In this document: positions 1 to 62,581 of the stretch, in pieces
Layout of the letters: every line of letters begins with the position of its first letter
Position numbering within the stretch: position 1 is the first letter of the stretch
The notes under the pieces: generated by a model
The model's input: only the letters and a program-made list of their open reading frames with translations
Database searches by the model: none
Told to the model about the DNA's origin: nothing
Made by a program: the position numbers and the translations under genes
NCBI GenBank assembly: GCA_048939625.1
Contig: JBHLPH010000011.1
Span: 1 to 62,581 of the forward strand
Source: Promethearchaeota archaeon
GTDB lineage: Archaea; Asgardarchaeota; Hermodarchaeia; Hermodarchaeales; Hermodarchaeaceae
Length of the DNA: 62,581 nucleotides
Reading direction: 5' to 3'

Positions 1-1194
1 ATTGAAGATTTTAGGAAAAACTTTCAGGACCGGTATTTCCGAATTCGAGATATCATCTCTCAACGGGTTGACGGGAAAGGTATAGTTGATATCAAGTTTG
101 CATCTGAAATAAAGGAATCCTCTACGAAAAATAAAGGCGTCAAAATCGTGGGTATTGTGAACAACAAATCAATGACCCGTAGTGGTAATATTGCTTTGGA
201 AGTAGAGGATCCAAGTGGCCGTATTGGTGTAATCATACAACAACGGGATCCGAAATTAATTAACAAGGCTAACACAATTCTCCTCGATCAGATACTCATG
301 ATAGAAGGTAACCTAGTTAGTGCTGACATGCTGATTGCCAAGGATTTGTACCTGCCCGATATTCCCTCTAATCGCCGTAACCATCGAGCAAAAGACGACA
401 TCAGTGTACTACTAATCTCAGATATTCATTATGGGAGTCGACATTTTCTCGATAAAGTATTTCAGCGCGTCATTGATTGGCTTCAGGGTAACGAAGGTGA
501 CGAGGAACACGTTGCTTTAGCTGGGTCTGTAAAATACATTGTGATCAACGGGGACTTGGTTGATGGAATTGGCGTGTACCCTAACCAACTATCTGAAATT
601 ACGATTTTTGATCTTGACAGCCAATTTAGTGGCCTCAATCAATTTCTTCAAGAGATTCCTTCTCACATCGAGATACTTATCGCGCCAGGTAATCATGATG
701 GAGTTCGTGTCGCCATTCCACGCCCGGCCATCGATGATCATTACTTTGGTTCATTACGAGATGCTGGCTTGAGCATTCACTCATTGGGTTGCCCAGCTCA
801 GGTGAGTCTTCATGGTGTAAATCTCATGATATATCATGGTGACAGTCTTGTCGATATTATGGGAGCCCTTTCCAAACCCGAAGTAGAAGCAAGTTATGCG
901 GCAATGCGTGAAATGTTACGAGGAAGACATCTTGCACCTATTTATGGAAAAAGCACTACGGTGGTCGCAGAACCCCGTGACTGGCTTGTGATTGATGAAG
1001 TTCCAGATATACTCCATTGTGGTCATATCCATGTGACTAGCGTAGGGAGTTACCGTAACACGTTGATGGTCAATTCGGGAACTTTTCAAAGTCAAACAGA
1101 ATACCAAAAATTAATTGGAATCGAACCGACTCCTGGCATAGTTCCTTTAGTTAATCTCAAAACCTTGAATGTAAAGACTCTCAACTTCACTTAA
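1..1194 (+). CDS. polB: DNA polymerase D small (proofreading) subunit DP1, 5'-partial
   Basis: Frame is open from base 1 (IEDFRKNFQDRY...). OB-fold region followed by calcineurin-like phosphoesterase motifs SDIHYGS, GDLVDG, PGNHD, YHG, GHIH, NSGTFQSQT. Confidence 0.95.
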   Translation: MEDFRKNFQDRYFRIRDIISQRVDGKGIVDIKFASEIKESSTKNKGVKIVGIVNNKSMTRSGNIALEVEDPSGRIGVIIQQRDPKLINKANTILLDQILMIEGNLVSADMLIAKDLYLPDIPSNRRNHRAKDDISVLLISDIHYGSRHFLDKVFQRVIDWLQGNEGDEEHVALAGSVKYIVINGDLVDGIGVYPNQLSEITIFDLDSQFSGLNQFLQEIPSHIEILIAPGNHDGVRVAIPRPAIDDHYFGSLRDAGLSIHSLGCPAQVSLHGVNLMIYHGDSLVDIMGALSKPEVEASYAAMREMLRGRHLAPIYGKSTTVVAEPRDWLVIDEVPDILHCGHIHVTSVGSYRNTLMVNSGTFQSQTEYQKLIGIEPTPGIVPLVNLKTLNVKTLNFT

Positions 1195-1769
1195 AGTTGT
1201 ATAAACTCCCATGTGTCCTGTTGGAGAGATTGGAGAAGGCGAGTAGCCTCTTCTTTCTCAAGCAGTAAAAACAGCTTCGCTACGTGTTTACAGAATCTAT
1301 GAATGACGCTTACTCTTCGCCAATCAGGACAGTCATGTGAAATTCGTCTCGTTTCCTCATCTATCTCGAGAACATACTCTTTTGTACCTTGAACAGTTGC
1401 TTTAATTTTCAGCGGGGACTTTGATATTCGAGTAAATTCAACGGCTTTATCGTTCATACCCACCGCACGAGAGAGCCGAGATGCGCTTACAAAAAGCTGT
1501 AACTGAGTGCCAAAATCGGAGGATGCTTTGGGTGGTTCAGGTTCAGACTCTACAAATTGAGGGCGTATCACAACGCCGTTTTCAATATTTAGTTTTCCTT
1601 GCTTGTTGAGATCAAGAATCATTTGAGTTGCTTCTGAGGGGCGAAATTGTCGTAAATCAAAGGAGATAAAGAACACCAATTGTTGTATGGGAACCTGGGC
1701 TTTTCCAATTGCGCGAAATGCATAATCTACTAGTCCAAGAGGAGTTTGGGGCACTCGGTGCATGAACAT
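1191..1769 (-). CDS. DUF2240-like N-terminal domain fused to a SWIM zinc finger
   Basis: N-terminal LVFFISFDLRQFRPSEA motif; C-terminal HDCPDW...FCKHVAKL is SWIM-type. Directly downstream of cdc6. Confidence 0.6.
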   Translation of the reverse strand: MFMHRVPQTPLGLVDYAFRAIGKAQVPIQQLVFFISFDLRQFRPSEATQMILDLNKQGKLNIENGVVIRPQFVESEPEPPKASSDFGTQLQLFVSASRLSRAVGMNDKAVEFTRISKSPLKIKATVQGTKEYVLEIDEETRRISHDCPDWRRVSVIHRFCKHVAKLFLLLEKEEATRLLQSLQQDTWEFIQL

Positions 1770-1775
1770 GGCTTC

Positions 1776-3047
1776 CTAAGAAGATGATTTCTTCAAGGTT
1801 TTTGGCACATAACTTGAAAGGGTCTTTATTCGACTGTCGCGTTCCAATACATCGGTGACCATTTTTTTCGGTACGCTGAGACGAATGTTCTTGGTTCGTC
1901 CGTATCTACCCTTACTGATTACTTTTGCATTCACAAGACCTATTGCATCTAAATCGTTGATGAGATCGCTGACGCGTCGCTGAGTGAGTGGATCCATTCC
2001 AAGTTGAGTGCAAATGTCCCCGTATACATCTTGGACCTCACCTGTTACAGGATGAGGATGTTTGTGGCGTTCCAACAAGTATACCGCATAAAGCACCAGT
2101 TTCTGTTGAACAGGTAATGTTCGTAATACTTCGAGAACAGTGTCACGTTCAATGCTCAGTCGCGCTTTTTCAACGTGTTCAACTTTAACGTTGTCACTGG
2201 ATTCTCTTTCAGCGATTTCCACAGCAACTCGTAAGAGATCAAGGGCCCTACGTGCATCGCCTTCTTCCCTTGCAGCTAGGGCTGCACATAAATTAATAAC
2301 ACCAGGCTCTTCTAAGATTCCCTCTTTTAAGCCAACAGAACTTCTTCGTCGAAGAATATCCTGTAGTTGGAGCGCGGTATAGGGATGAAAGATGACCTTT
2401 TCTTCACTAAGGCTACTAAGCACTCGCGAATCCAGATACTCGGGGAAGCGGAGATCGTTGGATATACCAATTAGACTTACGCGAGCCTTTGAAAGCTCAT
2501 AATTTATGCGAGTAAGTTTGTACAATGTGTCGTCTCCACTTTTTAGGACCAAACGATCAATTTCATCGAGCACAATAATCGTTAACAAATCCTGGCTTTC
2601 GAGCAGTTCGATAAGCCTAGAATGTACTTCGTCCGTTGGCAGACCAGTAAAAGGAACCTTCTGTCCTAGTTCAGCACAGATTCGGGCAAGAACCCGATAG
2701 TCGGTGTCTACATTTCGGCAATTAAGATACACTGACTTGAAGGGCAGTTGAAGTTCACCGAATTTTGTTGTTAATTCGCGTAAGACGTATCTGGTTACTG
2801 CAGTTTTTCCAGTTCCAGGTTTTCCATAGACAAAAACGTTTGATGGCCGACTACCCTTCAATCCTGTTGCGAGGATATTCCCTATTTGTGTAATTTGATC
2901 ATTGCGGTGAGGGAGAACATCAGGGACATAAGAATGCCAAAGCACTTTTCGGTCCTCGATTAGAGTCGGACCTGAACTCAGTCTCTCAAAGATGCGATCA
3001 AGTGGTCGAGGGTCGTCCATGTCATAGGCTCCTTCACTAGGTCCCAA
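1776..3047 (-). CDS. cdc6: Orc1/Cdc6 replication initiator, origin-associated; probable start ATG 3020
   Basis: YVPDVLPHR, Walker A GKPGTGKT, Walker B LDEID, GDARRALDLLR, C-terminal wHTH ending SKGRYGRT. Confidence 0.97.
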   Translation of the reverse strand: MGPSEGAYDMDDPRPLDRIFERLSSGPTLIEDRKVLWHSYVPDVLPHRNDQITQIGNILATGLKGSRPSNVFVYGKPGTGKTAVTRYVLRELTTKFGELQLPFKSVYLNCRNVDTDYRVLARICAELGQKVPFTGLPTDEVHSRLIELLESQDLLTIIVLDEIDRLVLKSGDDTLYKLTRINYELSKARVSLIGISNDLRFPEYLDSRVLSSLSEEKVIFHPYTALQLQDILRRRSSVGLKEGILEEPGVINLCAALAAREEGDARRALDLLRVAVEIAERESSDNVKVEHVEKARLSIERDTVLEVLRTLPVQQKLVLYAVYLLERHKHPHPVTGEVQDVYGDICTQLGMDPLTQRRVSDLINDLDAIGLVNAKVISKGRYGRTKNIRLSVPKKMVTDVLERDSRIKTLSSYVPKTLKKSSS

Positions 3048-3150
3048 AGGAAATACTAGCGTTTCTTTTGGAAATTCCCCCTACCTCCATATTAGAGTTT
3101 CGTAATTTGACGTATCTCCAAAACTATTGTTTATCAACTAGCTATTATTT

Positions 3151-3533
3151 TGTTCACAATTGGCGCGCTAAATGTTAACATTAATTCCAAAAAAACAGCT
3201 ATTTCTCCTTCTTTTCTAGATTGAATCCAAAATTGATATTATTATTGGGTTAACAAAGGCTCCCCCCTTCATTTCCACTGGAAAATGGTTCTAAGAGCAT
3301 AAAATCGTTAGAAAGATTATCAATGTGTTAACAACATGTGAACACCTTCAAAAGATGGAGAAATGGCTTAAAATAGAGAATAAAGGACGAAGAGCTGAGA
3401 TTTAATCTATTTTCATTTGTAGACAAGAGAAATCTTCCTTAACCTAACCAAGACCCGTAAGAGCCTTTGTTGATGTTCACTTCATTTTCTGGATCATTCA
3501 GTTCACACCGTCACACTTTTATTTCTGTGAACA
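3151..3533. repeat. Dispersed pseudo-palindromic TGT(T/G)(A/C)ACA repeats, about 8 copies
   Basis: tgttcaca 3151, tgttaaca 3173, gttaaca 3249, tgttaaca 3326, tgtgaaca 3337, tgttcac 3474, gttcaca 3501, tgtgaaca 3526. Confidence 0.6.
3262..3284 (-). promoter_or_regulatory. ORB1, origin recognition box with G-string
   Basis: Reverse complement reads TTTCCAGTGGAAATGAAGGGGGG. Confidence 0.92.
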
Positions 3534-3585
3534 AGGCAGACTATATGGGACTGGAGAGCAAATAACACCCTAGTGGGGGCCAGCA

Positions 3586-4041
3586 ATGAAGAAACGGAAA
3601 CAAAAGATCACCATCGAAGGCTTGACAATTGAAGGAAAACCTTGTGACATCACAATTACCTTTGATGATGGCCTCCCAGCTTCAATCACCGAGTCAATCT
3701 CAACTGCCTTGAAAGGCACCGATAGATCGAATACTTCCGCTGAAACACCTCCAAGCTCATCTGCAATCCCTGATGTTGAATCCTGGACAGTTCGCCAAAA
3801 AGTTCGTTACATTGTTTTGCGCAATTGCCGTCACGGTTGGTTTACCTCAAAAGACATCCAAGAATTGTATGACCACACTTTTCACCCCTCTATCCCCCTA
3901 GCAACAGCTTCAACATACCTATCAAGAATGCATAAAGAAGGGAGTCTCACCCGAAGAGGATCAGCAGCCCAACGCGAATATCGTCTCAACATTGAAGATC
4001 TTACCGACGAAATCGCTGAAGTCTTGGCCAACCAAATCTAG
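3586..4041 (+). CDS. Winged-helix DNA-binding protein within the origin region
   Basis: C-terminal WFTSKDIQELY...LATASTYLSRMHKEGSLTRRG...REY wHTH pattern; divergent from cdc6. Confidence 0.75.
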   Translation: MKKRKQKITIEGLTIEGKPCDITITFDDGLPASITESISTALKGTDRSNTSAETPPSSSAIPDVESWTVRQKVRYIVLRNCRHGWFTSKDIQELYDHTFHPSIPLATASTYLSRMHKEGSLTRRGSAAQREYRLNIEDLTDEIAEVLANQI

Positions 4042-4183
4042 ACAAAAACAAAGCAACCAATTTGGCTCTATTTTGGGTAGAAAGTTTCGCACATTAGTTA
4101 TAAACTTTTATAACTAGATCAATGCTGTTGAAGATTGAATCTGATCACTACTCAAATCAGGCTGTCTTTGGTGTTAAGTTACT

Positions 4184-4204
4184 CCCCTTCGTTTCCACTG
4201 GAAC
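4184..4204 (-). promoter_or_regulatory. ORB2
   Basis: Reverse complement reads GTTCCAGTGGAAACGAAGGGG. Confidence 0.92.
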
Positions 4205-4386
4205 TCGAAAATCTTGAAAAGTTGGATGTTGTTTTACTGAATTCGAAGAATCTTCCCCAGTTGTTTTCAATCTTTCTTCTATAAATACTTTACAGTCTCT
4301 ACATAACTTCTATTAGTATTCTAGACGATTGTTTTGCGCATTTTACAATTAGTTGAAAGGGTAACAGAAAAGATAGTATTTGAGAA

Positions 4387-4408
4387 GTTCCAGTGGAAAT
4401 AAAGGGGG
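4387..4408 (+). promoter_or_regulatory. ORB3
   Basis: GTTCCAGTGGAAATAAAGGGGG, inverted relative to ORB2. Confidence 0.92.
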
Positions 4409-4419
4409 TTATCTAATTA

Positions 4420-4716
4420 CTAAGCTACTAGTTGATAATATACAGAAGGACGGCCACGACGCCCATTTCGCTCTATATATTTCTCTACGACACCTGAGAT
4501 CAGGAGATTCATTAGGGTATCATAGACAGTGGTCCTTGGGATCCCGGTTTTCACCGTTATCTCTCCTCGTGTAAGCGCACCTTTATCTCGTAAAAGGTCG
4601 GTGATATGTCCCTTGACGTCTGCAGGTTCGGTCCGCTGGATTTGCGATGATCTCTGTCGGGACTTTGGTTTTTGTGTTCCGTGGGTTGCTTGTTGAGACG
4701 TTCGGGTAGCGGCCAT
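4420..4716 (-). CDS. Small TrmB-like winged-helix protein
   Basis: LTRGEITVKTGIPRTTVYDTLMNL...GRRGRPSVYY wHTH pattern. Confidence 0.8.
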   Translation of the reverse strand: MAATRTSQQATHGTQKPKSRQRSSQIQRTEPADVKGHITDLLRDKGALTRGEITVKTGIPRTTVYDTLMNLLISGVVEKYIERNGRRGRPSVYYQLVA

Positions 4717-4772
4717 AATACTACAACTCTGCGTCTAGATAAATATCGGCTATTTATATTAGTTGTGGATGA

Positions 4773-4785
4773 TTTCCACTGGAAC
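4773..4785 (-). promoter_or_regulatory. Mini-ORB (ORB4) without a G-string, upstream of the small wHTH gene
   Basis: Reverse complement reads GTTCCAGTGGAAA; TATA-like segment at 4751-4760. Confidence 0.75.
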
Positions 4786-4811
4786 TTATTGAATTCAATG
4801 AAATAAATGAA
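4785..4811. repeat. 9-bp tandem array A (TTCAWTGAA family)
   Basis: cttattgaa-ttcaatgaa-ataaatgaa. Confidence 0.75.
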
Positions 4812-4854
4812 ACTATTCTTTACTAAAACACTGAACGTTGTGTTAATGAATGTA

Positions 4855-7200
4855 TTATTGTATCATAGAACGGGACACCAGAGATTGACCTGCTGAAGTC
4901 CCTGCATCGCCTGGGGGGACACTTTGGTGCAAAAGAAATTGAATTCCTTCCTTCTCCACTATAGAACGAATAACCCGTGTAAGTATCTTATTATACGCAA
5001 CCCCTCCAGAGAAACCAATCTTCTGAATCCCATTTGAGTTTGCCGCGCCAATTGCTGTCTCAGCTAACGCTTGACCAAGACTATGGTGAGCTGCCAAGGC
5101 AAGATCAGGACCTTTGTATCTCTTTCGTTTTTGAAGCACTTGATTAACCAAAACTTCTGTTCTGATAATCTTCGACTTGCCCTCCTGATCAATGGGGACT
5201 TCTAAACGGAGCTTGGGATTCACTTTTCCTGAATTTGCAAAAGCCTCCAACTGAATGGCTGGTTCTCCCTCGTATGTTCGCTTGTATGAAATTTTGAGCA
5301 AGGCTGCGAGTGAATCTAAAACACGACCTGTACTTGAGGTGAAAGGGGTGTTAATCCTCTGTGTAAGTTGAGAGAGAATGATAGCATACTCCGTTTGCCC
5401 TTGAGGTAGCGCAATCTTTGCTTCATCCTCAAAGAGCGCCTTTAATTCGTCTTGAGGATATTTCTTCGAAAGTATACCTAACAACATTCGGAACGGGTAT
5501 TTGGCAGCCTGATCTCCTCCAGGCATTGGGTGCGGTTCAAGAAATCCTGCTCGAGTATATTGACTAGCGTTTCCGACAAGAATCTCTCCACCCCATATGG
5601 TGTTATCCGGACCATATCCAGCACCATCACAACAGATTGCTACAATATCTTCTTCTGATGGAATTTTATGATCTGCAAGCAATGCAGCTAGATGAGCATG
5701 GTGGTGTTGTACACGAATTAGTGGGACTTTTTGATTCTTTGATAATTCCAATCCATATTGCGAGGTGAGAAAATCAGGGTGCAAATCACAGGCAACAGCT
5801 TCAAAATTGGAAACTCGAAGCAATCGCTGTAAATGAGCCAGACTCTCTTGTAGATATGTCAAGGACTCAATGGTATCAATATCGCCTATATGCTGTGTCA
5901 AGTATATGCGTCTTTTGTGATATATCGCGCCTGTATTTTTTTCCAGAGCACCAAGAGCGAGTACGGTGGGTCCCCCATCTGCGGTGTCTATTGGTTCAGG
6001 AGCATAGCCCCGGGAACGACGGATAATTAATCCCTGGTTGAAGAGAGGGATTACTACCGAGTCATCACAGCGTTGATGGATTGTTCGATTATGAGTAAGT
6101 AAGTAATCTGCCAGTTCCATGAAACGTTCTTGATATGTGGAAGCATGTATTATGGTAGGCAAGCCTACCGGGTTTGCACTGGTCATCACTAATGCGAGAT
6201 CTTGCAGTCCTTCAAATAATCGTAAATAAATCCCTGAATACGGAAGCATAACACCTATTGTATCTAATTTCGGGGCTAGATTTTGTGCTAAAGGGAATGG
6301 CCTACGTTGGTTTAGCACTACGATCGGGCGTCGCCATGAAGTTAGAAGCTGTTCTGCTATCTCGTCAACGTGTGCAAATTCTCTTACATCATCAAGGCTC
6401 TTGGACATAATGGCTAAGGGCTTGTTAGGCTTTTTTCGTAATTCACGCAAACGTGATATCTCTGTGGAGAGAGAAGCACGAACGGCTAGATGGATTCCCC
6501 CTAAACCTTTGATAGCTATGATTGCACCTTCATTAAGTAATTTCACAGCTTCAACAAAAGGGTCACTTACCTCAACACGCCTTCCATCCGATCGCAGAAG
6601 TTTGAACTGAGGTCCACAAATAGGGCAGCAAATAGTCTGCGCATTATATCGGCGATTTAGTGGATCATTATATTCCACATCGCAATCTGCACAGAGTGGA
6701 AAATCGTTCATCGTAGTTCGTTCACGGTCATAAGGTGTATCGGTTATAGTAGTATATCGGGGTCCACAGATTGCACAACAAGTCATGGGATATTGGTAGT
6801 GACGGGATTGAGGGTTATTCATATCCTCGATACAATCCGGACAAACCGAAATATCAGGGGGAATGACAGATCCCCCCGCTTGTTTCTCATTTTTCGATAT
6901 TCGAATTTGAAAATCAGTGAATCCTTCCTTCGTCGGCTTCCATATCGTTTGAATACTATCGATGACAGCCAAATACGGCTTCTCATTTTCAATGGATTCA
7001 ATGAATTCAATGATTTTTTCTTTTTCTCCCTCCACCACGATTCGAACCGCTGAATTTCCAGTATTCAGAACATAGCCGTTTAAACAACGGTTCACGGCCT
7101 GGGCGTAAATAAATGGACGAAAACCGATTCCCTGAACGACACCGACAACTCGAATTTCAGCTTGTTGAATATCAGTCACGGTGTCATCTCCGTGTTTCAC
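4855..7200 (-). CDS. hypF: Hydrogenase maturation carbamoyltransferase HypF
   Basis: Acylphosphatase domain GVVQGIGFRPF, CxxC zinc fingers, KGLGGIHL, QHHHAH, PPGDAG. Confidence 0.97.
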   Translation of the reverse strand: MKHGDDTVTDIQQAEIRVVGVVQGIGFRPFIYAQAVNRCLNGYVLNTGNSAVRIVVEGEKEKIIEFIESIENEKPYLAVIDSIQTIWKPTKEGFTDFQIRISKNEKQAGGSVIPPDISVCPDCIEDMNNPQSRHYQYPMTCCAICGPRYTTITDTPYDRERTTMNDFPLCADCDVEYNDPLNRRYNAQTICCPICGPQFKLLRSDGRRVEVSDPFVEAVKLLNEGAIIAIKGLGGIHLAVRASLSTEISRLRELRKKPNKPLAIMSKSLDDVREFAHVDEIAEQLLTSWRRPIVVLNQRRPFPLAQNLAPKLDTIGVMLPYSGIYLRLFEGLQDLALVMTSANPVGLPTIIHASTYQERFMELADYLLTHNRTIHQRCDDSVVIPLFNQGLIIRRSRGYAPEPIDTADGGPTVLALGALEKNTGAIYHKRRIYLTQHIGDIDTIESLTYLQESLAHLQRLLRVSNFEAVACDLHPDFLTSQYGLELSKNQKVPLIRVQHHHAHLAALLADHKIPSEEDIVAICCDGAGYGPDNTIWGGEILVGNASQYTRAGFLEPHPMPGGDQAAKYPFRMLLGILSKKYPQDELKALFEDEAKIALPQGQTEYAIILSQLTQRINTPFTSSTGRVLDSLAALLKISYKRTYEGEPAIQLEAFANSGKVNPKLRLEVPIDQEGKSKIIRTEVLVNQVLQKRKRYKGPDLALAAHHSLGQALAETAIGAANSNGIQKIGFSGGVAYNKILTRVIRSIVEKEGIQFLLHQSVPPGDAGTSAGQSLVSRSMIQ
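6988..7014. repeat. 9-bp tandem array B, inside the hypF coding sequence
   Basis: ttcaatgga-ttcaatgaa-ttcaatgat, encoding IIEFIESIE on the minus strand. Confidence 0.7.
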
Positions 7201-7267
7201 CGACTCTAGCAGAGTATTAATTCTTTTGGAGTTATTATCTATAGTATCTATTCAGGTGCGTGTAATA

Positions 7268-7861
7268 GTGACTGAGTTTCGAGTGCCTACACCAAAGGAA
7301 TTACAGGATTTACGAAAGAAGGTAGGACTTACTCAAGCTGAATTAGCAGAGCAAGTAGGTATTAGTCAATCTCTAGTTGCACGTATAGAAATGGGGAAAG
7401 TAAATCCAAGCATTGCAACTCTCAAACGGATCCTCAGTGTTATCGAAAGGCAGAAAAAAACTCATTCTAGTCTCGGTGATTTGTTAAAATGGAAGGCCCG
7501 TTCAACCAAACTAAATCCGCTTATCTGGGTTAGCCCTGATGACAAAGTGCGACGTGCAGCAATCCTCATGCGGCGTCACGGAATTTCTCAACTCCCAGTA
7601 TTGATGGGAAATACTTCTGCCGGATCTATCAGTGAAAGCACAATAATCCGCCAATTGATGACCATGGGGTCACCAAAGGTCTTTGGGCTCTCTGTTCGAG
7701 AAATTATGGAGCCTCCTTTTCCTACAGCTGATATACAAGACAATGTTGATTCAGTACTAGCCAAGATTGCTTCAGGCGTTGAAGCTATACTCGTATTGAA
7801 TGAAGATAGACCTGTAGGAATCATTACAAAAATAGATATCATCGCGTTTACGAGGATGTAA
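7268..7861 (+). CDS. XRE-type HTH plus CBS-pair transcriptional regulator
   Basis: LRKKVGLTQAELAEQVGISQSLVARIE, then two CBS repeats (GISQLPV, GIITKIDI). GTG 7268 follows AGGTG; the ORF track starts at 7181. Confidence 0.92.
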   Translation: MTEFRVPTPKELQDLRKKVGLTQAELAEQVGISQSLVARIEMGKVNPSIATLKRILSVIERQKKTHSSLGDLLKWKARSTKLNPLIWVSPDDKVRRAAILMRRHGISQLPVLMGNTSAGSISESTIIRQLMTMGSPKVFGLSVREIMEPPFPTADIQDNVDSVLAKIASGVEAILVLNEDRPVGIITKIDIIAFTRM

Positions 7862-7881
7862 AGACCTATTCAAACAACAAA

Positions 7882-7908
7882 TTCAATAATTTCATTAAAA
7901 TTATTAAG
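7882..7908. repeat. 9-bp tandem array C (degenerate), upstream of the AAA+ gene
   Basis: ttcaataat-ttcattaaa-attattaag. Confidence 0.5.
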
Positions 7909-8035
7909 ATTTATATTTCCAATACAATCAATAATCTTTTATCGTTGTAGACCTTTCCTTGAGATATTCTTGGAAGTGTTATAGCTGAGTGAACTGGATC
8001 GATTAGTCGAGCAAACACAGAAGTTCGACCAACAA

Positions 8036-9289
8036 ATGCTCGCGAAATGGGGTTTTAAAACTGAAAGGATTGAACTCTTCGGGATTGATTCCGCGGATTT
8101 GTACGTTGTTCCCGAAGAAGAAGCACTCGCAATTAAACGCGCTGTGAATTATCTTCGAAATCAAACCGCCAGTGTCGTAGTTTCTGGTCCATTAGGCGCA
8201 GGTAAAACCACTTTTCTAGAGATGATTCAACAATCCCTTAATCGCCTACCCAATGTTCGTGCGATTCGCCTTGAAGGTGTTAGTTCAGCTGACGCACTAA
8301 TTGATGACCTTGTCCACGCTAATATCGGTGAACTAACAGTTCGTGATTTCCTGATTGACAAAGTGGGGGTTCGGGTCGTCCGAAGTGGATCAATAGCTAA
8401 ACGATTATCGCGCCTACTTCTTGCTTTGAGAACTGATGCCGAAGAAAACGGGACCTCCTATGTATTGTTAATAGATGAATTCCGGCAACTAGAAAGACAA
8501 AGGCCTGATAATCGTGTTCGAATTGTTGATACACTTCTACGAATGGTAAACGATAAGACTAAGGATGGTCGGCGTTATCTTGTTCTAGCCTTAGCCATTA
8601 TAACACGCGTTGGAGAAAGTGCAGTTCGGACACTTGAGCTCCTCTCTTCTGTCGGAGAATCTCTCGGTCATGGCAGTAAGTCCGCGATTAGGCGACGATT
8701 CGTTGAGATTTACGATATGCGTCGAATGAAAGAAATCAGTGCCCGTAAAGTAATGCTTTGGCGCTTAGCCCACCTCAAAGGTTCCTTAGATGAAATTAAC
8801 AAAGACCCTGAAGAAAGTATTGATCTCAATTCGGCAAAGATTAAAGAAATTTTAGCACCCTTCACAGGGGAAGCGCTTAATGCGATTTATAATTACTCAG
8901 GTGGAAATCCTGGTATTATGCTAGAGCTCCTTTTACGAACCCTTCAGGATGCAATCCGTGGAGCTGAGGTTCTAATAAACGATGGCTATACTTTGAATCA
9001 AGTCTTGTCAGTCTATCGAATAGACTCAGAGTACATCCAACAATTTGTTCAAAAAGAAGTAAAACGGGCTAGAGCCGAATTTACTAACTTTCAAACGAAT
9101 CTGTTGGAATTTCTCTCGGCCCCTCGCTCACTTGATGATATTGAATCTTGGCTTCAGGAAAAGGAACGTTCCTGGGAAAGCGTGTTAGAAGATTTCGATT
9201 TATTCGAAAAGCAAGGGCTAATCTATAGCCCGGAAGCTGGTCAGATACAAGCTACTGAACTTTGGACGAAAGGATCAACATTTGTGTAA
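8036..9289 (+). CDS. ExeA/AAA_22-like AAA+ ATPase with probable C-terminal wHTH; may start at CTG 7985
   Basis: Walker A GPLGAGKTT, Walker B LLIDEF, arginine-finger-like SAIRRRF, IYNYSGGNPG motif, C-terminal ...FEKQGLIY. Confidence 0.8.
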   Translation: MLAKWGFKTERIELFGIDSADLYVVPEEEALAIKRAVNYLRNQTASVVVSGPLGAGKTTFLEMIQQSLNRLPNVRAIRLEGVSSADALIDDLVHANIGELTVRDFLIDKVGVRVVRSGSIAKRLSRLLLALRTDAEENGTSYVLLIDEFRQLERQRPDNRVRIVDTLLRMVNDKTKDGRRYLVLALAIITRVGESAVRTLELLSSVGESLGHGSKSAIRRRFVEIYDMRRMKEISARKVMLWRLAHLKGSLDEINKDPEESIDLNSAKIKEILAPFTGEALNAIYNYSGGNPGIMLELLLRTLQDAIRGAEVLINDGYTLNQVLSVYRIDSEYIQQFVQKEVKRARAEFTNFQTNLLEFLSAPRSLDDIESWLQEKERSWESVLEDFDLFEKQGLIYSPEAGQIQATELWTKGSTFV

Positions 9290-9300
9290 GGTGAAAAGAA

Positions 9301-9675
9301 ATGTCAGCAACCGATCTCATTAGAGAAAGAATGGAGAAGGAAAAGGGAAAAGAAAAAAAACCCAAACCACGCGAAGCAAAACCAACAACCGAAACGAAGA
9401 GAATCGAGCTTGAAGAGCTCTCAACCAGAGTTGGCGACTCTGGGTTGAAACGATTGCGAATTGAAAGTGAATACGAAGGCAGACGAACAATAAGTGCAAG
9501 TGTACCTGCTTGGATTAAAGCGGCGTTAGATTTCGTCGCATTAGCTGCAACGAAATCAGGACAGGGTCAATATGCAGGTTTTGGCGGAAAATCCAGGTTT
9601 ATTGCTGAGGCTCTTGAGGAGAAACTAAAATCCGATTTTCCTGATGTGTACAAGCAATTACAGCGTGAAGGGTAA
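9301..9675 (+). CDS. Ribbon-helix-helix protein with a charged N-terminal tail
   Basis: RRTISASVP (strand), AWIKAALDFVA (helix A), KSRFIAEALEEKL (helix B); starts 11 nt after the ATPase stop, with SD GGTGA. Confidence 0.75.
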   Translation: MSATDLIRERMEKEKGKEKKPKPREAKPTTETKRIELEELSTRVGDSGLKRLRIESEYEGRRTISASVPAWIKAALDFVALAATKSGQGQYAGFGGKSRFIAEALEEKLKSDFPDVYKQLQREG

Positions 9676-9693
9676 AAGAAGAAATCTAATCAA

Positions 9694-9720
9694 GTAATTG
9701 AATTCATTGAAATTATTGAG
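9694..9720. repeat. 9-bp tandem array D
   Basis: gtaattgaa-ttcattgaa-attattgag. Confidence 0.75.
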
Positions 9721-9808
9721 ATTAGTGGTATTTACACGCCGTTACTCATTTTAGTGCCCGTTCTATTAATAGACTCCTTCTACTTCTCAGCATGGGTGGA
9801 ATGCGGAT

Positions 9809-10378
9809 ATGTCCTATGATGCAAGACGAGTTTGTGTAATTTCCTTTGATTTTAAACAAAAGAAAGGGAGAAGCCAAGCTCGAAAAACCCGTTTCTTTCG
9901 TGAATTATATGGTTACACTCAGCAAATCAAACAGCAATTGAAAGATGGTGAAGTTGCCGTACGAAACTATCACTATCCAGGAGTGTTGGATCAGATTCCG
10001 CATATTAAACTAGGGAGAAGCGTGTTGGCTGTAAATCCAGGAGACGAATATAAAATTATCAACCTGCTCCGTGATTTTGATGAAGTGTTGTTTTTTAATT
10101 TCATTAGTTGGCTCCCAGCTCATATGTGGTCAAAGAACGATAACCAATACACTAGGGCCAGTACTATGATCGCTAAATATGGGTTCCACTCAATTCTATT
10201 CCAGATTCAAGAATTAGGTGGTACTGCGCAATACACAGATCTTCTCGATGCTGGATATGATATGGAGTATATTCGGGAAGCCACTCACTATCTTACCACA
10301 AAAGAACTTCTTGTTAAGGATAATGACAACCTCGCTCTTACAATGAAGGCAAATCGAATTCTAAATTTGGTAGTCTAG
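9809..10378 (+). CDS. Hypothetical protein: Cas2/PaaX-like N-terminal domain plus C-terminal wHTH
   Basis: VCVISFD...FFRELYGY...KLGRSVLAV pattern; C-terminal YLTTKELL...LALTMKA. Confidence 0.5.
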   Translation: MSYDARRVCVISFDFKQKKGRSQARKTRFFRELYGYTQQIKQQLKDGEVAVRNYHYPGVLDQIPHIKLGRSVLAVNPGDEYKIINLLRDFDEVLFFNFISWLPAHMWSKNDNQYTRASTMIAKYGFHSILFQIQELGGTAQYTDLLDAGYDMEYIREATHYLTTKELLVKDNDNLALTMKANRILNLVV

Positions 10379-10394
10379 TATAAAAAATCACGAA

Positions 10395-10421
10395 TTCAAT
10401 ATGTTCATTGGGTTCATTGAA
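10395..10421. repeat. 9-bp tandem array E
   Basis: ttcaatatg-ttcattggg-ttcattgaa. Confidence 0.7.
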
Positions 10422-10426
10422 ACTAT

Positions 10427-10939
10427 TTACTCAGGCTTTAGCGCTGTTGGTTGGGCAAGGGCTTCAATGAGCTGCAGAATTCGATTCTGAGTTTGTTTAA
10501 GTGTGCTTAAATGAGTAGCAGTGGGTTTTTCTTTATTTGTAGCAACGAGGTCGTATTCGCGAGCATAACTTCGGATGTCCTCAGCAAGACTTTGATACCG
10601 CATCAAAGATGGGGTTTCGAATAGACCCAGGTAACCCAGTAGCACTAAAGTGAACACAGATTTGGTCACGTTACGTCTAGCTTGGGCTAGAGAACGATTG
10701 AAAGCTCCTCGAGTTACTCCACCACGTTTTCGTTTCGATCTTTTTTGGTCCCTTAGAGAAGCCTTCGTTTGGTAGTCAATCCGTTTTCCCCCGAATCCAT
10801 CTAAAAGATAGTCTAGTACTAAGGTTTCAAGTTGTACTCTGGACAGTTGACTATTTTCTGCCAGCATTTGAGTGATTGGGTCTTGAAGCATTCTACGCGC
10901 CCAGGAGCGCGTTTCCTCGATTTCGTTTTCTTGAGGCAA
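10427..10939 (-). CDS. Hypothetical archaeal HTH-like protein
   Basis: SQLSRVQLETL...VTRGAFNRSLAQARRNV helix-turn-helix-like pattern; SD GGAG upstream of TTG. Confidence 0.65.
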   Translation of the reverse strand: MPQENEIEETRSWARRMLQDPITQMLAENSQLSRVQLETLVLDYLLDGFGGKRIDYQTKASLRDQKRSKRKRGGVTRGAFNRSLAQARRNVTKSVFTLVLLGYLGLFETPSLMRYQSLAEDIRSYAREYDLVATNKEKPTATHLSTLKQTQNRILQLIEALAQPTALKPE

Positions 10940-11032
10940 ATCCTTATCTCCATGGATACAATTTTGTATACGTAGAAATTCAAGCTCTTATAAACTCGCT
11001 GATTAGAACTCTATTCGAAATATTTCTCTAGC

Positions 11033-11068
11033 TTGAATAAATTTAATGAATTCATTGAATTCAATGGT
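11033..11068. repeat. 9-bp tandem array F (4 units)
   Basis: ttgaataaa-tttaatgaa-ttcattgaa-ttcaatggt. Confidence 0.8.
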
Positions 11069-11091
11069 GTAACTAAGATAGTGAGCATTGA

Positions 11092-13077
11092 ATGAAGTTT
11101 TTATCCTTCAATAGCATTCACTTGGTGAGGATCTGGATAATGTGTTCAGACCAAGCTAACTCCTATTTTCCATATGCTGAACCTCGACCAGGTCAACTCT
11201 CACTGATTCATGCAATCAAAGAAGAAGTTTCGGTGGGGAATCATCTTTGTGTTGAAGCGGCTAACGGATTCGGAAAAACGATCGCCGCCTTATCAGGGGT
11301 CCTTCCACTCCTTGCTGATCGGACCTTTGGGATTATCTATGTTACTCGAACTCACAAGCAACTTGATCGGGTTATGCAAGAGCTTCGACAAATCTCAAAC
11401 TCTACTGGCCATAAAGGCATAGTACATCGAGGAAGGGCGGCTTCTTGTTTAAATCCTTTAGTTCGGAAATATGCTGCCAATGCCCAGGTTGCGATGTATA
11501 TGTGTAGCCAGCTTAAGCGGCTTGGACGGTGCAGCTTTTACAAGAATTTAGTAAATAAAACGAAAAAGAACGGAAACTTCCATAGAGATTTTATTTACAC
11601 ACCACTTACTGGCTTAGAATTTCGCTCTAAATGTCAAGCAGAGAAAGTGTGCCCCTATGAGCTCTCTAAGCGATTGCTACCACTAGTGAACGTCGTTGCT
11701 ACAACATATTTTCAGGTTTTTGATCCTAACATCCGTCAAATGTTCTTCGATGCCTTTGGACATCCAATATCTCAAACAATTCTTCTTCTCGACGAAGCTC
11801 ATAATTTACCTCGCATAGGTGTTGAACTAGCATCCGCAAAATTATCCATAAATTCCATTAACCGATCCCTAAAAGAAACCAAGAAATATAATCTCCCCAA
11901 GATTGGACGATTCTGTGTAATAATCGAAAATCTGATTCAACATTTACTTGAAACGAGAAAAGAAGACGAAATTCTACTGGAACAAAGCGAATTCACTCAG
12001 CAGATTTGTAAATTCCTGAAAATCTCTGACTTCAGTGTATTTGCCAAAAGTATGCAACAAACTGCTGACAAAATAATAAGTCAATTACTTGCACATGATG
12101 AACCTCCTGTAAGCTACATTCATTCCTTAGCTAGGTTCTTTGTCAACTGGAGTTACTTCTTAGATCGAACCGATGCCGCTTTTTTTCTTACAAGAAATGG
12201 ATTAAACAGCTCCTCAGTAAATCTCGAAATCATTGCACTGGACCCGCGAACATCGACAGCCTCAATATTGAACTCATGTCACGCTTCTGTACATTTATCA
12301 GGAACCCTAAAACCCGCAAAGGCTCATATTGACCTTGTAGGACTACCACATAATACAAGGATTCTCAATTTGCCTTCTCCATTTTCACAGGATCAAATGC
12401 TTACATTGATTAGTCTAGGAGTAACGACTGCAATGAAGTATAGAACTCCAAAAATGTATGAGAAAATATCTCATCGGATCCTTGAAGCCTGTCGGGCAAC
12501 TCCTCATAATGTTGGAATCTTTGTCCCTTCTTATTCTGTGTTAAATGCTCTTCTTGTTGCAGGCTTAGAAGAGCTACTTGATCGAGAACTATTCATTGAA
12601 AAACCAGGAATGTCCTCTAACGAAAACGATTCGCTAATAAAGAAATTTAAACAGAAGTCCGATGAAGGCGCGGGTCTTCTTGGTGTCCTAAGTGGTAGAA
12701 ATAGTGAAGGAGAAGACTATCCAGGTCATGAAATGGAAACAGTAGTAATTGTTGGCGTTCCCTATGCGCGACCTAGTCCGAGAGAAAGTGCACGTATCGA
12801 TTATTTTGAACGTCATTTTCCGAGAAAAGGACGATTATATGGTTATCAATTACCTGCAATGCGCAGTGCTTCTCAGGCCGCTGGAAGATCGATTCGACGG
12901 CTCGATGATAAAGGGGCAATAGTCTTTTTAGATGACCGCTATGCTACTAGATATTGTAATCGTTTACTTCCGAGTTGGATAAACGAAAACTTAAGGGGTT
13001 CGAAAGACGCTGATGAAGTACTCTACAACCACCTGAAGCTGTTCTATTCAACCAACAAATATAGCCAAACTTGTTAA
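11092..13077 (+). CDS. xpd: XPD/Rad3 family Fe-S DNA helicase; probable start ATG 11140
   Basis: FPY..PRPGQ Q-motif, ANGFGKT, Fe-S cysteines (CLNP...CSFY...CPYE), DEAHN, SGTL, SEGEDY, QAAGRSIR. Confidence 0.93.
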   Translation: MKFLSFNSIHLVRIWIMCSDQANSYFPYAEPRPGQLSLIHAIKEEVSVGNHLCVEAANGFGKTIAALSGVLPLLADRTFGIIYVTRTHKQLDRVMQELRQISNSTGHKGIVHRGRAASCLNPLVRKYAANAQVAMYMCSQLKRLGRCSFYKNLVNKTKKNGNFHRDFIYTPLTGLEFRSKCQAEKVCPYELSKRLLPLVNVVATTYFQVFDPNIRQMFFDAFGHPISQTILLLDEAHNLPRIGVELASAKLSINSINRSLKETKKYNLPKIGRFCVIIENLIQHLLETRKEDEILLEQSEFTQQICKFLKISDFSVFAKSMQQTADKIISQLLAHDEPPVSYIHSLARFFVNWSYFLDRTDAAFFLTRNGLNSSSVNLEIIALDPRTSTASILNSCHASVHLSGTLKPAKAHIDLVGLPHNTRILNLPSPFSQDQMLTLISLGVTTAMKYRTPKMYEKISHRILEACRATPHNVGIFVPSYSVLNALLVAGLEELLDRELFIEKPGMSSNENDSLIKKFKQKSDEGAGLLGVLSGRNSEGEDYPGHEMETVVIVGVPYARPSPRESARIDYFERHFPRKGRLYGYQLPAMRSASQAAGRSIRRLDDKGAIVFLDDRYATRYCNRLLPSWINENLRGSKDADEVLYNHLKLFYSTNKYSQTC

Positions 13078-13078
13078 A

Positions 13079-13105
13079 AATAATAAATTCAATGAATTCA
13101 TTAAT
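13079..13105. repeat. 9-bp tandem array G
   Basis: aataataaa-ttcaatgaa-ttcattaat. Confidence 0.7.
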
Positions 13106-13803
13106 TGCATGGTGTTTCTATCTTGCTAACAAGAGAACTCATCTCATCAGGAATCCAATCAATTGATGAAGCATTAGGTGGTGGGCTAGGTACTGGTGAG
13201 ATTTTCCATATCTTCGGACCAGGTGGAGTTGGGAAAACAACACTTGCACTACAATTTGCATTGAATGTAGTAAGAAATGGGAATCGAGTTTTCTATGTTA
13301 ACCTCGAAGGGCAATTTCCATTAGTACGCCTAAAGCAGATGACTAACACACTGTTCGACAAAATTACACCGTTAATCACAGTCGTGGCTCCTGACAATTT
13401 CAAAGGGCAATCAGCATTAATATCCAATCTTCACTCCATTTTATCCTCTGATGTTAAGTTAATTATTTTTGATACAATAGTCTCCCATTATCGAAAGGAA
13501 CATGGCCCTAACACTGATAATGTTATGTTAAATCGAAAATTGAATCAACAGCTAGCTTTTATTGCCCATGCAGCACGGTCAATAGGATTTTCAGTAATTT
13601 TGGTCAATCAAGTTCGTGGTGACTTAAATAGCGGTGATCATTTTCTTCCTGTTGCTGAATCAGTTCTCTCTTATTGGAGTACATACAATTTACAAATTAC
13701 TAGGACTGAATCCAAAGGCTACAGAGAATTTAAGTTGAAAAGGGAGGAAGATAGTGAACCAATCATTTTAGTATTGAGTCTAAATTCCTCAGGATTCCGA
13801 TAA
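13105..13803 (+). CDS. radB: RadB-like RecA-family ATPase
   Basis: ISSGIQSIDEALGGG, GPGGVGKTT, IIFD, VILVNQV; lacks the RadA N-terminal domain. Confidence 0.8.
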   Translation: MHGVSILLTRELISSGIQSIDEALGGGLGTGEIFHIFGPGGVGKTTLALQFALNVVRNGNRVFYVNLEGQFPLVRLKQMTNTLFDKITPLITVVAPDNFKGQSALISNLHSILSSDVKLIIFDTIVSHYRKEHGPNTDNVMLNRKLNQQLAFIAHAARSIGFSVILVNQVRGDLNSGDHFLPVAESVLSYWSTYNLQITRTESKGYREFKLKREEDSEPIILVLSLNSSGFR

Positions 13804-13813
13804 CCCAAACAAG

Positions 13814-14389
13814 ATGACCCTTATGTTTCACCCGATTCTATTATTACTGGGCTTTTGGTATGTTCTTCCCGCTTATGTAGCCAATGGATTCGCAGTGTTT
13901 GGTAAATTCGTTAAGTATCGACATCCAATCGATGGCGGACGTTCTCTAGGCGACGGTGAACCTGTTTTCGGTCCAGGAAAAACTTGGGAAGGTTTCCTTA
14001 TTGGTTTTATTTCTGGTGTACTCATCGGGCTTCTCCAAGTAATAGCAGGACCCTATCTCCTAGCTCTAATTATCCAGTACCTGATTATCCCACCCGAGTT
14101 TGTACCTGTTGTTCTCGTCACACCTCTTTTGGTAACACTAGTTGCTCTAGGAGCTCTTCTTGGTGATCTTGTTGGGTCGTTTATCAAAAGACGCTTGAAA
14201 ATTGAACGCGGTCGCCCAGCACCGTTGCTTGATCAACTCGATTTTCTCATTATGGCAATGCTTCTAGGTTCCTTGGTAACAGTTATCCCGCTTATTCTCG
14301 CCATATTCTTACTAATCGTTACTCCGATAATTCACCTTCTGGCAAATATCATCGGTTACCTACTTCATCTAAAACGAGAACCATGGTAA
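13814..14389 (+). CDS. carS: CDP-archaeol synthase
   Basis: PAYVANG, PIDGG, GKTWEG, GDLVGSFIKRR, LDQLDF; terminal KREPW. Confidence 0.95.
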   Translation: MTLMFHPILLLLGFWYVLPAYVANGFAVFGKFVKYRHPIDGGRSLGDGEPVFGPGKTWEGFLIGFISGVLIGLLQVIAGPYLLALIIQYLIIPPEFVPVVLVTPLLVTLVALGALLGDLVGSFIKRRLKIERGRPAPLLDQLDFLIMAMLLGSLVTVIPLILAIFLLIVTPIIHLLANIIGYLLHLKREPW

Positions 14390-14425
14390 TGTTGAATTCA
14401 CAGGAATAGCTTTTGGAACTAGGTG

Positions 14426-14860
14426 TTATCCAAATTGTGTTGCAAGTATTAGTTTTTGCTCAATTAGCCATTGACATGCGAAGAACGAGATTAAGACAAG
14501 TACTAATCCAATAGCAAGCATCATTTGCGAATACCGTGGTCGATAGATGTTCCTCGTGCTCTGGTACATTACATAGAAACCTACGAATCCCACGAAATAG
14601 AGAGCACCACCTACTATTCCCTCAATTAGGAGCTGCCGGTGAATTCCAGGATATAGGGTAAGGATGATTTCACCGGTGTCTATCACTGGTTGGGTCTCAT
14701 AGGAGAGTACAAACATTCCTCCACTAACCACAAAGTAATACACTACTAAGATGATCCCAAATAGTATCCACTTCGAGGGCAAATGCAACTCTCCGAATTG
14801 AGGTCTCCGAAGTTTCAGCCGTGGTTTTCGAATGAATTTAGGCCACCAAAGGTCTGACAT
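14426..14860 (-). CDS. OSTC/DC2-like (OST3/OST6 family) oligosaccharyltransferase subunit
   Basis: PRLKLRRP...HLPS, YYFVVSGG, QLLIEG and GFVGF parallel eukaryotic OSTC; three TM segments. Confidence 0.8.
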   Translation of the reverse strand: MSDLWWPKFIRKPRLKLRRPQFGELHLPSKWILFGIILVVYYFVVSGGMFVLSYETQPVIDTGEIILTLYPGIHRQLLIEGIVGGALYFVGFVGFYVMYQSTRNIYRPRYSQMMLAIGLVLVLISFFACQWLIEQKLILATQFG

Positions 14861-14970
14861 CTATTCACCAAACATACACTAGTGGACCTGAATTAGACCA
14901 TACGAACGCTATATATTCTTTACTCTCGTATCCCCTCATTTAGCTAACTTGGTGAGAAAGGGATTCAAGT

Positions 14971-15507
14971 ATGGGTCAATCCAAACCAACCTCTGGAATG
15001 CGCGCAACCCTACTATTTCTCCTTTACCCACTTGTTGGGGAACTGCTTTTCATTGACACAGTAATCAAAGATGTATACACGCGTCGGCGCATCCGAGCAG
15101 TGTTTACTCTCATGGGGCTGGCAACTGTTGCAATCAGTTTTGCAGCCTCAGAACTTATCCTTTATATCGCTGATATCTCTTTTTCCCATCCGATTCTAAC
15201 CATTCCTGTGCGATATATAATAGCTGGGAGTATGGGGCTACTGTTTCTTGTTATGTTTCTCGATGAAGGTCGGAGAGGACGAATTTCTTTGAAGGAGCAA
15301 ATTGATGTTCCCGAAGATCGTATCTCCTTGCTTATTGATGACTCACGTGACATCTTCATAACCCTAAATCGTATTTTGAACGCAGCCCAGCTTCGAAGGC
15401 ATAATTGCCCTCAATGTGAAAACTCTCGCCTCGCTAGCTATGCATTAACTGTACTAGGTGAATATCTCCAGGCCCGTGTCTTTACTGATACCAGTGATGA
15501 AACCTAG
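14971..15507 (+). CDS. Hypothetical membrane protein with a C-terminal CxxC
   Basis: Two to three hydrophobic segments; HNCPQC. Confidence 0.6.
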   Translation: MGQSKPTSGMRATLLFLLYPLVGELLFIDTVIKDVYTRRRIRAVFTLMGLATVAISFAASELILYIADISFSHPILTIPVRYIIAGSMGLLFLVMFLDEGRRGRISLKEQIDVPEDRISLLIDDSRDIFITLNRILNAAQLRRHNCPQCENSRLASYALTVLGEYLQARVFTDTSDET

Positions 15508-15627
15508 ATTACCTTCCACCAGTTCTTCGAATTTGCTTCTAGAGGTCAAGTTCACTTATCTTCAACTCTGTGTACTCTTTTATTACACCCGTTCACAGTT
15601 CAAAACACAGCGAACGGAGAACAAAGG

Positions 15628-16839
15628 ATGGAGATTATTCGCCATGAATTGCAACGCCCATCTGTATTTATTGATGAGGCGAAGCTTTCTGTCGACTATG
15701 TTCCTAACAACCTTCCTCATCGTGAGGACCATCTCCGTAAACTAACTCAGTTATTCCGTGGGGTGATTGAAACTCCTGGAAGGGTATCACAGAAAGTACT
15801 AATCGTGGGTGATACCGGGTCTGGAAAAACCTCCGTCACTAAGCTCTTTGGAAAACTGTTAGTTGAGATTGCACAGAGCCACGGATTCAATCTAGTCTAT
15901 GTACACGTTAATGCACGTCGTGAACGAACGGAATATATGATCTTGAACAAGATTCTCTCAGCGTTTCAAGCTGGTATTCCACTTCGAGGGTTATCAACAC
16001 AGGAACTTCTTTCAATCATTCTGGAATATATCGAATCGAAAGATCTCTACTTACTGATAACACTAGACGAACTCGGAGTTTTTCTTAAACGGCGTGGGGA
16101 AGAACTGCTCTATCTTCTATCACGCACGGTTGATGATCAACTCAATGCTCAACAGCGCATATCTCTAATTGGTATAAGTCGAAACCCATTGTTTGGTTAC
16201 ATTCTTGATCCCAGTACTTGGAGCACTCTTCAGAAGAACATGCTACGATTCAATCGTTATAACTCCCACCAGCTTCGAGACATACTGGATTTTCGTGTGA
16301 AGGAAGCTGTTTTGGACGGAGCCGTTCCTCCTAGTACAATCGATTTAATAGCTGACATAGCAGGTGCCTCTGGAGATGCGCGATACGCTTTAGAAGTGCT
16401 GTACAATGCGGGAAAGATAGCTGATGAAAAAGGGGTCTTACGTATATTACCTGAGTACGTTCGAAGTGCGAAGGCATTCATTACGCCTGAGATACGGCGA
16501 GAAGTACTTGTCGATTTATCGATGCATAGGCTTATCCTTCTACTCGCCGTGTGCAGACTACTCAAGACCTCCGAGGACGCTTATCTCACCACTGGTGAAC
16601 TGGAGGTCCGGTATGGACTAGTCTGCGAAGAATACTCGCAACATCCTCGCGCTCATACTCAGTTATGGGCGTACATTCAAGACCTTGTAGGCTTAGGAAT
16701 CCTCTCTACGAAGATCTCAAGCGGTGGACAACGCGGAAAAACTACTCTAATTAGCTTACCTGATATTCCTGCATCCGTTCTAGAAACTGAACTCGAATTA
16801 CTCCTCGAAAAAAGGAAAGGTAATGGAAAAGATGACTAA
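15628..16839 (+). CDS. cdc6: Second Orc1/Cdc6 paralogue
   Basis: YVPNNLPHRE, GDTGSGKT, LDE, GDARYALE, C-terminal GQRGKTTLI. Confidence 0.95.
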   Translation: MEIIRHELQRPSVFIDEAKLSVDYVPNNLPHREDHLRKLTQLFRGVIETPGRVSQKVLIVGDTGSGKTSVTKLFGKLLVEIAQSHGFNLVYVHVNARRERTEYMILNKILSAFQAGIPLRGLSTQELLSIILEYIESKDLYLLITLDELGVFLKRRGEELLYLLSRTVDDQLNAQQRISLIGISRNPLFGYILDPSTWSTLQKNMLRFNRYNSHQLRDILDFRVKEAVLDGAVPPSTIDLIADIAGASGDARYALEVLYNAGKIADEKGVLRILPEYVRSAKAFITPEIRREVLVDLSMHRLILLLAVCRLLKTSEDAYLTTGELEVRYGLVCEEYSQHPRAHTQLWAYIQDLVGLGILSTKISSGGQRGKTTLISLPDIPASVLETELELLLEKRKGNGKDD

Positions 16840-17152
16840 GAAACCTCGAACCACAATCCTTGAGCAGGTTCCCGATGATCACTCAATCCCCATAGAGCTT
16901 CTCTTCTCTTCACGTGGACGAATTAAGATTATCCGTCTATTGGCTGAGTGCGGAGAGTTGAACATCTCTGAGATTGCGAGGAGAACAAAGCTGAATCACA
17001 GTACAACACGAAGGCACCTTTATCTTCTAGAACGAGCAAAGCTGGTTCAGGAAAAGACTTTCGGGCGCATTAGGATATATCGCTACAAAATTGAGAACCT
17101 TCGAGCACTAGCCCTTCGGCGATTTATCGAACTTTGGGAGAAGGCTGAATAA
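16823..17152 (+). CDS. ArsR-family wHTH regulator
   Basis: LFSSRGRIKI...ELNISEIARRTKLNHSTTRRHL...FGRIRIY; overlaps the cdc6 stop. Confidence 0.88.
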   Translation: MEKMTKKPRTTILEQVPDDHSIPIELLFSSRGRIKIIRLLAECGELNISEIARRTKLNHSTTRRHLYLLERAKLVQEKTFGRIRIYRYKIENLRALALRRFIELWEKAE

Positions 17153-17159
17153 ACTATCA

Positions 17160-18389
17160 TTAGTCTTTCATAAGAAATTGTATTAGCTCGTTTGGTAGCT
17201 CGAGTTCTCTCTGGATTTCCTCTCGCATTTCAGGTTTTTTGATTAGGACTTTAAGTAGAATCTTATATTCATCATATGCTTTTCTAGAAGAAAGATGAAC
17301 AATTGGGGAAAGGGTCTGACCTATCAGGGATCTCTTTTGGCGTACACCGCGGGAAAAGCCCATTTGACGAATCCATTCAGGGTAATGAAACTCAGGTCGT
17401 TTTTCAGATGGTGTTCCACCGACAAGTGACCCGGATATGCTCATAAGTTGTTTGGAGTAGGGAAGTAATCGCCAGTTCTGTGTGAGAGTTATTCGCCGAT
17501 TGAAGATGCTGGCTCTTGATAGATATTCCCATGCTTTTTCTTGCTGATCTAAATCAGGATAGACTAATGGAATGTTATTACTAATCCATCGTATTAACTC
17601 ATCAGGGTATGCATCTGTCTGGTTCGCTGCGGAAATTGCCTCGCTCCAGCTGTCGGCGTAAAAAATTCTTTCAAGAGCTTTCGTTATATCAATGGTTAAA
17701 TCCCTGGATTTGATGAAATCCCTCACCCTTTTGCAAGTAATCTTTTTTCCGGTTTCTCCTAGATTTTGTAAGTCATTGATTGCAGCTCTAAGATCTGCAC
17801 GTGAGTTAGATGCAAGCATCTCTAAGGCTGATTCTTCAAATGTGAGTGATTCCTCGGTGCAAATAGCTTTGAGTTTATCTACAATCTCTACCTCTGTGAT
17901 TGGTTCAAACTCAACTACAGTACATATCTTACGCAAAGGTCGAATTTTTGGATCAGTAATATCATTGGTGATTAGAATGATTGGAACTTTCGCTAACGCT
18001 AGTTGAGCATTTATTGCTGACGCTGCTCCTCTATCCGATTTCCCACTTAATCCTTCGAGCTCATCAATTAGTACAACTCGCCCTCGTTTCATGGTAAGAG
18101 TTCCAGTTTTTGTTGAGAGTTTTAATAGGTCGGTTATTGCCTTCTTGCTTCTTTTGACACTGGCATTAATTTCATACACTTCATAATCGAATTCAGTTGC
18201 GATTGTGTATACGGCTAACGTTTTGCCAACGCCTGAAGGACCAAATAAGATGAGACCACGGTGATTACGAATAATACTTTTAGGCCAATCTTTCAGCCAT
18301 GCTGCAATTCTGCTAATAGCTGCCTTATTTCCCACAAGACTGCTAATTTTTTTAGGTTTATATTTTAATGTCCATGGTTGGCCTTTCAT
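17160..18389 (-). CDS. rfcL: Replication factor C large subunit
   Basis: PWTLKYKP, GPSGVGKT, EINAS, IDE, DLRAAINDLQ. Confidence 0.93.
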   Translation of the reverse strand: MKGQPWTLKYKPKKISSLVGNKAAISRIAAWLKDWPKSIIRNHRGLILFGPSGVGKTLAVYTIATEFDYEVYEINASVKRSKKAITDLLKLSTKTGTLTMKRGRVVLIDELEGLSGKSDRGAASAINAQLALAKVPIILITNDITDPKIRPLRKICTVVEFEPITEVEIVDKLKAICTEESLTFEESALEMLASNSRADLRAAINDLQNLGETGKKITCKRVRDFIKSRDLTIDITKALERIFYADSWSEAISAANQTDAYPDELIRWISNNIPLVYPDLDQQEKAWEYLSRASIFNRRITLTQNWRLLPYSKQLMSISGSLVGGTPSEKRPEFHYPEWIRQMGFSRGVRQKRSLIGQTLSPIVHLSSRKAYDEYKILLKVLIKKPEMREEIQRELELPNELIQFLMKD

Positions 18390-19360
18390 TGTTGGTTTTC
18401 ACTTTGCTGTGCTAGTAGTGCAAATTTTGCGAGAATATGACTTAGTTGTATCTCAGGGTCCGCTCCCTCAACTAGTCTAAATTCGGCTTCTCCAACCATA
18501 TCTATTAGCTGTACTTTCACCAACTCATTGATTCCAAGCTTTAAAACTTCACGATGGATTTGCCGGATAATGTCGGTTCCAGACAATCCTTGCCAAATCA
18601 AGAGATTTCGTAGTTTCTCTTGAGCTTCTAGAAAATTCCCGTTTAGAGCTGATTGGAGCATTTGATTAATATCGGTAGGACGCGCTTTTCCTGTTGTTAT
18701 AAAAACAGCATCAGCATCCACTTGTTTTTGAATGACTGAAGCAGCCTGAAGCACATTGATTGCCCGTCGTAAATCCCCACCAGATACATAGATAATTGCT
18801 TCAGTGCCATCTTTTGATAACTTAACCTGTTCTTGTTTTGCTATATATTGAATTCTTTTAGTAAGTTCGCTTTCTTCTAACCGTGGAAACCGAAATATAG
18901 CACATCGAGACTGTATGGGGTCAATTATCCGGCTTGAATAGTTGCAGATCAAGCAGAACCGACAGCTACTAACAAATCGTTCCATTGTTCGTCGTAGTGC
19001 GTGTTGAGCGTCACGTGTTAAGCTGTCAGCCTCATCTAATGATATGATTTTGAATGGGACATTTCCCAAAGGACGTGTACGAGCAAAGCTTTTCACCCGG
19101 TTTCGAATCACATCAATCCCTCGTTCATCTGAGGCGTTCAATTCAACAAAGTTACCTGCAAAATTGTCTCCATACAATTCATTTGCAAATGCGATGATAG
19201 CCGTTGTTTTTCCAGTGCCTGCAGGACCCGCAAAGAGAAGGTGTGGTAGATCCTGTTCTTCAAGAAATCGTTCTAGGCGATCTGTAATTGGTTTCTGGCC
19301 GATGATATCTTTGAGTTTCTTCGGACGATATTTCTCTGTCCACATCCAATGCTCTGACAT
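18386..19360 (-). CDS. rfcS: Replication factor C small subunit
   Basis: WTEKYRP, GPAGTGKT, ELNASDERGID, DEAD, SRC motif. Confidence 0.97.
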   Translation of the reverse strand: MSEHWMWTEKYRPKKLKDIIGQKPITDRLERFLEEQDLPHLLFAGPAGTGKTTAIIAFANELYGDNFAGNFVELNASDERGIDVIRNRVKSFARTRPLGNVPFKIISLDEADSLTRDAQHALRRTMERFVSSCRFCLICNYSSRIIDPIQSRCAIFRFPRLEESELTKRIQYIAKQEQVKLSKDGTEAIIYVSGGDLRRAINVLQAASVIQKQVDADAVFITTGKARPTDINQMLQSALNGNFLEAQEKLRNLLIWQGLSGTDIIRQIHREVLKLGINELVKVQLIDMVGEAEFRLVEGADPEIQLSHILAKFALLAQQSENQQ

Positions 19361-19437
19361 ATACTAGCTTACCTCGGATTAAGTGTGAGATGCTCTTCGA
19401 TTAAGCTTTCTACAGTACAAGTACTAATTCATATATT

Positions 19438-20544
19438 TCAATGTGAGACAATGCGTTTTGTAGATTTTTTCATTCTTAGGGTGAGAATGGAGCTACTCAC
19501 TGTCAAACAACCTACAACCACTATACTTACTTGATGGAGCAAGGAAAGCCATGCCGTAGGCGTTAAGGGATCAATTGAGTGTGTAAAGGGATTATATGGA
19601 GGACTAGAAATTATTCTGATGAAGAATCTTGAAGGGCTTTGACCTAGTGAGCCCGGAAACTGAATTATTATGAATTCGTTATTTCGGACAGTTTCAATGT
19701 GCTCATGTAAATTAAAGATAAACGATCCATAATTCGTAGTTTGTGTTGTTTCCAGATGAAAATTAGAATCGAGTAGCAACTCAATTGTTGCGTTAGCTAC
19801 ACCTTCTCCAAAGCATCCAACTAATCTTCCCTGAAGAGTATATCCATTTGATGGGTGCCAAAAGATGGGAAGTCCTAAGAAGTGTACTGTTGAGTTTTGT
19901 ATCCATAATTGGACAACACTATCTGTTCCATTATAGTATTCTGAACTTAGGCTTCTAATTGTAAAGATTACATAGGGTTTCGTTGTTTGATTTAGGAGAC
20001 AAGTAAACACCAAGGAACCATTTAGTGATGTAGTTTTTATTGCGAGTATCGTGTCTGAGTCCATTATTAGCTGGACTGTAATGTTGGCTACTGGTTGTGA
20101 ATTCTCATCGGTAACTGTTGTGTAAAAAAGCACGCGCTGCCCAATTCGTATCAGTGAATCTACGGGATAACCTTGATCATCTCTCACTTGGACGTCGTTA
20201 TGAAGCCTACTAAATATGGTCACGGGAATATGGACCATACTAGGAAGAAAATACCTTTCAGGGTCCCCTCGGTATGTAGCATTTAACTGAACGGGACCGA
20301 GTGAATGATTGGTCGGTATTATCCAGACAAACATCGCAAATCCAGTTGTATTGGTGACAGCTTTTCCTAAAAGCGAATTTTGAGTTTCATGGAAAAAAAG
20401 CACGGTGGCGTTGTCAATTGGAATGCCACTTTGGCTTCTCAATTGAACTGAAAGTGAGATAGGTTCACCTCTGAAGCCTCCAATGTGTGGAGATGGTACT
20501 GGAATAGGTGATACGGTGATAGTCGAAAAGAGAATAACAATCAA
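19438..20544 (-). CDS. Secreted, membrane-anchored Ig-like repeat glycoprotein
   Basis: Hydrophobic N-terminus, repeated P(I/V)xNxT(V/I)...TxxxG motifs, many N-x-S/T sequons, C-terminal TM with basic tail. Confidence 0.75.
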   Translation of the reverse strand: MIVILFSTITVSPIPVPSPHIGGFRGEPISLSVQLRSQSGIPIDNATVLFFHETQNSLLGKAVTNTTGFAMFVWIIPTNHSLGPVQLNATYRGDPERYFLPSMVHIPVTIFSRLHNDVQVRDDQGYPVDSLIRIGQRVLFYTTVTDENSQPVANITVQLIMDSDTILAIKTTSLNGSLVFTCLLNQTTKPYVIFTIRSLSSEYYNGTDSVVQLWIQNSTVHFLGLPIFWHPSNGYTLQGRLVGCFGEGVANATIELLLDSNFHLETTQTTNYGSFIFNLHEHIETVRNNEFIIIQFPGSLGQSPSRFFIRIISSPPYNPFTHSIDPLTPTAWLSLLHQVSIVVVGCLTVSSSILTLRMKKSTKRIVSH

Positions 20545-20571
20545 TAAAATACTGATTCAGACCACCTCTGT

Positions 20572-22062
20572 TCATTTCATGGCTGCCTTTCTTACTCTAG
20601 GTCTCGTATCAAATGCAGTGACTCTAGAACCCTCATGTACTGTAGGTTCCTCCCAAACCCAACAACCACTTTCCGAATCAAAGGTGTCAAAGGTTAAAGG
20701 CCAACCACCATTTTCAGGACCACTGATGAACACATCCGATTCGGTATGAATATATTTGCTCAGATAATACCGAATCATGGCAAAGGATCCGGGCGGTAAA
20801 GTGGCATATACAAAGAGCTCCTTTCCGCCGGTATGATATTCAGTTAGTTTTCTCGTCCATGCCTGGGGTAATTCGTTGACGATTCCCAGTAGGCGTGAAT
20901 CATTTTCTTTTATGCGAATTATGACATCTTCTAGCAATCCTATTCTTCTTATGATTGGTTTTGGTTGAAGGACTTCAAGTTCAATCAATCTTGATTTTCG
21001 GCGACTGGCCTGAGATACGCTCATGCCAGCAATAGATGCAAGCTTTTCTAGCTTCATCCGTGCATCTGATGCCAGTAAAGGAATCAATTTCTTATCCTTG
21101 TTGTCTGGAATGTACAATCTATGTGGGTTGGTTTCACCATCGCTTTGGAATTCGGATTGTTGACTCCAATCGGAATTGTGAAGTAAATGGGCTCCGATAA
21201 ACAACTTTCGCCAGTCGATACTCCAGCGTTCTCTTTTTATCTGATAGTGAGTGAACTCAATGGTCTGACCTACATCTTCGACATGATAGAGGGTGTATGT
21301 TGTACCGAAATGGCGGGTAAGGAAACTTGGAAGCTGGGTTATCTGATCCTCGGGTACGACCATGAAATACAGGGCGCGTCTAACATTTCCTGCAAGTTCA
21401 CTATACGAGAGAATATAGGGACTACTAATCGAGGTTTTCGTATCATGGAGTTCAATGAAGATAGGAATCAATCCTAGACGACGGTAGTTTAACTGTGCGG
21501 GGATTCGACAGATGTTCAATCTGCGTAGTCGGTTCCATCGGCTTCGTGTCTTTTTGTAAGAGGTTTTGAGTAATCGTGCTAGCGCAGGTATCGTAATCAT
21601 TGGCATTGTACTAAAAGTCTTGATAATACGAACATCAAGTGGTGACAAAGGGAAAATCGTGAACTTACACAATTCAGTTGCTAATGTCCAGAACTGCTTT
21701 ACTGACAATGGCGTAGTTGTGCATTCTGCAATCGACTGAAGAAGTGGAAGTATGAGCTCAAGGAATCGCCCATCTAATTTGCCATCCCATTCGATGAAAT
21801 CCGCTAATCCCCGGTAGCCACCGGGGGAGAATACTACTTTGAAGGAAGTAAAGGATGAGTCCATGCAACTGCGAAGCCAACCAAGTTTACCTGTAAGTTT
21901 CCCTGCGAAGAATTCTTGGAAATCGTCTCTTATCATCTCTGGTAGAATGGGTGGCAACCAATAATCCAGTATCTGATCTGGCGTCGTGGCTTCAGTATTA
22001 GAAATTTTTTGCCACGGCTTGCATTTCAGTTGTTTAGCTACCAAGTCTAGATTGAGTCGCAT
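20572..22062 (-). CDS. Large Lrp/AsnC-like regulator with two wHTH modules
   Basis: LSPLDVRII...IPALARLLKTSYKKTRSRW...NYRRLGL and DNKDKKLI...DARMKLEKLASIAGMS. Confidence 0.75.
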   Translation of the reverse strand: MRLNLDLVAKQLKCKPWQKISNTEATTPDQILDYWLPPILPEMIRDDFQEFFAGKLTGKLGWLRSCMDSSFTSFKVVFSPGGYRGLADFIEWDGKLDGRFLELILPLLQSIAECTTTPLSVKQFWTLATELCKFTIFPLSPLDVRIIKTFSTMPMITIPALARLLKTSYKKTRSRWNRLRRLNICRIPAQLNYRRLGLIPIFIELHDTKTSISSPYILSYSELAGNVRRALYFMVVPEDQITQLPSFLTRHFGTTYTLYHVEDVGQTIEFTHYQIKRERWSIDWRKLFIGAHLLHNSDWSQQSEFQSDGETNPHRLYIPDNKDKKLIPLLASDARMKLEKLASIAGMSVSQASRRKSRLIELEVLQPKPIIRRIGLLEDVIIRIKENDSRLLGIVNELPQAWTRKLTEYHTGGKELFVYATLPPGSFAMIRYYLSKYIHTESDVFISGPENGGWPLTFDTFDSESGCWVWEEPTVHEGSRVTAFDTRPRVRKAAMK

Positions 22063-22130
22063 AGGCCTACATCAGAAAAATAGCAGCTTTCCTTGAAAAA
22101 CCCCACAAATACCGACGTTTGTAAAGTGAG

Positions 22131-23264
22131 TTAGCTCACTGAACGGAATTCTAAACCGAGTCTTTCTGCATGGTCGTAAGCTTGTTTCATTTCATCTTGT
22201 GAGACTCGAGAAGTGATGTCGGCGTATTTGTCCGGTTGCTTTAGGACCTGCCAAAGGGGGCGATATTGTGCCATGATGTTAACGAGGGCTTTGGGAGTAT
22301 TTTGTGAAATCCAATCGAGGATGGGAATTACGCAACATTGGAGGTGATTTGGAAGAACAAGAACACGAATGATCATTTCATTTGTTCCCTTAAGATAAGC
22401 GGTTTTGATATTTCGTGTAACAACGGGTGTATAGTTGCTGGCGTCAGAGATTCTTTCTGCACATGCATCAGAGAAATACTTGAGGTCTGGAAGCCAAAAA
22501 TCGATGATATCAGTAAGGAGATCAATTGCTTCTTCTGATAGGTACATATTGGAATTCCAAAGTTGGGTAATGTTGAATTGCTGGTGTTTCATCGACCCGA
22601 GTATTGTATGAAGATGAGGCGTGGGTTCGCCTCCAACGTAGTTAATGTTCTTTGCTCCTTGTGATGCTAGTTCATCTGCTATTGAAGCTAATTGTTGGTG
22701 AGAAATTACTCGACCATTTTTTGGGTTACAGGAGATGTCATAATTCTGACAATGGGCACAACGAAAATTACATCCACTGAAAAAAATCGTCCCTGATGGG
22801 ACGAGGGGGGCTTCTTCTCCTGAGTGAAGGAATGCTGATGATACGTAACTGGTGTTATTCACTCTACAATATCCGAGTTGTTTCACACGGTTGGTCTTAC
22901 ATCGGCGCTCACAAAAGGTACAGCTTTCAATAATACGGTTAGCTAGTTGAATTTTAAGGTCTAAAAATGAGGGTGTTGTAGTGTTTTGAACATCAGCTTC
23001 ACCAGTTTCTTTAACTTCTCGAAACAGCTTTTTGAAATCTTTTCGTGCATTATTATGAGATTTCCAGAGGTCTGCCATTGTCATGGTATCTGAGAGATCT
23101 ACTGAAATATTTCGAGCTAAAAGGTAACGTGCTGGTAGCTTTAGATCGATTATGGAACGATATCTTTGTAATCGTTTTCTAATGATATCTTGAGACCATA
23201 CAGTTACAGCATCGTTTCTTGTGAACTTCCACATTTCAATGACCCCGTACAAACGTATCTTCAT
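22131..23264 (-). CDS. PflX-like radical SAM protein
   Basis: CTFCERRC, HSGEEAPLVPSGTIFF, CxxxCxxC (GCNFRCAHCQN), GGEPTP. Confidence 0.92.
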   Translation of the reverse strand: MKIRLYGVIEMWKFTRNDAVTVWSQDIIRKRLQRYRSIIDLKLPARYLLARNISVDLSDTMTMADLWKSHNNARKDFKKLFREVKETGEADVQNTTTPSFLDLKIQLANRIIESCTFCERRCKTNRVKQLGYCRVNNTSYVSSAFLHSGEEAPLVPSGTIFFSGCNFRCAHCQNYDISCNPKNGRVISHQQLASIADELASQGAKNINYVGGEPTPHLHTILGSMKHQQFNITQLWNSNMYLSEEAIDLLTDIIDFWLPDLKYFSDACAERISDASNYTPVVTRNIKTAYLKGTNEMIIRVLVLPNHLQCCVIPILDWISQNTPKALVNIMAQYRPLWQVLKQPDKYADITSRVSQDEMKQAYDHAERLGLEFRSVS

Positions 23265-23336
23265 GAAATTATTAATTCCCTTGCTTTTGTTGAGATGAGT
23301 AATTTTTTGGGAGTTTTTGTAGCTATTCGCAACAAG

Positions 23337-23609
23337 ATGAAGGGTGAAACAGCGATTTTACTTCAAGCTTCACAACTTCAATTTCAAAACCTCTTAGAAC
23401 AGATTACCTACTATCTGATAGTTGGTTGGGGGGTTGTGATTCTTTTTGGGACATTTACTTCGGCCTTACTCATCGCAATTGGATTCATATACTGGTTCAC
23501 TGGTTTTGATTCCAAGAAAGGCAGGAATATGGTTATCGGAGGTATTCTTCTCTTCATTGCCATGCAGTGGCTGGCCTTCAATCCCCCTTGGTTAGTGATT
23601 ATAGGATAA
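23337..23609 (+). CDS. Small membrane protein (weak TrbC/VirB2-pilin-like pattern)
   Basis: Hydrophobic hairpin with a KKGR loop; start uncertain (ORF track 23190, ATG 23337 or ATT 23355). Confidence 0.55.
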   Translation: MKGETAILLQASQLQFQNLLEQITYYLIVGWGVVILFGTFTSALLIAIGFIYWFTGFDSKKGRNMVIGGILLFIAMQWLAFNPPWLVIIG

Positions 23610-23618
23610 AATTTGAAT

Positions 23619-24119
23619 TCAGGGGTTTTCAAGATCTAATGCTATTCTTACCGCTTCTTCACCATTTTCAGCGGTATGAATATCGGCATTGGGAAACAAG
23701 TCCATATGGTTAATTATCATCTCTGTTGCGCCACCTGTTCCTTTCATCAAAATAAGGCGTTTTTCAAGAGCAATAGCGTAACCAATTTCACTTAAGGTTC
23801 CACTCGAACCAGCTAGGCTAATTATAGAATTGCCTGAAATGATATTGATAAAATTCCTTGCATATCCAATCCCAGTGGGCAGTGGTATATCAATAAAGGG
23901 ATTAGCTGCAGATTCGTAGGCTTCGGGTAAAATTCCGACTGTTATACCGTTGGCAGATTTTGCACCTTTTGAGGCTGCTTCCATGACCCCGTTTTTTCCA
24001 CCTGAAATCAAGATTGCTCCGTTTTGAGCAATAACACGACCAATCTCTTCAGCTAAGGTAGTAATTTCTCTAGATACTCTTCCACTACTTCCAATTACAG
24101 TTATACGATTTCTTATGAT
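23619..24119 (-). CDS. TIGR00725/LOG-family Rossmann-fold protein with a probable non-AUG start
   Basis: The frame extends upstream of the called TTG (24011) as RITVIGSS...AEEIGRVIAQNGAILISGG; also GVMEAASKGA, ARN, GTLSEIGYA. Confidence 0.88.
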   Translation of the reverse strand: MIRNRITVIGSSGRVSREITTLAEEIGRVIAQNGAILISGGKNGVMEAASKGAKSANGITVGILPEAYESAANPFIDIPLPTGIGYARNFINIISGNSIISLAGSSGTLSEIGYAIALEKRLILMKGTGGATEMIINHMDLFPNADIHTAENGEEAVRIALDLENP

Positions 24120-24129
24120 GGTGTCCTCC

Positions 24130-26230
24130 TTAACTCAATCCTCTTCTCTTCTTAATTTGTTGAATTATTTCGTCTGCTCGGGTTTCAGGGATAACCTGCC
24201 ACCGAGCAAATTTTGTTTGCCAAATAGCTTTTCCTGCGGTATTAGAGCGTAATGTGTCAGCTAGATCAAAGGATTCTGAAACAGGTAACGATCCCGAGAT
24301 TGAAACCCACTCTTCTTTGAATTTTACGTCTTCTACGTTTCCCCTTTTTGACATAATGACTTTGACAGTCTCTTTCTGAAAGTCGACAGGTACGCTGACC
24401 TCAATATTATATATTGGTTCGAGTAGTGCAGTGCCTGCTTTTCTGAATCCAAGGAAAATCGCTTCGCGCATTAGGGACATAAGTTCGACTCTGCTCCGTT
24501 CAGCTGGTTCAGGGCTCAGTTGAATATCAATAATCTGAATCAAAGTATTTCCTATGGGTTCACCGCACATGGGCCCCCTTTCCATTGCCCAATTGAATCC
24601 TTCAATGATTGACTCTTTCTCACCATGTGGGATTGTCTTATCTGTCAGATTAACAAGGAGATTTCCCCGAGAATCCTTTTGCCATAATGTTTCCTCGACG
24701 AAAGTCTCGCTTGGGATATTCACCGATATGCGCAAAGCGTTCTTTCCATTAGGGCTTTGGTGATATTTTTCTAAAGATACACTTTCTCTTACGGTTTCTC
24801 GATAAAGAACAATGGGATCTGAGGCATAAACAACTATCCCGGTTTTTTCTATATCTTTAACTGCAATTTCTAAGTGCAAAAGACCAAGACCAGAGAGTAA
24901 ATTTTCTCCTGTTTGTTCATTAACTGAGTAGATTAGATTTGGATCACTTTTTGTAATGCTTTCTAGGTAACTGAGTAGTCGAGGTAAATCCTTCGTTCTT
25001 TTGGTTTCAATAGCGATAGTTACTACTGGTTCACTTAGGTAAGTAATTTCTTCAAAAGGTACCATCCCTTCAGGTGGATCTTGTCCTGTTATAGTATCCC
25101 CTGACTGTATCTCTTCGGATCCAATAATGCCGCAAATATTGCCAGCTGTTAAGGAGGGGACGACAACTTGACGAGACCCCATAAATAGGGTAACTCGTTG
25201 TGTTTTGAAAATTGATTTGGATGGGTAATGCCGAACCTGAGTTCCTTTTCGAATGGTGCCTGAAAAAAGCCGACCAACGGCAATCAGTCCATGTTTCGAT
25301 TCAGAAATTACCTTGGTAACACCAATTACCAGTGGGCCTTCTGAATTACAGGAACGAAGAGCTTTGCCTGCTTGAGAAGAAATCTCGCCTTTCCATATAT
25401 CTTTCACACGGTATTCTTGAGCCCGCTTGGGGGATGGCAGATTGCTCGTTATCATGTTCAAGATAGGTTCATGTATAGGTAGAACTTCGCTAAGCTTCTC
25501 AATCTCTTGGTCCTGATAGATTTTGATTATATCATTAAAGTGAAGATTGGCTGTCTGCATTAGGTCAATTGTGAAAGCCCATTTATGGATGGCAGAGCCA
25601 AACGCCACCGTCCCCAGATCGGGATTAACTATCCAAGGTCCATCACTATCATCAGATACAAAGATAATGATTTTGTTTACATCTTGAATTATTTTTGCTA
25701 ATCGTTCCTGGATTTGTTTCGATGATAGTTTTAGTTCACGAATGAGCCGGTCGATTTTATTAATAAAAAGAACGGGTTTTACTCTTTCTTTAATTGCTGA
25801 TCGTATTACACTTTCAGTTTGAGCCATAACACCTTCCACGGCATCTACAACTACAATAGCTCCATCTATAGCTCGTAAGGCACGGGTTACTTTACCACTG
25901 AAATCAACGTGGCCTGGAGTATCAACTAGATTTACCACAAAGTGAGATCCATGATATTCATGGAGAAGAGAGATGTTAGCTGACTTGATGGTGATTGAGG
26001 CGCTTGCGATTTTTCGCAAAAACGTTTCCTCGCCGTTGCTCTTCTTCTAAGTAATCCAATGCACGTGCTTGACCAACAAGATTGTTAGAAAGCATTCCAG
26101 CATTAGCAAGCAGCGAGTCAGTTAACGTAGTCTTTCCATGATCAATATGGGCAATAATCCCAACATTGCGAATATGGTCAGGGTTCTTCATCAATTCCAG
26201 TAATTCTTCTAAGCGTTCTTTTCGAGTCAT
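24130..26230 (-). CDS. Elongation factor 2 paralogue (aEF-2p-like), two exons 26230-26026 and 25994-24130, 689 aa after splicing
   Basis: IRNVGIIAHIDHGKTT, DYLEEEQRRG|ITIKSANIS, DTPGHVDF, NKID, GLLHLE, LLEP, LRSNTAGKA. The diphthamide loop reads LSPEPAERS, without the His. Confidence 0.9.
25995..26025 (-). other. Putative 31-nt bulge-helix-bulge/loop intron in the EF-2 paralogue mRNA
   Basis: GAGG-AA|A-CGTTTTTGCGAAAAATCGCAAGCG-CCTC-AA|T. 4-bp GAGG/CCTC helix with an internal hairpin; excision gives CGA GGA ATC ACC (RGIT). Confidence 0.85.
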
Positions 26231-26348
26231 GCTTCTACTCCAGGTTTTTGGTTCTAAACAAGTCTTGTTAATGTAGGGGTGTGTGACTAGAATTAATTCC
26301 TAAAGTAGCTAAATAATGTGTAGTTTTCTTGAAGGGATCTTGAGCAAA

Positions 26349-28028
26349 TCAAACTAATTCCAAAACTGTTTGTTCAAAAATTAGAACTGTTATCTGAATT
26401 GTTTCAAGAAGGGTGGTTCCTTGTTCTGCGCTGAGGTAAAACTCATGCTGACCTAGTGGATATTCAATTTCAATATCCCATACCAGAGTAGCAAATCCCG
26501 AAGAATTGGTTATTGATACACACCACGTAGTATTTGACACGCATTCTATGAGGCTTATCGATATATTTGATATGGGCTGGAAATCCAAGGTAGTAAGTTG
26601 TATGACATATTCTACATGATCGGGTCGAATTCGGTGAAGGATGGAATCACAAATGAAACGAATATCATGTGTATTTGTCACATTGACATTGATAGTTGTA
26701 ATGTTATATTCAGGAAGTCCATGAAAAATTGCTTTGAACAAAAAATCATTGTCTCCGACGTTTTGGGTCTGCCATTGGAATTGCGCCAGTCCCTCGTAAT
26801 CGAGTTGAACTTGGATTAAAAGAGTCCATGCTGATTGATTATACAAATAGATAGAGCAAGTTTTCGTTGATATTGGAATTAACGATGCGAAATCAACTGC
26901 TTTCAAAGTAAATCCTATAGTATCGCCCAAGGTCGCTTCTGTGCAGTTTGGAGTTAATATTAAAATGGCATCTCGCTGTTCGACCATTATCGGAATTGAA
27001 GTGTTTGTTAAGGAATGATTGTAAGTTATCGCTGATACAGCGAGCACATATTCACCGGCTATTGATGGTGCTTCTATGGCTGTAGAAAAGGTGTTTGATC
27101 CAGTGTAGGCTAAGGTCTTTGTTATATTGCCCAAATGACAGGTTACATTGGCATTTTTGAATTCATGATCGGCTATATCACATTGTAGGGATGCAGATAC
27201 AAGGAGAGAGCTATTTTTCATCAAAGGATAATAGGTCTGAACTGAAGTGGTATTGACCATTACTGACAGACTAATATTTGCTGGGTTAATGTTAAATGAG
27301 ACCGATGAGTTGGCGGTTTTATAATCATCAGAATTTAATGCAAAAACCTTGCAACTGAAGTCTCCTGTTCCCAGGACACTGGAATTGATGGGGTGAGTGA
27401 AATTACCAACTATATCGGTTTGGCTGTTCCAGGATTTTATGGTTTGATTGTTCTGAATAACTGAGATTAACATTGGGTGGTTAGAAACGTCTAGAGACGA
27501 ATTATGTGGATTACTAAGTGCTCCTGAAAGGTTAAGAATCTCATGAAATGTGATTTGCATTGGTTGTGAATAGATTTCGAGAAGTAGATTGCTTCGGTGT
27601 ACAATAAATTGCTGTTGTACTTGGTCTGTCATGGACCCAATTGAATCTTGTACCCATCCTTCGATTTGAATTTCTCCAATTTGACCTGTTTCATTTGGGC
27701 TCCAATCATAAGCTGAGATATCAAAGGCGATTACTTCATGAATGCCAAAACCAGTGTTTGTAAATTCATGGACTATGAGTGGAGAAGGTGTCCCTTGGAC
27801 TCTTATTGAAACGCCTATTGCGCCTATTCCCAAAGGGTCCATTTGATCGTAGTACAAATCATATACAAGATTAGCTTCTAGCTGCTCACCAATTTCCACA
27901 GAGGATTGATTTATGGTTACAGAAACAATCTGAACGAAACAATCCTCTGTTCTTACAAAATTTACTGGTAATGTAAAGGGAAGAACAAGGATTGCTAATA
28001 ACACTAGTCCCATAGGTAAGCGCTTCAT
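26349..28028 (-). CDS. Secreted Ig-like repeat glycoprotein
   Basis: Signal peptide MKRLPMGLVLLAILVLP; beta-rich repeats; numerous N-x-S/T sequons. Confidence 0.75.
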   Translation of the reverse strand: MKRLPMGLVLLAILVLPFTLPVNFVRTEDCFVQIVSVTINQSSVEIGEQLEANLVYDLYYDQMDPLGIGAIGVSIRVQGTPSPLIVHEFTNTGFGIHEVIAFDISAYDWSPNETGQIGEIQIEGWVQDSIGSMTDQVQQQFIVHRSNLLLEIYSQPMQITFHEILNLSGALSNPHNSSLDVSNHPMLISVIQNNQTIKSWNSQTDIVGNFTHPINSSVLGTGDFSCKVFALNSDDYKTANSSVSFNINPANISLSVMVNTTSVQTYYPLMKNSSLLVSASLQCDIADHEFKNANVTCHLGNITKTLAYTGSNTFSTAIEAPSIAGEYVLAVSAITYNHSLTNTSIPIMVEQRDAILILTPNCTEATLGDTIGFTLKAVDFASLIPISTKTCSIYLYNQSAWTLLIQVQLDYEGLAQFQWQTQNVGDNDFLFKAIFHGLPEYNITTINVNVTNTHDIRFICDSILHRIRPDHVEYVIQLTTLDFQPISNISISLIECVSNTTWCVSITNSSGFATLVWDIEIEYPLGQHEFYLSAEQGTTLLETIQITVLIFEQTVLELV

Positions 28029-28158
28029 TCTGCTCTTTTATTTTGAAAGAATAATTAAACCCCAACATTTCCGCGTCTAACCATTAGTTCTATCTTGAAA
28101 TGGGGTTGTGTTTTCAAAAAGGCTTACTTAAGCCATGCACTCTAGATTCGTTGAAAAC

Positions 28159-28548
28159 CTAATCGGTCTTTCGAAAAGTTATGGGCATTCCAGAACGCAA
28201 AGATTCAAAAACATCGCCAAAACTCTCAGTTTTGATTTGACCAATTGGATTAACCTTACCATATGGCGTCATGTTTTCAAAGAACAAACAGATGGCGTCA
28301 CCTTGAGGCCAATAAGCAATATCTCCAGCATTACATGTGGAAACTGCTTTTTCAGATCCCATGCGAATTCTAATTTCAAAGTATAGTTCTTTTTTCCAAA
28401 TGTGTATTCGACTGTTAATGGGAAGTACTTTGAGTATCTTGTCGATAGTCCGTGGGGATAGAACGCTACGTAGTTCAGCTTGTAAAATTACTTTATTGCT
28501 CAGAGCGAATTCTACAGGAATCTGTGAAGAAAACTTAGGAGTGTTCAC
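28159..28548 (-). CDS. Cyclophilin-like fold protein (DUF369 type)
   Basis: SPRT...LPI...WKKELYF...GDIAYWPQGDAICLFF...VNPIG. Confidence 0.85.
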   Translation of the reverse strand: MNTPKFSSQIPVEFALSNKVILQAELRSVLSPRTIDKILKVLPINSRIHIWKKELYFEIRIRMGSEKAVSTCNAGDIAYWPQGDAICLFFENMTPYGKVNPIGQIKTESFGDVFESLRSGMPITFRKTD

Positions 28549-28560
28549 TTGTTTTCCCCA

Positions 28561-28872
28561 TTATGCAGGCGTCTTGGAATAAAGTTTGAACTTTCCTTCT
28601 GAAGTTACTCGGTGAATTTGACCTTTCTTTTCTAGCTCCGTCAATACAGCCTTTGCGATACTTACTCTAACTCCATATTTTTGTGCAATGGAGCTTGGAG
28701 TAATTACTCGCATTGTGGGAATTTCTTTCTCCATTTCTTGTTTTTGTTCTTCGCTGATGATTAGCTCACGTCGTACAGTTTCGTGACTTCGGCTTTTCGT
28801 TTCTTCCTTCTCTTTTGCACTTTTTGACGGTTGCTTTGAAACAGGTTTATTCTTCTTAACCATGTGCGCCAC
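28561..28872 (-). CDS. rps25e: 30S ribosomal protein eS25
   Basis: Basic N-terminus; KEIPTMRVITPSSIAQKYGVRVSIAKAVLTELEKKG. Confidence 0.9.
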   Translation of the reverse strand: MAHMVKKNKPVSKQPSKSAKEKEETKSRSHETVRRELIISEEQKQEMEKEIPTMRVITPSSIAQKYGVRVSIAKAVLTELEKKGQIHRVTSEGKFKLYSKTPA

Positions 28873-28909
28873 CTTCCTTGGAGGAATAATATTGTCCTTA
28901 AAGAGCTTT

Positions 28910-30355
28910 CTAAGCTACTTGAGGTATCTGATTTTCTGAGTTTTGTTGCCCGAGTTTAAGTCTTTTTAGAAGTAACACGAACTCCTCTTTACTACTAACA
29001 AAAGAAATCCTATCTATCTTGGTTATGTTAAGAAGTGTTGACTGTGCACTTTCAGCATTCTTCGCTGAATGAAACAACAGAACGATATGAACTGAGTTGT
29101 CCTTTTCTAATAACGTCTTTAGTTGTTTCAGCAGCCATTGGATATGTTCTTCTCTTGAAGGGGGAATAACAAAGATTACCAGGTTGTTTGCTTGTGCGTC
29201 CACCCTCATCGGTAGCTTATCAATAAAAAGGAGGCTATCTTTTGAAAAACTAATCCTTAGGTCTGCAAGTTGTTCGAAGATTCTTTCTCTCCATGTTCGA
29301 GAATCGATTAGGTTTACTTTCGATGTTTGTGAATCTAATGGCTTGGGTATTGATGCTGTTCGCAAAGGCCATCTTGTTGAAAGCATTTTAATGATAAATT
29401 GTGCCGTTTCACCAAAAGTGGATTTAGTAGCAGGTTCTTTAACATGATTTCTTGATAGTAAATCTCCGAAGTATCTCAATGATTTCGGAGCGGGAATACT
29501 ATTTAGAGAATACAAAGTGGACAGCTGTTTTTTTACTGAATCATATTTACTGATATTATTGAAAATAAGAGTCAACGAATGTGTAATTTCTGTTCCCTGT
29601 TGAACCTTCTTCATTGGGAGGATTATGTGGGCATATTGAGAGGGTTCTAGTTCTGATAGCACACTGGCTAATGCAGTGTCATTCTTTGCACAAACAGTGG
29701 CAAAAACTCTCCTAGTTTTCGTTTCGTTGGTGTGAATGTGAATTTCATTTCTACTACCAATGGAAAGTTTCTCGAAACGCCCTGGTATTCCTAAAGAGAA
29801 ATGATTCATCAGCTCATCGCCATTCAGAATACGTACTTGTTGGGATCCGAGCGCATTCTCAAGGCCTTTACTTATTGTATCTAGTAACTCTCTTGCCTGT
29901 ATCAAGAATGACGATTTTTCTAGTCTAATATAGAATGTAATGAAACAGCTTTCCCTCATTTTCCATTCTAGTGCGATTATTGAGGAGATTGGTAAAATCT
30001 TGAAGATTATTGTTAATGCTTTTTGAAGCACCGCATTTTGGAAATTCACAACAGCAATGTTATATGAGAAAAAGATTGCACACCGCTTCATAGGAGACTG
30101 CAACACGAGGAATCCTGGTTCAAAAATCGTTGGTGATGAAATACTAAACAATTCTTCTTTGCGCTCACGAATGAATGATCGAATTGTGAAGAGAGAGAAG
30201 ATGAGGATAATCAGGGGAAGAATGACACTACTAGTAATCAGTAAAGGATTCAAAATAAGAAAAATTAGCAACGAAAATAAAACAATTGAAAAACTACCAC
30301 ATAGAGTTGAAATCGTCTGCTCATACCTTACAAAAATTGGCAGATCCATCCTCAT
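28910..30355 (-). CDS. Hypothetical protein with two N-terminal TM helices
   Basis: 481-aa ORF with a hydrophobic N-terminus; no family recognised. Confidence 0.65.
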   Translation of the reverse strand: MRMDLPIFVRYEQTISTLCGSFSIVLFSLLIFLILNPLLITSSVILPLIILIFSLFTIRSFIRERKEELFSISSPTIFEPGFLVLQSPMKRCAIFFSYNIAVVNFQNAVLQKALTIIFKILPISSIIALEWKMRESCFITFYIRLEKSSFLIQARELLDTISKGLENALGSQQVRILNGDELMNHFSLGIPGRFEKLSIGSRNEIHIHTNETKTRRVFATVCAKNDTALASVLSELEPSQYAHIILPMKKVQQGTEITHSLTLIFNNISKYDSVKKQLSTLYSLNSIPAPKSLRYFGDLLSRNHVKEPATKSTFGETAQFIIKMLSTRWPLRTASIPKPLDSQTSKVNLIDSRTWRERIFEQLADLRISFSKDSLLFIDKLPMRVDAQANNLVIFVIPPSREEHIQWLLKQLKTLLEKDNSVHIVLLFHSAKNAESAQSTLLNITKIDRISFVSSKEEFVLLLKRLKLGQQNSENQIPQVA

Positions 30356-30489
30356 CTATAAACTCCTAGCACTTTTGGCTAAAAACACGTAAAATGGTCA
30401 AACTTCCAAACATCCTTGGGATTTTTTCAACTAAATGAGTAAAATTTAAGACGCCTAAGGACTTTGCCGGAGCGGAACGCCCAGTCGAG

Positions 30490-30954
30490 GTGCCTACATT
30501 CATGCCAATATTTCGGACAGATCGTTACATTAAAGTCAGTATTGACGATTATGAGCTTAAAAAATCAAGTCAATCACTCCTGCAAATTTTGCAGAATATT
30601 TCTGACCTTCGAAATATCCAAATGACCATGGTTAGCATTAATCGAGAAGAGCAAGGAAAAATCAGGATTGAACAGTGGTATGAAATAACCGGGGCGCTTA
30701 ATGTCCCTGAGGGAGGCAAATCCTTCTGGGTAATTTCAAAACCAAGCTCAAAAAGCGAACCTTATCACTTCTTTATGCGAGTTGATAGAAACATCGAAGC
30801 TAAGGATTATGAATCAGCACAAAACAAAACATCAGAATGGATAAATCAAGTTCTGATGAAGCCAATAAGCAGCAGATTTTCAATCAAGGCTAAGAGTGCC
30901 GATATACCCGAAGCAATTAGTGATTTAGTGAAAAAACTAGGTGAATCAAAGTGA
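30490..30954 (+). CDS. Hypothetical protein
   Basis: 154-aa ORF whose stop overlaps the tfrA start (GTGA). Confidence 0.6.
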   Translation: MPTFMPIFRTDRYIKVSIDDYELKKSSQSLLQILQNISDLRNIQMTMVSINREEQGKIRIEQWYEITGALNVPEGGKSFWVISKPSSKSEPYHFFMRVDRNIEAKDYESAQNKTSEWINQVLMKPISSRFSIKAKSADIPEAISDLVKKLGESK

Positions 30955-32654
30955 CATTTGAAGTAATCGATACAGATGTTTTGGTGATAGGCGCAGGTGG
31001 GGCAGGCTGTCGCGCAGCAATCGCTGCCTCAAACTCGAATCAAGAGATCACAATAATAACAAAAGATATCCTCGGAAAGGCTCACACTGTTATGGCTGAG
31101 GGCGGAATTAATGCCGCGCTCGCAAATCTTGATCCTGATGACTTATGCCAAATCCATGCTCAGGATACATGTAATGCTGGAGCTTATTTGAATAATCAAG
31201 AACTAGCAGAAATATTAGCGAATGAAGCACCTCAAAGAGTTTTTGATTTAGAAAATTTTGGTGCAATCTTCTCTCGAACGCCAGACGGGCTCATAATGCA
31301 ACGACCATTTGGACACCAAACGTATCGTCGGACTTGTTATGCAGGGGATCGAACAGGTCATGAAGTTCTATCAACACTAACAGACGAGCTTCGAAGAAGG
31401 CAAATAGAAATTATTGATGAAGTGTTCGCAACATCACTTTTTCGAAACAAGAACCGGATAGCAGGTGTTTCTGTAATCGAAATTCGAAGTGGAAAATTCA
31501 AAGTATTTCGTGCACCTGCTGTTGTTATGGCGGCAGGTGGTGCTGGGCGAATATACGATGTCACGACAAACGCTCAAGCAGATGTAGGAAGTGGCTACGC
31601 AATGGCATACAAGGCTGGCGTGGAATTGATTGATATGGAGCAATTTCAGTTTCACCCTACAGGAGCTGCAATTCCACCGGCCGCACGAGGGCGTTTAGTT
31701 ACTGAAGGCGTACGAGGTGAGGGTGGAATTCTTCTTAATAGTCATGGCGAACGGTTCATGAAGAATTATAATCCTCGTCTTTTGGAACTCGCCGGACGTG
31801 ATGAAGTTGCTCGGTCAATTGCTACTGAGATTCGTGAAGGTCGAGGAACGGAAAATGAAGCAGTTTATCTCGATATTTCTTTTCTTCCTGCAAGAATAAT
31901 TGAGGAACGACTTCCCACAATGCTTGAAGACTTTCTGGACATTGGCATCGACATACGAAATGAACCAATGGAAGTTACTCCCACAGCCCATCACGTTATG
32001 GGTGGTTTAAGAATCGATTCATCCACTGAGACAAATCTTTCAGGTCTTTTTGCAGCTGGAGAAGTTGCAGGGGGAGTTCATGGAGGTAACAGGTTAGGTG
32101 GAAATGCATTAGCTGCAGGACAGGTCTTTGGCAAACTTGCAGGGGACTCTGCCGCACGATATGCAGCAAATAATTCAACGCCTTCTCTTGACAGGAAACT
32201 GATACAGGAGGAACATTCGCGTGTAATGGCTCCTCTTGAAAGAAATGAGGGGCTTAGTACTTCAACCGAAACAAAACGCCTTCAACGTTGTATGTGGGAT
32301 AAAGCAGGGTTATTCAGAAATGAAGAAGACCTAAATTCTGCTCTTAGTTTCATTGAACAACAACAAGAGCAAGTTAGTTCAAAGCTCGCAGTTCAAAACA
32401 AAGCCACACGCTATAACACAGAATGGATTAGCGCACTTGAATTGCAAGACATGACACTTGTCGCTGAAATGATCATACGTTCAGCCTTGTTACGAAAGGA
32501 ATCCAGAGGCGCACATTACCGGACCGACTATCCAAAACCGGATAATAAACGATGGTTCGTGAACATTGTGATCTCTAGAAAGAAAACAAAAATGGGCCTC
32601 ACTCGAACACCCGTAAATATCACGAAATGGAATCCGCCCTGGATTAAAAACTGA
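30951..32654 (+). CDS. tfrA: Fumarate reductase flavoprotein, thiol:fumarate reductase A type
   Basis: GAGGAG, HTVMAEGG, QFHPT, TEGVRGEGG, HHVMGG, HGGNRLGGNAL, RKESRGAHYR. Confidence 0.9.
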   Translation: MTFEVIDTDVLVIGAGGAGCRAAIAASNSNQEITIITKDILGKAHTVMAEGGINAALANLDPDDLCQIHAQDTCNAGAYLNNQELAEILANEAPQRVFDLENFGAIFSRTPDGLIMQRPFGHQTYRRTCYAGDRTGHEVLSTLTDELRRRQIEIIDEVFATSLFRNKNRIAGVSVIEIRSGKFKVFRAPAVVMAAGGAGRIYDVTTNAQADVGSGYAMAYKAGVELIDMEQFQFHPTGAAIPPAARGRLVTEGVRGEGGILLNSHGERFMKNYNPRLLELAGRDEVARSIATEIREGRGTENEAVYLDISFLPARIIEERLPTMLEDFLDIGIDIRNEPMEVTPTAHHVMGGLRIDSSTETNLSGLFAAGEVAGGVHGGNRLGGNALAAGQVFGKLAGDSAARYAANNSTPSLDRKLIQEEHSRVMAPLERNEGLSTSTETKRLQRCMWDKAGLFRNEEDLNSALSFIEQQQEQVSSKLAVQNKATRYNTEWISALELQDMTLVAEMIIRSALLRKESRGAHYRTDYPKPDNKRWFVNIVISRKKTKMGLTRTPVNITKWNPPWIKN

Positions 32655-32675
32655 CGGTAACTAGAGGTAAGCGAA

Positions 32676-34244
32676 ATGGGCAAAAATCAGCTTATTAAAT
32701 TCCGAATTCAACGCTATAACCCAGATATTGATGATGAACCCACTTTTACAACTTACAAAGTTCCCTATACAGATCGGCAAGGTGTTCTGGATGCTTTACA
32801 CTACATCTTCCAAAATCTCGATTCAAGCTTAGCCTATCGATGGAACTGTCGAACTGGCCAATGCGGATCTTGTTCAATAAATATCAATGGTGTGCCCGGT
32901 TTAGCTTGTCGCACAGTTGTTGATCCCACTCAAGATTATGTTCTCGAACCTCTACCAAATTTCCCTGTGATTCGTGACTTAGTCGTTGATTTGGGACCTG
33001 GATTTAAGCGATTAGAAAAATTGCGTCCCTATTTAGAACGAACCTCAGCCCCTGACCGTCCTGAAAAATTAACCCGTGACGAAATCTCGGCGGCGATGGA
33101 ACTACGTTCATGTATCGAATGCTTTTCCTGTTATGCTGCTTGTCCTGCAGTGGCATCTGCCAAACAGGAATATCCTGGTCCAATTGCTATGCGCGAACTC
33201 GCTAGTTTTGAATTCGATCCACGTGATCAAGGAGACCGAGTGCAACTCGCTGTAAGTAGCGGATTATATGATTGTACAAGCTGTGGAATTTGCAAAGAAG
33301 TTTGCATTCCCAAGCATATTGATACCCGAAGAACAGCTGTTGAAGGTCTTCGTGCTCTGGCTGCTGAACGAGAACTGGGACCCTTAGAAGGACATAAAGG
33401 GTTCATTGAGCAAATTGAAGAAACTGGCTACGCCATTGATGTAAAGACCCCTCCACTCACAGATCAATTACCGGAAGTAATCGAAGTATCAAACCCCGTA
33501 GATGAAGTGATGTTCTTTCCGGGTTGCTTAATTAATTTGAGAATTCAAAATGTTGGCTTGAATGTTGTTGAAGTACTAAAACGCAACAAGGTTCGTGTAC
33601 ACATTCCTAAGGATTTCGTATGTTGCACAAGCGTTGCATTTCGAACAGGAGCTAGATCCATTGCTTATGATATGGTTGTTCGTAATACAGATTATTTCCA
33701 AAAACTTGGAGTAAAAAAGGTTGTATCGCTTTGCCCTGGTTGTATGTCAACCATTAAACAGGATTGGCCTGTAGTGCTTCATGAATCAAATAAACCTCCT
33801 TATGAGTTCGAGCCTTTTGATATCAATGAATACTTGGTTCACCAAATTGGTTTGGAAAGCCTAAATACAAAGGATCTAAAGCCTCTTCCCATACGAGTTG
33901 TTTACCATGACCCCTGTCATCTTAATAGGCATCAAGGAATCACAGAGGAACCAAGACAACTGCTTAAAATGATTCCTGAACTCGAATTCATCGATATTGA
34001 AGATAGTGATCGATGTTGTGGGGCTGGAGGTGGGGTTAGAGCAGGTCGCCGAGAGCTCTCTCAAACCATCGCTGGAATTAAATTTGATATCCTCAGCGAA
34101 GTCAAACCTGATGTAATTGCGACATCTTGTTCATTTTGTTATATACAGTTAGTAGATGAAGTGAAAAGGGCGAAATCTGATATCAAAATAATGAATGTCA
34201 CTGATCTTCTCGCAGCCTCTTATCGAGGAGATAGCTTAAAGTAA
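32676..34244 (+). CDS. tfrB: Thiol:fumarate reductase B: SdhB-like Fe-S domain fused to CCG domains
   Basis: CRTGQCGSC, CIECFSC, CTSCGIC, then FPGC...CCTS...CPGC and YHDPCH...CCGAGGG. Confidence 0.9.
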   Translation: MGKNQLIKFRIQRYNPDIDDEPTFTTYKVPYTDRQGVLDALHYIFQNLDSSLAYRWNCRTGQCGSCSININGVPGLACRTVVDPTQDYVLEPLPNFPVIRDLVVDLGPGFKRLEKLRPYLERTSAPDRPEKLTRDEISAAMELRSCIECFSCYAACPAVASAKQEYPGPIAMRELASFEFDPRDQGDRVQLAVSSGLYDCTSCGICKEVCIPKHIDTRRTAVEGLRALAAERELGPLEGHKGFIEQIEETGYAIDVKTPPLTDQLPEVIEVSNPVDEVMFFPGCLINLRIQNVGLNVVEVLKRNKVRVHIPKDFVCCTSVAFRTGARSIAYDMVVRNTDYFQKLGVKKVVSLCPGCMSTIKQDWPVVLHESNKPPYEFEPFDINEYLVHQIGLESLNTKDLKPLPIRVVYHDPCHLNRHQGITEEPRQLLKMIPELEFIDIEDSDRCCGAGGGVRAGRRELSQTIAGIKFDILSEVKPDVIATSCSFCYIQLVDEVKRAKSDIKIMNVTDLLAASYRGDSLK

Positions 34245-34249
34245 GCTGC

Positions 34250-34849
34250 TTAGATACCAGCCAAGTTATAAGCCCTCTTTCGGTTCTTTTCAACCTTGTT
34301 GCTTACCTGCTGAAAGAGGTTTTCACCTGTTGAGTCAATGGAGACAATAAGCGGACCAAACTTTTCAACATCCATAACCCAAAGGGCTTCTGGCATACCA
34401 AGATCAAGCCATTCAGCGCGGGTGATACGGCGAATTGCCTTTGCAGCCAAAACTGCTGCCCCACCAGTAAACGCACCATAAACGGCACCAAAGCGTTTCA
34501 TCGCAGCGGTGGTATTGGCACCCATTCCTCCTTTTCCTATTACAACTCGAACTCTATACGCTTCGATAAAGCGGTCTTCAAACATTTCCATCCGTGTACT
34601 GGTGGTTGGACCTGCTGCAACTACCTCCCAACCTGAATCCGTTTGTCGAACTATGGGACCACAATGAAAAACACATAATCCTTGAGGATCGATTGGAAGT
34701 GGCTTTTTTTCTTTGAACCATTCAAGGGCCCGTTCATGCGCTTCATCGCGAGCAGTAAAAATGGTTCCCGAAACATAAACGATATCATTAACTCGAAGTT
34801 TTCGAATTGTTTCTTCTGAGATAGGGGTTGTTAAGTTGTAAGTTGCCAT
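34250..34849 (-). CDS. Class I fumarate hydratase beta subunit
   Basis: TARDEAH, HCGP, GPTTSTRM, IGKGGM, LGMPEA. Confidence 0.92.
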   Translation of the reverse strand: MATYNLTTPISEETIRKLRVNDIVYVSGTIFTARDEAHERALEWFKEKKPLPIDPQGLCVFHCGPIVRQTDSGWEVVAAGPTTSTRMEMFEDRFIEAYRVRVVIGKGGMGANTTAAMKRFGAVYGAFTGGAAVLAAKAIRRITRAEWLDLGMPEALWVMDVEKFGPLIVSIDSTGENLFQQVSNKVEKNRKRAYNLAGI

Positions 34850-34850
34850 T

Positions 34851-35729
34851 TTATTCGACCTTATGAGATGTAAATTCGACATTACCTTCTTTTGTGATTA
34901 CTACCGATGCACGCCTTGCTGCCCAACACTGGAAGACAAGACCAACCGGAAATGATGCGGGGTGCCTCATTGCCACGTCAATATGGACATCCAGAGCTGT
35001 TGTGTCTCCACCAAGACCCATTGGACCAATACCTGTCTGGTTAACAGCATCTAGTAATTCCTTTTCCATTTTAGCAATCTTTGGGTTAGAATGGCGCTGT
35101 CCAACAGGTTTCAGTAGCTGTTCCTTGGCGATTTTCATACAGATATCTGCTCCTCCTCCTATCCCTATTCCAAGAATTGTGGGTGGGCAGGGCTTGGCTC
35201 CAGCTTCAATCACAGAATCAATTACAAACTGTTTCATTCCCTTCAATCCTTTACCTGGAGTTAACATCCCAAGCCGACACACGTTTTCTGATCCTCCTCC
35301 CTTTGGTAAGGCAGTTATTGCTAACTCTGATCCTTCGGTGATATGCCAATTAATCCACGGAATATGTAGTCCTGTATTATTCCCTGGGTTCTGATGCAAA
35401 ATAGGGTCTACAGTGTTTGGGCGTAAGGGAATTTCTTGAGTTGCTCTTTCAACTGCCTGTTTAATGATCTCTGGAAGCTTCTCAAGCAAGGGGAATTTAG
35501 ATCCAACAGTTAAATAAAAAATCTGAATCCCAGTATCTTGGCACATAGGAATAGAACGTTCTCTAGCTAACCTAATGTTATCTAATATCGCTTTTAATTG
35601 GCTCTTTGCAGTTTCGTTACTTTCCTTCTTGAGTGCATGTTTAAGACCAGTAGATACATCCTTCGGTAAATCAGTGACAGCTAATCGTAAAAGGGTTACA
35701 ACTGTATCTTCTAAGAAAGAGCTTTGCAT
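34851..35729 (-). CDS. Class I fumarate hydratase alpha subunit
   Basis: PMCQDTG, KGGGSEN, PCPP, GIGPMGLGG, HPAS, CWAAR. Confidence 0.92.
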   Translation of the reverse strand: MQSSFLEDTVVTLLRLAVTDLPKDVSTGLKHALKKESNETAKSQLKAILDNIRLARERSIPMCQDTGIQIFYLTVGSKFPLLEKLPEIIKQAVERATQEIPLRPNTVDPILHQNPGNNTGLHIPWINWHITEGSELAITALPKGGGSENVCRLGMLTPGKGLKGMKQFVIDSVIEAGAKPCPPTILGIGIGGGADICMKIAKEQLLKPVGQRHSNPKIAKMEKELLDAVNQTGIGPMGLGGDTTALDVHIDVAMRHPASFPVGLVFQCWAARRASVVITKEGNVEFTSHKVE

Positions 35730-35768
35730 ACTATAAACTCCAATTCGTAATGCATTGGAAATGTGTTG

Positions 35769-36365
35769 CTATGTACCTATTCTTTTGGGTTGTGCAAAGT
35801 TTGATCCTAACAAGATTTTCCGTAGGATTCCTTGTAAGATCTCAAGTGTATGTGACCCTTGGATTGCTATGGTTTCAAAAATCTGTGATGAGCCATTTAA
35901 TTCCAAAGCATTGATAAATTCAAATCGGTTGATAGCGGGCCAGATATCTCGTTTATTCAAAGCGAAAACAACTGGAAGTTCTCCTCCAAGTCGGTTACCA
36001 AAGAAGCCTTTGAGTTCTTCCCAACAACGCTGATTTTCTTTAATGAGAGTTGGGTTTGAATCGGCCACAAAAACGATGCCATCAGTTCCTGCTAAAACTG
36101 TTGACCGAGTTTCTGCATAGTAATCTTGTCCTGTCGCTGACCAGATATGAATTTGAATAATCCATTCGCCATGTGACAGCTCGATGGGACCGTAGTCAAA
36201 AAAAAGCGTTCTTCCTGAGGTTGTTTCTATTGATTCCAGACGAGATGATATGTTTAGTCTGTGAAATAGGGCTCGAATACTCACCGTCTTTCCACTCATT
36301 GCTGGACCATAATATACAATCTTCGTTTGGATGATTCGTTGGCTCCAATCAATTAGCATTAACAA
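35769..36365 (-). CDS. MglA-like small GTPase
   Basis: KIVYYGPAMSGKT, RTLFFDY, TGQDYY...DGIVFVADS, NKRD. Confidence 0.88.
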   Translation of the reverse strand: MLMLIDWSQRIIQTKIVYYGPAMSGKTVSIRALFHRLNISSRLESIETTSGRTLFFDYGPIELSHGEWIIQIHIWSATGQDYYAETRSTVLAGTDGIVFVADSNPTLIKENQRCWEELKGFFGNRLGGELPVVFALNKRDIWPAINRFEFINALELNGSSQIFETIAIQGSHTLEILQGILRKILLGSNFAQPKRIGT

Positions 36366-36381
36366 TTCCCCTCGTAAAATT

Positions 36382-37272
36382 CTAAATTGTCCAAAATCCC
36401 TCTAGTCGATCTCCAAAAGTCTGTCCAGCACCTTCTTGGACTGAAGCCTGGAAGTCTTCACCCCATTCCGCTTTAATAAACTCCATTAGTCGGTCTATGG
36501 TTGCTGCCTTATAGTCAATCGCTTGTCGAAGCATTTTATCGGATATAACCGAGTTTACTCCTACACCTTGTAATAAGCGAAGGCGCATTAAAATAATCAT
36601 GACTCTCCACGCAGCTTCAACAAACGCGTTAATATGGTCTTTATACAGGCTCTGACGTACACGGTCTTCCTCGTGGTTCAAGTCAACAAGACTTTTTTCA
36701 AGCCGTTCACTAACTTTTCCCTGTGCAGCCCGCTTTAGAATTCGGGTTATTCTTTCAATTCTTGTTCTCGTTTCAGATGTTACCTTTTCTAATAACTTCA
36801 ATTCAAAGTTAGTATCAGAGAATTCCTTTGAGTTTCCATTCGATTCAACTTTAAGCCTCCCTTCATTAAAGTGCAAGGTTAGTGGAGATATTGAGGACTG
36901 ATTAAGAACCTCCTGAATTGGAGATACGTTATTCTGATCTGTTGCTATTACCCAACCTCGAAAATCGGATATTTGGCTGGGAACTAGTTGTGCAGCAGAT
37001 GAAGGCGCACGATAAATTATCCTTTCTCCATTATAATCGCCTTTCTCGTGGTTAACCATCTGTTCATGTTCCGAGGATGATACGAAATCTGATCCAAAAA
37101 CCATTTCACGGCGGTGTGGTACCAGTTTTACCAAAGATTCTGCAATCGGATCTACAGCTTCGGGCGATTCGCTGTATATTATTATCGGATACCTATCCAA
37201 AACTGAACGTAACACAATCGCTAACTGCTTTCTTCCTAGTGTATACAAACCATTATCGAGAAATGTACTCAT
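36382..37272 (-). CDS. Hypothetical protein, possibly DENN-like
   Basis: VLRSVLDRYPIIIYSES...AESLVKLVP resembles the DENN core; lies between the Roadblock and GTPase genes. Confidence 0.5.
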   Translation of the reverse strand: MSTFLDNGLYTLGRKQLAIVLRSVLDRYPIIIYSESPEAVDPIAESLVKLVPHRREMVFGSDFVSSSEHEQMVNHEKGDYNGERIIYRAPSSAAQLVPSQISDFRGWVIATDQNNVSPIQEVLNQSSISPLTLHFNEGRLKVESNGNSKEFSDTNFELKLLEKVTSETRTRIERITRILKRAAQGKVSERLEKSLVDLNHEEDRVRQSLYKDHINAFVEAAWRVMIILMRLRLLQGVGVNSVISDKMLRQAIDYKAATIDRLMEFIKAEWGEDFQASVQEGAGQTFGDRLEGFWTI

Positions 37273-38213
37273 CGAGCAATTGCCTCCAGGATTCCATCCA
37301 CATCTAAGGCTGGTTTTTTCGTGGTCGTTGCTTTTTGTAAGACTGATTCGATTTCAGCAATGAAATTGGGAATTATTAAACGTAATAAGCCAAGACGCGT
37401 TGAACCTTTCTGAACTAGTGTGCTGAAATGGCCTCCTGCCAATCGATAAATGAAATGTTGCTTTGAAGTGCAATCACACAAAACCTGGAGGATGCCTGTT
37501 CTCTTGACTAATTGAGCAACCTTCCTCGAGGTATCAAAGAGCGTATAGGTTAATGTAGAATTCCAAATGCGCATACCTTCATTAAAGCGCTGTGTTGGAA
37601 TTAGGTAACCTCCTTCCAAACATACCTCTCCCGTTTGAGCAGAGGGTAGAGCTTGAAGAAAATCACTCACTATTGCGGTGATCTGTTGAGCGGCATTTTC
37701 AGTGATGGTCAAGTTTAAGGTACCTGTGGACCAATTTCGCTGAGGCCCTTCCCTAACGCTGAAAGCATTACGTATCTGTGTTCGTTCTGAAGTCTCGAAT
37801 GATCGGAGTGGCGGGATATATTGCTCATTCCATAGTGCTTCGTCCAGATGAGATATCGCCCTATCTAGTTGTAAAAACAAAGCTCCTAAGTTACTTTGAC
37901 TTTGAGTTGTAACTGTAATGAAGTAGTTTGTGGATCGTGGAAGTGTCGCTAATAAGAACTTACTCCGCTCTCCTTCAATTAGAACATAAGACAAATCATC
38001 ATGAAGACGTTTTGCTACTGACAAAATTGCTGCAGCAGAGGAAGATAAACCAAAGATTTCGTTCTCGGATAACCATACACCAACACTTGTAATTGGATAC
38101 CCATCTCTTTGAACTAATATAGAGTTTTCAACGCCAGGAACTGCTTTGATATTCTGTAAATGTAAATTAAATTGGTCTATCATTTTGCCTGGCATTCTCT
38201 TTGAGCTCCACAA
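37269..38213 (-). CDS. Tandem Roadblock/LC7 (MglB/LAMTOR2-like) domain protein
   Basis: VPGVENSILVQRDGYPI...VLIEGE...NLGALF, and a second degenerate copy ending TRLGLLRL. Confidence 0.85.
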   Translation of the reverse strand: MWSSKRMPGKMIDQFNLHLQNIKAVPGVENSILVQRDGYPITSVGVWLSENEIFGLSSSAAAILSVAKRLHDDLSYVLIEGERSKFLLATLPRSTNYFITVTTQSQSNLGALFLQLDRAISHLDEALWNEQYIPPLRSFETSERTQIRNAFSVREGPQRNWSTGTLNLTITENAAQQITAIVSDFLQALPSAQTGEVCLEGGYLIPTQRFNEGMRIWNSTLTYTLFDTSRKVAQLVKRTGILQVLCDCTSKQHFIYRLAGGHFSTLVQKGSTRLGLLRLIIPNFIAEIESVLQKATTTKKPALDVDGILEAIAR

Positions 38214-38263
38214 GTTGGAGCAGTTTTCTGTATAAAAACCAACAAAACTTCAGGAATTGAAAG

Positions 38264-38379
38264 TGGTGCGGGGGGTGGGATTCGAACCCACGAAGGTCTA
38301 CACCACAGGAGCCTCAGTCCTGCCCCTTTGGTCAGAACGTGCCTTCAACGTTCTTTAGACCATGCTCGGGTACCCCCGC
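38264..38379 (-). tRNA. tRNA-Leu(GAG) with a 28-nt D-loop intron (38328-38355); CCA encoded
   Basis: Acceptor GCGGGGG/CCCCCGC, arm CAGGA-CTGAGGC-TCCTG, long variable arm, TTCGAAT loop. Intron motif GGTC-TA|A...GACC-AA|A. Confidence 0.93.
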
Positions 38380-38637
38380 GATGGGGAGATAATCCTCTCG
38401 TCTGTTCATCACTTTTTAAACTTTCTTAACCCAATTGGCGCCAATCCGCAATGTTATCATCAAGTTGAAATGAACACTTTTTTTTCTCCACTGATACAAC
38501 TCCAATTTACTCATTCTCCGTTCTTTGTGCCCCGATTATCGGTAATACTAGCTCTTATCGAATATTCTTTAAAACAGACACAAAAGCGTCTTCAATGATG
38601 AAAGGTTTCGCTCAAAGTTATGCCATTTAAACAGATG

Positions 38638-38678
38638 GGTAATACCTGGATAATACTAGCATCTTTTCAGGATAACAT
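38638..38678 (+). promoter_or_regulatory. Candidate CdrS operator repeats GRTAAYAY
   Basis: GGTAATAC 38638, GATAATAC 38649, GATAACAT 38671 (11- and 22-bp spacing), downstream of TATA-like TTTAAA. Confidence 0.45.
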
Positions 38679-38699
38679 CTAGGATTGGCTCTGATTAAC

Positions 38700-38867
38700 A
38701 TGAAGCTGATTACTGTGAATCTTCCAGAAGCGTATGTTAATGGAATCGAACGTTTGATTCTCGAGAAGCTGTACCCAAATCGCAGCGAAGCGATTCGAAT
38801 TGCAGTAAGAGATCTTTTGAAAAAAGAGCTTTGGGAGCAGAGTACTCCCCAACCGCAAATAAGGTGA
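38700..38867 (+). CDS. cdrS: CdrS-like RHH regulator of cell division genes
   Basis: MKLITVNLP...YPNRSEAIRIAVRDLL immediately upstream of ftsZ. Confidence 0.85.
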   Translation: MKLITVNLPEAYVNGIERLILEKLYPNRSEAIRIAVRDLLKKELWEQSTPQPQIR

Positions 38868-38873
38868 TAAAGA

Positions 38874-40214
38874 TTGAACAGTGGATTATCCAAACTTGTA
38901 CGTGATGCCGCTCAACGCCCTATGCAGAGAATTCCCCAGTATTCAAAACCTGGGGCTCGGATTATGGTTGCAGGAATTGGTGGGGGTGGAAACAACACCA
39001 TAAATAGGCTAGTTCAAATCGGAATACAAGGTGCAGAATGTATAGCTGTCAATACTGATCAGCAACACCTTGATCATGTACAGGCTCACAAAAAGATGCT
39101 AATTGGCAAAACGATAACGCGAGGATTAGGAACAGGAGGTTTTCCTGAGCTTGGTGCTGCAGCGGCAGAAGAATCACGTCAAGACTTAACTAACCTTCTT
39201 CGAGGAGTAGATTTGCTATTCATTGCTGCTGGACTTGGAGGTGGAACAGGAACAGGAGCTGCTCCGGTAATCGCTGAAATCGCAAAACAAAATGGAGCCA
39301 TAGTTGTATGTACGGTAACTACACCATTCACAATTGAAGGCGCAAGAATTGATAAGGCTCATCGAGGGCTCCAACGATTACGCAGATATGCAGATACCGT
39401 GATAGTAATTGATAATAACAAATTACTTGAAATCGCAAGAGATCTCCCAATTGACGAAGCCTTTAGCGTTGCTGATGAAATACTTGCTAGTATGGTAAAA
39501 GGAGTAACAGAGACTATTAGTCTACCAAGTTTAATCAATCTTGACTTTGCAGACGTACGAAGCGTATTAGCGGGTGGAGGCGTGGCTTTAGTTGGGTTAG
39601 GCGAAGCTACACAATCTGAGACTAAAGATTATGATCGCATCTCTGAAGCAGTGAAGAATTCACTACATTCCCCACTCTTAGGTGACTTGAGCGTAAAAGG
39701 CGCGACAGGTGCACTCATTCACGTAATAGGTGGACCAGACTTAAGTCTTGAAGAAGCCACACGCGTTGCTGACGTTGTGACCCGCCAAATGAGGCATGAC
39801 GCAAGAATAATCTGGGGTGCCAGAATAATCCCTGACTTTGCTGGTTATGTAAGAGTTCTACTTATAGTAACGGGCTTAGAGGGGAATTCCGCTGTGTTAC
39901 CTGGGTTTCGAGGAAATGTCGAAATCTTTGAAGATGTCGACTGGACCTCACTTCAGCTTTATAGATTAGATGCAACTGGAACTGAACATGCCCAAAAGCC
40001 TGGAGAGCAAGCTAAGACTGGGGAGGTAATTAGTTCAATCAAGACGGAAGAGCTGACGCAGCGGGCCCTTGATTCGACAAATGGAAAATCAGAATCTACT
40101 ACTGCGGACCAAGAACCAGCTATTTCCCTTATTGGTTCACCGATTGCTGGAGCTGAACCTCTAAGGGGACTAGGGCTGAAAAAAATTGAATCCACTTCTA
40201 GCGCAAGTACTTAG
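38874..40214 (+). CDS. ftsZ: Cell division protein FtsZ (FtsZ2-like by cdrS linkage) with a long C-terminal tail
   Basis: GIGGGGNN, NTDQQHL, GLGGGTGTG, DNNKL, INLDFADV, IIWGAR. Confidence 0.97.
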   Translation: MNSGLSKLVRDAAQRPMQRIPQYSKPGARIMVAGIGGGGNNTINRLVQIGIQGAECIAVNTDQQHLDHVQAHKKMLIGKTITRGLGTGGFPELGAAAAEESRQDLTNLLRGVDLLFIAAGLGGGTGTGAAPVIAEIAKQNGAIVVCTVTTPFTIEGARIDKAHRGLQRLRRYADTVIVIDNNKLLEIARDLPIDEAFSVADEILASMVKGVTETISLPSLINLDFADVRSVLAGGGVALVGLGEATQSETKDYDRISEAVKNSLHSPLLGDLSVKGATGALIHVIGGPDLSLEEATRVADVVTRQMRHDARIIWGARIIPDFAGYVRVLLIVTGLEGNSAVLPGFRGNVEIFEDVDWTSLQLYRLDATGTEHAQKPGEQAKTGEVISSIKTEELTQRALDSTNGKSESTTADQEPAISLIGSPIAGAEPLRGLGLKKIESTSSAST

Positions 40215-40238
40215 AGATTCATTGACAACTTGAATTGA

Positions 40239-40454
40239 TTATCCACCAATCCACCCCAAGAAAGCTTGCTTCAATTGGTCTAGCTGTATCACAATGGATT
40301 GGAAGAGTCCTTGGGACCATCCCATCACATCAAGAATTACTGTGATTAGGATTGTAATTGTAAGGATTGCAAGTCCTAAAAGAAGTCCTTGTTCAACAAG
40401 TGGAGATCCTCTCTTATTGCGGATGAATTCTTCTATCACCTTGAAGAACATCAT
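40239..40454 (-). CDS. Flp-like pilin with a class III signal peptide
   Basis: FIRNKRG|SPLVEQGLLLGL with Glu at +5; last gene of the Tad-like operon. Confidence 0.8.
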   Translation of the reverse strand: MMFFKVIEEFIRNKRGSPLVEQGLLLGLAILTITILITVILDVMGWSQGLFQSIVIQLDQLKQAFLGWIGG

Positions 40455-40501
40455 AATTGGTCCCGAGAATTACTCTAGTCTTTGTTATATAAGCTCCACA
40501 T

Positions 40502-41161
40502 CTAAAGAAGTGATAACATAAGATGCGATATGAGGATAAATGTACAGCCAAACGCCAGCAGATTAAGCGAAAGTGTTCTCAATGATCCTCCAACGGTCTG
40601 ATTCAGTCGTATCCCTGTAATTATCACAGTGAGAGAAGAAGCAATTAGAATAAAAATCGGCATCGAAGATGAAGGATAATCAGCATTAATCCAAAGACCT
40701 TGATAAAAGGTGAAAGAGAGTAGAGGCGCTATGGCTGCTATCATACCAATAACGACTGAAGAAACAAAAGAAAGGGCGAGTACTTTGACCCTCTGACTAC
40801 TAATTAGATTCTTTCTAGTTTTCGTCAATGAACTGTTTTTCCGAACATGATGTAGAACTTGTAACATTCTTTCCCCTCCCTCTACTGAGCCTTTCTCAAT
40901 AAAACGACCTTGCAACTCAAGTAACCTCGCACTTCGAATGTCACTGGAATTTGCAACTAAATCCGCCCACGCGATTCCAAAAGATTTCGTTCCATTAGTA
41001 ATCTGATTTACCATTTCAACAATTTCGTTTGGAGTCTGTTTTCCAAAATAACGTGTTGTTCTAATCAATGCGTATTCAGGGCTAGTTCCTGAAGATAGAT
41101 CTGTTGATAGTTGAGTAAGGAAATCAAGGAACTGATCAAAATCAGCATCTGATAGATTCAT
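40502..41161 (-). CDS. TadB/TadC-like (T2SS F) membrane platform protein
   Basis: FLTQLSTDLSSGTSPEYAL; C-terminal TM segments. Confidence 0.8.
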   Translation of the reverse strand: MNLSDADFDQFLDFLTQLSTDLSSGTSPEYALIRTTRYFGKQTPNEIVEMVNQITNGTKSFGIAWADLVANSSDIRSARLLELQGRFIEKGSVEGGERMLQVLHHVRKNSSLTKTRKNLISSQRVKVLALSFVSSVVIGMIAAIAPLLSFTFYQGLWINADYPSSSMPIFILIASSLTVIITGIRLNQTVGGSLRTLSLNLLAFGCTFILISHLMLSLL

Positions 41162-41167
41162 TTGTTT

Positions 41168-41857
41168 CTATTCTCCTAATAAAATCAAATCTGTTGGTAG
41201 AAGTGATGAAATCATAATCTTTGAAAGGATGAACTGAATAACTGGTAGAAGGAAAACTATTGGATGATTTCCTAATCCTCGAATGGCTATACCTAAAATG
41301 AAGATAATGGGAACAAATACTAAAACACCTGATATCACCATCAATCTACTTTCCCATTGTAATGTTCGCCACTCAAATCTCCGTTGCAATGCTTCATGGG
41401 CATCAGTAATAACAGCCTCAATATTTGATGTCGAAGCTTCAATAAATTGGATAAAAGTGTGTAAACCTCTTCGAAGAGTAATTGAGGGTTGACTGTCCGC
41501 ATAATGCTGTAACAATTGCTCGGGAGGTGATCCATTATTCAATGGTGTAATCATACCAGTAAATGCCTTTGAAATATCTCCATAGTCTCCTTTAGATACA
41601 TACTCAATAGATTCAAAAATTGACTCTGTTGTAAGATAAATAGTTGCCAATTCTTCTAAAACATGTGGTGTGTCTTTCTCAATTTGCATCAGGGCTTTTT
41701 GATATTTAACAGCGACATTATTTAGAAGAATTAAGAAAATCATCAACACGATTGTGACACTTAAGACGAAAGAACTCAAAATCGATAAGAATTGACAGAG
41801 AAGAAGGGTTGCTACACAAATAATCATAGAACCCACTAGACTTACACCGCCTAACAC
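41168..41857 (-). CDS. TadB/TadC-like (T2SS F) membrane protein; frame open upstream to 41998
   Basis: EKDTPHVLEELA...SIFESIEYVSKGDYGDISKAF...NGSPPEQ; TM segments. Confidence 0.8.
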   Translation of the reverse strand: MLGGVSLVGSMIICVATLLLCQFLSILSSFVLSVTIVLMIFLILLNNVAVKYQKALMQIEKDTPHVLEELATIYLTTESIFESIEYVSKGDYGDISKAFTGMITPLNNGSPPEQLLQHYADSQPSITLRRGLHTFIQFIEASTSNIEAVITDAHEALQRRFEWRTLQWESRLMVISGVLVFVPIIFILGIAIRGLGNHPIVFLLPVIQFILSKIMISSLLPTDLILLGE

Positions 41858-41970
41858 ATGACTTGGTTCAACGGATCCTCTGTAAAAAAATTCCAGAGCA
41901 TCTTTGAATTCAGGAGTAGTAATTTTCTTGAATAGGCGATTTTTTCCAAATGTAACTTTTCCAATAGCAG

Positions 41971-44031
41971 CTAATGTGCGAAGATAGTCGAAGGTCTTTC
42001 ACTTCCTTTCCTTTTTATTTGAGGTTCAGGTAATTTTGGTAAAATTGCTCTTTCAGTAGAATAGACTTTATCGAACGCCTCGGCAATTTCCAGTGGGGTA
42101 AACACATGATTGGAAACAAGTGATGCAAGGGTTTGTCGATATACCTTCAGCCGTTTTCGAATATCTAACTGTGTAAGTCGTTGATATCTACATGCATGAG
42201 AAATTAGTAATGAATTCAATGGAGAAACCTTTTGTTCGAGCTGTCCAGAGGTTTTGCTCCATTCAAATATTGGGTTTAAGGAAGCCTTCTCTGATTCAAA
42301 CTGAACTTCGCTTATCTGCGCAATTTTCCGAATAATGGGACCCTGATTTAGCTCCTTGACCATATGAACCAGAACACCAAGAGATTGAAAACTAACCTCG
42401 GGGATTCCATGGTGTATTTTCCATCGTAGAAGTAATTCTTCATTTGAATTTGCGTGACAAGTTTGCACTCCTCTAATCCCAGCACTTATCGCGTGGAACA
42501 TTGCAGCGCTATGCTCAGCGGTTTGAATTTCACCTAAGAATACCCAATCAGGTGATCGGTGTAACAACCTGATGATTTCATTTGATTTAGTGGACTGAGT
42601 TTTTCCAAATGAATCGAATGGATCAACCTGAAAAGTTACTTTATGCCTATCCGCTTCGTCAATCGAAATGCTTTCAAGTGCATCTTCGATCGAAATCTTT
42701 CTCCAATGAGGGGGCCCAAGTAGATTAATGGCGTTAGCCAATGTCGTCTTTCCTGTTGAGGGTTCACCGCATATTGTTATGTTTATTCGCAGAGTCATAC
42801 AAAGAATAAGGAATGCGGCTGCAGAAAGCGAAATAGTGCCATTCATAACCAACTCTGGTAAAGTTAAGGTCCGTATTCTGATTTTTCGGATATTCAGGTG
42901 AGCTCCTTCATAGGCAAGAGGAGGAATGTCAATCGCAGCCCGAACATGAAATAATTTAGTCTTGAGCTCTGTCTTTAATGAAGGGTTTCTTTCATCTAGT
43001 GGTCTTCGACTTTCAAGACGGAGCCGTGTAATAATATGCGCCAGCTCTGATTCACGTGGAATCAAATTTGATTTACATCGTCCCCAAACTGAATGATCAA
43101 GATAATAGGCTGTACCCGGTTTATCAAGATAAATTTCCTGAACCTCATCATCAAGGAGAAGTGGCATTGATTTTGTTAGATTCAATGATTGCGATGTAGC
43201 ATAAATTGCCAAATTCTTCTGCTCTAAGCTGGATAGCTCCTTGAAATTTGTGGCAAGATAATGTTGAAAACTAGTGATTTTTCGATTAACAAGGTTTTCA
43301 AGAGTCTGGAGTTTTACCTCGTCAAATATATCTGATTGCTGCCTTAAGAAGAGATTCTGTAATAAATTCGGCGTTAGCCCATCACCTAAAGAAACACTTA
43401 CCTGATAGAATTTCTCCAAAGGAACCTCTTCACATTCAAGAATCCTAATAGAGAAGGGTCCAACTTCATATGTTCCTAGTAATTGAATTGGGCCTTCAAA
43501 GAGTCGTGTATTCAAATATCCAATGCTTTTCTTCTTAACACCTAGGTAGATCTCGAAAAAACTATTTGTAGGCTCTTGGCCTTCACTGCTAGGTTGTTTC
43601 TTAATCTCTGAAATTAACTTTGATTTTTCTAAAGCTGAAATAAATTCGTTCATTACTCGAATTCGGGGTACCTTGAAGGTTGATGTTAGGATCTTGTAAG
43701 CAGTATACGGGTTTGTACGCAACTTTCGCTTAATTTCTGGGTATTGGTCTAAAATACCATGGACCCGAGGTTCGAAACTGGTAACAATTGATGCGTATTC
43801 TTTTAGTATCTCCATTCCCATTCGAGGTAGCGTAATGACTTGGTGCTTGGAAATAAATTCACAGGGAAAGACACCATCAATGAACGGTAGGATTTGAAGG
43901 AACTCTTGAAGGCATTTGGAATTGGTGGTGATATTACCCTTTTCAGGCGAATAACATGAACAAATGTCACAGCTGAATGAAAGAATATTCGAGCTGTTTT
44001 GATCCTTAGATACTTGGAAGGGACAAACCAT
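41971..44031 (-). CDS. TadA/CpaF/VirB11-family secretion ATPase
   Basis: PLLLDDEVQEI, IRK, GEPSTGKTT, SIEDALE, RSPDWVFLGEI, TCHA. Confidence 0.92.
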   Translation of the reverse strand: MVCPFQVSKDQNSSNILSFSCDICSCYSPEKGNITTNSKCLQEFLQILPFIDGVFPCEFISKHQVITLPRMGMEILKEYASIVTSFEPRVHGILDQYPEIKRKLRTNPYTAYKILTSTFKVPRIRVMNEFISALEKSKLISEIKKQPSSEGQEPTNSFFEIYLGVKKKSIGYLNTRLFEGPIQLLGTYEVGPFSIRILECEEVPLEKFYQVSVSLGDGLTPNLLQNLFLRQQSDIFDEVKLQTLENLVNRKITSFQHYLATNFKELSSLEQKNLAIYATSQSLNLTKSMPLLLDDEVQEIYLDKPGTAYYLDHSVWGRCKSNLIPRESELAHIITRLRLESRRPLDERNPSLKTELKTKLFHVRAAIDIPPLAYEGAHLNIRKIRIRTLTLPELVMNGTISLSAAAFLILCMTLRINITICGEPSTGKTTLANAINLLGPPHWRKISIEDALESISIDEADRHKVTFQVDPFDSFGKTQSTKSNEIIRLLHRSPDWVFLGEIQTAEHSAAMFHAISAGIRGVQTCHANSNEELLLRWKIHHGIPEVSFQSLGVLVHMVKELNQGPIIRKIAQISEVQFESEKASLNPIFEWSKTSGQLEQKVSPLNSLLISHACRYQRLTQLDIRKRLKVYRQTLASLVSNHVFTPLEIAEAFDKVYSTERAILPKLPEPQIKRKGSERPSTIFAH

Positions 44032-44108
44032 TATTACCGTGGACTTACTTCCGAGATTCCTATTTAAAGCAAGAAAATCCAGAAATAGGACTTTAAATTT
44101 CCTTTATC

Positions 44109-44525
44109 ATGGATACTTTTGAGAAAAAATTGAATCAGAGTTTAGAAAAAATTGTAATAATTGGGTTAAATCTAACATTACTTGTAACCATCGGAATTCC
44201 TTTGCTCTTTACAACAACTAATGTCTTATCACAATCTGAACATGTGATCGAATTCCAACACTTTGTGCAAGAGCTTGACGAATTAATCCTTACAAATGAG
44301 CAAGAACAAAGCTTCCAAACCGCACAGATCCTCGTCCCACCAAACTTAACGCTTGAAGCTGTGAATAACCAATTAATTTTCAAAGTATACATTCAAGACT
44401 GGCATATATTGACACGAACCTACAGACACTCATTACAAGTTATTGGACCCATTTATGCAGGACACAATCAAGTATCAATAAATGCCACCGCTTTGGCCAT
44501 TCTGATTTCATTTCAAAAGTTATAG
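44109..44525 (+). CDS. Pilin-like protein
   Basis: KKLNQSLEK followed by a hydrophobic helix; divergent from the Tad operon. Confidence 0.55.
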   Translation: MDTFEKKLNQSLEKIVIIGLNLTLLVTIGIPLLFTTTNVLSQSEHVIEFQHFVQELDELILTNEQEQSFQTAQILVPPNLTLEAVNNQLIFKVYIQDWHILTRTYRHSLQVIGPIYAGHNQVSINATALAILISFQKL

Positions 44526-44536
44526 GATGACAAGAA

Positions 44537-44779
44537 ATGCTTCTTTTACAATTACTGAAGCTTATTCTAAGTTGTTGGCTTCTGCTACTTCTACTACAAT
44601 CAATAATGAACGATTTTCCTTCTCTAATACTAATATCCGGCTCTATAATCACATCAATGCCATTTACCCTATTACTTGCTTTGCTTGCTGGTATTCCCGT
44701 ATTTCGAGCGGTACTTCTCTTTTCTCTATTTATCTTAGCAGTAATTATTCTCCACATAACTCAACTAGCACTGGGGTAG
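44537..44779 (+). CDS. Small hydrophobic membrane protein
   Basis: 80 aa, almost entirely hydrophobic. Confidence 0.5.
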   Translation: MLLLQLLKLILSCWLLLLLLQSIMNDFPSLILISGSIITSMPFTLLLALLAGIPVFRAVLLFSLFILAVIILHITQLALG

Positions 44780-45772
44780 CATCTTGAGAATATGAGCTTT
44801 CAGTAACTTAGCATAGTGATCTCGTACACTGTATTCCGCCGCGTTAGTTGCCTTTGAAATTAGCCGTTGAGTAAGGATGGGCCGACGTTTTGCTTTCTTC
44901 GCGATTAGCAAATCTGAACTATATACAACTGCAACAGCGAAGATGAACGGATTCCTTCCACCGCGTTCTGAGACGCTTATTCGACTAAATAGTTGGTTAG
45001 CGTGTTTTACCAAATTTGCTTGGTACTCTTGAACCACAAAACCGGCACGACGGAGCCTTAAGCGAACTGCAGCATGGTTAACCGTCTGTGACACAATACG
45101 TTGTAGGTAATCTTCACTAGCTCTTTTAGTGGGTGATAGTGCAATCTTTTTCTTGACCGAGAGCGCCTGACGAATAATTGAGCGGCTTGTTACACGATGA
45201 CCAAGCTTCTGAAACGCCCCAGCAATTTCCTGAAGTGTTATAGGGGCGTTTTCCTTAGATTCGCGTACTGCTAACATTAACCCATATGCCATAAGAGTAA
45301 GATGGCTTGTGATATCACTGTTCTCAAGCTTCTTGTCCATCTTCTGATAATAATATGCAGCCCGATCTTTAATGCCGTCTGCTAATGAGAGTAAATCAGC
45401 CACACGACTTAAGGATCTCAATGCACGGTATGTCGTTTCTCGCTTCGCTATTCGAAGACGAAGATTATAATCGTATTTGAGTCTCCGAAAAAGACGTTGT
45501 CTCTGCGGTGCGAGCGGTCTGCCCGTTCGATCATAGAAGAAGCGACTAGCTTGGTAGTCAATGAAACTTCCTAATCCGCCAACCATGACAGATCGCTTTC
45601 CCAAGGCAACATATGCCTTTGATTGGGAAGAAGAACTGCCATTCTCCTCATGCATTTGGTATGGCGAGCTGACTACCTGTCGTGCCAATACTAGTCCACA
45701 GGCTGCGCATACATATTCCCCGTTTGTGAGTAAGGCGCGTCCCGAACATTCACTACAGTATAGGTTCTCCAT
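44765..45772 (-). CDS. Divergent TFB/TFIIB paralogue
   Basis: Zn ribbon CSEC...GEYVCAACGLV, GGLGSFI, cyclin-like repeats (PITLQEIA; GRNP...LTQRLIS...SVRDH). Confidence 0.85.
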   Translation of the reverse strand: MENLYCSECSGRALLTNGEYVCAACGLVLARQVVSSPYQMHEENGSSSSQSKAYVALGKRSVMVGGLGSFIDYQASRFFYDRTGRPLAPQRQRLFRRLKYDYNLRLRIAKRETTYRALRSLSRVADLLSLADGIKDRAAYYYQKMDKKLENSDITSHLTLMAYGLMLAVRESKENAPITLQEIAGAFQKLGHRVTSRSIIRQALSVKKKIALSPTKRASEDYLQRIVSQTVNHAAVRLRLRRAGFVVQEYQANLVKHANQLFSRISVSERGGRNPFIFAVAVVYSSDLLIAKKAKRRPILTQRLISKATNAAEYSVRDHYAKLLKAHILKMLPQC

Positions 45773-45776
45773 CTAA

Positions 45777-45815
45777 GCATCACTTCAAGCGGCTCTAAAT
45801 CACTCAAAGTGATGC
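45777..45815 (-). promoter_or_regulatory. 15-bp leader hairpin covering the RBS of the TFB paralogue
   Basis: GCATCACTTTGAGTG-ATTTAGAGC-CGCTTGAAGTGATGC ends 4 nt before the ATG and includes GAAGTGA. Confidence 0.5.
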
Positions 45816-45996
45816 AATTCTTAACCTGACTTTCGGGGAGATGGCGTGTGTTCTAAGGGCGACTAAATTTCCACACAGGGACGAAGCCGTTCACTTGAAT
45901 GATTATTTTAATCTGAGAGACACATCAGTGAAACTATTCAACGGCGCAACAATAACGCAATGGACTGTAAGAATCTATGGATAACTATCTTTACAT

Positions 45997-46389
45997 CTAC
46001 TTTGAAAAATAATGGTGTAAGAGGTCAAAGCTAAAGACGATAAGCAGGAAAACGAGGATGACGATGAGGTGGAAGCTGAAGAGAATGTAGAAGGCATACA
46101 TCCTGATTTGAGAGAACCACAACACCATGTCCGCTGAACCCCTAACAACTTGGGGAGATACCAGGAGAAACAATGGAAGATTCCCAAATGCAATGATTAC
46201 ACCAAGCTGGACAAATATCATTAGTTGTTCATCTTGACGAAAATATACGGTGTAGGGAAAGGCGAACCAATTGGCAACGGTGCACAGCCAGTCGAGGTCA
46301 ACTCGCACGGGGATGGGCTGCCAGATGGTGACGAGCCACGTTTCACACAGTGCGAGAAGAAGCATCACACCAACGGTCACTGCATACAA
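45997..46389 (-). CDS. Hypothetical membrane protein
   Basis: 130-aa ORF with several hydrophobic segments. Confidence 0.45.
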   Translation of the reverse strand: MYAVTVGVMLLLALCETWLVTIWQPIPVRVDLDWLCTVANWFAFPYTVYFRQDEQLMIFVQLGVIIAFGNLPLFLLVSPQVVRGSADMVLWFSQIRMYAFYILFSFHLIVILVFLLIVFSFDLLHHYFSK

Positions 46390-46638
46390 AAAAAGTTTCC
46401 CGCTCTTTTTCCGCCAAAGGATATAGAAGATTATGATTCCACTGAGTAAAGTGAGTATAATTGATATTCCCTCAGTTTCTGTTCTCTTGCTGCCTAGAAT
46501 AAATATTACTATTAATGCAACTGGGTATTAGAGTCCGTTTCAGCAATGTGAAAAATCCAAGTCAACATAGATAAAGAACCAACTTCACCGTTAGCATTAT
46601 TCTTCAATGTAGATGTAAATACTGTTTTCTATGGAAGA

Positions 46639-46992
46639 TTAGCCTGAGATCGAGATAAACACTGGCTTCTTAGCTTTGATTCCAGGAATACTTCTTTTTG
46701 CCGTGATACTCCCCTGTAACCCCGAAAAGAATACGATATATCTCGTAGTCGAACGAATCCTCTCAATCTGATAGACTTCCCCCCGAAGAGTAAGGAGCGT
46801 CTTCGTTGATTTAGGTTTGGTTGAACTAATTGAAATATTGACTTTTTGACCATTTTGAAGTGAGCCAACACTATAAGGTAATTCAAATTCAACTTTGATT
46901 TGTTTTCCGACATTGATGGAATACTGGTAGATTTGGCCTTGCGAGGTTTCATTTTTTTCAATGGTGCCAGTCGAAGAAACCAAAAACATCAC
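46639..46992 (-). CDS. rpoG: RNA polymerase subunit Rpo8 (RpoG/Rpb8 homologue)
   Basis: OB-fold pattern VEFELP...GQKVNISIS...LRGEVYQI...FSGL; adjacent to Lsm and tgt genes. Confidence 0.7.
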   Translation of the reverse strand: MMFLVSSTGTIEKNETSQGQIYQYSINVGKQIKVEFELPYSVGSLQNGQKVNISISSTKPKSTKTLLTLRGEVYQIERIRSTTRYIVFFSGLQGSITAKRSIPGIKAKKPVFISISG

Positions 46993-47086
46993 CTAACCTT
47001 ATGAAATACCCCATAATGTGGCTTAACAACATATAAAAACGGATGGATAATCACTACACAAAACCAATAACACCGGAGGACGCACC

Positions 47087-47536
47087 ATGTCGCAAAGTAC
47101 AGGGGCTCGACATTTTTTCAAAGAATTAGCCTCTTTGATAGGAGCCACGGTAGTTGTAACCACCAACACGGGTAAATCTATAACAGGTAAGATGCGTGGA
47201 TATGATCCCTCAACTCTAAGTGTTATCTTAAGCGAAGCACGGGATACAAAAGAAAATCTCTTTCACCGGATATTAATTACTGGTCATACAATAATCGAAC
47301 TGGTAAAAACTGAAGATCCCTTTGATTTGAAAGGTTTAGCAGAGCAACTTGAAACCTTGTTCCCTCCTGGAGAGGTTAGATTCCTTGAAGACGCACGAGT
47401 AATTGTTGTTTTGAATAAGGTTCGTGTCACTGAACAGGGTGTAGAAGGCACAGGACCACTCGCAGACAGAATCAGAAAAGTTTACACTAGATTTGTTGAA
47501 GAACAAGAAGCAAAAGAGGAAGATATCTCCACTTAG
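47087..47536 (+). CDS. Lsm protein with C-terminal domain (SmAP3 type)
   Basis: ELASLIGATVVV...GKMRGYD...LSEA Sm fold; C-terminal VRVTEQGVEGTGPLADR. Confidence 0.9.
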   Translation: MSQSTGARHFFKELASLIGATVVVTTNTGKSITGKMRGYDPSTLSVILSEARDTKENLFHRILITGHTIIELVKTEDPFDLKGLAEQLETLFPPGEVRFLEDARVIVVLNKVRVTEQGVEGTGPLADRIRKVYTRFVEEQEAKEEDIST

Positions 47537-47544
47537 AAGTCGCG

Positions 47545-49164
47545 TTGGCAATGATTGAAATCATCCACAAGGATTTACTTGCTCGAATAGCCAAGTTCCG
47601 AACAAAGAGTGGTCTAGTTGAAACGCCAACCTTTGTACCAGTTGTTCATCCAACGAAGGAACTAATACCTCCCAAGAAAATGTTCCATGACTTCAACTGC
47701 CAAATCATCATCACAAACGCGTATTTACTATCAAAATTGGGTAAAATTAAGAAAATCCATGACGTACTCGATTTTCCTGGGTCAATTATGACCGACTCAG
47801 GAGCATATCAACTCCTAGTATATGGGGATATTCAAATCACACCTGAAGAAGTAATTAAATTTCAAGAAGACATTGAAACCGATATTGCTGTAATCTTAGA
47901 TGTTCCGACGGGTGGCAAGGCCACGTTTGCCGAAGCTGAATACACCGTAGAAGAAACACTTCGTCGTGCCACCGCTTCAATATCTCAACGTCGAGACACT
48001 GATGTTCTATGGGTTGGTCCAATCCAAGGTGGAACCTACTTTAATTTAGTTGAGAAGTCAGCTCGAGCAATTAATGAGCTTGATTTTTCTCTTTACGCAA
48101 TAGGCAGCCCGACTCAGCTAATGGAACAATACGAGTTTAGCAAATTAGTCGATTTGGTGCTTACTGCAAAGAGCATTATTTCTACTGAAAAACCTGTTCA
48201 TTTATTCGGAGCTGGACATCCTTTGATTTTTCCCCTAATTGTAGCCATGGGTTGCGATATGTTTGATTCGGCTGCATATGCTCTTTTTGCAAGAAATGAT
48301 AGACTTCTTTCATCTGATGGAACCTATAGATTATCAGAACTTCAAGAGAACTTTTGTACGTGTCCCACCTGTTCTCAGTATTCTATTTCCGAAATGAAAC
48401 AACTTGAAAGAAAAAAGCGTGTTCAAGTACTGGCTGAGCACAACCTGTATATCTGCCAAAATGAGATTAAACGAATCAAAAACGCAATCAGAGAAGGGCG
48501 TCTTTGGCGACTGGTTGAAAGCAGACTCAGTAGTCATCCTGCTTTAGTTGATGCTATGAACAGATTACTAAATTATCAATCACTTATTGAACACTCTACA
48601 CCACTTACGAAACGAAGAGCCATCTATATTTCAAGCCAATGGTCGCTCTACCAACCAGAAATCATCAGACATTCAGAAAAAATCAAACAATACATCTTAC
48701 CTGAACCACAAAAAAATAAACTAATACTATTTTCTGCCTCTCAAAAAACCCCATATCACACAACAAAAGAATTCAAACAGTTCGAAAAAATAATAAAAGC
48801 CATAATACCCCACGCCCCAAACCTATTCGATACAATCTTCGTCTCTCCATTTTTTGGGCTGGTTCCACTCGAGATAACAAGTTATTATCCTCTTGCGCAG
48901 AATCTAACTCCGTCATCTCATCTATTCGACTTTAACCATCAAGTTTTCGATCAGCTAAACTCCTTTTTGATTAATAACTCCCAATATAATCAGATTTTTG
49001 GAATTTTCTCGGAAGAGGCAAATTGGAAATCTTTCCAACAAAGTAGCAAAAAATTACTCAAACTACAAAGGAAGAAATTTCACTTCTCTACCACTGATTT
49101 CAGCAAGAAATCTCTGAAACAAATTGTGTCGAAGATTGCCCTTGAATTAAAACGAGGTACATAA
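47545..49164 (+). CDS. tgtA: Archaeosine tRNA-guanine(15) transglycosylase
   Basis: ETPTFVPV, MTDSGAYQ, PIQGG, HLFGAGHP, DMFDSAAY, CTCPTC, AEHNL. Confidence 0.95.
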   Translation: MAMIEIIHKDLLARIAKFRTKSGLVETPTFVPVVHPTKELIPPKKMFHDFNCQIIITNAYLLSKLGKIKKIHDVLDFPGSIMTDSGAYQLLVYGDIQITPEEVIKFQEDIETDIAVILDVPTGGKATFAEAEYTVEETLRRATASISQRRDTDVLWVGPIQGGTYFNLVEKSARAINELDFSLYAIGSPTQLMEQYEFSKLVDLVLTAKSIISTEKPVHLFGAGHPLIFPLIVAMGCDMFDSAAYALFARNDRLLSSDGTYRLSELQENFCTCPTCSQYSISEMKQLERKKRVQVLAEHNLYICQNEIKRIKNAIREGRLWRLVESRLSSHPALVDAMNRLLNYQSLIEHSTPLTKRRAIYISSQWSLYQPEIIRHSEKIKQYILPEPQKNKLILFSASQKTPYHTTKEFKQFEKIIKAIIPHAPNLFDTIFVSPFFGLVPLEITSYYPLAQNLTPSSHLFDFNHQVFDQLNSFLINNSQYNQIFGIFSEEANWKSFQQSSKKLLKLQRKKFHFSTTDFSKKSLKQIVSKIALELKRGT

Positions 49165-49179
49165 AGTGATTTTAAAAAA

Positions 49180-49289
49180 TGGTGCCGCGTCGGGGATTTT
49201 CACCAGACGGAACAAAATCCCGAAAGGATTCGAACCCCGGTCCTAAGGTCGAGAGCCTCAGATGATTGACCTGGCTACACTAACGCGGC
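49180..49289 (-). tRNA. tRNA-Glu(CTC) with a 32-nt T-loop intron (49197-49228); CCA encoded
   Basis: Acceptor GCCGCGT/ACGCGGC, arm TGAGG-CTCTCGA-CCTTA; BHB TTCG-AA|T...TGAA-AA|T. Confidence 0.92.
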
Positions 49290-49432
49290 TATGACGAATG
49301 AGTTCAAATGTCGCTTTTTTAAACTTTCGACCACGGTGACATTAAAAAGGGTTAACACTTTCAAACCTACAAAATCCTAATAGCCTACCAAAAATATCGC
49401 CGTATCAATATGATTAGCTGGAGTGAATCTCT

Positions 49433-49642
49433 ATGGGTAAGGTTAGAACAGTCTTAGTAAAGAGGTTATCACGAGAACTTGTAGAAAGGTACTCAGATAG
49501 TTTTTCAACTGACTTTGATCAAAACAAAGAGGTTGTCGATGAACTGCTAACGAACACCACTAAACGGCTGCGCAATCGAATCGCGGGTTATGTAACACGT
49601 TTAATGATTCTTCGTCAAGATGAAGATGTTATTGTAGCTTAA
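49433..49642 (+). CDS. rps17e: 30S ribosomal protein eS17
   Basis: MGKVRTVLVKR...FSTDFDQNK...LRNRIAGYVT. Confidence 0.97.
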   Translation: MGKVRTVLVKRLSRELVERYSDSFSTDFDQNKEVVDELLTNTTKRLRNRIAGYVTRLMILRQDEDVIVA

Positions 49643-49697
49643 CTGACTTCTCACTTTTTGATAAGAAATGACCAAATAAAACGAACTTAATGGAGTA

Positions 49698-50564
49698 TTG
49701 TTTATGGGAGTTGTTATCGACACTCCACAACTACGAATGGAAATTAAGTTCGTTTCAGTTGAATCTCTTTATACACATGAAGAGACTATTCCTGCAGCAC
49801 TTGATCAACTTCAACAGGAACTCCTTGAGGAGCAGATTCTGAAGCATCCAATTATCGTTGATTTAAAAACAAACGTTGTTTTAGATGGTATGCATCGAGT
49901 TGCGGCTTTGAAAAATCTTCAATGCGAAATTGCCCCAGTCTGCCTAGTCAATTATCTGAATCCGGCTATTGAATTATATGCCTGGTACCGAGAATTTGAC
50001 GGTGATTCTTCATTTAAGAGCTTACTTAGTGAAGTTAGTTCTAAAGGGCGATATAAACAACTTCGGCGATCATCAAAACAAGCTTACGAAATTGTAAATG
50101 CACGAAAAGCTATGGCTGCGCTCGCCAGTGGAAAAAAAGCGTTTCTGTTAACACCCCTAAAATCACCCACTATCAAAGAAATCTATGACAAAATTGTTGA
50201 AATTGAAGTTATTGCCCAAAAAATGAGTTTTGAAACAGTCTACAGCACGGAAGCTGACGCCCTTGCAAGTCTTCAATCAGAAAAACACCCCGTACTAATT
50301 GTTCCTTCTCTAACAAAAGAAGAAGTAGTAGAAAGTGCCTTACAAAAAATATTGTTTGCTCATAAAACAACCCGTCATGTTGTTCCTGCAAGACCTTTGT
50401 TCACTAATGTTCCGCTTTCGTGGTTAAAAGAAAAAAATCTTGAAGAAGCAAACCAGAAACTGTTCGCTTACCTAAAATCTAAACGGATAATTAAGAAGGA
50501 ACCTGGTTCTGTTATCGACGGACGTCGATACGAAGAACATACTTACCTTTTCACAGATCCATGA
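49698..50564 (+). CDS. ParB/Srx-fold protein, SerK/SbnI-like serine kinase family
   Basis: THEE...HPIIVD...LDGMHR...APVCLVNY; C-terminal KEEVVESA...KTTRH. Confidence 0.7.
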   Translation: MFMGVVIDTPQLRMEIKFVSVESLYTHEETIPAALDQLQQELLEEQILKHPIIVDLKTNVVLDGMHRVAALKNLQCEIAPVCLVNYLNPAIELYAWYREFDGDSSFKSLLSEVSSKGRYKQLRRSSKQAYEIVNARKAMAALASGKKAFLLTPLKSPTIKEIYDKIVEIEVIAQKMSFETVYSTEADALASLQSEKHPVLIVPSLTKEEVVESALQKILFAHKTTRHVVPARPLFTNVPLSWLKEKNLEEANQKLFAYLKSKRIIKKEPGSVIDGRRYEEHTYLFTDP

Positions 50565-50694
50565 TTTCCAGCTCTATTCGCCCCAGCTTAGAGTTAGCAA
50601 TATTTGTCATTCAGGAAGTAAATACACGGTTTCATCTAGCAGTAGAAATGTTATGACCTTATGTACTATTTGCTACTGGAAATTTTGATAATCA

Positions 50695-51699
50695 ATGTCC
50701 ACTACGCAAATTTCTGGCTATGTCTCGAAACTCATTCAAGATTTAAGAACTCAAAATATCGACTTCGTCGTTTCTGAGGAAGCCCTCGGGTGCAATATCA
50801 CTGAGGTGTATGTAACTGAAGCCCATGAGCTACTCTTGTTTCTGAAGAACCAGTTAGATACAGAATCGATTCAATGGATTCTTCGAGTGAGGACCCCGCT
50901 TAAGATCCGAATTACAATCTTTTCGACAGATGTTGTGAAAGTAAAAATTCGATTACTAAATGCAATTAATCAACTAAGGAAAGATGGTTTGGATATTCCC
51001 AACACACAACAATCAATATCCATTCAGGAACTAACAAAAGAGAATATCCAACGATTTTCAGATTCATTAGTTAATTGGGCGAATCTCACTTCTAATGGAA
51101 GGTCACTCCCGCAAGTGCACTTCTCTCGAATCTCCTCAAAAACAGAAGAAGACTCCCTGAATTCAATAAGTCAAAAGCAAGAAGACCTACATATGCATCT
51201 TCGAAATGCAATCAAAACCTACTGGACTGAACGATACTTCGCAAGATACCTGAACTTACCTTCACAGAAAGTAAAGACACTGGCCAAACGAATTGGAATC
51301 CAACAAGAAGTATGTGGGCATGATATACTATACTTTTTCAATAGAAGTAAGGCACTAAAAACATATTTTGAACACATTACGAAGGCGGTCCTAGATGAAT
51401 TGAATCTTAAATACCAGGAAACCTCTACTCAAGATTTCTTCTTACCTGCTCTCAAACTTACACTTCACTTCTTTGATGGAGAAAAAGGGCAACTTAGAAT
51501 ATTAGCAGGCGAATACGCGCAAAATCGTGATCTAATTGTAATTGTTCCTGAAACCTTACACAGGAACATTGGGGTCACACAAGATGATTTCTTTCAAATT
51601 CTACCATTGGATCAAGATAAGCTAAAGAACGCTTTAATAAGGATAATTCGTCGAAGAATTGATTGTATTCCTGCGTATTCTTCAGGAATAATCAATTAG
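50695..51699 (+). CDS. Hypothetical protein
   Basis: 334-aa ORF; no family recognised. Confidence 0.6.
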   Translation: MSTTQISGYVSKLIQDLRTQNIDFVVSEEALGCNITEVYVTEAHELLLFLKNQLDTESIQWILRVRTPLKIRITIFSTDVVKVKIRLLNAINQLRKDGLDIPNTQQSISIQELTKENIQRFSDSLVNWANLTSNGRSLPQVHFSRISSKTEEDSLNSISQKQEDLHMHLRNAIKTYWTERYFARYLNLPSQKVKTLAKRIGIQQEVCGHDILYFFNRSKALKTYFEHITKAVLDELNLKYQETSTQDFFLPALKLTLHFFDGEKGQLRILAGEYAQNRDLIVIVPETLHRNIGVTQDDFFQILPLDQDKLKNALIRIIRRRIDCIPAYSSGIIN

Positions 51700-51779
51700 G
51701 AATAAGTGTATAGAATAACTCTGGACATAAAGTTTAAATCTCCTCTTCCTGAAGCCTAATCGCCCTGTGGGGATTAGCA

Positions 51780-52553
51780 ATGATAGAAATTATTTGGCTA
51801 AAAGAGGTTAAAGATCTACGAAATCCGATAGCGCTTGTTGGTATGCCAGGAATTGCTAGTGTTGGAAAATTAGCTATCGAAGTTCTTATTCGTACTCTTA
51901 ACGCAGAACCAGTAATACAAGTTCTTTCTGATGACTTTCCGCCCCATGTCATGATTGATGAAGATGGCATGATGAAAATTCCTGAGTGTCAAATCTATCT
52001 TCATAAAGACAAATCATTGAAACATGATGTTCTTCTCGTATCCGGTGACTTTCAACCCTCAACCTCCCAGGGAATCTATGAGTTCTCTAATCGAATTGCT
52101 GAAACATTCAAGAAGTTAAATGTCAGCAAAGTCGCCGCAACAGGGGCTTATGTGCCTGGAGAATACCCCGAATCTCCCAAAGTATTTGTCTCGTCAACTG
52201 GACAAAAATTCCAATCTTACTTCACTGAGCTAGATTATGTTGAACCAATGGCTGACGGAGTTATTAATGGGGCAAATGGTGTAATTCCAGCATGGGCTCA
52301 TCTAAAGTATGGCATAGAAGGAGTCTGTCTGCTAGCTGAGACTGTTCCTTTACTTCGTTTAGATCCTCGCGCATCAAAATTAATTGTTGAAGTTCTTAAT
52401 GACCGATTTGGTATCAAGGCTGATGTTTCTGAATTAGAACAGAAAATCGATGAAATGAAAGGCATTTTTGCTCAAGTGAAATATCACCTGCTTCAGCAAC
52501 GTGAAAGACAAGAACCTCGAGATGAATCCGAGAGTGCTAGTTACATTGGCTAG
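51780..52553 (+). CDS. PAC2-family proteasome assembly chaperone
   Basis: GMPGIASVGKLA, FPPHV, GDFQP, INGANG, CLLAET, DPRAS; terminal SYIG. Confidence 0.92.
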   Translation: MIEIIWLKEVKDLRNPIALVGMPGIASVGKLAIEVLIRTLNAEPVIQVLSDDFPPHVMIDEDGMMKIPECQIYLHKDKSLKHDVLLVSGDFQPSTSQGIYEFSNRIAETFKKLNVSKVAATGAYVPGEYPESPKVFVSSTGQKFQSYFTELDYVEPMADGVINGANGVIPAWAHLKYGIEGVCLLAETVPLLRLDPRASKLIVEVLNDRFGIKADVSELEQKIDEMKGIFAQVKYHLLQQRERQEPRDESESASYIG

Positions 52554-52584
52554 CACCTGTGAATCAGTAAATTGAGGGCTAATT

Positions 52585-53190
52585 ATGGGCTGGAAATCGG
52601 GAATCTCGAAAGTATTGCTTACCATAATCGGAATAACAGTTGTTTTACTCGTCATTGATTTTGCGCTTTTTCAATCACAAAACACAATAGCACTAGTAAC
52701 AGCAATCCAAACAGCGTTTGCAATAAATCCACTAATCAGTTATGGAATCGTTGGTCTCATTGTTTCTATTGCTATCCTCATTACTGGACTCCTTTATTAC
52801 AGACGACGGCTTTTCATTCGTAATCTTAAGAATGAACTAAAGGATGCCGAAAGAATACCTCTCATTGACCTAGCTCAAAAACTAGATGAGACACCTGCTA
52901 AAGTTGAAGTAGAACTAAATAGGATGGCAAGATCAAAGGTAACAAAATTCCAGGGAATGCTCATAATCTCTCAAGGTAAACATGTCTATATGGGAGAAAA
53001 ACTACTAAACAAAATAATCGAATCGTATAATGAGGGTCAACCCCGCGGAGAAATTGCTAATTCAAATCAAATCAGTAGAGCAGAACTTGACAAGACCATT
53101 GAACTTCTCATTGAAGAAGGAAGAATCGAAGAACGCGAAGAAAAGGTCACACGAAAAGTACGACCTAGCTATCGACGTGGGACGAAATGA
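52585..53190 (+). CDS. Two-TM-anchored protein with PCI/winged-helix-like cytoplasmic domains
   Basis: Two TM helices, then ERIPLIDLAQKLDETPAKVEVELNRM and EIANSNQISRAELDKTIELLIEEGRI. Confidence 0.6.
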   Translation: MGWKSGISKVLLTIIGITVVLLVIDFALFQSQNTIALVTAIQTAFAINPLISYGIVGLIVSIAILITGLLYYRRRLFIRNLKNELKDAERIPLIDLAQKLDETPAKVEVELNRMARSKVTKFQGMLIISQGKHVYMGEKLLNKIIESYNEGQPRGEIANSNQISRAELDKTIELLIEEGRIEEREEKVTRKVRPSYRRGTK

Positions 53191-53218
53191 CCCTTTGTTA
53201 ATGAAGAAGGGAATTTAG

Positions 53219-54055
53219 ATGAAGAAATGGAAGTCAGCTAATCGTCCTGAGACAGCTGATAAAATGCAATATCACATTGGGTTGAAACCTCATGATATTG
53301 CCCCCTTTGTACTATTACCTGGCGATCCCACACGTGCAAAACTCATTTCCGAGCTCTGGGATGCAGCAAGTCAAGTGGGGAAAAAAAGAACCTATCTAAC
53401 CTTTACTGGTTCCTACAAAGAAGTTCCGATTACCACCACATCGACGGGTATTGGCTGTCCAGCTACTGCAATTGCTATTGAGGAACTAGCTGCAATTGGC
53501 GCAAAAACTCTGATTCGAGTGGGGAGTTCAGGAGCAATTCAAAAGCAGATAAAGTGTGGCGATTTAATAATTTCAACTGGGGCTGTTAGATATGATGGTA
53601 CATCTTCACAATATGTAGTACCCCAGTATCCTGCATTTGCCAATCACCAAGTGATCTTGGCACTAATCGAAGCGGCTGAAGGTCTTGGATACAGATATCA
53701 TGTTGGACTCACATGTTCAACAGATAGTTTCTATACAGGACAAGGACGCCCTGGATTTCAAAATTATTGGCAATCCTTTATGGATGACATCATCCCCGAT
53801 TTGAAAGCAGCACGTGTTCTAAACTTTGAAATGGAATCCTCAATCCTATTTACCCTCTCAAACCTTTTTGGATTAAGAAGTGGGACGATTTGTACAGTCT
53901 TTGCCAATAGGGAGACTGATGAATTCGCTACTATTGGTGAAAGAGAAGCCAGTCAAACAGCCTGTGAAGCCATCAAAATTCTCGCCGAATGGGATGAAAA
54001 AATGGCAATGGGAAAGGCACAAAACTGGTATCCCGGTCTACTTTCAAAAGATTAA
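53219..54055 (+). CDS. udp: Uridine phosphorylase
   Basis: QYHIGL, LPGDPTR, STGIGCP, IRVGSSG, DSFYTGQ, NFEME. Confidence 0.93.
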   Translation: MKKWKSANRPETADKMQYHIGLKPHDIAPFVLLPGDPTRAKLISELWDAASQVGKKRTYLTFTGSYKEVPITTTSTGIGCPATAIAIEELAAIGAKTLIRVGSSGAIQKQIKCGDLIISTGAVRYDGTSSQYVVPQYPAFANHQVILALIEAAEGLGYRYHVGLTCSTDSFYTGQGRPGFQNYWQSFMDDIIPDLKAARVLNFEMESSILFTLSNLFGLRSGTICTVFANRETDEFATIGEREASQTACEAIKILAEWDEKMAMGKAQNWYPGLLSKD

Positions 54056-54060
54056 TGGAA

Positions 54061-54185
54061 TGGTAGCCCGGCGCGGATTCGAACCGCGGTCCCGGGGTGA
54101 CTTCACTGTTCTTATAAGTCACAGTTCCAAAGCCCCGGATGATTGACCATTTTGCATCCCTGATTGGGTGCTACACTACCGGGCT
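54061..54185 (-). tRNA. tRNA-Gln(TTG) with two introns: D-loop 54151-54169 (19 nt) and canonical 37/38 54099-54126 (28 nt); CCA encoded
   Basis: Acceptor AGCCCGG/CCGGGCT. Intron motifs TGTA-GC|A...TGCA-AA|A and CTTT-GG|A...GAAG-TC|A give the mature loop CTTTGGA. Confidence 0.9.
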
Positions 54186-54251
54186 AAACTACCTTGACGG
54201 CGATTCATTTCGTTCGTAGTTCTTGAGTCTTTCGGCTTGAGAGAATTGCTG

Positions 54252-56066
54252 TTATTCTGATATTTCTTCTCGAAGGCTTAAGAGAATCCGATCCATCCGA
54301 CTTACTGATTTATCTCGCCGTTTTTGCAAATCCTTTTGTAATTTCCGATACACGGAAGCTGTGATGCGCTTCTGTCGATATCTTTGTTCTAGGGCATGAA
54401 GAGCTTCAATTGAACTTACACGTTCAGCTTCTAAAAGTTCAAGTTGACGAACGCTTGACTCGTATTTTCCACCTGCCTCAATCAATGGTTGACTTCTTCC
54501 CGTTAGGTCCCTATCAAGGGTTCGCAACTTCCTTTCGAAATTCTTCTTCTCCTTTCGATATCTGGGCTTAGAGATTTTACCCTGAAGCATAGTTTGTTCT
54601 AAACGTTCGGTCTGGAGCAAGAGAGCAATTTTCTCTCCATATAATGCGCAGAATTCACTTAGAATTGCTGGATCTACATCTGCAACGACTGCACTGATTT
54701 CCTCTTCTTCACGGAAGTAGGAAATTCGCCTAACTGCGATATAACCTAAGCAGAAAAGGGCAACAATTAGAAAGAGAAGTAGGGGTCGAGCTAATGCTGG
54801 GGAAACTGGATATACATAGAATAATTGAGCTTGATTATTTGTAATCGAGGTGACATTTGAAGATGTAATTAAAATCAGATATTGACCAGTCGGGGCAATA
54901 GTTACTTGCGCTCCAAGAGGAATATCTTGAAGCCAACTTCCAACCGGAAGCAAGATTTCAGTTACCTGTTTTTCAATCCTAAAGGGGTATTCAAGATGTA
55001 ATTGTAGATTGAGAAACAATCCTGTTTGCAATATAATCTGGCGTTGATCGAGGGGAATTCGGTAATCAAGATGAATTGTGTAAATATCATCTTCTTGTAA
55101 ATGGTATTGAAATGAAACATAAATCACTCCAGGATGGGTTGCATTGGCAGGTCTTCCAATTATACTGGATAAGTTCGCTACCGGATCATAAGTTCGGAGG
55201 AATTCACTTCCGGGTGGTAATGTTAGAGTAATGTTAGTCCATCTCTGTTCGGAATTTGAGAAATCAGGATTTGGGCTATCGACACGGAGAGAATGAACCT
55301 CGTGAACCTGAAGGTAACCCCATGGATCAACTGTTAGTGACCTGTGAAGTTCTACATAGGTAACTAAGGGTAGGAAATCGTTGGGCATAAAGTCCAGAAC
55401 GACCGTCCTTTCAATATATGAAAATGAATGAACATTATCTCCTGACCAGAATTCCTGCGTTGCTGCTGTTAATGCATAATGGTAGGTTAGTGTGGTTTCA
55501 TACTCCTGAATGAAATAAGGACTAGTTGGTACAATTGAAAACACCAAAGTCGCGGTCGCGGAATTCTGTGAAGTTAATCCTTCAACTGCCATTTGAATAA
55601 CATACGTCATGTCTTGATATGGCATAATTGGTTCAGGGAGAAATATTTCCCATCCTGAACTATTTGTACCTAGAAGCGGAACACGTTGATAATGAAGTTC
55701 TGTACCATTTACCGTTTCTGCCCGAAACTCCTTAACCTCATCTACCTTTGTAAGAGGGTATGCCGTAAACACAGAAAATGCAGGTTCAGGTCCCGGGTTA
55801 TAGACCGTGATAGTATCGGTGAAGAGAACCATGCCGTATTCTTCGAAATGGGCGTTTCTTTGAACATCTGTGATAACTAGCTGTGGATTGTCACCTGTGA
55901 CTGGTGGCCCAAATGCAAAGACCATTGGTAAACACATTATCACAAGTAACAGCACTGCTCTAGTCTTCACGAAAACACACACCGATATCAGGTTTCGATT
56001 TGTCGATTCCTTTAACGTATTTAAGCATTCTCTTATCAACAATAAAAAAAGAAAGTGCAACCACAA
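54252..56066 (-). CDS. Ribophorin I (Ost1/RPN1)-like protein; probable start GTG 55970
   Basis: Signal peptide MKTRAVLLLV, ITDVQRNAHF and LHRSLTVDPWG beta modules, single TM, C-terminal helical domain. Confidence 0.75.
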   Translation of the reverse strand: MWLHFLFLLLIRECLNTLKESTNRNLISVCVFVKTRAVLLLVIMCLPMVFAFGPPVTGDNPQLVITDVQRNAHFEEYGMVLFTDTITVYNPGPEPAFSVFTAYPLTKVDEVKEFRAETVNGTELHYQRVPLLGTNSSGWEIFLPEPIMPYQDMTYVIQMAVEGLTSQNSATATLVFSIVPTSPYFIQEYETTLTYHYALTAATQEFWSGDNVHSFSYIERTVVLDFMPNDFLPLVTYVELHRSLTVDPWGYLQVHEVHSLRVDSPNPDFSNSEQRWTNITLTLPPGSEFLRTYDPVANLSSIIGRPANATHPGVIYVSFQYHLQEDDIYTIHLDYRIPLDQRQIILQTGLFLNLQLHLEYPFRIEKQVTEILLPVGSWLQDIPLGAQVTIAPTGQYLILITSSNVTSITNNQAQLFYVYPVSPALARPLLLFLIVALFCLGYIAVRRISYFREEEEISAVVADVDPAILSEFCALYGEKIALLLQTERLEQTMLQGKISKPRYRKEKKNFERKLRTLDRDLTGRSQPLIEAGGKYESSVRQLELLEAERVSSIEALHALEQRYRQKRITASVYRKLQKDLQKRRDKSVSRMDRILLSLREEISE

Positions 56067-56125
56067 AATGGCTCTCTGAATTCAGATATTGGGCACCATG
56101 ACTCGAGATTATTATCAAAAGAAGC

Positions 56126-56893
56126 CTATTCCAAGGGCTTCTTCCAAGATTTTGGGACAGTATCCTTCTTTCTAGCTGGAATTCCAAAAACAATGGATTT
56201 AGGGGGCACATCCTTTGTTACTACTGCTCCCGCTCCAATGACTGCTTCAGCTCCGATTTCAATATTAGGCATAATTACCGCCCCGGCCCCGATACTTGCC
56301 CCCTCACGAATAATCGGTCCCTTTAGCTCAATCGGAAATCGCATTACATACTTATCATTGGTGAGAATGCAATTAGGTCCAAGAAAAACATGATCTTCAA
56401 TTTGTGTGTTCCATGGGATGTATGCATTTGACTGGATTGATACTTTCTCTCCTATGGTGGTCTTTCCATCAATAATCACTCCTGTGCCAACCAATGAATC
56501 ATTCCCAACGATAACCTGTTCCCGAATCAATACATTATGGCCTGTACGCACATTACGGCCTAATTGGGCACCTGCATAAATTACAGAGCCTGATCGAATA
56601 ATACACTTATCGCCGATCTTTGTCGCCTTTAACCCGTTCCTAAGCGCATTCACTTTGCCCTGCTGAAATTCTATAATAGCTTGTTGTTCTGGGAAACCTA
56701 GAGTGGTATTTTCCCCGAAGAAAACGTTGTTTCCGATTGTAGCTGGACCCTGAATGAAGCAGTTCGGTCCAAAATAGCATCGCGAACCGCTATCCACTTT
56801 TCCTCTTATGTTCACGAATGCTTCCACTATGGATTCAGGTCCGAGACTAGCTGTTTTTTCTACAATTGCAGAAGGATGGATTTTTTTGATCAA
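56126..56893 (-). CDS. Hexapeptide-repeat N-acetyltransferase (WbpD-like)
   Basis: IHPSAIV, IEDHVFLGPNCILTND, GASIGAGA, GAGAVVTKDVP. Confidence 0.9.
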   Translation of the reverse strand: MIKKIHPSAIVEKTASLGPESIVEAFVNIRGKVDSGSRCYFGPNCFIQGPATIGNNVFFGENTTLGFPEQQAIIEFQQGKVNALRNGLKATKIGDKCIIRSGSVIYAGAQLGRNVRTGHNVLIREQVIVGNDSLVGTGVIIDGKTTIGEKVSIQSNAYIPWNTQIEDHVFLGPNCILTNDKYVMRFPIELKGPIIREGASIGAGAVIMPNIEIGAEAVIGAGAVVTKDVPPKSIVFGIPARKKDTVPKSWKKPLE

Positions 56894-57861
56894 GTCGGCC
56901 TATACTCCTCAAGATGGATCAGTCGTTTACTTCTAGCACTTTCGAGTGCAGCTTCAGCAATCCTAAGGGCTTCCAGCCCATCAATACCAGAAGTGAGAGG
57001 GGCTTTCTTTTCTAAAACACATTTCACGAAATGGCTAAGCTCCCGTTTTAGTGGTTCATCCCAAGGCGCGGTTGATTTTTGTTCCCATTGGCTTGTACCA
57101 ATTTTAACCTCCTGTGAGATGTAATCTAAAGAAATCACGCCTTCTGATCCTGTGATGTTCAACCCTCGAAGTTTGTATGGGGTCAGCCAATTACACTCAA
57201 TAAAGAAAGTTGGTTTATCATCAAAACGAATTACTATGTTCGCATGATCCTCATATTTATGGTAAAGTTTTCCTGCAATTGCATAAACCGATGTCGCATC
57301 TTGTTTAACTAAGAAACGGGCGATATCAATGTCGTGTATCGCCATATCTTTGATAATCCCTATATCTGCCACCCGACCCGGAACAAAAGGTCCCAATCGT
57401 CGGGCAGATCCGAGAACTAGTTCTCCAATTTTGGCTTGGTCAATTAATTCAACTGCAGTACTAACGGATGGATTAAATCGTTCCACGAAACCAACCATCA
57501 GGAGTACCTTCGATTTTTTCGCTGCATCAATTAGGCGTTGAGCTTGTTGAACCGTATCTGTCATTGGTTTTTCAATCAAAAGATGCTTGCCCGCAGAAAT
57601 GACTTCCAAGGCTAGATCGGCGTGTGTTGTCGTGGGAGTGCATATTGTTACAGCATCGATATCTTTGTGTTTTAACAAGTCCTCAGTTTGATTGTAATAA
57701 GTTGCATTGAACTTTTTTGCTAACGGTTTTGCACGCGTACTATCTCTATCTGCAATCGCAATCAAAGAGGCCTCTTCAAGTTCAGAGAAGACTCGGACGT
57801 GATTTTTACCCCATGCTCCTACGCCGATTACTCCGATTCCAAGGGGTTTCATGATATCCAC
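56890..57861 (-). CDS. Gfo/Idh/MocA oxidoreductase (WbpB-like)
   Basis: GVGAWGKNH, EKP, GFVERFNP, DMAIHDID. Confidence 0.92.
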   Translation of the reverse strand: MDIMKPLGIGVIGVGAWGKNHVRVFSELEEASLIAIADRDSTRAKPLAKKFNATYYNQTEDLLKHKDIDAVTICTPTTTHADLALEVISAGKHLLIEKPMTDTVQQAQRLIDAAKKSKVLLMVGFVERFNPSVSTAVELIDQAKIGELVLGSARRLGPFVPGRVADIGIIKDMAIHDIDIARFLVKQDATSVYAIAGKLYHKYEDHANIVIRFDDKPTFFIECNWLTPYKLRGLNITGSEGVISLDYISQEVKIGTSQWEQKSTAPWDEPLKRELSHFVKCVLEKKAPLTSGIDGLEALRIAEAALESARSKRLIHLEEYRPT

Positions 57862-57958
57862 TAATCGCTAGAGATTCGAATATTCCCTAAAAAGTTACCG
57901 ATGTTACGTTTAAACCAGTTTATTCGAAACGATAATTTAGGAGAATTCCAAAAGGAAC

Positions 57959-58789
57959 ATGATGATCATGTCAGTCTCAGAAGCAGCAGAACGCCTCCGT
58001 CAACTCGGGCTAACTGAGTACGAATCACAGGCATATCTCGTTCTTGTTGAAGGGGCTAAAATGAATGCGGAAGAAGTAGCCCGAAAAGCAAATATTCCAA
58101 TTCCCAGAGTTTATGGTGTTTTAGAAAACCTTCGCGACATGGGATTAATAGTTATCATAGAAGGAAGACCAAAGAAATTTGAAATCCTGAGCCCAGAAGA
58201 AGGTTTTCAGAATCTACTCAAGATAAGAAAACGTTCTGTTGAACAATCAATTCGTCAACTTGAATTGACAAGTCAAGAAGTCAAAGAAGTTCTCTCTCCA
58301 ATATTTTGGCGTGAAAGGCTTCGAATAAAACCCGAGGATCTCCTTGAATCATTAGAAAATTTAGCCCTAACTGAGAAACAAACTAAGAAACTAATTACTG
58401 AGGCTGAAAAAACACTTGACATCTTCACAGATATATTTAGTTGGTTTGACGAAGTCGAAAAGGATTTGAAAAAGGCACTGGCAAGGGGAGTAAAAATTCG
58501 TATTCTAATGAATATGGAACATCCAATCACACATCATGTAGTCGAAAAACTAAAATCAATGAAAGCTGGGGTTCGCCAACCTTCAGATTTAAAATTTCCA
58601 GTTCGAGGTACATTAGCTGATTCCTCAAAAGTAGTCTTTCTAATTTGGGCTTCTCCTCAACGAAATCGTGGACATCCGAGATATGTATACAGACCCAGCT
58701 TTTCAGCAAACGAGGGCATTGTCGCGATATTTCAACAAAGCTTCGAATACCGATGGCAAAAAGGAAAATCTAAACCTTTGGTGAAGTGA
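57959..58789 (+). CDS. TrmB-family transcriptional regulator
   Basis: LGLTEYESQAY...IPIPRVYGVL...GRPKKF; C-terminal effector domain (RGVKIRIL). Confidence 0.93.
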   Translation: MMIMSVSEAAERLRQLGLTEYESQAYLVLVEGAKMNAEEVARKANIPIPRVYGVLENLRDMGLIVIIEGRPKKFEILSPEEGFQNLLKIRKRSVEQSIRQLELTSQEVKEVLSPIFWRERLRIKPEDLLESLENLALTEKQTKKLITEAEKTLDIFTDIFSWFDEVEKDLKKALARGVKIRILMNMEHPITHHVVEKLKSMKAGVRQPSDLKFPVRGTLADSSKVVFLIWASPQRNRGHPRYVYRPSFSANEGIVAIFQQSFEYRWQKGKSKPLVK

Positions 58790-60161
58790 CTACACGCGAA
58801 TTCTTCATTTCATATCTGAAATAAATTCGGGTTGAATTGTACCACAACGTCAACCAACCAAATACAAATAGGAACCCAACAACAGGCCACCAAAGACTCT
58901 GGAAATAGTTTAATAGATAATCCAATAAAGCGAATCCCGCCATCCCAAGCGCCCAAACCCCTATCATTATCGCTACTAGACCTGATAACCGTAACCCTAA
59001 CTGATCTTTCTTCCGAAGAATCAAATAAACACCCAGAATTAGCAGGGCTGGAACCAGAATTAAAACAATGGAAAACGGCCACGAAATGATTATGCCTGGA
59101 GTAAAGGGAACTAAAAATACGGTTAAAATTGCTAGGGTACTACTAGCAAGTGTTAGAATGGCTAATGATAAAGTAATTTGTTGTTCGGTTAATGGCCCTC
59201 TTGCGACGACGAGACGAGTTAAGGTGAGAGGTGCATTCGCATCGCCAGAAGCTGCTAAAGTTCCCTCTTCTTGAAACACGGTTGGTCTGGCTTTCATCTG
59301 GCGCCTTTCGAGCAAACCACCAATACTTACTAGACTATAAAACGCATTCATAATTGCTGGTAGGAGTGCCATGATCGCCACAATTTCCAATCGTCCCATA
59401 ATTGCGGTGGTTCCAATAGCCGCTCCCACCAGAAGAGAACCAGTATCACCTGCAAAAACTTTGGCAGGAAATCGATTGTAGTAATAGTAAGCGAAAAGAG
59501 TTCCTATCATTATACAAGAAAATAGAAGCCCTAAACCCGCCTCTGCAATCCCGATGAGCATCATAAAGATTGACACGATAAGAAGGGCAATGAACATAAT
59601 AATCGTTGTAAGGGGCATAACGCCGTTAAAGACATCAGACATATTCACCGCGTTAGAAGTGATAGCAATTGCCAGGGGAATAAGGATTAGAGGATACACT
59701 ATGGTTAACCGAGTTGCTCCTAGGAACGGTAGATATGGCGCAGGAACATACGCAGGCAGGAAGGGAGGAATTAGTCCTAGACTCCATGTGTAGAATAGAA
59801 TTGGTAGACATGCTAACATAGTCAGAAGTGGTTTAACTTTTGGTCCTAAAGCCTTCAAATCATCAATTATTCCAATTAAACCAGCGATAAGAAGAACAGC
59901 AAGAAATACTAGAATTCGCGTATCAAAGAAACCTATACCAATGAATCCTGAAATTAGAAATAGAACCAAACACGCTATCGTAACACCAAGAAGGATTCCC
60001 AAGCCACCCATTTCTGCGACTTCAGGTTTATCCAACTTATGTACATCAATTCCAACAATACCTCTTCGTCTCATTGCCTTAATGATATAAGGCATTACCA
60101 CGAAGGTCACTATGAAAGCTACAAACAGCCCAATTAGAGCTAAATAGAGAATTTGAGTCAC
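58770..60161 (-). CDS. MraY/GPT-family UDP-GlcNAc:dolichol-phosphate GlcNAc-1-P transferase (AglH/ALG7-like)
   Basis: GIDVHK...EMGG, GIIDD, NAVNMSDVFNG, PAKVFAGDTG. Confidence 0.88.
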   Translation of the reverse strand: MTQILYLALIGLFVAFIVTFVVMPYIIKAMRRRGIVGIDVHKLDKPEVAEMGGLGILLGVTIACLVLFLISGFIGIGFFDTRILVFLAVLLIAGLIGIIDDLKALGPKVKPLLTMLACLPILFYTWSLGLIPPFLPAYVPAPYLPFLGATRLTIVYPLILIPLAIAITSNAVNMSDVFNGVMPLTTIIMFIALLIVSIFMMLIGIAEAGLGLLFSCIMIGTLFAYYYYNRFPAKVFAGDTGSLLVGAAIGTTAIMGRLEIVAIMALLPAIMNAFYSLVSIGGLLERRQMKARPTVFQEEGTLAASGDANAPLTLTRLVVARGPLTEQQITLSLAILTLASSTLAILTVFLVPFTPGIIISWPFSIVLILVPALLILGVYLILRKKDQLGLRLSGLVAIMIGVWALGMAGFALLDYLLNYFQSLWWPVVGFLFVFGWLTLWYNSTRIYFRYEMKNSRVVTSPKV

Positions 60162-60276
60162 TGTTCACTAGCCTCTAGGTCCATTAGGGGTAATCTCAGT
60201 CAAACTCGTATGCTCCTTAAAAAGTCATTTGTACACTTCTACGAAGGGGGGTAGAAATTAAATACAGTATCCTAAG

Positions 60277-62496
60277 ATGCACTGTATCAAGGGAGGATAC
60301 TGTTTGCCAGAGCTTGATCGACTTGACCAAATTCCAGGTGTAGGACCACGACTTGCACAGAAGCTAATTGATATTTTCGGATCAGAAGCGGTCGCACTCA
60401 ATATCATAGTGAATGCGCAAGTTGCAACGCTTGCAGGTATACCTGGAGTTGGAAAGAAAAAAGCATTAGACATCGTCCAAGAGGCTTATGCTCTTCGAGA
60501 AGGGATTAGTGCCTTTGAAGTGTTGAAAACCAAGGATATCCAGGAAATCTATACACGAATTCTCACAATTATTCAGTCTTATGCAAATAGCATGTTTGCC
60601 AAGGACAAACTCTCACTCTATTATCCCCTTCCATCATCAAAAATAGAAATTATAAACAAAAGGCTTCAATGGTTTCAACAAGCAGAAGAACTGGTGAAAA
60701 AAAGCAACCAGACTCAACTCGATCAATTAGGTCAGCTTCTCTCTAATGCTAGACCCCTTCGACGGGGTACAAATCTCTCCTTAGCTACATGGAGAGTGAT
60801 TTTAACCGATAACGAAACCGCATACCAGCAACTCAAGGAATATGGTGCTGATAAGACTTCAAGAATTATACAACTGAAACCGGGTGAACGATTAGACGAA
60901 TATCTCCAATCATATGACTATGTAATCGCCTCACTTGAAATGGGTGGTGTTAGTGGTATCGCAGAACACGCAGGAAACCTCGATATACTCAAAAGCGAGT
61001 TTAGCGTTGCAGATGTTTCTCCTGAATCGATCATCTCTTTCTATGCAACAAACCACGAAACGATTCTTGCCATATGTACTGCTGCTAAAGCAATGAGTAA
61101 ACTCCCATCTACACCAGCTATCCAAGCATTCACTAACAAAATTGACCTTCTTGCACTAGATAACTTAGTCGAGCTTGTTGGAAAGATTACAGGAACTGGA
61201 GACCTTTCTATCGGCGCCGATGCAGATTATGATCGCCTCCGTTCGGCATCACAGACATTTGAGACTAAAGTGAGTGAAACTGAAATATGGGCCAATGATA
61301 AGATTCGAGATGAAATCTCTAGTAGCCAAGTTGTACTTGAAGGGGATCAGATCATAAATATTCTCGAAGCAACAACCTCGGAAGCAATTGGAGCAGAACA
61401 ACTTCGGCAATATCTTCCTCCACAAGTTTTTGATATTCTAATATCCGCTTTGCAAGAAGCTGAGGACCACCTAGCCCAGACACTTCAATTGAAACGAAAT
61501 GAACTTGAGTGGGTCGATGGGATTTTTTCCCAAAGCGTCTCCCTCCCAATTCAAGCAAACCGGCAACAAACAAGTAGCTTACAAAATAACCTAAGAACAG
61601 CAATGCATTCGCACGAGCACAAACTCAAAACTGAAATTGCCAAGAAGTTAATTCAATTCGAACAGCCAATAACAGAAGCAGTTCAAACACTATTAGATTT
61701 CGACGTGTTCCAAGCAATTGGCCAGTTCGCTCGAGATTACAAACTATCTGTGCCTTCAATTAATCCCAATACCGTTGGAATTGCATTCCAGGATGGTCGA
61801 AATATTTTCCTCATGCATGAATCATTACAAAATACGTTGAAAGTGGTACCTGTCTCTTATGTCATTGGAAGAAACGGATGGGCTCCTGAAGCAACGAATG
61901 GGGAACGTGTTGTGCTGTTGTCTGGTGCAAATAGTGGCGGCAAAAGTTGCTTGCTACAATGCGTAGCACAAGTAGCAATATTAGCACAAATGGGCATGCT
62001 CGTTCCCGCATCTAAAGCGGAAGTGGGAATTTTCGATGAACTATATTATTACGCCAAAGCAACCGGGATGCTTTCTGCAGGAGCTTTTGAATCTTCGCTA
62101 AATAATTTAGCCAATATAGTTCTTAGTGACGCATCCAAGCTAGCCTGCTTTGATGAATGGGAAGCAAGTACTGAACCCGGAGCCGCGGCAAAGGTCGTTG
62201 CTGCAATTCTTGAGCTCTTCTCAGAGAATCCAAATTCCTGTGTAATCTTTGTATCGCATTTAGCCGAAGATATCACGGAATTAACCCGGGTTCCAATTCG
62301 TGTAGATGGAATCGAAGCATCAGGATTAGATCCGCAACTTAATCTAATTGTCAACCGTTCACCACAATTTGGAAAAATCGCGAAATCAACACCCGAACTT
62401 ATAGTAGAACGGCTCTATCGTTCAACGAAAGATCAAAGACAAAAGATATTCCAAAGGATACTTGAACTTGTTAGAGGGTCTGAGACTAGCAACTAA
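60277..62496 (+). CDS. Archaeal MutS-family ATPase with N-terminal HhH motifs (MutS5-like); probable start TTG 60304
   Basis: IPGVGPRLA and IPGVGKKKA HhH motifs, SGANSGGKS, AGAFES, DEWEASTEPGAA, FVSHL. Confidence 0.9.
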   Translation: MHCIKGGYCLPELDRLDQIPGVGPRLAQKLIDIFGSEAVALNIIVNAQVATLAGIPGVGKKKALDIVQEAYALREGISAFEVLKTKDIQEIYTRILTIIQSYANSMFAKDKLSLYYPLPSSKIEIINKRLQWFQQAEELVKKSNQTQLDQLGQLLSNARPLRRGTNLSLATWRVILTDNETAYQQLKEYGADKTSRIIQLKPGERLDEYLQSYDYVIASLEMGGVSGIAEHAGNLDILKSEFSVADVSPESIISFYATNHETILAICTAAKAMSKLPSTPAIQAFTNKIDLLALDNLVELVGKITGTGDLSIGADADYDRLRSASQTFETKVSETEIWANDKIRDEISSSQVVLEGDQIINILEATTSEAIGAEQLRQYLPPQVFDILISALQEAEDHLAQTLQLKRNELEWVDGIFSQSVSLPIQANRQQTSSLQNNLRTAMHSHEHKLKTEIAKKLIQFEQPITEAVQTLLDFDVFQAIGQFARDYKLSVPSINPNTVGIAFQDGRNIFLMHESLQNTLKVVPVSYVIGRNGWAPEATNGERVVLLSGANSGGKSCLLQCVAQVAILAQMGMLVPASKAEVGIFDELYYYAKATGMLSAGAFESSLNNLANIVLSDASKLACFDEWEASTEPGAAAKVVAAILELFSENPNSCVIFVSHLAEDITELTRVPIRVDGIEASGLDPQLNLIVNRSPQFGKIAKSTPELIVERLYRSTKDQRQKIFQRILELVRGSETSN

Positions 62497-62581
62497 GAGA
62501 TTGCAATCGGGTTATTCCATCGACTTCTAAAATAAATTCAGCGACAACACTTGGCACTAACGATTTCCATTCTTCTCCTTG
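62486..62581 (-). CDS. nadM: C-terminal fragment of nicotinamide-nucleotide adenylyltransferase; 5' part lies outside the window
   Basis: Translates as QGEEWKSLVPSVVAEFILEVDGITRLQSLSC*, matching the typical W..LVP..V...I..(I/V).G..RL ending. Confidence 0.7.
   Translation of the reverse strand, partial: QGEEWKSLVPSVVAEFILEVDGITRLQSLSC

Follow-up and report, generated by a model that had tools for sequence, protein, structure and literature searches.

Phased 9-bp palindromes on one flank of a Hermodarchaeum replication origin, putative docking sites around an ORC-like ATPase/P0001 gene pair

Tandem palindromes beside oriC

What kind of element is formed by short tandem palindromes crowding one side of an archaeal replication origin, and which protein would read them? 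The question is raised by a 62,581-nt stretch of DNA from a member of the Hermodarchaeum group (the window, meaning the whole stretch that was analysed), for which a sequence-only reading had reported seven arrays of a palindromic TTCAWTGAA motif at 4785-13105, clustered beside oriC and resembling a parS-like centromere. All seven arrays were found, and the oriC call is sound: four origin recognition boxes lie beside cdc6-1 (1776-3047, minus strand), ORB1-3 at 3264-3283, 4184-4203 and 4388-4408 (inverted) and ORB4, the outermost, which has no G-string, at 4765-4784. The array said to abut ORB4 does so, starting at the very next nucleotide, and in this genus the arrays are confined to one flank of oriC.

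The motif is indeed a palindromic 9-mer, but six arrays contain its literal form just once each, and the array at 7882 lacks it altogether; the true unit is a degenerate 9-bp palindrome with consensus wTYAWTRAw, in which A4 and T6 are almost invariant and the junctions between units are least conserved. The arrays consist of 3-5 abutting symmetric units at an exact 9-bp pitch, as in the phased arrays of the MetJ and omega type. They are not ORB or mini-ORB boxes, as the 9-mers do not match the ORB core TTTCCAsTGGAA and the ORBs are separate elements, nor are they plasmid-type iterons (direct repeats of ~17-22 bp with a Rep protein), as the units are 9-bp palindromes and the window contains no Rep-family gene.

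The clustering far exceeds chance. The exact 9-mer is found 9 times in the window versus 2.07 expected, and a three-unit pattern allowing ≤2 mismatches gives 12 matches versus 0.08 expected from dinucleotide shuffles, every one of them within 4786-13104. We then scanned the whole genome (2.31 Mb, 83 contigs) for tandem 9-mers, as the sequence-only reading had proposed, and every 27-mer with ≤5 mismatches from the ideal trimer falls in the window, so that the best arrays of the genome all lie beside oriC; an even spread, or the frequency given by AT content, is not what was found. Using the core pattern alone (three copies of T.AWT at period 9), 9 of the 16 matches genome-wide are located in the array region, which makes up 0.36% of the 2.3-Mb genome, and these represent all seven arrays. 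One further conserved array is located outside the cluster (contig C10:4740), and hence seven of the eight conserved array sites are within 8.3 kb. The isolated single copies reported at 12592, 21451 and 32349 are present as well. A literature search gave no published description of such origin-flanking 9-bp arrays.

Positions and conservation of the arrays

The arrays lie between convergent, divergent and tandem genes, as had been claimed, in a region with housekeeping genes that is syntenic across the genus. Comparison with related genomes, which had been suggested as a check, showed syntenic positions across the Hermodarchaeum-group genomes examined: 12 of the 13 congener loci fetched contain 4-8 arrays each, inside otherwise diverged spacers, and the thirteenth is a 2.7-kb contig with one array. 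Array 1 (4785-4820; units CTTATTGAA TTCAATGAA ATAAATGAA and a degenerate ACTATTCTT) is positioned 69 bp upstream of a 98-aa TrmB-like gene (minus strand), beyond its TATA at 4751-4762, and is kept in all congeners with coverage of this part of the locus. Array 5 (10395-10430; TTCAATATG TTCATTGGG TTCATTGAA and a degenerate ACTATTTAC) fills part of the 51 nt that separate the stop codons of the convergent 189-aa and 170-aa genes, with two or three units present in 11 of 12 congeners. Array 6 (11033-11068; four units, TTGAATAAA TTTAATGAA TTCATTGAA TTCAATGGT) lies between the diverging 170-aa and XPD genes, with 23 nt from its end to the XPD start, and array 7 (13079-13105; AATAATAAA TTCAATGAA TTCATTAAT) is the whole 27-bp gap from the XPD stop to the RadB start. 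Array 6 is retained in two congeners which lack XPD; of the two arrays between the 170-aa gene and RadB, both persist in one of these XPD-less genomes (G011, where an array is still upstream of RadB) and one in the other (G014). The conserved array outside the cluster is located at the divergent GNAT/longin-Ras promoter, on a different contig from the origin, and is at least ~70 kb from the origin in G010; a conserved array far from the origin fits a regulon. Of the eight conserved arrays, six lie close to promoters, at or adjoining gene starts, as plain operators would.

The claim that the arrays are more than simple promoters is supported by the convergent-gap array and by array 2 (6988-7014; TTCAATGGA TTCAATGAA TTCAATGAT), which was correctly placed inside the hypF coding sequence. 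It lies ~190 bp inside hypF and encodes IIEFIESIE in the acylphosphatase domain of HypF. Across HypF of 11 species there are 31 columns with an invariant isoleucine, and only three of these are encoded by one and the same codon throughout, ATT in each case; they are exactly the ones at unit positions 4-6. The hypF array is under DNA-level selection, held by synonymous-site constraint.

The same arrays were found in other Asgard lineages. On contigs L044 and L045 of the distantly related 'Ranarchaeia' they cluster around the same ATPase/P0001 operon, beside cdc6 and ORBs, with 7 and 8 arrays respectively at ≤7 mismatches and, at ≤5 mismatches, 6 arrays each versus 0.003-0.01 expected. The neighbouring genes differ from those in Hermodarchaeum (Alba, adenosine-kinase-like, POR, ZPR1, aminotransferase), one array in L044 is located on the opposite side of cdc6, and convergent gaps hold arrays in both contigs, which together with this genus gives three lineages with this arrangement. 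'Asgardarchaeum abyssi' has a three-array version in which two divergent promoter gaps carry arrays and a small P0001-type protein is encoded; the ORC-like ATPase was not detected in this 93%-complete genome, and since the arrays occur there without it, the ATPase is not needed for arrays. The XPD and RadB homologues of A. abyssi are located elsewhere, where arrays are absent, although these homologues are only ~30% identical and hence may not be orthologues. In the sister genus, whose genomes are 80-83% complete, G016 has two arrays on a contig that ends just past them, and P0001 was not found. With regard to the origin, an array adjoins an ORB in two distant lineages, this genus and A. abyssi (a full ORB), a mini-ORB follows the array in L029, and wherever the contig is long enough to tell, the ATPase/P0001 operon is no more than a few kb from cdc6.

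The ATPase/P0001 operon

The first gene of the operon (8036-9289, plus strand; the true start is probably ~60 nt further upstream) encodes an ORC/Cdc6-like AAA+ ATPase with Walker A motif GPLGAGKT, AAA/ATPase_2/AAA_22 domains and a C-terminal winged-helix-like part, the model of which best matches archaeal ORC2/Cdc6 and eukaryotic ORC4. No ParA, ParM or TubZ-type motor was found in the locus, and the only CbiA/ParA-type match in the window is a weak secondary match on RadB. We therefore rejected a ParA-, actin- or tubulin-type partition NTPase as the operon partner of P0001, and also membership of ParABS, which would require a ParA-type deviant Walker ATPase and an HTH ParB with a 16-bp parS, rather than an ORC/Cdc6-like protein, a P0001 without any Pfam match and tandem 9-bp sites. 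Array 3 (7882-7908; TTCAATAAT TTCATTAAA ATTATTAAG, without a perfect TTCAWTGAA) is directly upstream of the TATA-like box of the operon at 7909-7917, an arrangement kept across congeners. A single conserved box (ATCAATAAT, 7927-7935) lies 9 nt beyond the TATA-like box, close to the predicted transcription start; it is conserved in 11 of 13 aligned spacers and differs by one base in the other two. Array 4 (9694-9729; GTAATTGAA TTCATTGAA ATTATTGAG and a degenerate ATTAGTGGT) is located 19 bp past the stop of the P0001 gene and ~80 bp upstream of the 189-aa gene, so that repeated sites flank the operon, as they do in L029 and L045, and an array directly 3' of the P0001-family gene is also present in L030. 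Judged by layout, an array abuts core promoter elements at the operon and may well do so at the starts of XPD and RadB, whereas this is not the case for the convergent-gap and hypF arrays.

P0001 itself (9301-9675, plus strand) is a protein of 124 aa, with a conserved N-terminal helix (DLIRERM), a K/E-rich tail and a C-terminal domain (RTISASVPAWIKAALD ... GFGGKSRFIAEAL) with the sequence pattern of a strand, a helix and then a GxxxKSRFIAEAL helix, which the predicted helices fit. A ribbon-helix-helix (RHH)-like fold is weakly supported by sequence and modelling: hhalign placed P0001 in the expected register with the canonical RHH_1 proteins of the genus (P = 0.007), and the nearest ESM-Atlas clusters are CB_ParB_C, CopG, MetJ and RHH_1, with sub-threshold scores of 0.85-0.88 and TM of 0.5-0.66. 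Searches of Pfam and PDB gave no sequence match, an RHH_1 model search of the genome did not recover P0001, and the AF2 monomer is of low confidence (pLDDT 55). The family is tiny (three representatives in 1.84 billion proteins, 14 loci in 185,579 species genomes) and was found only in array-bearing lineages; in every inspectable lineage with the family, arrays are at most ~300 bp from the gene, and usually within ~100 bp of it. The N-terminal DLIxERM is present in the three lineages with an ATPase neighbour, and absent in the two homologues checked without ATPase. The sequence-only reading had pointed to the 9301-9675 protein for binding assays; its role as binder is the most plausible assignment, and one that we consider probable, whereas the RHH fold is less well supported. 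The 170-aa neighbour was rejected as the specific binder, as 77 of 201 Asgard genomes encode it, some of them from families that have no arrays.

Possible roles of the arrays

Short abutting sites of this kind are well known from other systems. In E. coli, MetJ binds two to five abutting 8-bp palindromic met boxes, with one RHH dimer per box, the dimers winding on the DNA with dimer-dimer cooperativity; it is a SAM-dependent metabolic repressor with sites scattered at the promoters of its regulon. In type-Ib/II partition systems, the RHH centromere-binding proteins omega (pSM19035; 7-bp heptads), ParG and ParR bind several abutting units of 7-10 bp in either orientation, with one dimer per unit and cooperative wrapping, and contact their NTPase via a flexible N-terminal tail; omega-type arrays sit at several promoter regions around the par operon, the sites acting as both operator and centromere. 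The locus described here resembles the latter in its short abutting repeat units, some of them at promoters, and in its NTPase operon with a tailed small protein, but differs in having a 9-bp palindrome spread over 8 kb of chromosome beside an archaeal oriC, and an ORC/Cdc6-like AAA+ partner rather than ParA or ParM; no sequence relationship of P0001 to these proteins was detectable in the Pfam and PDB searches. MetJ shares the abutting short palindromes, but not the origin linkage, ATPase partner or non-promoter sites. The SegAB system of the Sulfolobales is likewise archaeal and chromosomal, with many SegB sites around segAB and oriC1 and a few elsewhere (PMC8682754; bioRxiv 10.1101/2025.02.07.637068), and in both a small site-specific protein (for which P0001 is a candidate) is encoded after the ATPase gene, with sites just upstream of the operon. 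However, the SegB site is a single 13-bp palindrome (TCTAGA-S-TCTAGA) rather than tandem 9-mers, 84% of sites are intragenic and SegA is a ParA-type Walker ATPase (PMC8682754; bioRxiv 10.1101/2025.02.07.637068); SegB-type proteins were not found in searches with P0001. The small archaeal RHH repressor aCcr1/CdrS recognises a 9-bp palindromic box between TATA and start codon (PMC9976878), but with one or two boxes of a different sequence per promoter rather than phased arrays; its targets are scattered cell-division genes, and these proteins are of the canonical RHH_1 type, unlike P0001. HpaB of the Haloferax volcanii plasmid pHV3 is an RHH protein that binds six discrete AT-rich sites upstream of unrelated genes with little spreading, and its N-terminal domain contacts its ATPase HpaA, a ParA of bacterial origin (PMC13722703); these sites are distributed over a 438-kb secondary replicon, and are neither packed beside oriC nor tandem 9-mers.

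That the arrays are protein-binding sites is almost certain. A chance origin in AT-rich intergenic DNA, or as a by-product of coding an amphipathic I-x-E repeat in HypF that may be helix-favoured anyway, has a negligible probability and is refuted by the counts versus expectation both here and in L044 and L045, in addition to the conservation of the motif in diverged spacers and the synonymous-site constraint in hypF. A different binder is unlikely, be it the HTH-CBS protein (7181-7861), the TrmB-like 98-aa protein (4420-4716), the 151-aa protein (3586-4041) or a canonical RHH protein encoded elsewhere, with P0001 then having another role. All three local proteins co-occur with arrays in A. 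abyssi, and HTH-CBS and the 151-aa protein do so on one or more 'Ranarchaeia' contigs; P0001 is only weakly assigned to the RHH class, an HTH dimer could read the 18-bp inverted repeat made by a pair of neighbouring units, and the genome encodes four canonical RHH_1-type genes, one of them in the window (38709-38825) and distinct from P0001. However, each unit is palindromic by itself and the junctions are least conserved, which favours one small dimer per 9 bp over an HTH dimer; tblastn found neither HTH-CBS in L044 nor the TrmB-like gene in L044 and L045, the canonical RHH_1 model matches 8 of 14 well-known control genomes (scanned for the protein model alone), and the P0001 family is the only one of those compared with a distribution matching the arrays.

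There is a real though lesser chance that the arrays are ordinary repressor operators of P0001 or another factor, controlling its own operon, the TrmB-like, 189-aa and 170-aa genes, XPD, RadB and GNAT/longin-Ras, with no structural, segregation or replication role and with proximity to the origin an incidental matter of gene location. Most arrays are at gene starts, including the array and box at the operon promoter, those beside XPD and RadB hold their place despite changes in the spacers, the GNAT promoter array is away from the origin, A. abyssi combines the small protein with two divergent promoter gaps while its ATPase was not detected, and known RHH regulators use short palindromic boxes (PMC9976878). 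Against this, convergent gaps contain arrays in three lineages, the hypF array is kept by synonymous constraint inside a gene, the A. abyssi XPD and RadB homologues have no arrays, seven of eight sites are packed into so small a part of the genome, and the cluster, operon and origin linkage persist among wholly different neighbour genes in 'Ranarchaeia', which suggests a positional rather than gene-specific role. The parS-like centromere of the sequence-only reading, in which P0001-coated arrays form a segrosome moved or positioned by the adjacent ATPase, an AAA+ motor replacing the ParA type, is plausible but in our view unlikely. It is consistent with the Par-like layout (an NTPase gene, then a small predicted DNA-binding protein with charged N-terminal tail, bracketed by repeated sites), with the N-terminal motif tracking presence of the ATPase and with the position beside oriC, and has archaeal precedents in SegB (bioRxiv 10.1101/2025.02.07.637068) and HpaB (PMC13722703), but it is at odds with the lack of a ParA/ParM/TubZ motor in the locus and the ORC/Cdc6-like partner, with A. 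abyssi having arrays and the small protein without a detected ATPase, with the operator layout and with the conserved array far from the origin. Less probable still is replication control, in which the ORC-like ATPase, or Orc1/Cdc6 itself at the touching ORB, would be drawn in or titrated by the P0001 arrays, altering how the origin fires, how helicase is loaded or how forks pass on one side of oriC. The ORC affinity of the ATPase, the array abutting an ORB in two distant lineages, the operon close to cdc6 wherever contigs suffice and the one-sided arrangement in this genus are as expected, but the arrays reach 8 kb from the origin, far past what acting on ORBs needs, one L044 array is on the other side of cdc6 and the ATPase was not detected in A. 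abyssi. We know of no partition motor that is an AAA+ protein of the initiator clade, nor of a precedent for RHH-directed loading of an ORC-like protein.

On balance, the arrays form a conserved, genome-unique set of putative protein docking sites around the ATPase/P0001 gene pair, and we lean, if only slightly, towards a role that is positional and origin-linked rather than one in controlling particular target genes. This reading builds on the existence, uniqueness, conservation, DNA-level selection and origin linkage of the arrays and their co-occurrence with the P0001 family, whereas the identity of the binder, its stoichiometry, repression, recruitment of the ATPase and the biological output are inferred. 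The arrays would be cooperative docking sites, most probably for the locally encoded P0001. The unit is palindromic with its information central (TYAWTRA) and the junctions weakest, which suggests that one two-fold symmetric dimer reads one unit through a single major groove; at the 9-bp pitch, 3-5 dimers would be in mutual contact and wind round the DNA. Given the array at the TATA box and the single box near the expected transcription start, the operon may be autoregulated, and several neighbouring promoters are probably occluded as well. The approximately seven arrays over ~8 kb would set one flank of oriC apart as a nucleoprotein domain, to which the charged tail and conserved N-terminal helix of P0001 may recruit the ORC-like ATPase, the primary role being in chromosome organisation, segregation or origin control. 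A more speculative extension, which we regard as doubtful, is that the RHH-type adaptor nucleates on the phased arrays and recruits the ATPase via its N-terminal helix, and that the ATPase assembles on the intervening DNA, turning the 8 kb into a 'handle' for segregation or licensing; this would be a partition or organisation system with a motor derived from a replication initiator, and not from ParA, actin or tubulin.

Asgard archaea are the closest prokaryotic relatives of eukaryotes, and almost none have been cultured; we know of no cultured host for this lineage, and how Asgard archaea organise, segregate and license their chromosomes is the wider question here. The array system has been conserved in at least three Asgard lineages and is physically linked to oriC. 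It offers a compact, sharply defined cis element, having ~8 sites per genome, a clear consensus, an obvious candidate for the binder and, as partner, an ORC-like ATPase, which puts the question within direct reach of in vitro work using synthetic DNA and two small recombinant proteins. Even as no more than a local repressor system, it would still be a clean new archaeal case of phased operators in the MetJ/omega style; if the arrays do recruit the ATPase, this would be the first known AAA+ protein of the initiator clade to work with an RHH adaptor on a chromosome flank, and of interest for the evolution of ORC-type machines.

Arrays and their distribution in the genome

The host belongs to the Hermodarchaeum group of Asgard archaea, a group recovered from sediment metagenomes in several studies, and the window is a complete 62.6-kb contig (C28) of its 2.31 Mb genome (83 contigs, 88% complete). 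All seven tandem arrays claimed in a sequence-only reading of this DNA were confirmed, with three to four abutting 9-bp units starting at positions 4785, 6988, 7882, 9694, 10395, 11033 and 13079. The motif reported with them, TTCAWTGAA, stood only in part: it occurs once per array in six arrays and is absent from the array at 7882, and the true unit is the degenerate wTYAWTRAw, in which A4 and T6 hardly vary, complementary bases occupy positions 1/9, 2/8 and 3/7, and conservation is lowest at the junction positions. Because the units are this degenerate, Tandem Repeats Finder recovers only three of the seven arrays, and mismatch and regular-expression scans were needed. A three-unit pattern with up to two mismatches gave 12 matches versus 0.08 expected from dinucleotide shuffles, all of them within 4786-13104, and the genome-wide scan proposed in the earlier reading placed every 27-mer within five mismatches of the ideal trimer in the window.

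With a minimal core pattern, 9 of the 16 matches in the genome fall inside 0.36% of its length, with all seven arrays represented. Four further matches (C14:6461, C38:28715, C69:1061 and C81:23070) were treated as chance, as was C3:7748, which lies inside an uncharacterised 355-aa ORF. The only other match of genuine appearance, C10:4740, is conserved and represents an eighth array (C10:4739-4765, loci L028/L031) of three units, CTCATTGAA, ATTAATGAA and TTTAATGGG, flanked by a longin-like/Ras-GTPase operon on one side and a GNAT gene of the Rv0428c_C type on the other. It is present in 11 of the 12 congeners which have this gene, is not on the origin contig, and in genome G010 lies at least ~70 kb from the origin. 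This array is followed by conserved blocks (TTCTTTC ... CCGACAAAAA ... TTAAAGTCG), which could be a promoter or leader element.

Literature searches found no published description of these arrays or of the gene pair encoding an AAA+ ATPase and P0001, the 124-aa protein proposed to bind them; full-text searches with the motif strings returned primer-type coincidences only, and a search on Asgard origins returned nothing about these arrays.

Origin, promoter layout and conservation within the genus

Pfam scans gave the gene order of the locus. The genes for the PolD small subunit, DUF2240 and cdc6-1 (1776-3047, minus strand) are followed, beyond the origin from cdc6-1, by a TrmB-like gene of 98 aa (4420-4716, minus strand), then by hypF, an HTH_3+CBS gene, the ATPase gene (8036-9289), the gene for P0001 (9301-9675) and genes for 189-aa and 170-aa proteins, and downstream of the latter by XPD, RadB, CarS, an OST3-like gene and cdc6-2. 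There are four origin recognition boxes (ORBs), at 3264, 4184, 4388 (inverted) and 4765, three of them with G-strings, and the origin call is therefore sound. As described previously, array 1 abuts ORB4 (4765-4784), its first base being the base directly after that box, and it lies on the far side of both this box and the TrmB-like gene's TATA. Upstream of the ATPase/P0001 operon, array 3 is followed by a TATA-like box (7909-7917), 9 nt, and a single box ATCAATAAT (7927-7935), a conserved order which is a classic autoregulatory layout with respect to the predicted transcription starts. Array 6 ends 23 nt before the XPD start, while array 7 ends 0 nt before that of RadB.

Two further features of the intergenic regions were recorded. 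Taken at their longest, the ORFs of hypF (minus strand) and HTH-CBS (plus strand) overlap head-to-head by 20 nt (7181-7200). Since the HTH domain in homologues begins ~30 residues later, HTH-CBS probably starts further downstream, which leaves a short divergent promoter without an array. A second palindrome, GGATACAATTTTGTATAC (10954-10971), 15 nt before the start of the 170-aa gene, is nearly invariant across all congeners and bears no relation to the 9-mers, and thus is probably an operator for a different factor.

P0001 occurs in each of the other 14 species genomes of the genus, and the gene order from cdc6-1 to RadB is kept, with small exceptions such as the absence of XPD in two congeners. 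Conservation of the arrays in related genomes, another check raised by the earlier reading, was borne out: 12 of the 13 congener loci fetched have 4-8 arrays at syntenic positions, the thirteenth being a 2.7-kb contig with one array. On synteny and gene content, a reading of the arrays as a mobile element or as iterons was rejected. Alignment of the congener spacers gave footprints, with the array motifs kept while the adjoining spacer diverges, and units differ by A/T swaps in the centre and by G/A swaps at position 7. The array in the convergent gap has two to three units in 11 of 12 congeners. Where the XPD helicase gene is missing between the 170-aa gene and RadB (L014 in G014, L022 in G011), arrays remain: both flanking arrays are retained in G011 and one in G014.

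The array reported inside hypF is indeed present and encodes IIEFIESIE, in which the Ile codons fall on unit positions 4-6. When HypF from 11 species was aligned by codon, Ile was invariant in 31 columns, with ATT used 189 times, ATC 104 times and ATA 48 times. Only 3 of the 31 columns use a single codon, ATT in each case, and these are exactly the three array positions; the chance of picking exactly those three columns is ~1 in 4,500. By its codon usage, the hypF array is selected as DNA. There is no doubt that the arrays are functional DNA sites, and they are almost certainly docking sites for protein.

Candidate binding protein and its ATPase partner

P0001 is the only protein with a distribution matching that of the arrays in all material inspected. 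The 170-aa neighbour co-occurs with the arrays as well; it was rejected as the specific binder, as its family is present in 77 of 201 sampled Asgard genomes, including families with control-level pattern counts. The C-domain of P0001 has the pattern of a strand (RTISASVP), a helix, an 11-residue loop and a GFGGKSRFIAEAL helix, and a single pre-specified hhalign comparison with canonical RHH_1 proteins of the genus aligned it in the ribbon-helix-helix (RHH) register with a 9-residue insertion (P = 0.007). Its nearest ESM-Atlas clusters by features and structure were RHH families (CB_ParB_C, CopG, MetJ, RHH_1 and RHH_3/NikR), with scores that serve as leads only. Neither P0001 nor its C-domain profile had an informative match in Pfam or PDB, six-frame scans with the RHH_1 model did not pick up P0001, and the AF2 monomer was of low confidence (pLDDT 55) and gave nothing meaningful in a Foldseek search against PDB. 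An RHH-like fold is thus predicted as probable for P0001. As a separate line of evidence, the array unit is itself palindromic with its information at the centre, as would be expected if each 9 bp took up one small symmetric dimer, the mode of binding established for the RHH proteins MetJ and omega. Also encoded in the window (38709-38825) is a 63-aa RHH_1 protein, canonical and of the small CdrS/aCcr1-like type (MKLITVNLPEAYV...RSEAIRIAVRDLL); it is unrelated to P0001 and has a 72-aa paralogue at C38:49617.

The best matches to the model of the ATPase (pLDDT 73), over 350-420 columns, were Aeropyrum ORC2, Sulfolobus Cdc6/Orc1 and eukaryotic ORC4. The ATPase is highly conserved within the genus (82-91% identity), and among the 201 sampled Asgard genomes was found only there. 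Its gene probably starts ~60 nt upstream of the ATG at 8036: coding conservation extends over the preceding 51 nt (LSELDRLVEQTQKFDQQ), and most homologues have 436-437 aa. The GTG found upstream in this genome (7976) runs into a stop in frame soon after, TAG at 7982-7984; the gene copy here therefore uses another start or has a variant or an error at this point. Prediction of an ATPase-P0001 complex gave a score of 0.08 (mark 0.32), which weighs neither for nor against their binding. The three lineages with an ATPase neighbour share an N-terminal motif of P0001, D(L/M)I(R/K)(E/K)R(M/L), that P0053 and the 'Candidatus Asgardarchaeum abyssi' homologue lack.

Distribution beyond the genus and possible function

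The P0001 family comprises 50 clusters, all at least 52% identical. A profile of the C-domain found three representatives among 1.84 billion proteins, and 14 loci in 185,579 species genomes, i.e. 13 MAGs of the Hermodarchaeum group and A. abyssi. In A. abyssi there is no ATPase beside the P0001 homologue and none was found in its 93%-complete genome; arrays are nevertheless present in the divergent gap adjoining the P0001-homologue gene, and a further one upstream of the TrmB-like gene has a full ORB ~15 bp away and cdc6 at a distance of 1.8 kb. The ATPase is therefore dispensable for the arrays in A. abyssi, and was rejected as the primary binder. The XPD and RadB homologues of A. abyssi (~30% identical) are on other contigs, without arrays. 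On two short metagenome contigs with the more distant P0001 homologues P0054 and P0055, arrays directly flank the ATPase/small-protein pair, and a mini-ORB is also present.

Two NCBI contigs from the distant 'Ranarchaeia' (L044 and L045), reached via ATPase homologues of 54-58% identity, have the ATPase/small-protein operon 1.7-2 kb from cdc6 and ORBs, with seven and eight arrays of the same 9-mer around the operon at up to seven mismatches; at up to five mismatches there are six on each, versus 0.003-0.01 expected. One array per contig is located in a convergent gap. The neighbouring genes (Alba, adenosine-kinase-like, POR, ZPR1, aminotransferase) are quite unlike those of the genus; taken with the array-free XPD and RadB of A. 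abyssi, this means that the cluster goes with the operon and the origin rather than with particular targets. An array lies ~105-120 bp upstream of the Alba chromatin-protein gene on both contigs (L044 6321-6356, L045 7296-7340).

A phylum-wide pattern scan was of use for this family and A. abyssi alone, as AT-rich background dominates several families. In the sister genus, XPD and the 170-aa gene have two arrays between them (G016, L027 9944-9995 and 10447-10489). Its four genomes (80-83% complete) yielded no homologue of P0001 or the ATPase, but as L027 ends 340 bp past the second array, the operon may simply have escaped assembly.

The arrays could be operators of an ordinary regulon, a reading which is still alive, since the majority are promoter-proximal and the GNAT array is distant from the origin. 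The way their positions behave from lineage to lineage, the sites outside promoters and the contact with an ORB speak against it, and for these reasons we favour an origin-linked organisational role. The parS-like centromere proposed in the sequence-only reading is a fair analogy with regard to the omega/ParG, SegB and HpaB systems, but it falls short on the motor, the partner ATPase here being ORC-like. In the origin-linked role that we prefer, P0001 dimers would bind cooperatively, one per unit, and the arrays would autoregulate the ATPase/P0001 operon and probably occlude nearby promoters, while the seven arrays jointly would form a nucleoprotein domain at the origin flank, to which the tail of P0001 may recruit the ORC-like ATPase.

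Follow-up and report, generated by a model that had tools for sequence, protein, structure and literature searches.

An origin-linked operon of an AAA+ ATPase and an RHH-like protein, with locus-specific 9-bp repeat arrays, in Asgard archaea

The window, the whole 62,581-nt stretch of DNA analysed, carries beside an oriC zone a pair of genes encoding an AAA+ ATPase with a predicted ORC/Cdc6-like fold and a small, probably RHH protein. The pair lies among short tandem arrays of a 9-bp palindrome that, in each genome of the genus, scarcely occur outside this locus, and the operon, the arrays and their linkage to the origin are conserved. The reading that we favour, tentatively and at somewhat less than an even chance when taken as a whole, is that the two proteins and the arrays would form a complex that organises origin-proximal DNA. 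Asgard archaea are the closest known relatives of eukaryotes, and the locus bears on how they organise and segregate their chromosomes. The module is compact, conserved and origin-linked; its cis sites are clearly delimited, both of its proteins are small and soluble, and it lends itself to direct in vitro work that needs no cultured host.

Gene pair and origin

According to the ORF calls, the ATPase gene (8036–9289) is followed after an 11-nt gap by a gene for a 124-aa protein (9301–9675), and this spacing, together with a conserved GGTGA (Table 1), indicates that the two form a single operon. The original prediction had described this order and spacing, with arrays C and D on either side, and the coordinates confirm it. 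It had also placed the ORBs about 3–4 kb from the pair; the measured distance between the ORBs of oriC and the gene pair is 3.2 kb, with ORB-like TTTCCACTGGAA sites at 3264–4786. The region is bordered in the window by two canonical Cdc6 genes, both of which match Cdc6_lid and Cdc6_C at 1e-18 to 1e-30. Subject to the RHH assignment of the small protein, the layout is that of a type Ib par locus, with an NTPase gene followed by a small RHH-like gene in one operon and repeats upstream.

Relatives of the ATPase share a conserved peptide, M-x-x-LSELDRLVE, that starts at a GTG three codons upstream of 7985. The third codon from this GTG is TAG (7982–7984) in this MAG, so the protein would start either at CTG 7985, the start given originally, or at the conserved ATG 8036.

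Table 1 Features of the locus (positions within the window)
Feature	Position	Strand	Remarks
Orc1/Cdc6-1 initiator gene	1776..3047	-	
oriC zone	3264..4786		four ORB-like elements: 3264, 4184, 4388 (inverted), 4773
Array A	4785..4812		abuts ORB4 (4773-4786)
Array B	6988..7014		inside hypF coding sequence
Array C	7876..7908		just upstream of operon, beside TATA-like TTTATAT at 7911-7917
GTG-TTA-TAG	7976..7984	+	start codon conserved in relatives; here in-frame stop at codon 3
AAA+ ATPase gene	7985..9289	+	open frame from CTG 7985; first canonical start ATG 8036 (417 aa)
Walker A GPLGAGKTT	8186..8212	+	residues 51-59 of 417-aa form; invariant, 22 homologues
Walker B D147-E148	8474..8479	+	invariant, 22 homologues
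SAIRRRF (216-222)	8681..8701	+	invariant; candidate box VII / arginine-finger segment before strand 5
SGGNPG (288-293)	8897..8914	+	lid, sensor-2 position, without arginine; putative role
C-terminal winged-helix domain (about residues 349-417)	9080..9286	+	most invariant block of the protein
GGTGA, ribosome-binding site for small gene	9290..9294	+	kept in 12/13 genus loci; GGTAA in 1
124-aa RHH-like protein gene	9301..9675	+	
N-terminal helix DLI[KR]x[RK][ML]EKEK	9307..9345	+	R10 near-invariant in ATPase-linked homologues
Conserved core (residues 58-124)	9472..9672	+	TISASxPxWIK strand + helix A, GFGGKS loop, helix B
Array D	9697..9720		just downstream of small gene
Array E	10404..10427		between convergent genes orf189 and orf170
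Array F	11033..11068		between divergent genes orf170 and XPD
Array G	13073..13111		between XPD and radB

The ATPase

The predicted ATPase comprises an AAA+ base with an extra helical insert, a lid and a C-terminal winged helix, as in Orc1/Cdc6, and matches both Orc1/Cdc6 and PF01637 structures across the three domains with Z-scores of 14–17. The matches to Orc/Cdc6 (VIA, residues 1–417) reach 16.8 with PDB entry 1w5s (A. pernix ORC2), 15.0 with 2v1u and 1fnn, and 14.7 with 2qby, this range of 14.7–16.8 extending over about 300 residues; the match to Drosophila Cdc6 has a Z-score of 16.0. The PF01637 proteins PABY2304 (2qen, Z-score 16.0) and SSO1545 (2fna, Z-score 14.2) match over the whole length, and TnsC scores about 14. 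The winged helix aligns to the WHDs of A. pernix ORC1 and ORC2 and of PABY2304. These matches bear out the earlier description of the protein as Cdc6/TnsC/ExeA-like with a wHTH.

The motifs GPLGAGKTT, LLIDEF, SAIRRRF and SGGNPG that the description drew on were all found and are invariant in 22 homologues; from the model, SAIRRRF is a candidate box VII or arginine-finger segment. The P-loop is of the non-ParA type that had been claimed, differing from the ParA-type deviant Walker A (KGGxxK[ST]), Pfam gave no CbiA, ParA or AAA_31 match, and the predicted fold is AAA+ instead of ParA/MinD.

By sequence, the protein appears to belong to a very narrow orphan family, which forms a tight, isolated cluster. 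PF01637 (ATPase_2, 'archaeal ATPase') is the only non-generic Pfam family whose curated cut-off it passes, and does so marginally (36.5 bits against 33.2), the other passing models being the generic AAA and AAA_22; the same family is assigned to almost all of its homologues in precomputed Pfam annotation, and the faint remote matches of an exhaustive search are PF01637 members. To our knowledge, no function has been established for PF01637 proteins, nor has any association of theirs with RHH proteins or repeat arrays been reported. Two of these remote relatives, P0152 and P0154, were rejected as instances of the same system, since their contexts are unrelated (YdjM and a TraG-bearing element, respectively), and the 97-aa ORF that follows P0154 is unrelated to the small protein. 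Searches of the ATPase against PADLOC and PHROGs gave weak matches at the level of the P-loop and nothing specific.

The ATPase differs from Orc1/Cdc6 in its low identity (about 12–15%), in the missing sensor-2 arginine, in its pairing with an RHH-like gene and in its association with 9-bp arrays instead of ORBs. Neither Cdc6_lid (PF22703) nor Cdc6_C (PF09079) was among its Pfam matches at E ≤ 1, and hhalign against the local Cdc6 family (P = 1.3e-3) gave an alignment confined to the N-terminal part between Walker A and Walker B.

The small protein

The monomer model of the small protein (pLDDT 60) has a helix at residues 3–15, a charged low-confidence stretch at 16–36, an extended segment at 52–69 and helices at 70–85 and 96–112. 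At this pLDDT the model is too poor for deciding the fold; its wide VIA search gave helical matches only, with Z < 5 (TrpR, DnaA domain IV and TetR), and Foldseek against the PDB gave nothing at E ≤ 0.001. The conserved core aligned by hhalign to 13 Asgard RHH_1 domains (P = 8e-4, probability 25%) with the strand and both helices (A and B) in register. In the ESM Atlas, residues 58–124 matched RHH_1/CopG/NikR clusters by structure (TM 0.56–0.64), and the feature matches of the protein were CB_ParB_C, MetJ and RHH_1/4. On these hhalign and ESM Atlas matches the small protein is probably RHH, as had been proposed, but the proposal found no backing in Pfam or PDB sequence searches. A Pfam search with 19 members of the family found no RHH family, and the matches to PDB sequences were chance ones to charged coiled segments and a Pcc1 fusion construct. 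Profile searches with the small protein in the PDB sequences, a set that includes SegB (PMC8682754), listed no SegB at E ≤ 10.

PADLOC and PHROGs gave no match to the small protein, and no fused longer forms of it were found, which is weak evidence. The predicted complex of the ATPase with the small protein scored 0.20, against a mark of 0.32, a result given no weight for or against a contact.

Repeat arrays

The arrays consist of tandem copies of the palindrome TTCAWTGAA, with 2.5–4 units in each. When the 2.3-Mb genome was searched with the two-unit 18-mer at ≤2 mismatches, nine of the ten matches fell within 4785–13105 (8.3 kb), far above chance. The tenth, C78:5971, was discarded as an array, being two units inside a 513-aa ORF and probably due to chance. 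Across the genus, 34 of the 36 array matches at ≤1 mismatch were no more than about 6 kb from the operon; a reversed pattern searched as a control gave 0.

Arrays A, C, D, F and G are upstream of gene starts, beside TATA-like sequences. The position of array E between convergent 3' ends implies that some arrays are other than promoter sites. Array B, at least 170 nt from the next gene start, is under nucleotide-level selection inside hypF: third-codon identity is 0.79 in the array and 0.41 gene-wide, and is equally high in only 2 of 773 windows. Being of operator size and mostly upstream of genes, the arrays count against a par-like explanation of the locus.

Conservation and distribution

The operon, the arrays and the Cdc6/ORB linkage are kept in 15/15 genomes of the genus. 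Of the 14 other genus genomes, 13 have the small gene after the ATPase gene, and in the 14th (G004) the two are on separate contigs. The pair, the arrays and the origin linkage also occur at two loci of the distant class Ranarchaeia (L016 and L017), and a more distant third contig (L029) carries the pair as well. Cdc6 and ORBs are 1.6–3.2 kb away in every full-length locus, and between the classes the ATPase is 54–57% identical, as against 44–52% for Cdc6-1. The original prediction had called for synteny across Asgard genomes and had named missing origin linkage, missing co-conservation and a small protein that is not RHH as grounds against it. The synteny found upholds linkage and co-conservation, and none of the three grounds appeared, the RHH assignment standing at 'probably'. 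No weight was given to the absence from the sister genus, where the region is simply unassembled: of its four genomes, three are without Cdc6-1 too, orf170 is missing from all four, and the sole contig with Cdc6-1 ends inside the origin.

Homologues of the small protein are also found by Cdc6 and ORBs, with arrays of 9-bp period, without the ATPase (L018–L020, L078, L080 and G022); G022, which is 93% complete, gave no ATPase match at E ≤ 1e-10. Arrays are present wherever the small protein is, one being directly upstream of its operon in all lineages examined, and the abutment of an array and an ORB recurs in G022. This second lineage group suggests that the small protein and its arrays are the core unit, with an array role independent of the ATPase, which looks to be a lineage-specific partner. 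The ATPase, the 'motor' of the earlier view, is therefore not obligatory for the RHH–array unit.

The ATPase-linked homologues have the N-terminal DLI[KR]x[RK][ML] helix, which is missing from 12 others (P0137–P0148); five of the latter are on contigs that show the upstream DNA, and none of the five (0/5) has the ATPase. In these sequences the presence of the ATPase thus appears to track the helix. The ATPase-linked and ATPase-less proteins look like two clades, a pattern in which the co-occurrence of helix and ATPase may be one evolutionary event and so give no independent support.

Proposed role and alternatives

In the complex that we favour, the RHH protein would bind the tandem TTCAWTGAA units as a small dimer, at the six or seven short arrays scattered along 8 kb next to oriC, including one at the promoter of its own operon. 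Its conserved N-terminal helix would recruit the ATPase to the RHH–array complex, where the ATPase would serve as an ATP-dependent, DNA-binding and oligomerising switch like ORC, Cdc6, TnsC and MuB, with hydrolysis triggered by a partner. The outcome would be a locus-specific nucleoprotein complex that organises origin-proximal DNA, for example by positioning or segregating it, in parallel to type Ib par and SegAB with an AAA+ switch replacing ParA. We infer the identity of the array-binding protein, the contact between the RHH protein and the ATPase, and the cellular role; the highly conserved winged helix of the ATPase could itself be the array reader, instead of the RHH protein. A par-like origin-organising role is plausible. 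We know of no member of the ORC/Cdc6 clade with a role in partition, which counts against it. The more specific proposal, a new class of Asgard partition or origin-positioning system in which an ORC/Cdc6-fold AAA+ protein replaces ParA and is recruited and switched by the N-terminal helix of an RHH centromere-binding protein on arrays flanking oriC, is unlikely. Should the ATPase and the RHH protein prove to work together on the arrays, this would be the first case of an ORC-fold ATPase acting as nucleotide switch in a centromere-like complex.

A local regulon would explain the placement of five arrays upstream of gene starts beside TATA-like sequences, their operator size of 2.5–4 units and the persistence of the RHH protein and arrays without the ATPase. 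The RHH protein would then be a transcription factor that autoregulates its operon and co-regulates origin-proximal genes through the arrays (the 98-aa wHTH gene, HTH-CBS, orf189, orf170, XPD and RadB), with the ATPase as a co-regulator or a regulated product. Such a factor would resemble the RHH cell-cycle regulators aCcr1–3 or CdrS, and this class of regulator is established in archaea, which supports the reading (PMC9976892, PMC13199686). For a transcription factor one would expect sites elsewhere too, but in each genus genome the arrays keep to an 8-kb locus; one of them lies between convergent 3' ends, one abuts an ORB, and that in hypF is selected at the nucleotide level although the next start is at least 170 nt away. 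The very high conservation of the ATPase and its coupling to the N-terminal helix are also left unexplained, and we regard the regulon as somewhat unlikely.

The ATPase may instead act in the firing of the origin, or in controlling it, as a third ORC/Cdc6-type factor that has diverged strongly, for instance by co-assembling with Orc1/Cdc6 or by loading or blocking MCM, with the RHH arrays tethering it beside the ORBs; this would make it a new accessory factor of an archaeal origin. Its best structural matches are Orc/Cdc6 over all three domains, its gene lies close to ORBs in two classes, the outermost ORB is abutted by an array, the region is flanked by the two canonical Cdc6 genes, and between classes it is at least as conserved as Cdc6-1. 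We nevertheless consider such a role unlikely: the protein shows no Pfam signal for the Cdc6 lid or C-terminal domain, its hhalign alignment to Cdc6 stops at the Walker motifs, arginine is missing at sensor 2, PF01637 proteins and TnsC score about equal to Orc/Cdc6, and its very narrow distribution means that most Asgard origins work without it. Far less likely still is a mobile-element remnant, or a defence or toxin–antitoxin pair, that is near the origin by chance and has no role at oriC. The taxonomic distribution is patchy, pairs of AAA+ and small DNA-binding genes are common on mobile elements, and a remote PF01637 relative is followed by a small ORF beside a TraG/TrwB-like gene. Against this, the synteny with core genes holds in both classes, no sign of an integrase, a transposase or att-like repeats was seen, the matches in PADLOC and PHROGs were generic P-loop ones only, the ATPase gene is single-copy, and the arrays extend between core genes and into hypF. 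Read most conservatively, the data define a new orphan AAA+ family and a new RHH-like family, together with a locus-specific repeat code beside oriC of which one array is maintained inside a coding sequence.

Relation to known systems

The partition systems characterised so far rely on ParA-, actin- or tubulin-type NTPases. With the small protein taken as RHH, the layout found here is shared with type Ib par and SegAB loci (ParF–ParG, delta–omega and SegA–SegB), which have an NTPase gene and then a small RHH gene in one operon, an RHH protein with a charged N-terminal extension, a location near an origin, and short tandem repeats both upstream of the operon and at additional places. In those systems the ATPase is activated by the N-terminal tails of SegB, ParG and omega, and the repeats become coated with RHH dimers (PMC8682754, PMC12139799). 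The present locus differs in that the deviant Walker ATPase of ParA type is replaced by an AAA+ protein of ORC/Cdc6 fold that carries a winged helix of its own, in that PDB sequence searches with the small protein gave no match to SegB or any other solved RHH centromere-binding protein, and in that the RHH–array unit also occurs without an adjacent NTPase.

By structure, MuB, TnsC, TniB and IstB belong to the same AAA+ clade as the ATPase. These proteins associate with DNA when ATP-bound, oligomerise, and come off once a partner triggers hydrolysis; the same switch logic is proposed for the ATPase. Unlike them, it has no transposase or transposon genes nearby, and its locus is chromosomal, stable and origin-linked.

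MetJ on metboxes and omega on heptads recognise tandem short palindromes with one RHH dimer per unit. Tandem 7–9 bp (pseudo-)palindromic repeats in runs of 2–5 units are common to these systems and the present arrays; here the unit is 9 bp (TTCAWTGAA), and the arrays, as predicted RHH sites, are spread along 8 kb of one locus next to oriC.

Operon and neighbourhood

The source MAG (2.3 Mb, 88% complete) carries the window as its contig C28; the labels of close homologues point to Hermodarchaeia-type Asgard archaea. Here, an AAA+ ATPase gene (417 aa) is followed on the same strand, after a spacer of 11 nt, by a small gene (124 aa). The spacer contains a GGTGA ribosome-binding site that is kept across the window's own genus, and the two genes therefore form one operon.

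Features of the origin-proximal part of the window
Feature	Position	Strand
PolD small subunit	148-1194	+
DUF2240	1191-1769	-
Orc1/Cdc6-1	1776-3047	-
Four ORB-like elements	3264-4786	
151-aa small ORF (orf151), among ORBs	3586-4041	+
98-aa small ORF, among ORBs	4420-4716	-
hypF	4855-7200	-
HTH_3-CBS regulator	7181-7861	+
ATPase	8036-9289	+
Small gene	9301-9675	+
orf189	9809-10378	+
orf170	10427-10939	-
XPD	11092-13077	+
RadB	13105-13803	+
CarS	13814-14389	+
OST3/6-like	14426-14860	-
Orc1/Cdc6-2	15628-16839	+

The pair proved to be origin-linked and co-conserved in relatives, as the original prediction required. All 15 genomes of the genus carry the ATPase, in the gene order hypF, HTH-CBS, ATPase, small gene, orf189 and orf170. 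In Ranarchaeia-labelled MAGs, its distance from a Cdc6 gene with ORBs is 1.6-3 kb, a small-protein homologue (43-49% identical) follows after 10-33 nt, and arrays of the same consensus are found around it. Compared between the two classes, the ATPase is no less conserved than Cdc6-1 (54-57% versus 44-52% identity) and more so than HTH-CBS, orf170 and orf151 (33-39%). Among 400 Asgard genomes surveyed for both proteins, the ATPase is confined to the genus and the small protein to the genus and one further genome, G022.

A second group of small proteins (P0137-P0148, and that of G022) occupies a similar neighbourhood from which the ATPase is absent. The five such loci that reach far enough upstream contain Cdc6 with ORBs, orf151-like and orf170-like genes and HTH-CBS, then the small gene; on a sixth, shorter contig the small gene is likewise not preceded by the ATPase, and the whole of G022 (93% complete) yields no match to the ATPase at E ≤ 1e-10. 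These loci keep arrays of 9-bp period, with a more AT-rich unit, and in each an array immediately precedes the small gene. It is thus the small protein, or another shared neighbour, that the arrays accompany, the ATPase being an addition.

Cdc6-1, orf170, orf151, HTH_3-CBS and a small RHH-like (ribbon-helix-helix) gene make up an origin neighbourhood common to Hermodarchaeia, Ranarchaeia and the ATPase-less lineages, with orf170, orf151 and HTH_3-CBS at 33-41% identity. The orf170 product matches no Pfam family; in the ESM Atlas it lies closest to clusters of unnamed archaeal families (Thor- and Bathyarchaeota; score 0.93-0.94).

The ATPase

In 12 of 12 relatives examined, a GTG at the position equivalent to 7976 is followed by two variable codons and then LSELDRLVE. 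In the window, unlike in these relatives, the third codon of 7976-7984 is TAG, so translation of the ATPase must begin at CTG 7985 or the conserved internal ATG 8036. The ATPase of this MAG would then lack up to 20 residues of conserved N-terminal sequence, or else the stop codon is an assembly or strain variant.

The ATPase, which is single-copy, marginally exceeds the curated Pfam cut-off of PF01637 (ATPase_2; 36.5 versus 33.2 bits), a family for which we know of no function, and also clears those of two generic domain models, AAA and AAA_22. The Pfam search listed no Cdc6_lid, Cdc6_C or ParA-type family. The Walker A motif GPLGAGKTT, the Walker B DE, SAIRRRF and SGGNPG are invariant across 22 homologues, and so are most of the last 35 residues. 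An AlphaFold model built on the alignment of these homologues (pLDDT 77) is structurally similar to Aeropyrum pernix ORC2 (Foldseek E = 5e-9; VIA Z-score of 16.8 over 313 residues spanning 2-406), Drosophila Cdc6 (Z-score 16.0), the PF01637 structures PABY2304 (16.0) and SSO1545 (14.2), A. pernix ORC1 on DNA and Pyrobaculum Cdc6 (15.0) and Sulfolobus Orc1 (14.7). It also matches yeast and human ORC subunits, and TnsC (Z-score about 14), and the ESM Atlas neighbours are AAA_22/ExeA-like families. Motifs, domain models and fold thus bear out an ExeA/TnsC/Cdc6-like protein with a winged helix-turn-helix, as opposed to a ParA. By sequence the family is isolated: when 1.84 billion representative proteins were searched with its profile, only the family itself and a few PF01637 members, at E of about 1e-5, were retrieved, and hhalign aligned it with the local Cdc6 family from Walker A to Walker B only (P = 1.3e-3).

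The small protein

The small protein matches no Pfam or NCBIfam family. An invariant core, Y-x-x-R-x-T-I-S-x-S-x-P-x-W-x-K ... Y-x-G-F-G-G-K-S, is common to its 73 homologues. In the monomer model, which is poor (pLDDT 60), residues 3-15 form a helix, 16-36 a charged stretch of low confidence and 52-69 an extended segment, with further helices at 70-85, 96-112 and 114-123, much as an unpaired RHH chain would be expected to appear. PDB sequence searches and fold searches with this model returned nothing informative. Aligned with 13 RHH_1 domains from Asgard genomes (hhalign, P = 8e-4, probability 25%), the core falls in the canonical register from the strand through helix A to the start of helix B. 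The model of this protein in the ESM Atlas resembles RHH_1, CopG and NikR clusters (TM 0.56-0.64, residues 58-124), and its feature search returned CB_ParB_C, MetJ, RHH_1, RHH_4 and antitoxin-RHH clusters at 0.85-0.87. The protein thus probably has the RHH fold. Elsewhere in the window, a canonical RHH_1 (CopG-type) small gene (38709-38825; 25.4 bits, above cut-off) is kept in the genus.

The N-terminal helix carries the motif DLI[KR]x[RK][ML]EKEK, with a near-invariant R10, in ATPase-linked homologues, some of whose gene calls are truncated with the start falling inside the motif. A third and more distant ATPase, P0150, comes from a 1.2-kb contig and is likewise followed by an ORF that opens with this motif. 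The motif is absent from all 12 of P0137-P0148, five of which were traced to ATPase-less contigs. This pattern would be expected of an ATPase-contact peptide; since the ATPase-linked and ATPase-less proteins may be two clades, it is taken as one observation only. An N-terminal tail activates the ATPase in the SegB and ParG systems (PMC8682754).

The 9-bp arrays

Each array repeats a 9-bp palindrome, TTCAWTGAA, for 2.5-4 units. Searched as a two-unit 18-mer at up to two mismatches, the source genome gives ten matches, nine within 4785-13105 and one, probably by chance, inside an ORF on another contig. Across the 15 genomes of the genus, at up to one mismatch, 34 of 36 matches fall no more than about 6 kb from the operon and the other two on short contigs possibly adjoining it; a reversed control pattern gives none. 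The genus keeps the arrays in the same places: one sits beside the outermost ORB and another within hypF, two bracket the operon, upstream of the ATPase gene and downstream of the small gene, and the rest occupy the orf189-orf170 interval, the region upstream of XPD and the XPD-radB interval.

The hypF array (6988-7014) comprises three units coding for IIEFIESIE and is conserved at synonymous sites. Its third-codon identity is 0.79, versus 0.41 gene-wide and 0.45 at invariant residues, a level reached by only 2 of 773 windows; selection therefore acts on the DNA sequence itself, and the array is a DNA element maintained within coding sequence. Another array abuts the outermost ORB in all genus loci checked (4773-4812 in the window) and in ATPase-less G022 (L083, 10127-10180), which suggests that the array-binding protein is physically coupled to Orc1/Cdc6.

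Possible function and related loci

RHH dimers on tandem palindromic units have their paradigm in MetJ/metbox and omega/heptad. In the best-supported scheme, dimers of the small protein would likewise bind the arrays and autoregulate the operon, and its N-terminal helix would recruit or switch the ATPase, which, like its structural relatives, would bind DNA and oligomerise in the ATP state. Together they might build a complex confined to the origin-proximal 8 kb, serving positioning or segregation, compaction, initiation control, or mainly the transcription of nearby genes for replication and repair.

We tentatively read the pair and its arrays as a par-like origin-organising module; the restriction of the arrays to one locus, the presence of non-promoter arrays and the abutment on an ORB argue for a cis-acting structural role. 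That the small protein governs a local regulon is rather unlikely, though the arrays have the size of operators and most of them are found upstream of promoters. A role as an initiation accessory, to which the ORC fold of the ATPase and its origin address point, is unlikely, and a mobile or defence remnant very improbable.

The predicted combination of a par-operon layout with a non-ParA ATPase holds: type Ib par and SegAB share the layout, but the NTPase here lacks the defining ParA features. It shares the Orc1/Cdc6 fold but not that family's sequence signatures, and its PF01637 membership is marginal. The locus is therefore filed as a par-like NTPase-RHH-repeat locus with an AAA+ ATPase as its NTPase, and it would become categorically new only if a partition role were demonstrated. 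Full-text literature searches returned no description of such an ATPase/RHH pair or such arrays in Asgard archaea.

The operon appears to be missing from the sister genus (0 of 4 genomes, G015-G018), which we rejected as evidence of absence. Cdc6-1 is also missing in three of the four and orf170 in all, and the sole Cdc6-1 contig stops inside the origin; the region is therefore unassembled and its absence uninformative. The failure seems systematic, possibly caused by repeats.

An 'Asgardarchaeia' locus with few 9-bp arrays (L018) contains two copies of a 47-nt palindrome-ended element (7788-7834 and 9656-9702; ends GTGTTAGGGGG ... CCCCCTAACA) that flank the HTH-CBS region. At three other loci (L087-L089), a remote PF01637 ATPase (P0154) is followed after 7-10 nt by a 96-97-aa ORF unrelated to the RHH-like small protein; these adjoin genes for a TraG/TrwB-like coupling protein and a caspase-like peptidase, and probably represent a conjugative element.

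What the first reader, a model, noticed from the sequence alone, without database searches (positions are those of the whole stretch)
25995..26025. Candidate tRNA-endonuclease-type (BHB/BHL) intron inside a protein-coding gene, the EF-2 paralogue
Seen: the ORF track splits one EF-2 into an 84-aa and a 629-aa piece. Between ...EEQRRG and ITIKSAN... lies a 31-nt frame-breaking insert. On the mRNA it reads GAGG-AAA-[CGTTTTTGCGA AAAA TCGCAAGCG]-CCTC-AAT: a perfect 4-bp GAGG/CCTC helix, a 3-nt bulge and an internal hairpin. Cutting after the second nucleotide of each bulge and ligating gives CGA GGA ATC ACC ATC (RGITI) and a continuous 689-aa ORF. The outer exon-exon helix is weak, so this is a relaxed bulge-helix-loop, like the D-loop tRNA introns in this window. 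Established: EndA cuts at these bulge positions and RtcB ligates; the well-known archaeal mRNA intron is crenarchaeal cbf5. Inference: an EndA-spliced mRNA in a probable Asgard archaeon, placed in an essential GTPase motif so that unspliced mRNA makes only a dead 84-aa peptide. This could be a splicing-controlled switch, conceptually similar to eukaryotic HAC1/XBP1 splicing. I am not aware of a prior description in this gene.
Basis: partly seen in the sequence, partly recalled or inferred. Interest (0 to 1): 0.95.

Follow-up and report, generated by a model that had tools for sequence, protein, structure and literature searches.

The report
tRNA-type mini-intron splitting Asgard EF-2 paralogue
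A 31-base insert shaped like an archaeal tRNA intron breaks the gene for an EF-2-like translation GTPase in this Hermodarchaeia-type Asgard archaeon. It is conserved with matching base-pair changes in every close relative, so the messenger RNA almost certainly has to be cut and re-joined, which the papers I could search report inside an archaeal coding sequence for one gene only (cbf5).

Summary
On the minus strand, a 68-codon exon (..EEQRRG) and a 621-codon exon (ITIKS..) are separated by 31 nt (window 25995-26025). Removing them joins aEF-2 profile positions 67 and 68 exactly.

The insert folds as GAGG-AAA-[hairpin]-CCUC-AAU: a 4-bp central helix between exon and intron, 3-nt bulges, an inner hairpin and no outer exon helix (class HBh').

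- **Conservation:** the same-site insert (31 nt, once 30) is in all same-genus orthologues recovered across the junction, in a second genus and in nine metagenome contigs.
- **Covariation:** 96% of pair cells are paired and 8 of 12 pairs show double changes. One pair links a synonymous exon site to an intron base.
- **Selection:** exon 1 has dN/dS of about 0.08. Nine of 16 orthologues have no start codon for exon 2.
- **Natural control:** an intron-less allele reads ..CGA GGA|ATT ACA.. and is placed deep inside the interrupted clade in the tree.
- **Enzymes:** the genome encodes alpha and beta EndA subunits, with the loop lysine tied to broad specificity, and RtcB.
- **More cases:** I confirmed such introns in its cbf5 and a Rab-like GTPase gene, and at two other EF-2 sites in other Asgard lineages, one in a sole canonical EF-2.

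No RNA data exist, and the 'regulatory switch' idea is untested. Earlier notes of this scan report the same kind of intron on other Asgard DNA, EF-2 included.

The parts
26026..26230 (-). Exon 1 of the EF-2 paralogue (aEF-2p). It runs from the ATG to ..EEQRRG plus the first base (A) of the Ile codon, and contains the P-loop AHIDHGKTT.
   Evidence: Translation. Matches aEF-2 profile positions 2-67. Among 13 orthologues pN is 0.12 against pS 0.70, median dN/dS about 0.08, and the start codon is conserved.
25995..26025 (-). 31-nt HBh'-class (relaxed bulge-helix-bulge) intron. The predicted cuts lie between 26026|26025 and between 25995|25994.
   Evidence: Sequence. Same-site insert in 20 aligned orthologues, with covariation. 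Single copy in the genome.
24130..25994 (-). Exon 2 (UC ACC AUC.. = (I)TIKSAN.. to the stop codon). It holds the rest of the G domain (DTPGH, NKID) and domains II-V. The domain IV loop LSPEPAERSR lacks the diphthamide histidine.
   Evidence: Translation. Profile positions from 68 onward. Domain IV comparison. dN/dS about 0.04 over the first 80 codons.
26028..26031 (-). 5' strand (GAGG, exon) of the central 4-bp helix H.
   Evidence: Pairs with CCUC at 25997-26000. In the 19 distinct aligned sequences (20 rows), pair 12-44 is A-U in 11, G-C in 6, C-G in 1 and G-U in 1. The exon side of this pair is the synonymous third position of the Arg codon.
26025..26027 (-). 5' bulge AAA. The cut falls after the 2nd A.
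   Evidence: Invariant in 20 of 20 sequences. The Gly codon is always GGA in intron-bearing genes, but GGC, GGG or GGA in intron-less relatives.
26001..26024 (-). Inner intron hairpin (h'): CGUU(U)..(A)AGCG, then GCGA-AAAA-UCGC.
   Evidence: RNAalifold consensus. Seven of its 8 pairs have changes on both sides.
25997..26000 (-). 3' strand (CCUC, intron) of the central helix H.
   Evidence: this helix is paired in 98.7% of cells.
25994..25996 (-). 3' bulge AAU. The cut falls after the 2nd nucleotide. No outer helix closes this bulge.
   Evidence: The second bulge nucleotide varies A/G/U among orthologues, with no effect on the predicted protein only if the cut follows it. No exon-exon pairing is visible in the alignment.

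Best explanation
The 31 nt are an archaeal splicing-endonuclease (EndA) intron of the relaxed HBh' class, inside the coding sequence of the EF-2 paralogue aEF-2p of a Hermodarchaeia-type Asgard archaeon.

In the pre-mRNA, four exon bases (GAGG, from the Arg-Gly codons of the switch-I motif RGITI) pair with the last four intron bases before the 3' bulge (CCUC). A 3-nt bulge (AAA) and a covarying intron hairpin lie on one side, and a 3-nt single-stranded AAU lies on the other.

- **Inferred:** the heterotetramer-type (alpha-beta) EndA of this organism cuts after the second nucleotide of each bulge. RtcB then joins ..CGA GGA A to U CAC C.., giving ..RR-G-I-T-I.. and a 689-aa GTPase. The 31-nt intron is released, probably as a circle.
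- **Inferred:** splicing is most likely constitutive and obligatory. Unspliced mRNA can only give an 84-aa P-loop fragment.
- **Shown:** the sequence anatomy, its conservation and covariation, selection on both exons, and the presence of the enzymes.
- **Favoured but not settled:** one intron loss within the clade (branch supports 98-100, but AU p = 0.065).
- **Not shown:** the RNA processing itself.
For: 1. **Exact restoration.** Exons 1 and 2 abut at aEF-2 profile positions 67 and 68 with no residue missing or added.
2. **Conservation.** An insert at the same codon (31 nt, 30 nt in one species) is present in all 12 same-genus orthologues recovered across the junction, including the window's own. 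It is also in one genome of a second genus of the family, in 9 of 80 metagenome loci and in a divergent genome titled 'Hodarchaeota'. About 50 database clusters at 49-100% identity (the window's own included) are all N-terminally truncated gene calls.
3. **Covariation.** 96.1% of pair cells are paired, against 32-50% when the partners are slid. Eight of 12 pairs changed on both sides, and 0 of 500 shuffles reached the observed score. The exon's synonymous Arg third position covaries with the intron (A-U, G-C, C-G).
4. **Cut phase.** Only cutting after the 2nd bulge nucleotide gives Ile in all 20 sequences; the naive boundary gives Val in 3 and Phe in 1. At the G3-site intron of other Asgard genomes, the same rule gives the canonical HVDF where the naive boundary gives HVNF.
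5. **Not a pseudogene.** Exon 1 has pN 0.12 against pS 0.70 (dN/dS about 0.08), with the P-loop and start codon intact in 13 of 13.
6. **Not a split gene.** Nine of 16 orthologues have no ATG, GTG or TTG for exon 2 in frame after the upstream stop.
7. **Natural control.** An intron-less allele (P0004/L213, with an intein in the P-loop) reads ..AGG CGA GGA|ATT ACA ATC.. and is nested within the interrupted clade (SH-aLRT 100, 98 and 100).
8. **Enzymes.** There are two EndA-domain genes. The alpha subunit aligns end to end with Aeropyrum pernix alpha (3P1Z_B, E = 5e-47), including the Lys44 position of the Crenarchaea-specific loop that confers broad specificity (K44 per PMC6379350). The second gene is beta-like. 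RtcB is present. Asgard archaea are reported to have (alpha-beta)2 EndA with this loop (PMC5829648).
9. **The same architecture elsewhere, read by me:**
   - own cbf5, 40 nt, CUGG-AUA..CCAG-AAA, giving NLDKPPGPTSHEV;
   - own Rab-like GTPase, 30 nt;
   - a P-loop-site intron in two other lineages, AUGG/CCAU versus CGGG/CCCG;
   - a G3-site intron in the only EF-2-family gene found (diphthamide motif present) in each of three species. A congener and a second genus lack it and read CAC GTA GAC TTT.
10. **DNA support.** The insert stands in independent Logan contigs at 38x and is single-copy, not a repeat.
Against: - No RNA data: no run on record as RNA holds the locus, and no spliced (RNA-derived) full-length protein was among the best 120 database relatives.
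- The motif lacks the outer exon-exon helix, so it is not a strict hBHBh' substrate. Cleavage depends on an inferred broad specificity of this EndA.
- The single-sequence fold energy is unremarkable (z = -1.05).
- The AU test does not quite reject a tree in which all interrupted genes form one clade that excludes the intron-less allele (p = 0.065). Intron loss is therefore favoured, not proven.
- My generic motif-plus-ORF scan of the genome was no richer than its decoy. The motif alone has little predictive power without the comparative evidence.
Confidence: 0.88

Rival explanations
1. Translational recoding: ribosomes cross the insert by a +1 frameshift (adding about 10 residues) or by bypassing ('hopping'), as in phage T4 gene 60, and the conserved hairpin serves as the recoding signal.
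For: A conserved hairpin directly after the break, and a frame change of +1 in most orthologues.
Against: - There is no matching take-off and landing codon pair: GGA precedes the insert, CUC-A precedes exon 2.
- The 30-nt variant is in frame but carries a UGA, so it would need a different recoding mechanism.
- Exon-1-frame stops lie inside the insert in G012, G014 and G016.
- The insert evolves by base-pair covariation, not codon conservation.
- Ten extra residues would sit between RG and ITI of switch I.
- The intron-less allele and outgroups have no such residues.
Confidence: 0.03
2. A truly split gene: an 84-aa P-loop peptide and a 621-629-aa remainder are made separately and assemble, and the hairpin serves translational coupling.
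For: In G000 a TTG lies 24 nt upstream of exon 2 in its frame. Gene finders call two ORFs.
Against: - Nine of 16 orthologues have no start codon in the exon-2 frame between the upstream stop and ITIK.
- The break lies inside switch I.
- The residues encoded by the insert are not conserved.
- The helix pairs exon bases with the 3' end of the insert and places both boundaries in 3-nt bulges, a geometry with no role in re-initiation.
Confidence: 0.03
3. A pseudogene: a redundant EF-2 paralogue inactivated by a small insertion and now decaying.
For: It is a paralogue lacking the diphthamide loop. Relatives carry another EF-2 of about 802 aa.
Against: - Both exons are under strong purifying selection at saturated synonymous divergence.
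- No second disruption is seen in about 20 orthologues.
- The insert itself is conserved in length and structure.
- The same kind of insert sits in the sole canonical EF-2 of three other species.
Confidence: 0.02
4. A sequencing or assembly artefact.
For: None beyond the general risk in metagenome-assembled genomes.
Against: Logan contigs of two public runs (possibly one data set) carry the insert at about 38x without variants. Homologous inserts occur in dozens of independent assemblies.
Confidence: 0.005

Closest known systems
BHB intron in the cbf5 pre-mRNA of Crenarchaeota (Watanabe 2002; Yoshinari 2006; Yokobori 2009, as cited in PMC5829648 and PMC7714728)
   Same: A small EndA-type intron inside an archaeal coding sequence. 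The host has a hetero-oligomeric EndA. The intron shows lineage-specific gain and loss, and the ORF is restored only after excision.
   Different: The host gene is an EF-2 paralogue, the site is switch I of the G domain, and the phylum is Asgard (Hermodarchaeia-type). The motif lacks the outer helix (HBh'). The cbf5 intron was shown to be spliced experimentally; this one was not. This genome's own cbf5 also carries a 40-nt intron.
Non-canonical (HBh'/hBH/BHL) tRNA introns of Thermoproteales and Asgard archaea (PMC6379350; preprint 10.64898/2026.10.13.758758)
   Same: Identical architecture: four exon bases pair with intron bases upstream of the 3' bulge, the bulges are 3 nt and there is an intron-side helix. 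Sizes are similar. The same enzymes are presumed to act. This genome's tRNA genes look heavily interrupted: ARAGORN finds only 17 tRNAs, 10 of them with introns.
   Different: The host RNA is an mRNA, so the cut phase must preserve a reading frame. There is no tRNA body to help position the enzyme.
BHB intron in the 5' UTR of Haloferax volcanii HVO_1309 mRNA (PMC7714728)
   Same: EndA processing of an mRNA, confirmed there in vivo and in vitro.
   Different: That intron lies in the untranslated leader and does not interrupt the coding frame. Its host is a euryarchaeon with an alpha'2 EndA.
HAC1/XBP1 unconventional splicing (IRE1 plus tRNA ligase/RtcB)
   Same: Spliceosome-independent removal of a small frame-changing intron from an mRNA, by an endonuclease that recognises stem-loops. 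In metazoans RtcB does the ligation.
   Different: The endonuclease (IRE1) and its motif are different. That system is stress-regulated, whereas nothing here indicates regulation.
Inteins in the P-loop of EF-2 family genes
   Same: A selfish insertion at a highly conserved GTPase motif of the same gene. Close relatives (L133, L213) carry an intein at GK|TT, the codon where other lineages carry a 31-nt intron.
   Different: An intein is translated and removed at the protein level, and it is hundreds of codons long.

Membership tests
Archaeal EndA (bulge-helix-bulge) intron | [quoted passage not shown] | tested here: met
   GAGG/CCUC. Paired in 98.7% of cells over 19 distinct sequences, with compensatory A-U, G-C and C-G at one pair.
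Archaeal EndA (bulge-helix-bulge) intron | Two 3-nt bulges that hold the cut sites, such that excision restores the mature RNA | tested here: met
   The bulges are AAA and AAU. Cutting after the 2nd nucleotide of each gives RG-I-TIK in 20 of 20 sequences and a gap-free aEF-2 profile match.
Archaeal EndA (bulge-helix-bulge) intron | At least one flanking helix (h from exons or h' from the intron) | tested here: met
   The intron hairpin h' has 8 consensus pairs, 7 of them with changes on both sides.
Strict hBHBh' motif | Outer exon-exon helix h closing the 3' bulge | tested here: not met
   No pairing can be drawn between alignment columns 5-10 and 49-54. The motif is HBh' only, so it is not a strict-BHB substrate.
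Archaeal EndA (bulge-helix-bulge) intron | Host encodes an EndA able to cut relaxed motifs, and an RtcB ligase | tested here: met
   Alpha and beta EndA genes. The alpha subunit aligns with A. pernix alpha, including the CSL Lys44 position. RtcB is present. Activity itself was not tested.
Archaeal EndA (bulge-helix-bulge) intron | Spliced RNA, circular intron or in vitro cleavage observed | not testable with these tools
   No RNA run holds the locus. No RNA-derived spliced protein was among the best 120 database relatives.
Archaeal EF-2 paralogue aEF-2p (Narrowe et al. 2018, PMC6143161) | EF-2 family architecture, but without the domain IV residues needed for diphthamide, alongside a second EF-2 in the lineage | tested here: met
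   The combined aEF-2 profile score is below the curated cut-off. The loop LSPEPAERSR replaces HxDxxHRG. Congeners carry an 802-aa EF-2 with VHEDPAHTK. That second gene was not found in this 87.6%-complete assembly.
Translational bypass (T4 gene 60 type) | Matched take-off and landing codons flanking the gap | tested here: not met
   GGA precedes the gap and no GGA precedes exon 2. The 30-nt variant needs no frame change.
Group I / group II introns or other curated RNA families | Match to an Rfam model | tested here: not met
   No Rfam family reaches its gathering score anywhere in the window. At 31 nt the insert is also far too small.

The most novel reading that the evidence does not exclude
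Splicing of this intron is conditional rather than constitutive. Under this reading, EndA/RtcB activity (or occlusion of the exon-intron helix by ribosomes) would set how much functional aEF-2p is made, making it an archaeal counterpart of HAC1/XBP1-type regulated unconventional splicing. More broadly, EndA-dependent mRNA splicing would be a regular layer of gene expression in Asgard archaea, reaching even the sole EF-2 gene of some lineages.
Probability: 0.1. Interest if true: 0.9.

Novelty: new member of a known kind. Interest (0 to 1): 0.74.

Why it matters
In the papers I could search (up to late 2026), tRNA-type introns inside archaeal coding sequences are still described as a one-gene curiosity. 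cbf5 in Crenarchaeota is the only coding-sequence case, and a Haloferax 5' UTR is the only other mRNA substrate.

Here the same mechanism is needed to express a translational GTPase in an Asgard lineage. Related lineages carry such introns at three different GTPase motifs (G1, switch I, G3) of EF-2 family genes. In one genus the interrupted gene is the only, canonical EF-2.

This has three consequences:
- mRNA splicing by the tRNA-splicing enzymes would be essential for viability in some of the closest prokaryotic relatives of eukaryotes;
- it gives concrete junctions to test by RT-PCR or with recombinant enzymes;
- it exposes a systematic annotation error: about 50 database clusters of this protein are truncated, P-loop-less 'GTP-binding proteins'. 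That error also affects EF-2-based phylogenies and completeness markers.

Tried and rejected
1. **RNA evidence.** The look-up of sequencing runs listed no RNA holder. Laying contigs of four runs only confirmed the DNA. A database search for a full-length, spliced (RNA-derived) protein found none among the best 120 relatives.
2. **Genome-wide scan of G000.** I scanned for the motif (H of 4 bp, 3-nt bulge, h' of at least 3 bp) combined with ORF-joining criteria. Real and decoy geometry gave 3713 against 3570, 422 against 402 and, with A-rich bulges, 5 against 7 hits. The scan is uninformative. It recovered the EF-2 intron but missed cbf5.
3. **A look-alike candidate.** C81(-) 88024-88042 (GGGG-AAA..CCUC-AAU, 19 nt) turned out to be an ordinary gene boundary after a complete penicillin amidase.
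4. **Second EF-2 in G000.** It was not found. The C73 hit is EF-1alpha.
5. **Mobile repeat.** No other copy of the intron exists in the genome with up to 6 substitutions.
6. **AU test for intron loss.** Borderline, p = 0.065.
7. **Rfam.** No hits at gathering score.
8. **Not pursued.** No covariance model was built.
Full report
**What is there.**
- The gene lies on the minus strand.
- From the ATG at 26230 the frame reads 68 codons ending ..LEEEQRRG, runs on through 16 unrelated codons and stops (the 84-aa ORF).
- A second frame reads ITIKSANISLL.. for 621 codons to the stop at 24130.
- Between GGA (Gly) and AUC (Ile) lie 31 nt.
- Against NCBIfam aEF-2 (TIGR00490), exon 1 covers profile positions 2-67 and exon 2 begins at 68. 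Nothing is missing or duplicated once the 31 nt are removed.

**Structure.**
- The RNA reads GAGG-AAA-[CGUUUUUGCGA AAAA UCGCAAGCG]-CCUC-AAU.
- The minimum-free-energy fold of the single sequence shows the GAGG/CCUC helix, the 3-nt bulge and the inner hairpin. Its energy is not exceptional (z = -1.05).
- No exon-exon helix closes the 3' bulge.
- In the usual nomenclature this is an HBh' motif (central helix H, one closed bulge, intron-side helix h'). That class is described for non-canonical tRNA introns (PMC6379350; methods of preprint 10.64898/2026.10.13.758758).
- In my own scan this motif occupies 6.6e-4 of all position-by-length combinations in the genome. Its coincidence with the exact frame-restoring boundaries is not expected by chance.

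**It is real DNA.** Logan contigs of two public runs cross the insert at about 38x with no differences and no indels. Their near-identical depths suggest they may be one data set. The 31-mer is unique in the genome, with no copy within 6 substitutions.

**Conservation and covariation.**
- The window's assembly (G000, 2.31 Mb, 87.6% complete) belongs to a genus with 14 other species genomes in the collection.
- In that search, every orthologue recovered from its first residues (63-75% identity) stops being open just upstream of ITIK. Two congeners yielded only the 802-aa paralogue.
- Reading the junctions shows an insert at the same codon in 12 same-genus genomes including the window's own (31 nt, 30 nt in G014). 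It is also in a genome of the second genus of the family.
- Nine of 80 metagenome loci and one more divergent genome carry it too. The rest, at lower similarity, are contiguous.
- In a 20-sequence alignment RNAalifold finds the same structure on its own. 96.1% of pair cells are standard pairs, against 32-50% when partners are slid by 1-3 columns. Eight of 12 pairs have changes on both sides, and no shuffle in 500 reaches the observed covariation.
- The most telling pair links the third, synonymous position of the exon's Arg codon (A, G or C) to an intron base (U, C or G). The helix between exon and insert is itself under selection.
- The Gly codon that supplies the first bulge base is always GGA in intron-bearing genes, but GGC, GGG or GGA in intron-less relatives.

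**Where the cuts must be.**
- The second nucleotide of the 3' bulge varies (A in most sequences, G in three, U in one).
- If the cut follows it, as in archaeal BHB substrates (the rule as I recall it; the papers I read say only that the bulges hold the cut sites), every sequence gives ..RG-I-TIK.. .
- With the cut one base earlier, the same genes would read V or F at this very conserved position.
- The same rule works elsewhere. In three species of another family a 29-nt insert ACGU-AGA-[hairpin]-GCGU-AAA in the G3 motif gives DTPGHV-D-F only in that phase. Intron-less relatives (one congener, one from a second genus) read CAC GTA GAC TTT and CAC GTG GAC TTC.

**Rivals.**
- *Pseudogene.* Exon 1 has pN 0.12 against pS 0.70 (median dN/dS 0.08). 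Exon 2's first 80 codons have dN/dS 0.04. The P-loop and start codon are intact in 13 of 13 and there are no further lesions.
- *Split gene.* In 9 of 16 orthologues the exon-2 frame has no ATG, GTG or TTG between the preceding stop and ITIK.
- *Frameshift or bypass.* The 30-nt variant is in frame but contains UGA. Several inserts carry exon-frame stops. There is no take-off and landing codon pair. The insert evolves as paired RNA, not as codons.
- *Artefact.* Excluded above.

**A natural intron-less control.**
- Among about 50 database clusters at 49-100% identity (the window's own included), all gene calls are truncated. They start in the insert or at a later Met/Val and lack the P-loop. For one of them the contig shows a separate 100-aa GTP_EFTU call just upstream.
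- The single exception, P0004 (contig L213), has an intein with a LAGLIDADG domain in the P-loop. It reads ..AGG CGA GGA|ATT ACA ATC.. without the insert. L133 is similar.
- In a maximum-likelihood tree P0004 sits deep inside the interrupted clade (SH-aLRT 100, 98, 100). This implies a precise loss of the intron.
- The AU test against a tree that keeps all interrupted genes together gives p = 0.065, so this is favoured, not settled.
- The data do not say whether the loss came from a spliced cDNA or from co-conversion during intein homing.

**The machinery.**
- G000 encodes two EndA-domain proteins and RtcB.
- The 186-aa one aligns end to end with the catalytic alpha subunit of Aeropyrum pernix EndA (3P1Z_B, E = 5e-47), without a gap through the Crenarchaea-specific loop and with a Lys at the K44 position. 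The literature ties that lysine to cleavage of relaxed motifs (PMC6379350).
- The 198-aa one is beta-like.
- Asgard archaea have been reported to carry (alpha-beta)2 EndA with this loop (PMC5829648).
- ARAGORN finds only 17 tRNAs in the genome, 10 with introns. This fits the heavily interrupted Asgard tRNA genes described in the 2026 preprint.

**Not an isolated case.** I read four further examples myself.
- This genome's cbf5 is broken by 40 nt, CUGG-AUA..CCAG-AAA. Excision gives ..INLDKPPGPTSHEV...
- Its Rab-like GTPase on contig C12 is broken by 30 nt, CATG-ACA..CATG-AAA, just before the switch-I Thr.
- A 31-nt intron at the P-loop (GK|TT) occurs in two other lineages. Their central helices differ (AUGG/CCAU and CGGG/CCCG) in step with synonymous His/Gly codon changes.
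- The G3-site intron sits in an EF-2 that keeps HEDPVHRGPAQ. It was the only EF-2-family gene found with this query in a 95%-complete, 8-contig genome.

Earlier notes of this scan list the cbf5 and Rab cases, a dnaG case in this genome, and similar mini-introns (EF-2 included) in other Asgard genomes. I used them as leads. I checked the first two and did not check the rest.

**What the gene is.**
- The domain IV loop reads LSPEPAERSR instead of HxDxxHRG. Congeners have a second, 802-aa EF-2 with VHEDPAHTK.
- This fits the 'aEF-2p' paralogue of dph-lacking archaea described by Narrowe et al. (PMC6143161). That paper mentions no intron or frameshift.
- Record titles of the closest genomes name Hermodarchaeota / Ca. 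Hermodarchaeum.

**Known or new.**
- Full-text searches found no report of an EndA-type intron in EF-2 or in any Asgard mRNA.
- A 2020 paper and a 2025 reference list still name cbf5 alone. The Haloferax HVO_1309 5' UTR is the one further mRNA substrate (PMC7714728, PMC12397907).
- The mechanism is therefore known. The host gene, the phylum and the multiplicity of sites are new: a new member of a known kind.

**What remains open.** There is no RNA or biochemical evidence. The simplest reading is a constitutively spliced, selfish or neutral intron that persists where the exon half of the helix is frozen by a conserved motif.

Noticed in passing
L034/L035/L216 (G024, G034, G041) versus L215, L214 (G042, G043): A 29-nt HBh' intron (ACGU-AGA-hairpin-GCGU-AAA) splits the G3 motif DTPGHV|DF. 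In these genomes it was the only EF-2-family gene found, and it keeps the canonical HEDPVHRGPAQ loop. One congener and a second genus lack it and read the predicted spliced sequence. Splicing would be essential in those species.
   Followed up: partly
L036:275-305 (G036) and L103:84-114 (metagenome): A 31-nt intron at the P-loop (DHGK|TT) of EF-2 paralogues in two lineages. The central helices are AUGG/CCAU and CGGG/CCCG, so synonymous exon changes are compensated in the intron.
   Followed up: partly
L133, L213 (P0004), and L017/L019 (G020, G031): Inteins in the same P-loop site (GK|T) of EF-2 paralogues. L213 carries LAGLIDADG and intein-splicing domains. The intein-bearing allele closest to the window's gene has lost the 31-nt intron 35 codons downstream, perhaps by co-conversion during homing.
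   Followed up: partly
G000 contig C19:22750-22789 (outside the window): The genome's cbf5 gene is interrupted by a 40-nt HBh' intron (CUGG-AUA..CCAG-AAA). Excision restores ..GIINLDKPPGPTSHEV.. .
   Followed up: yes
G000 contig C12, minus strand (strand index about 38959): A Rab-like small GTPase is interrupted by a 30-nt intron (CATG-ACA-TTCCATCTG-TAATT-CAGATGGGA-CATG-AAA) just before the switch-I Thr. Excision gives ..RESYIMTVGTSF.. .
   Followed up: yes
window 38264-38379 and 54061-54185 (minus strand); whole genome: With its intron option ARAGORN calls tRNA-Arg(CCT) and tRNA-Phe(GAA) with long introns in the window. It finds only 17 tRNAs in the 2.3-Mb genome, 10 of them intron-bearing, which suggests many tRNA genes are too interrupted to detect. 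Rfam at gathering score reported nothing in the window, not even the plain tRNA-Glu at 49215-49290.
   Followed up: no
Database proteins P0003-P0055: All public gene calls for this EF-2 paralogue clade are N-terminally truncated. They lack the P-loop, and the few that carry a source name are called 'elongation factor 2', 'GTP-binding protein' or 'EF-Tu/IF-2/RF-3 family GTPase, partial'. This is a systematic annotation error caused by the intron.
   Followed up: partly
G000 whole assembly: The 802-aa EF-2 present in congeners (for example G014:C19, G007:C34) was not found in this assembly. The only other hit, on C73, is EF-1alpha. The likely cause is the 87.6% completeness.
   Followed up: partly
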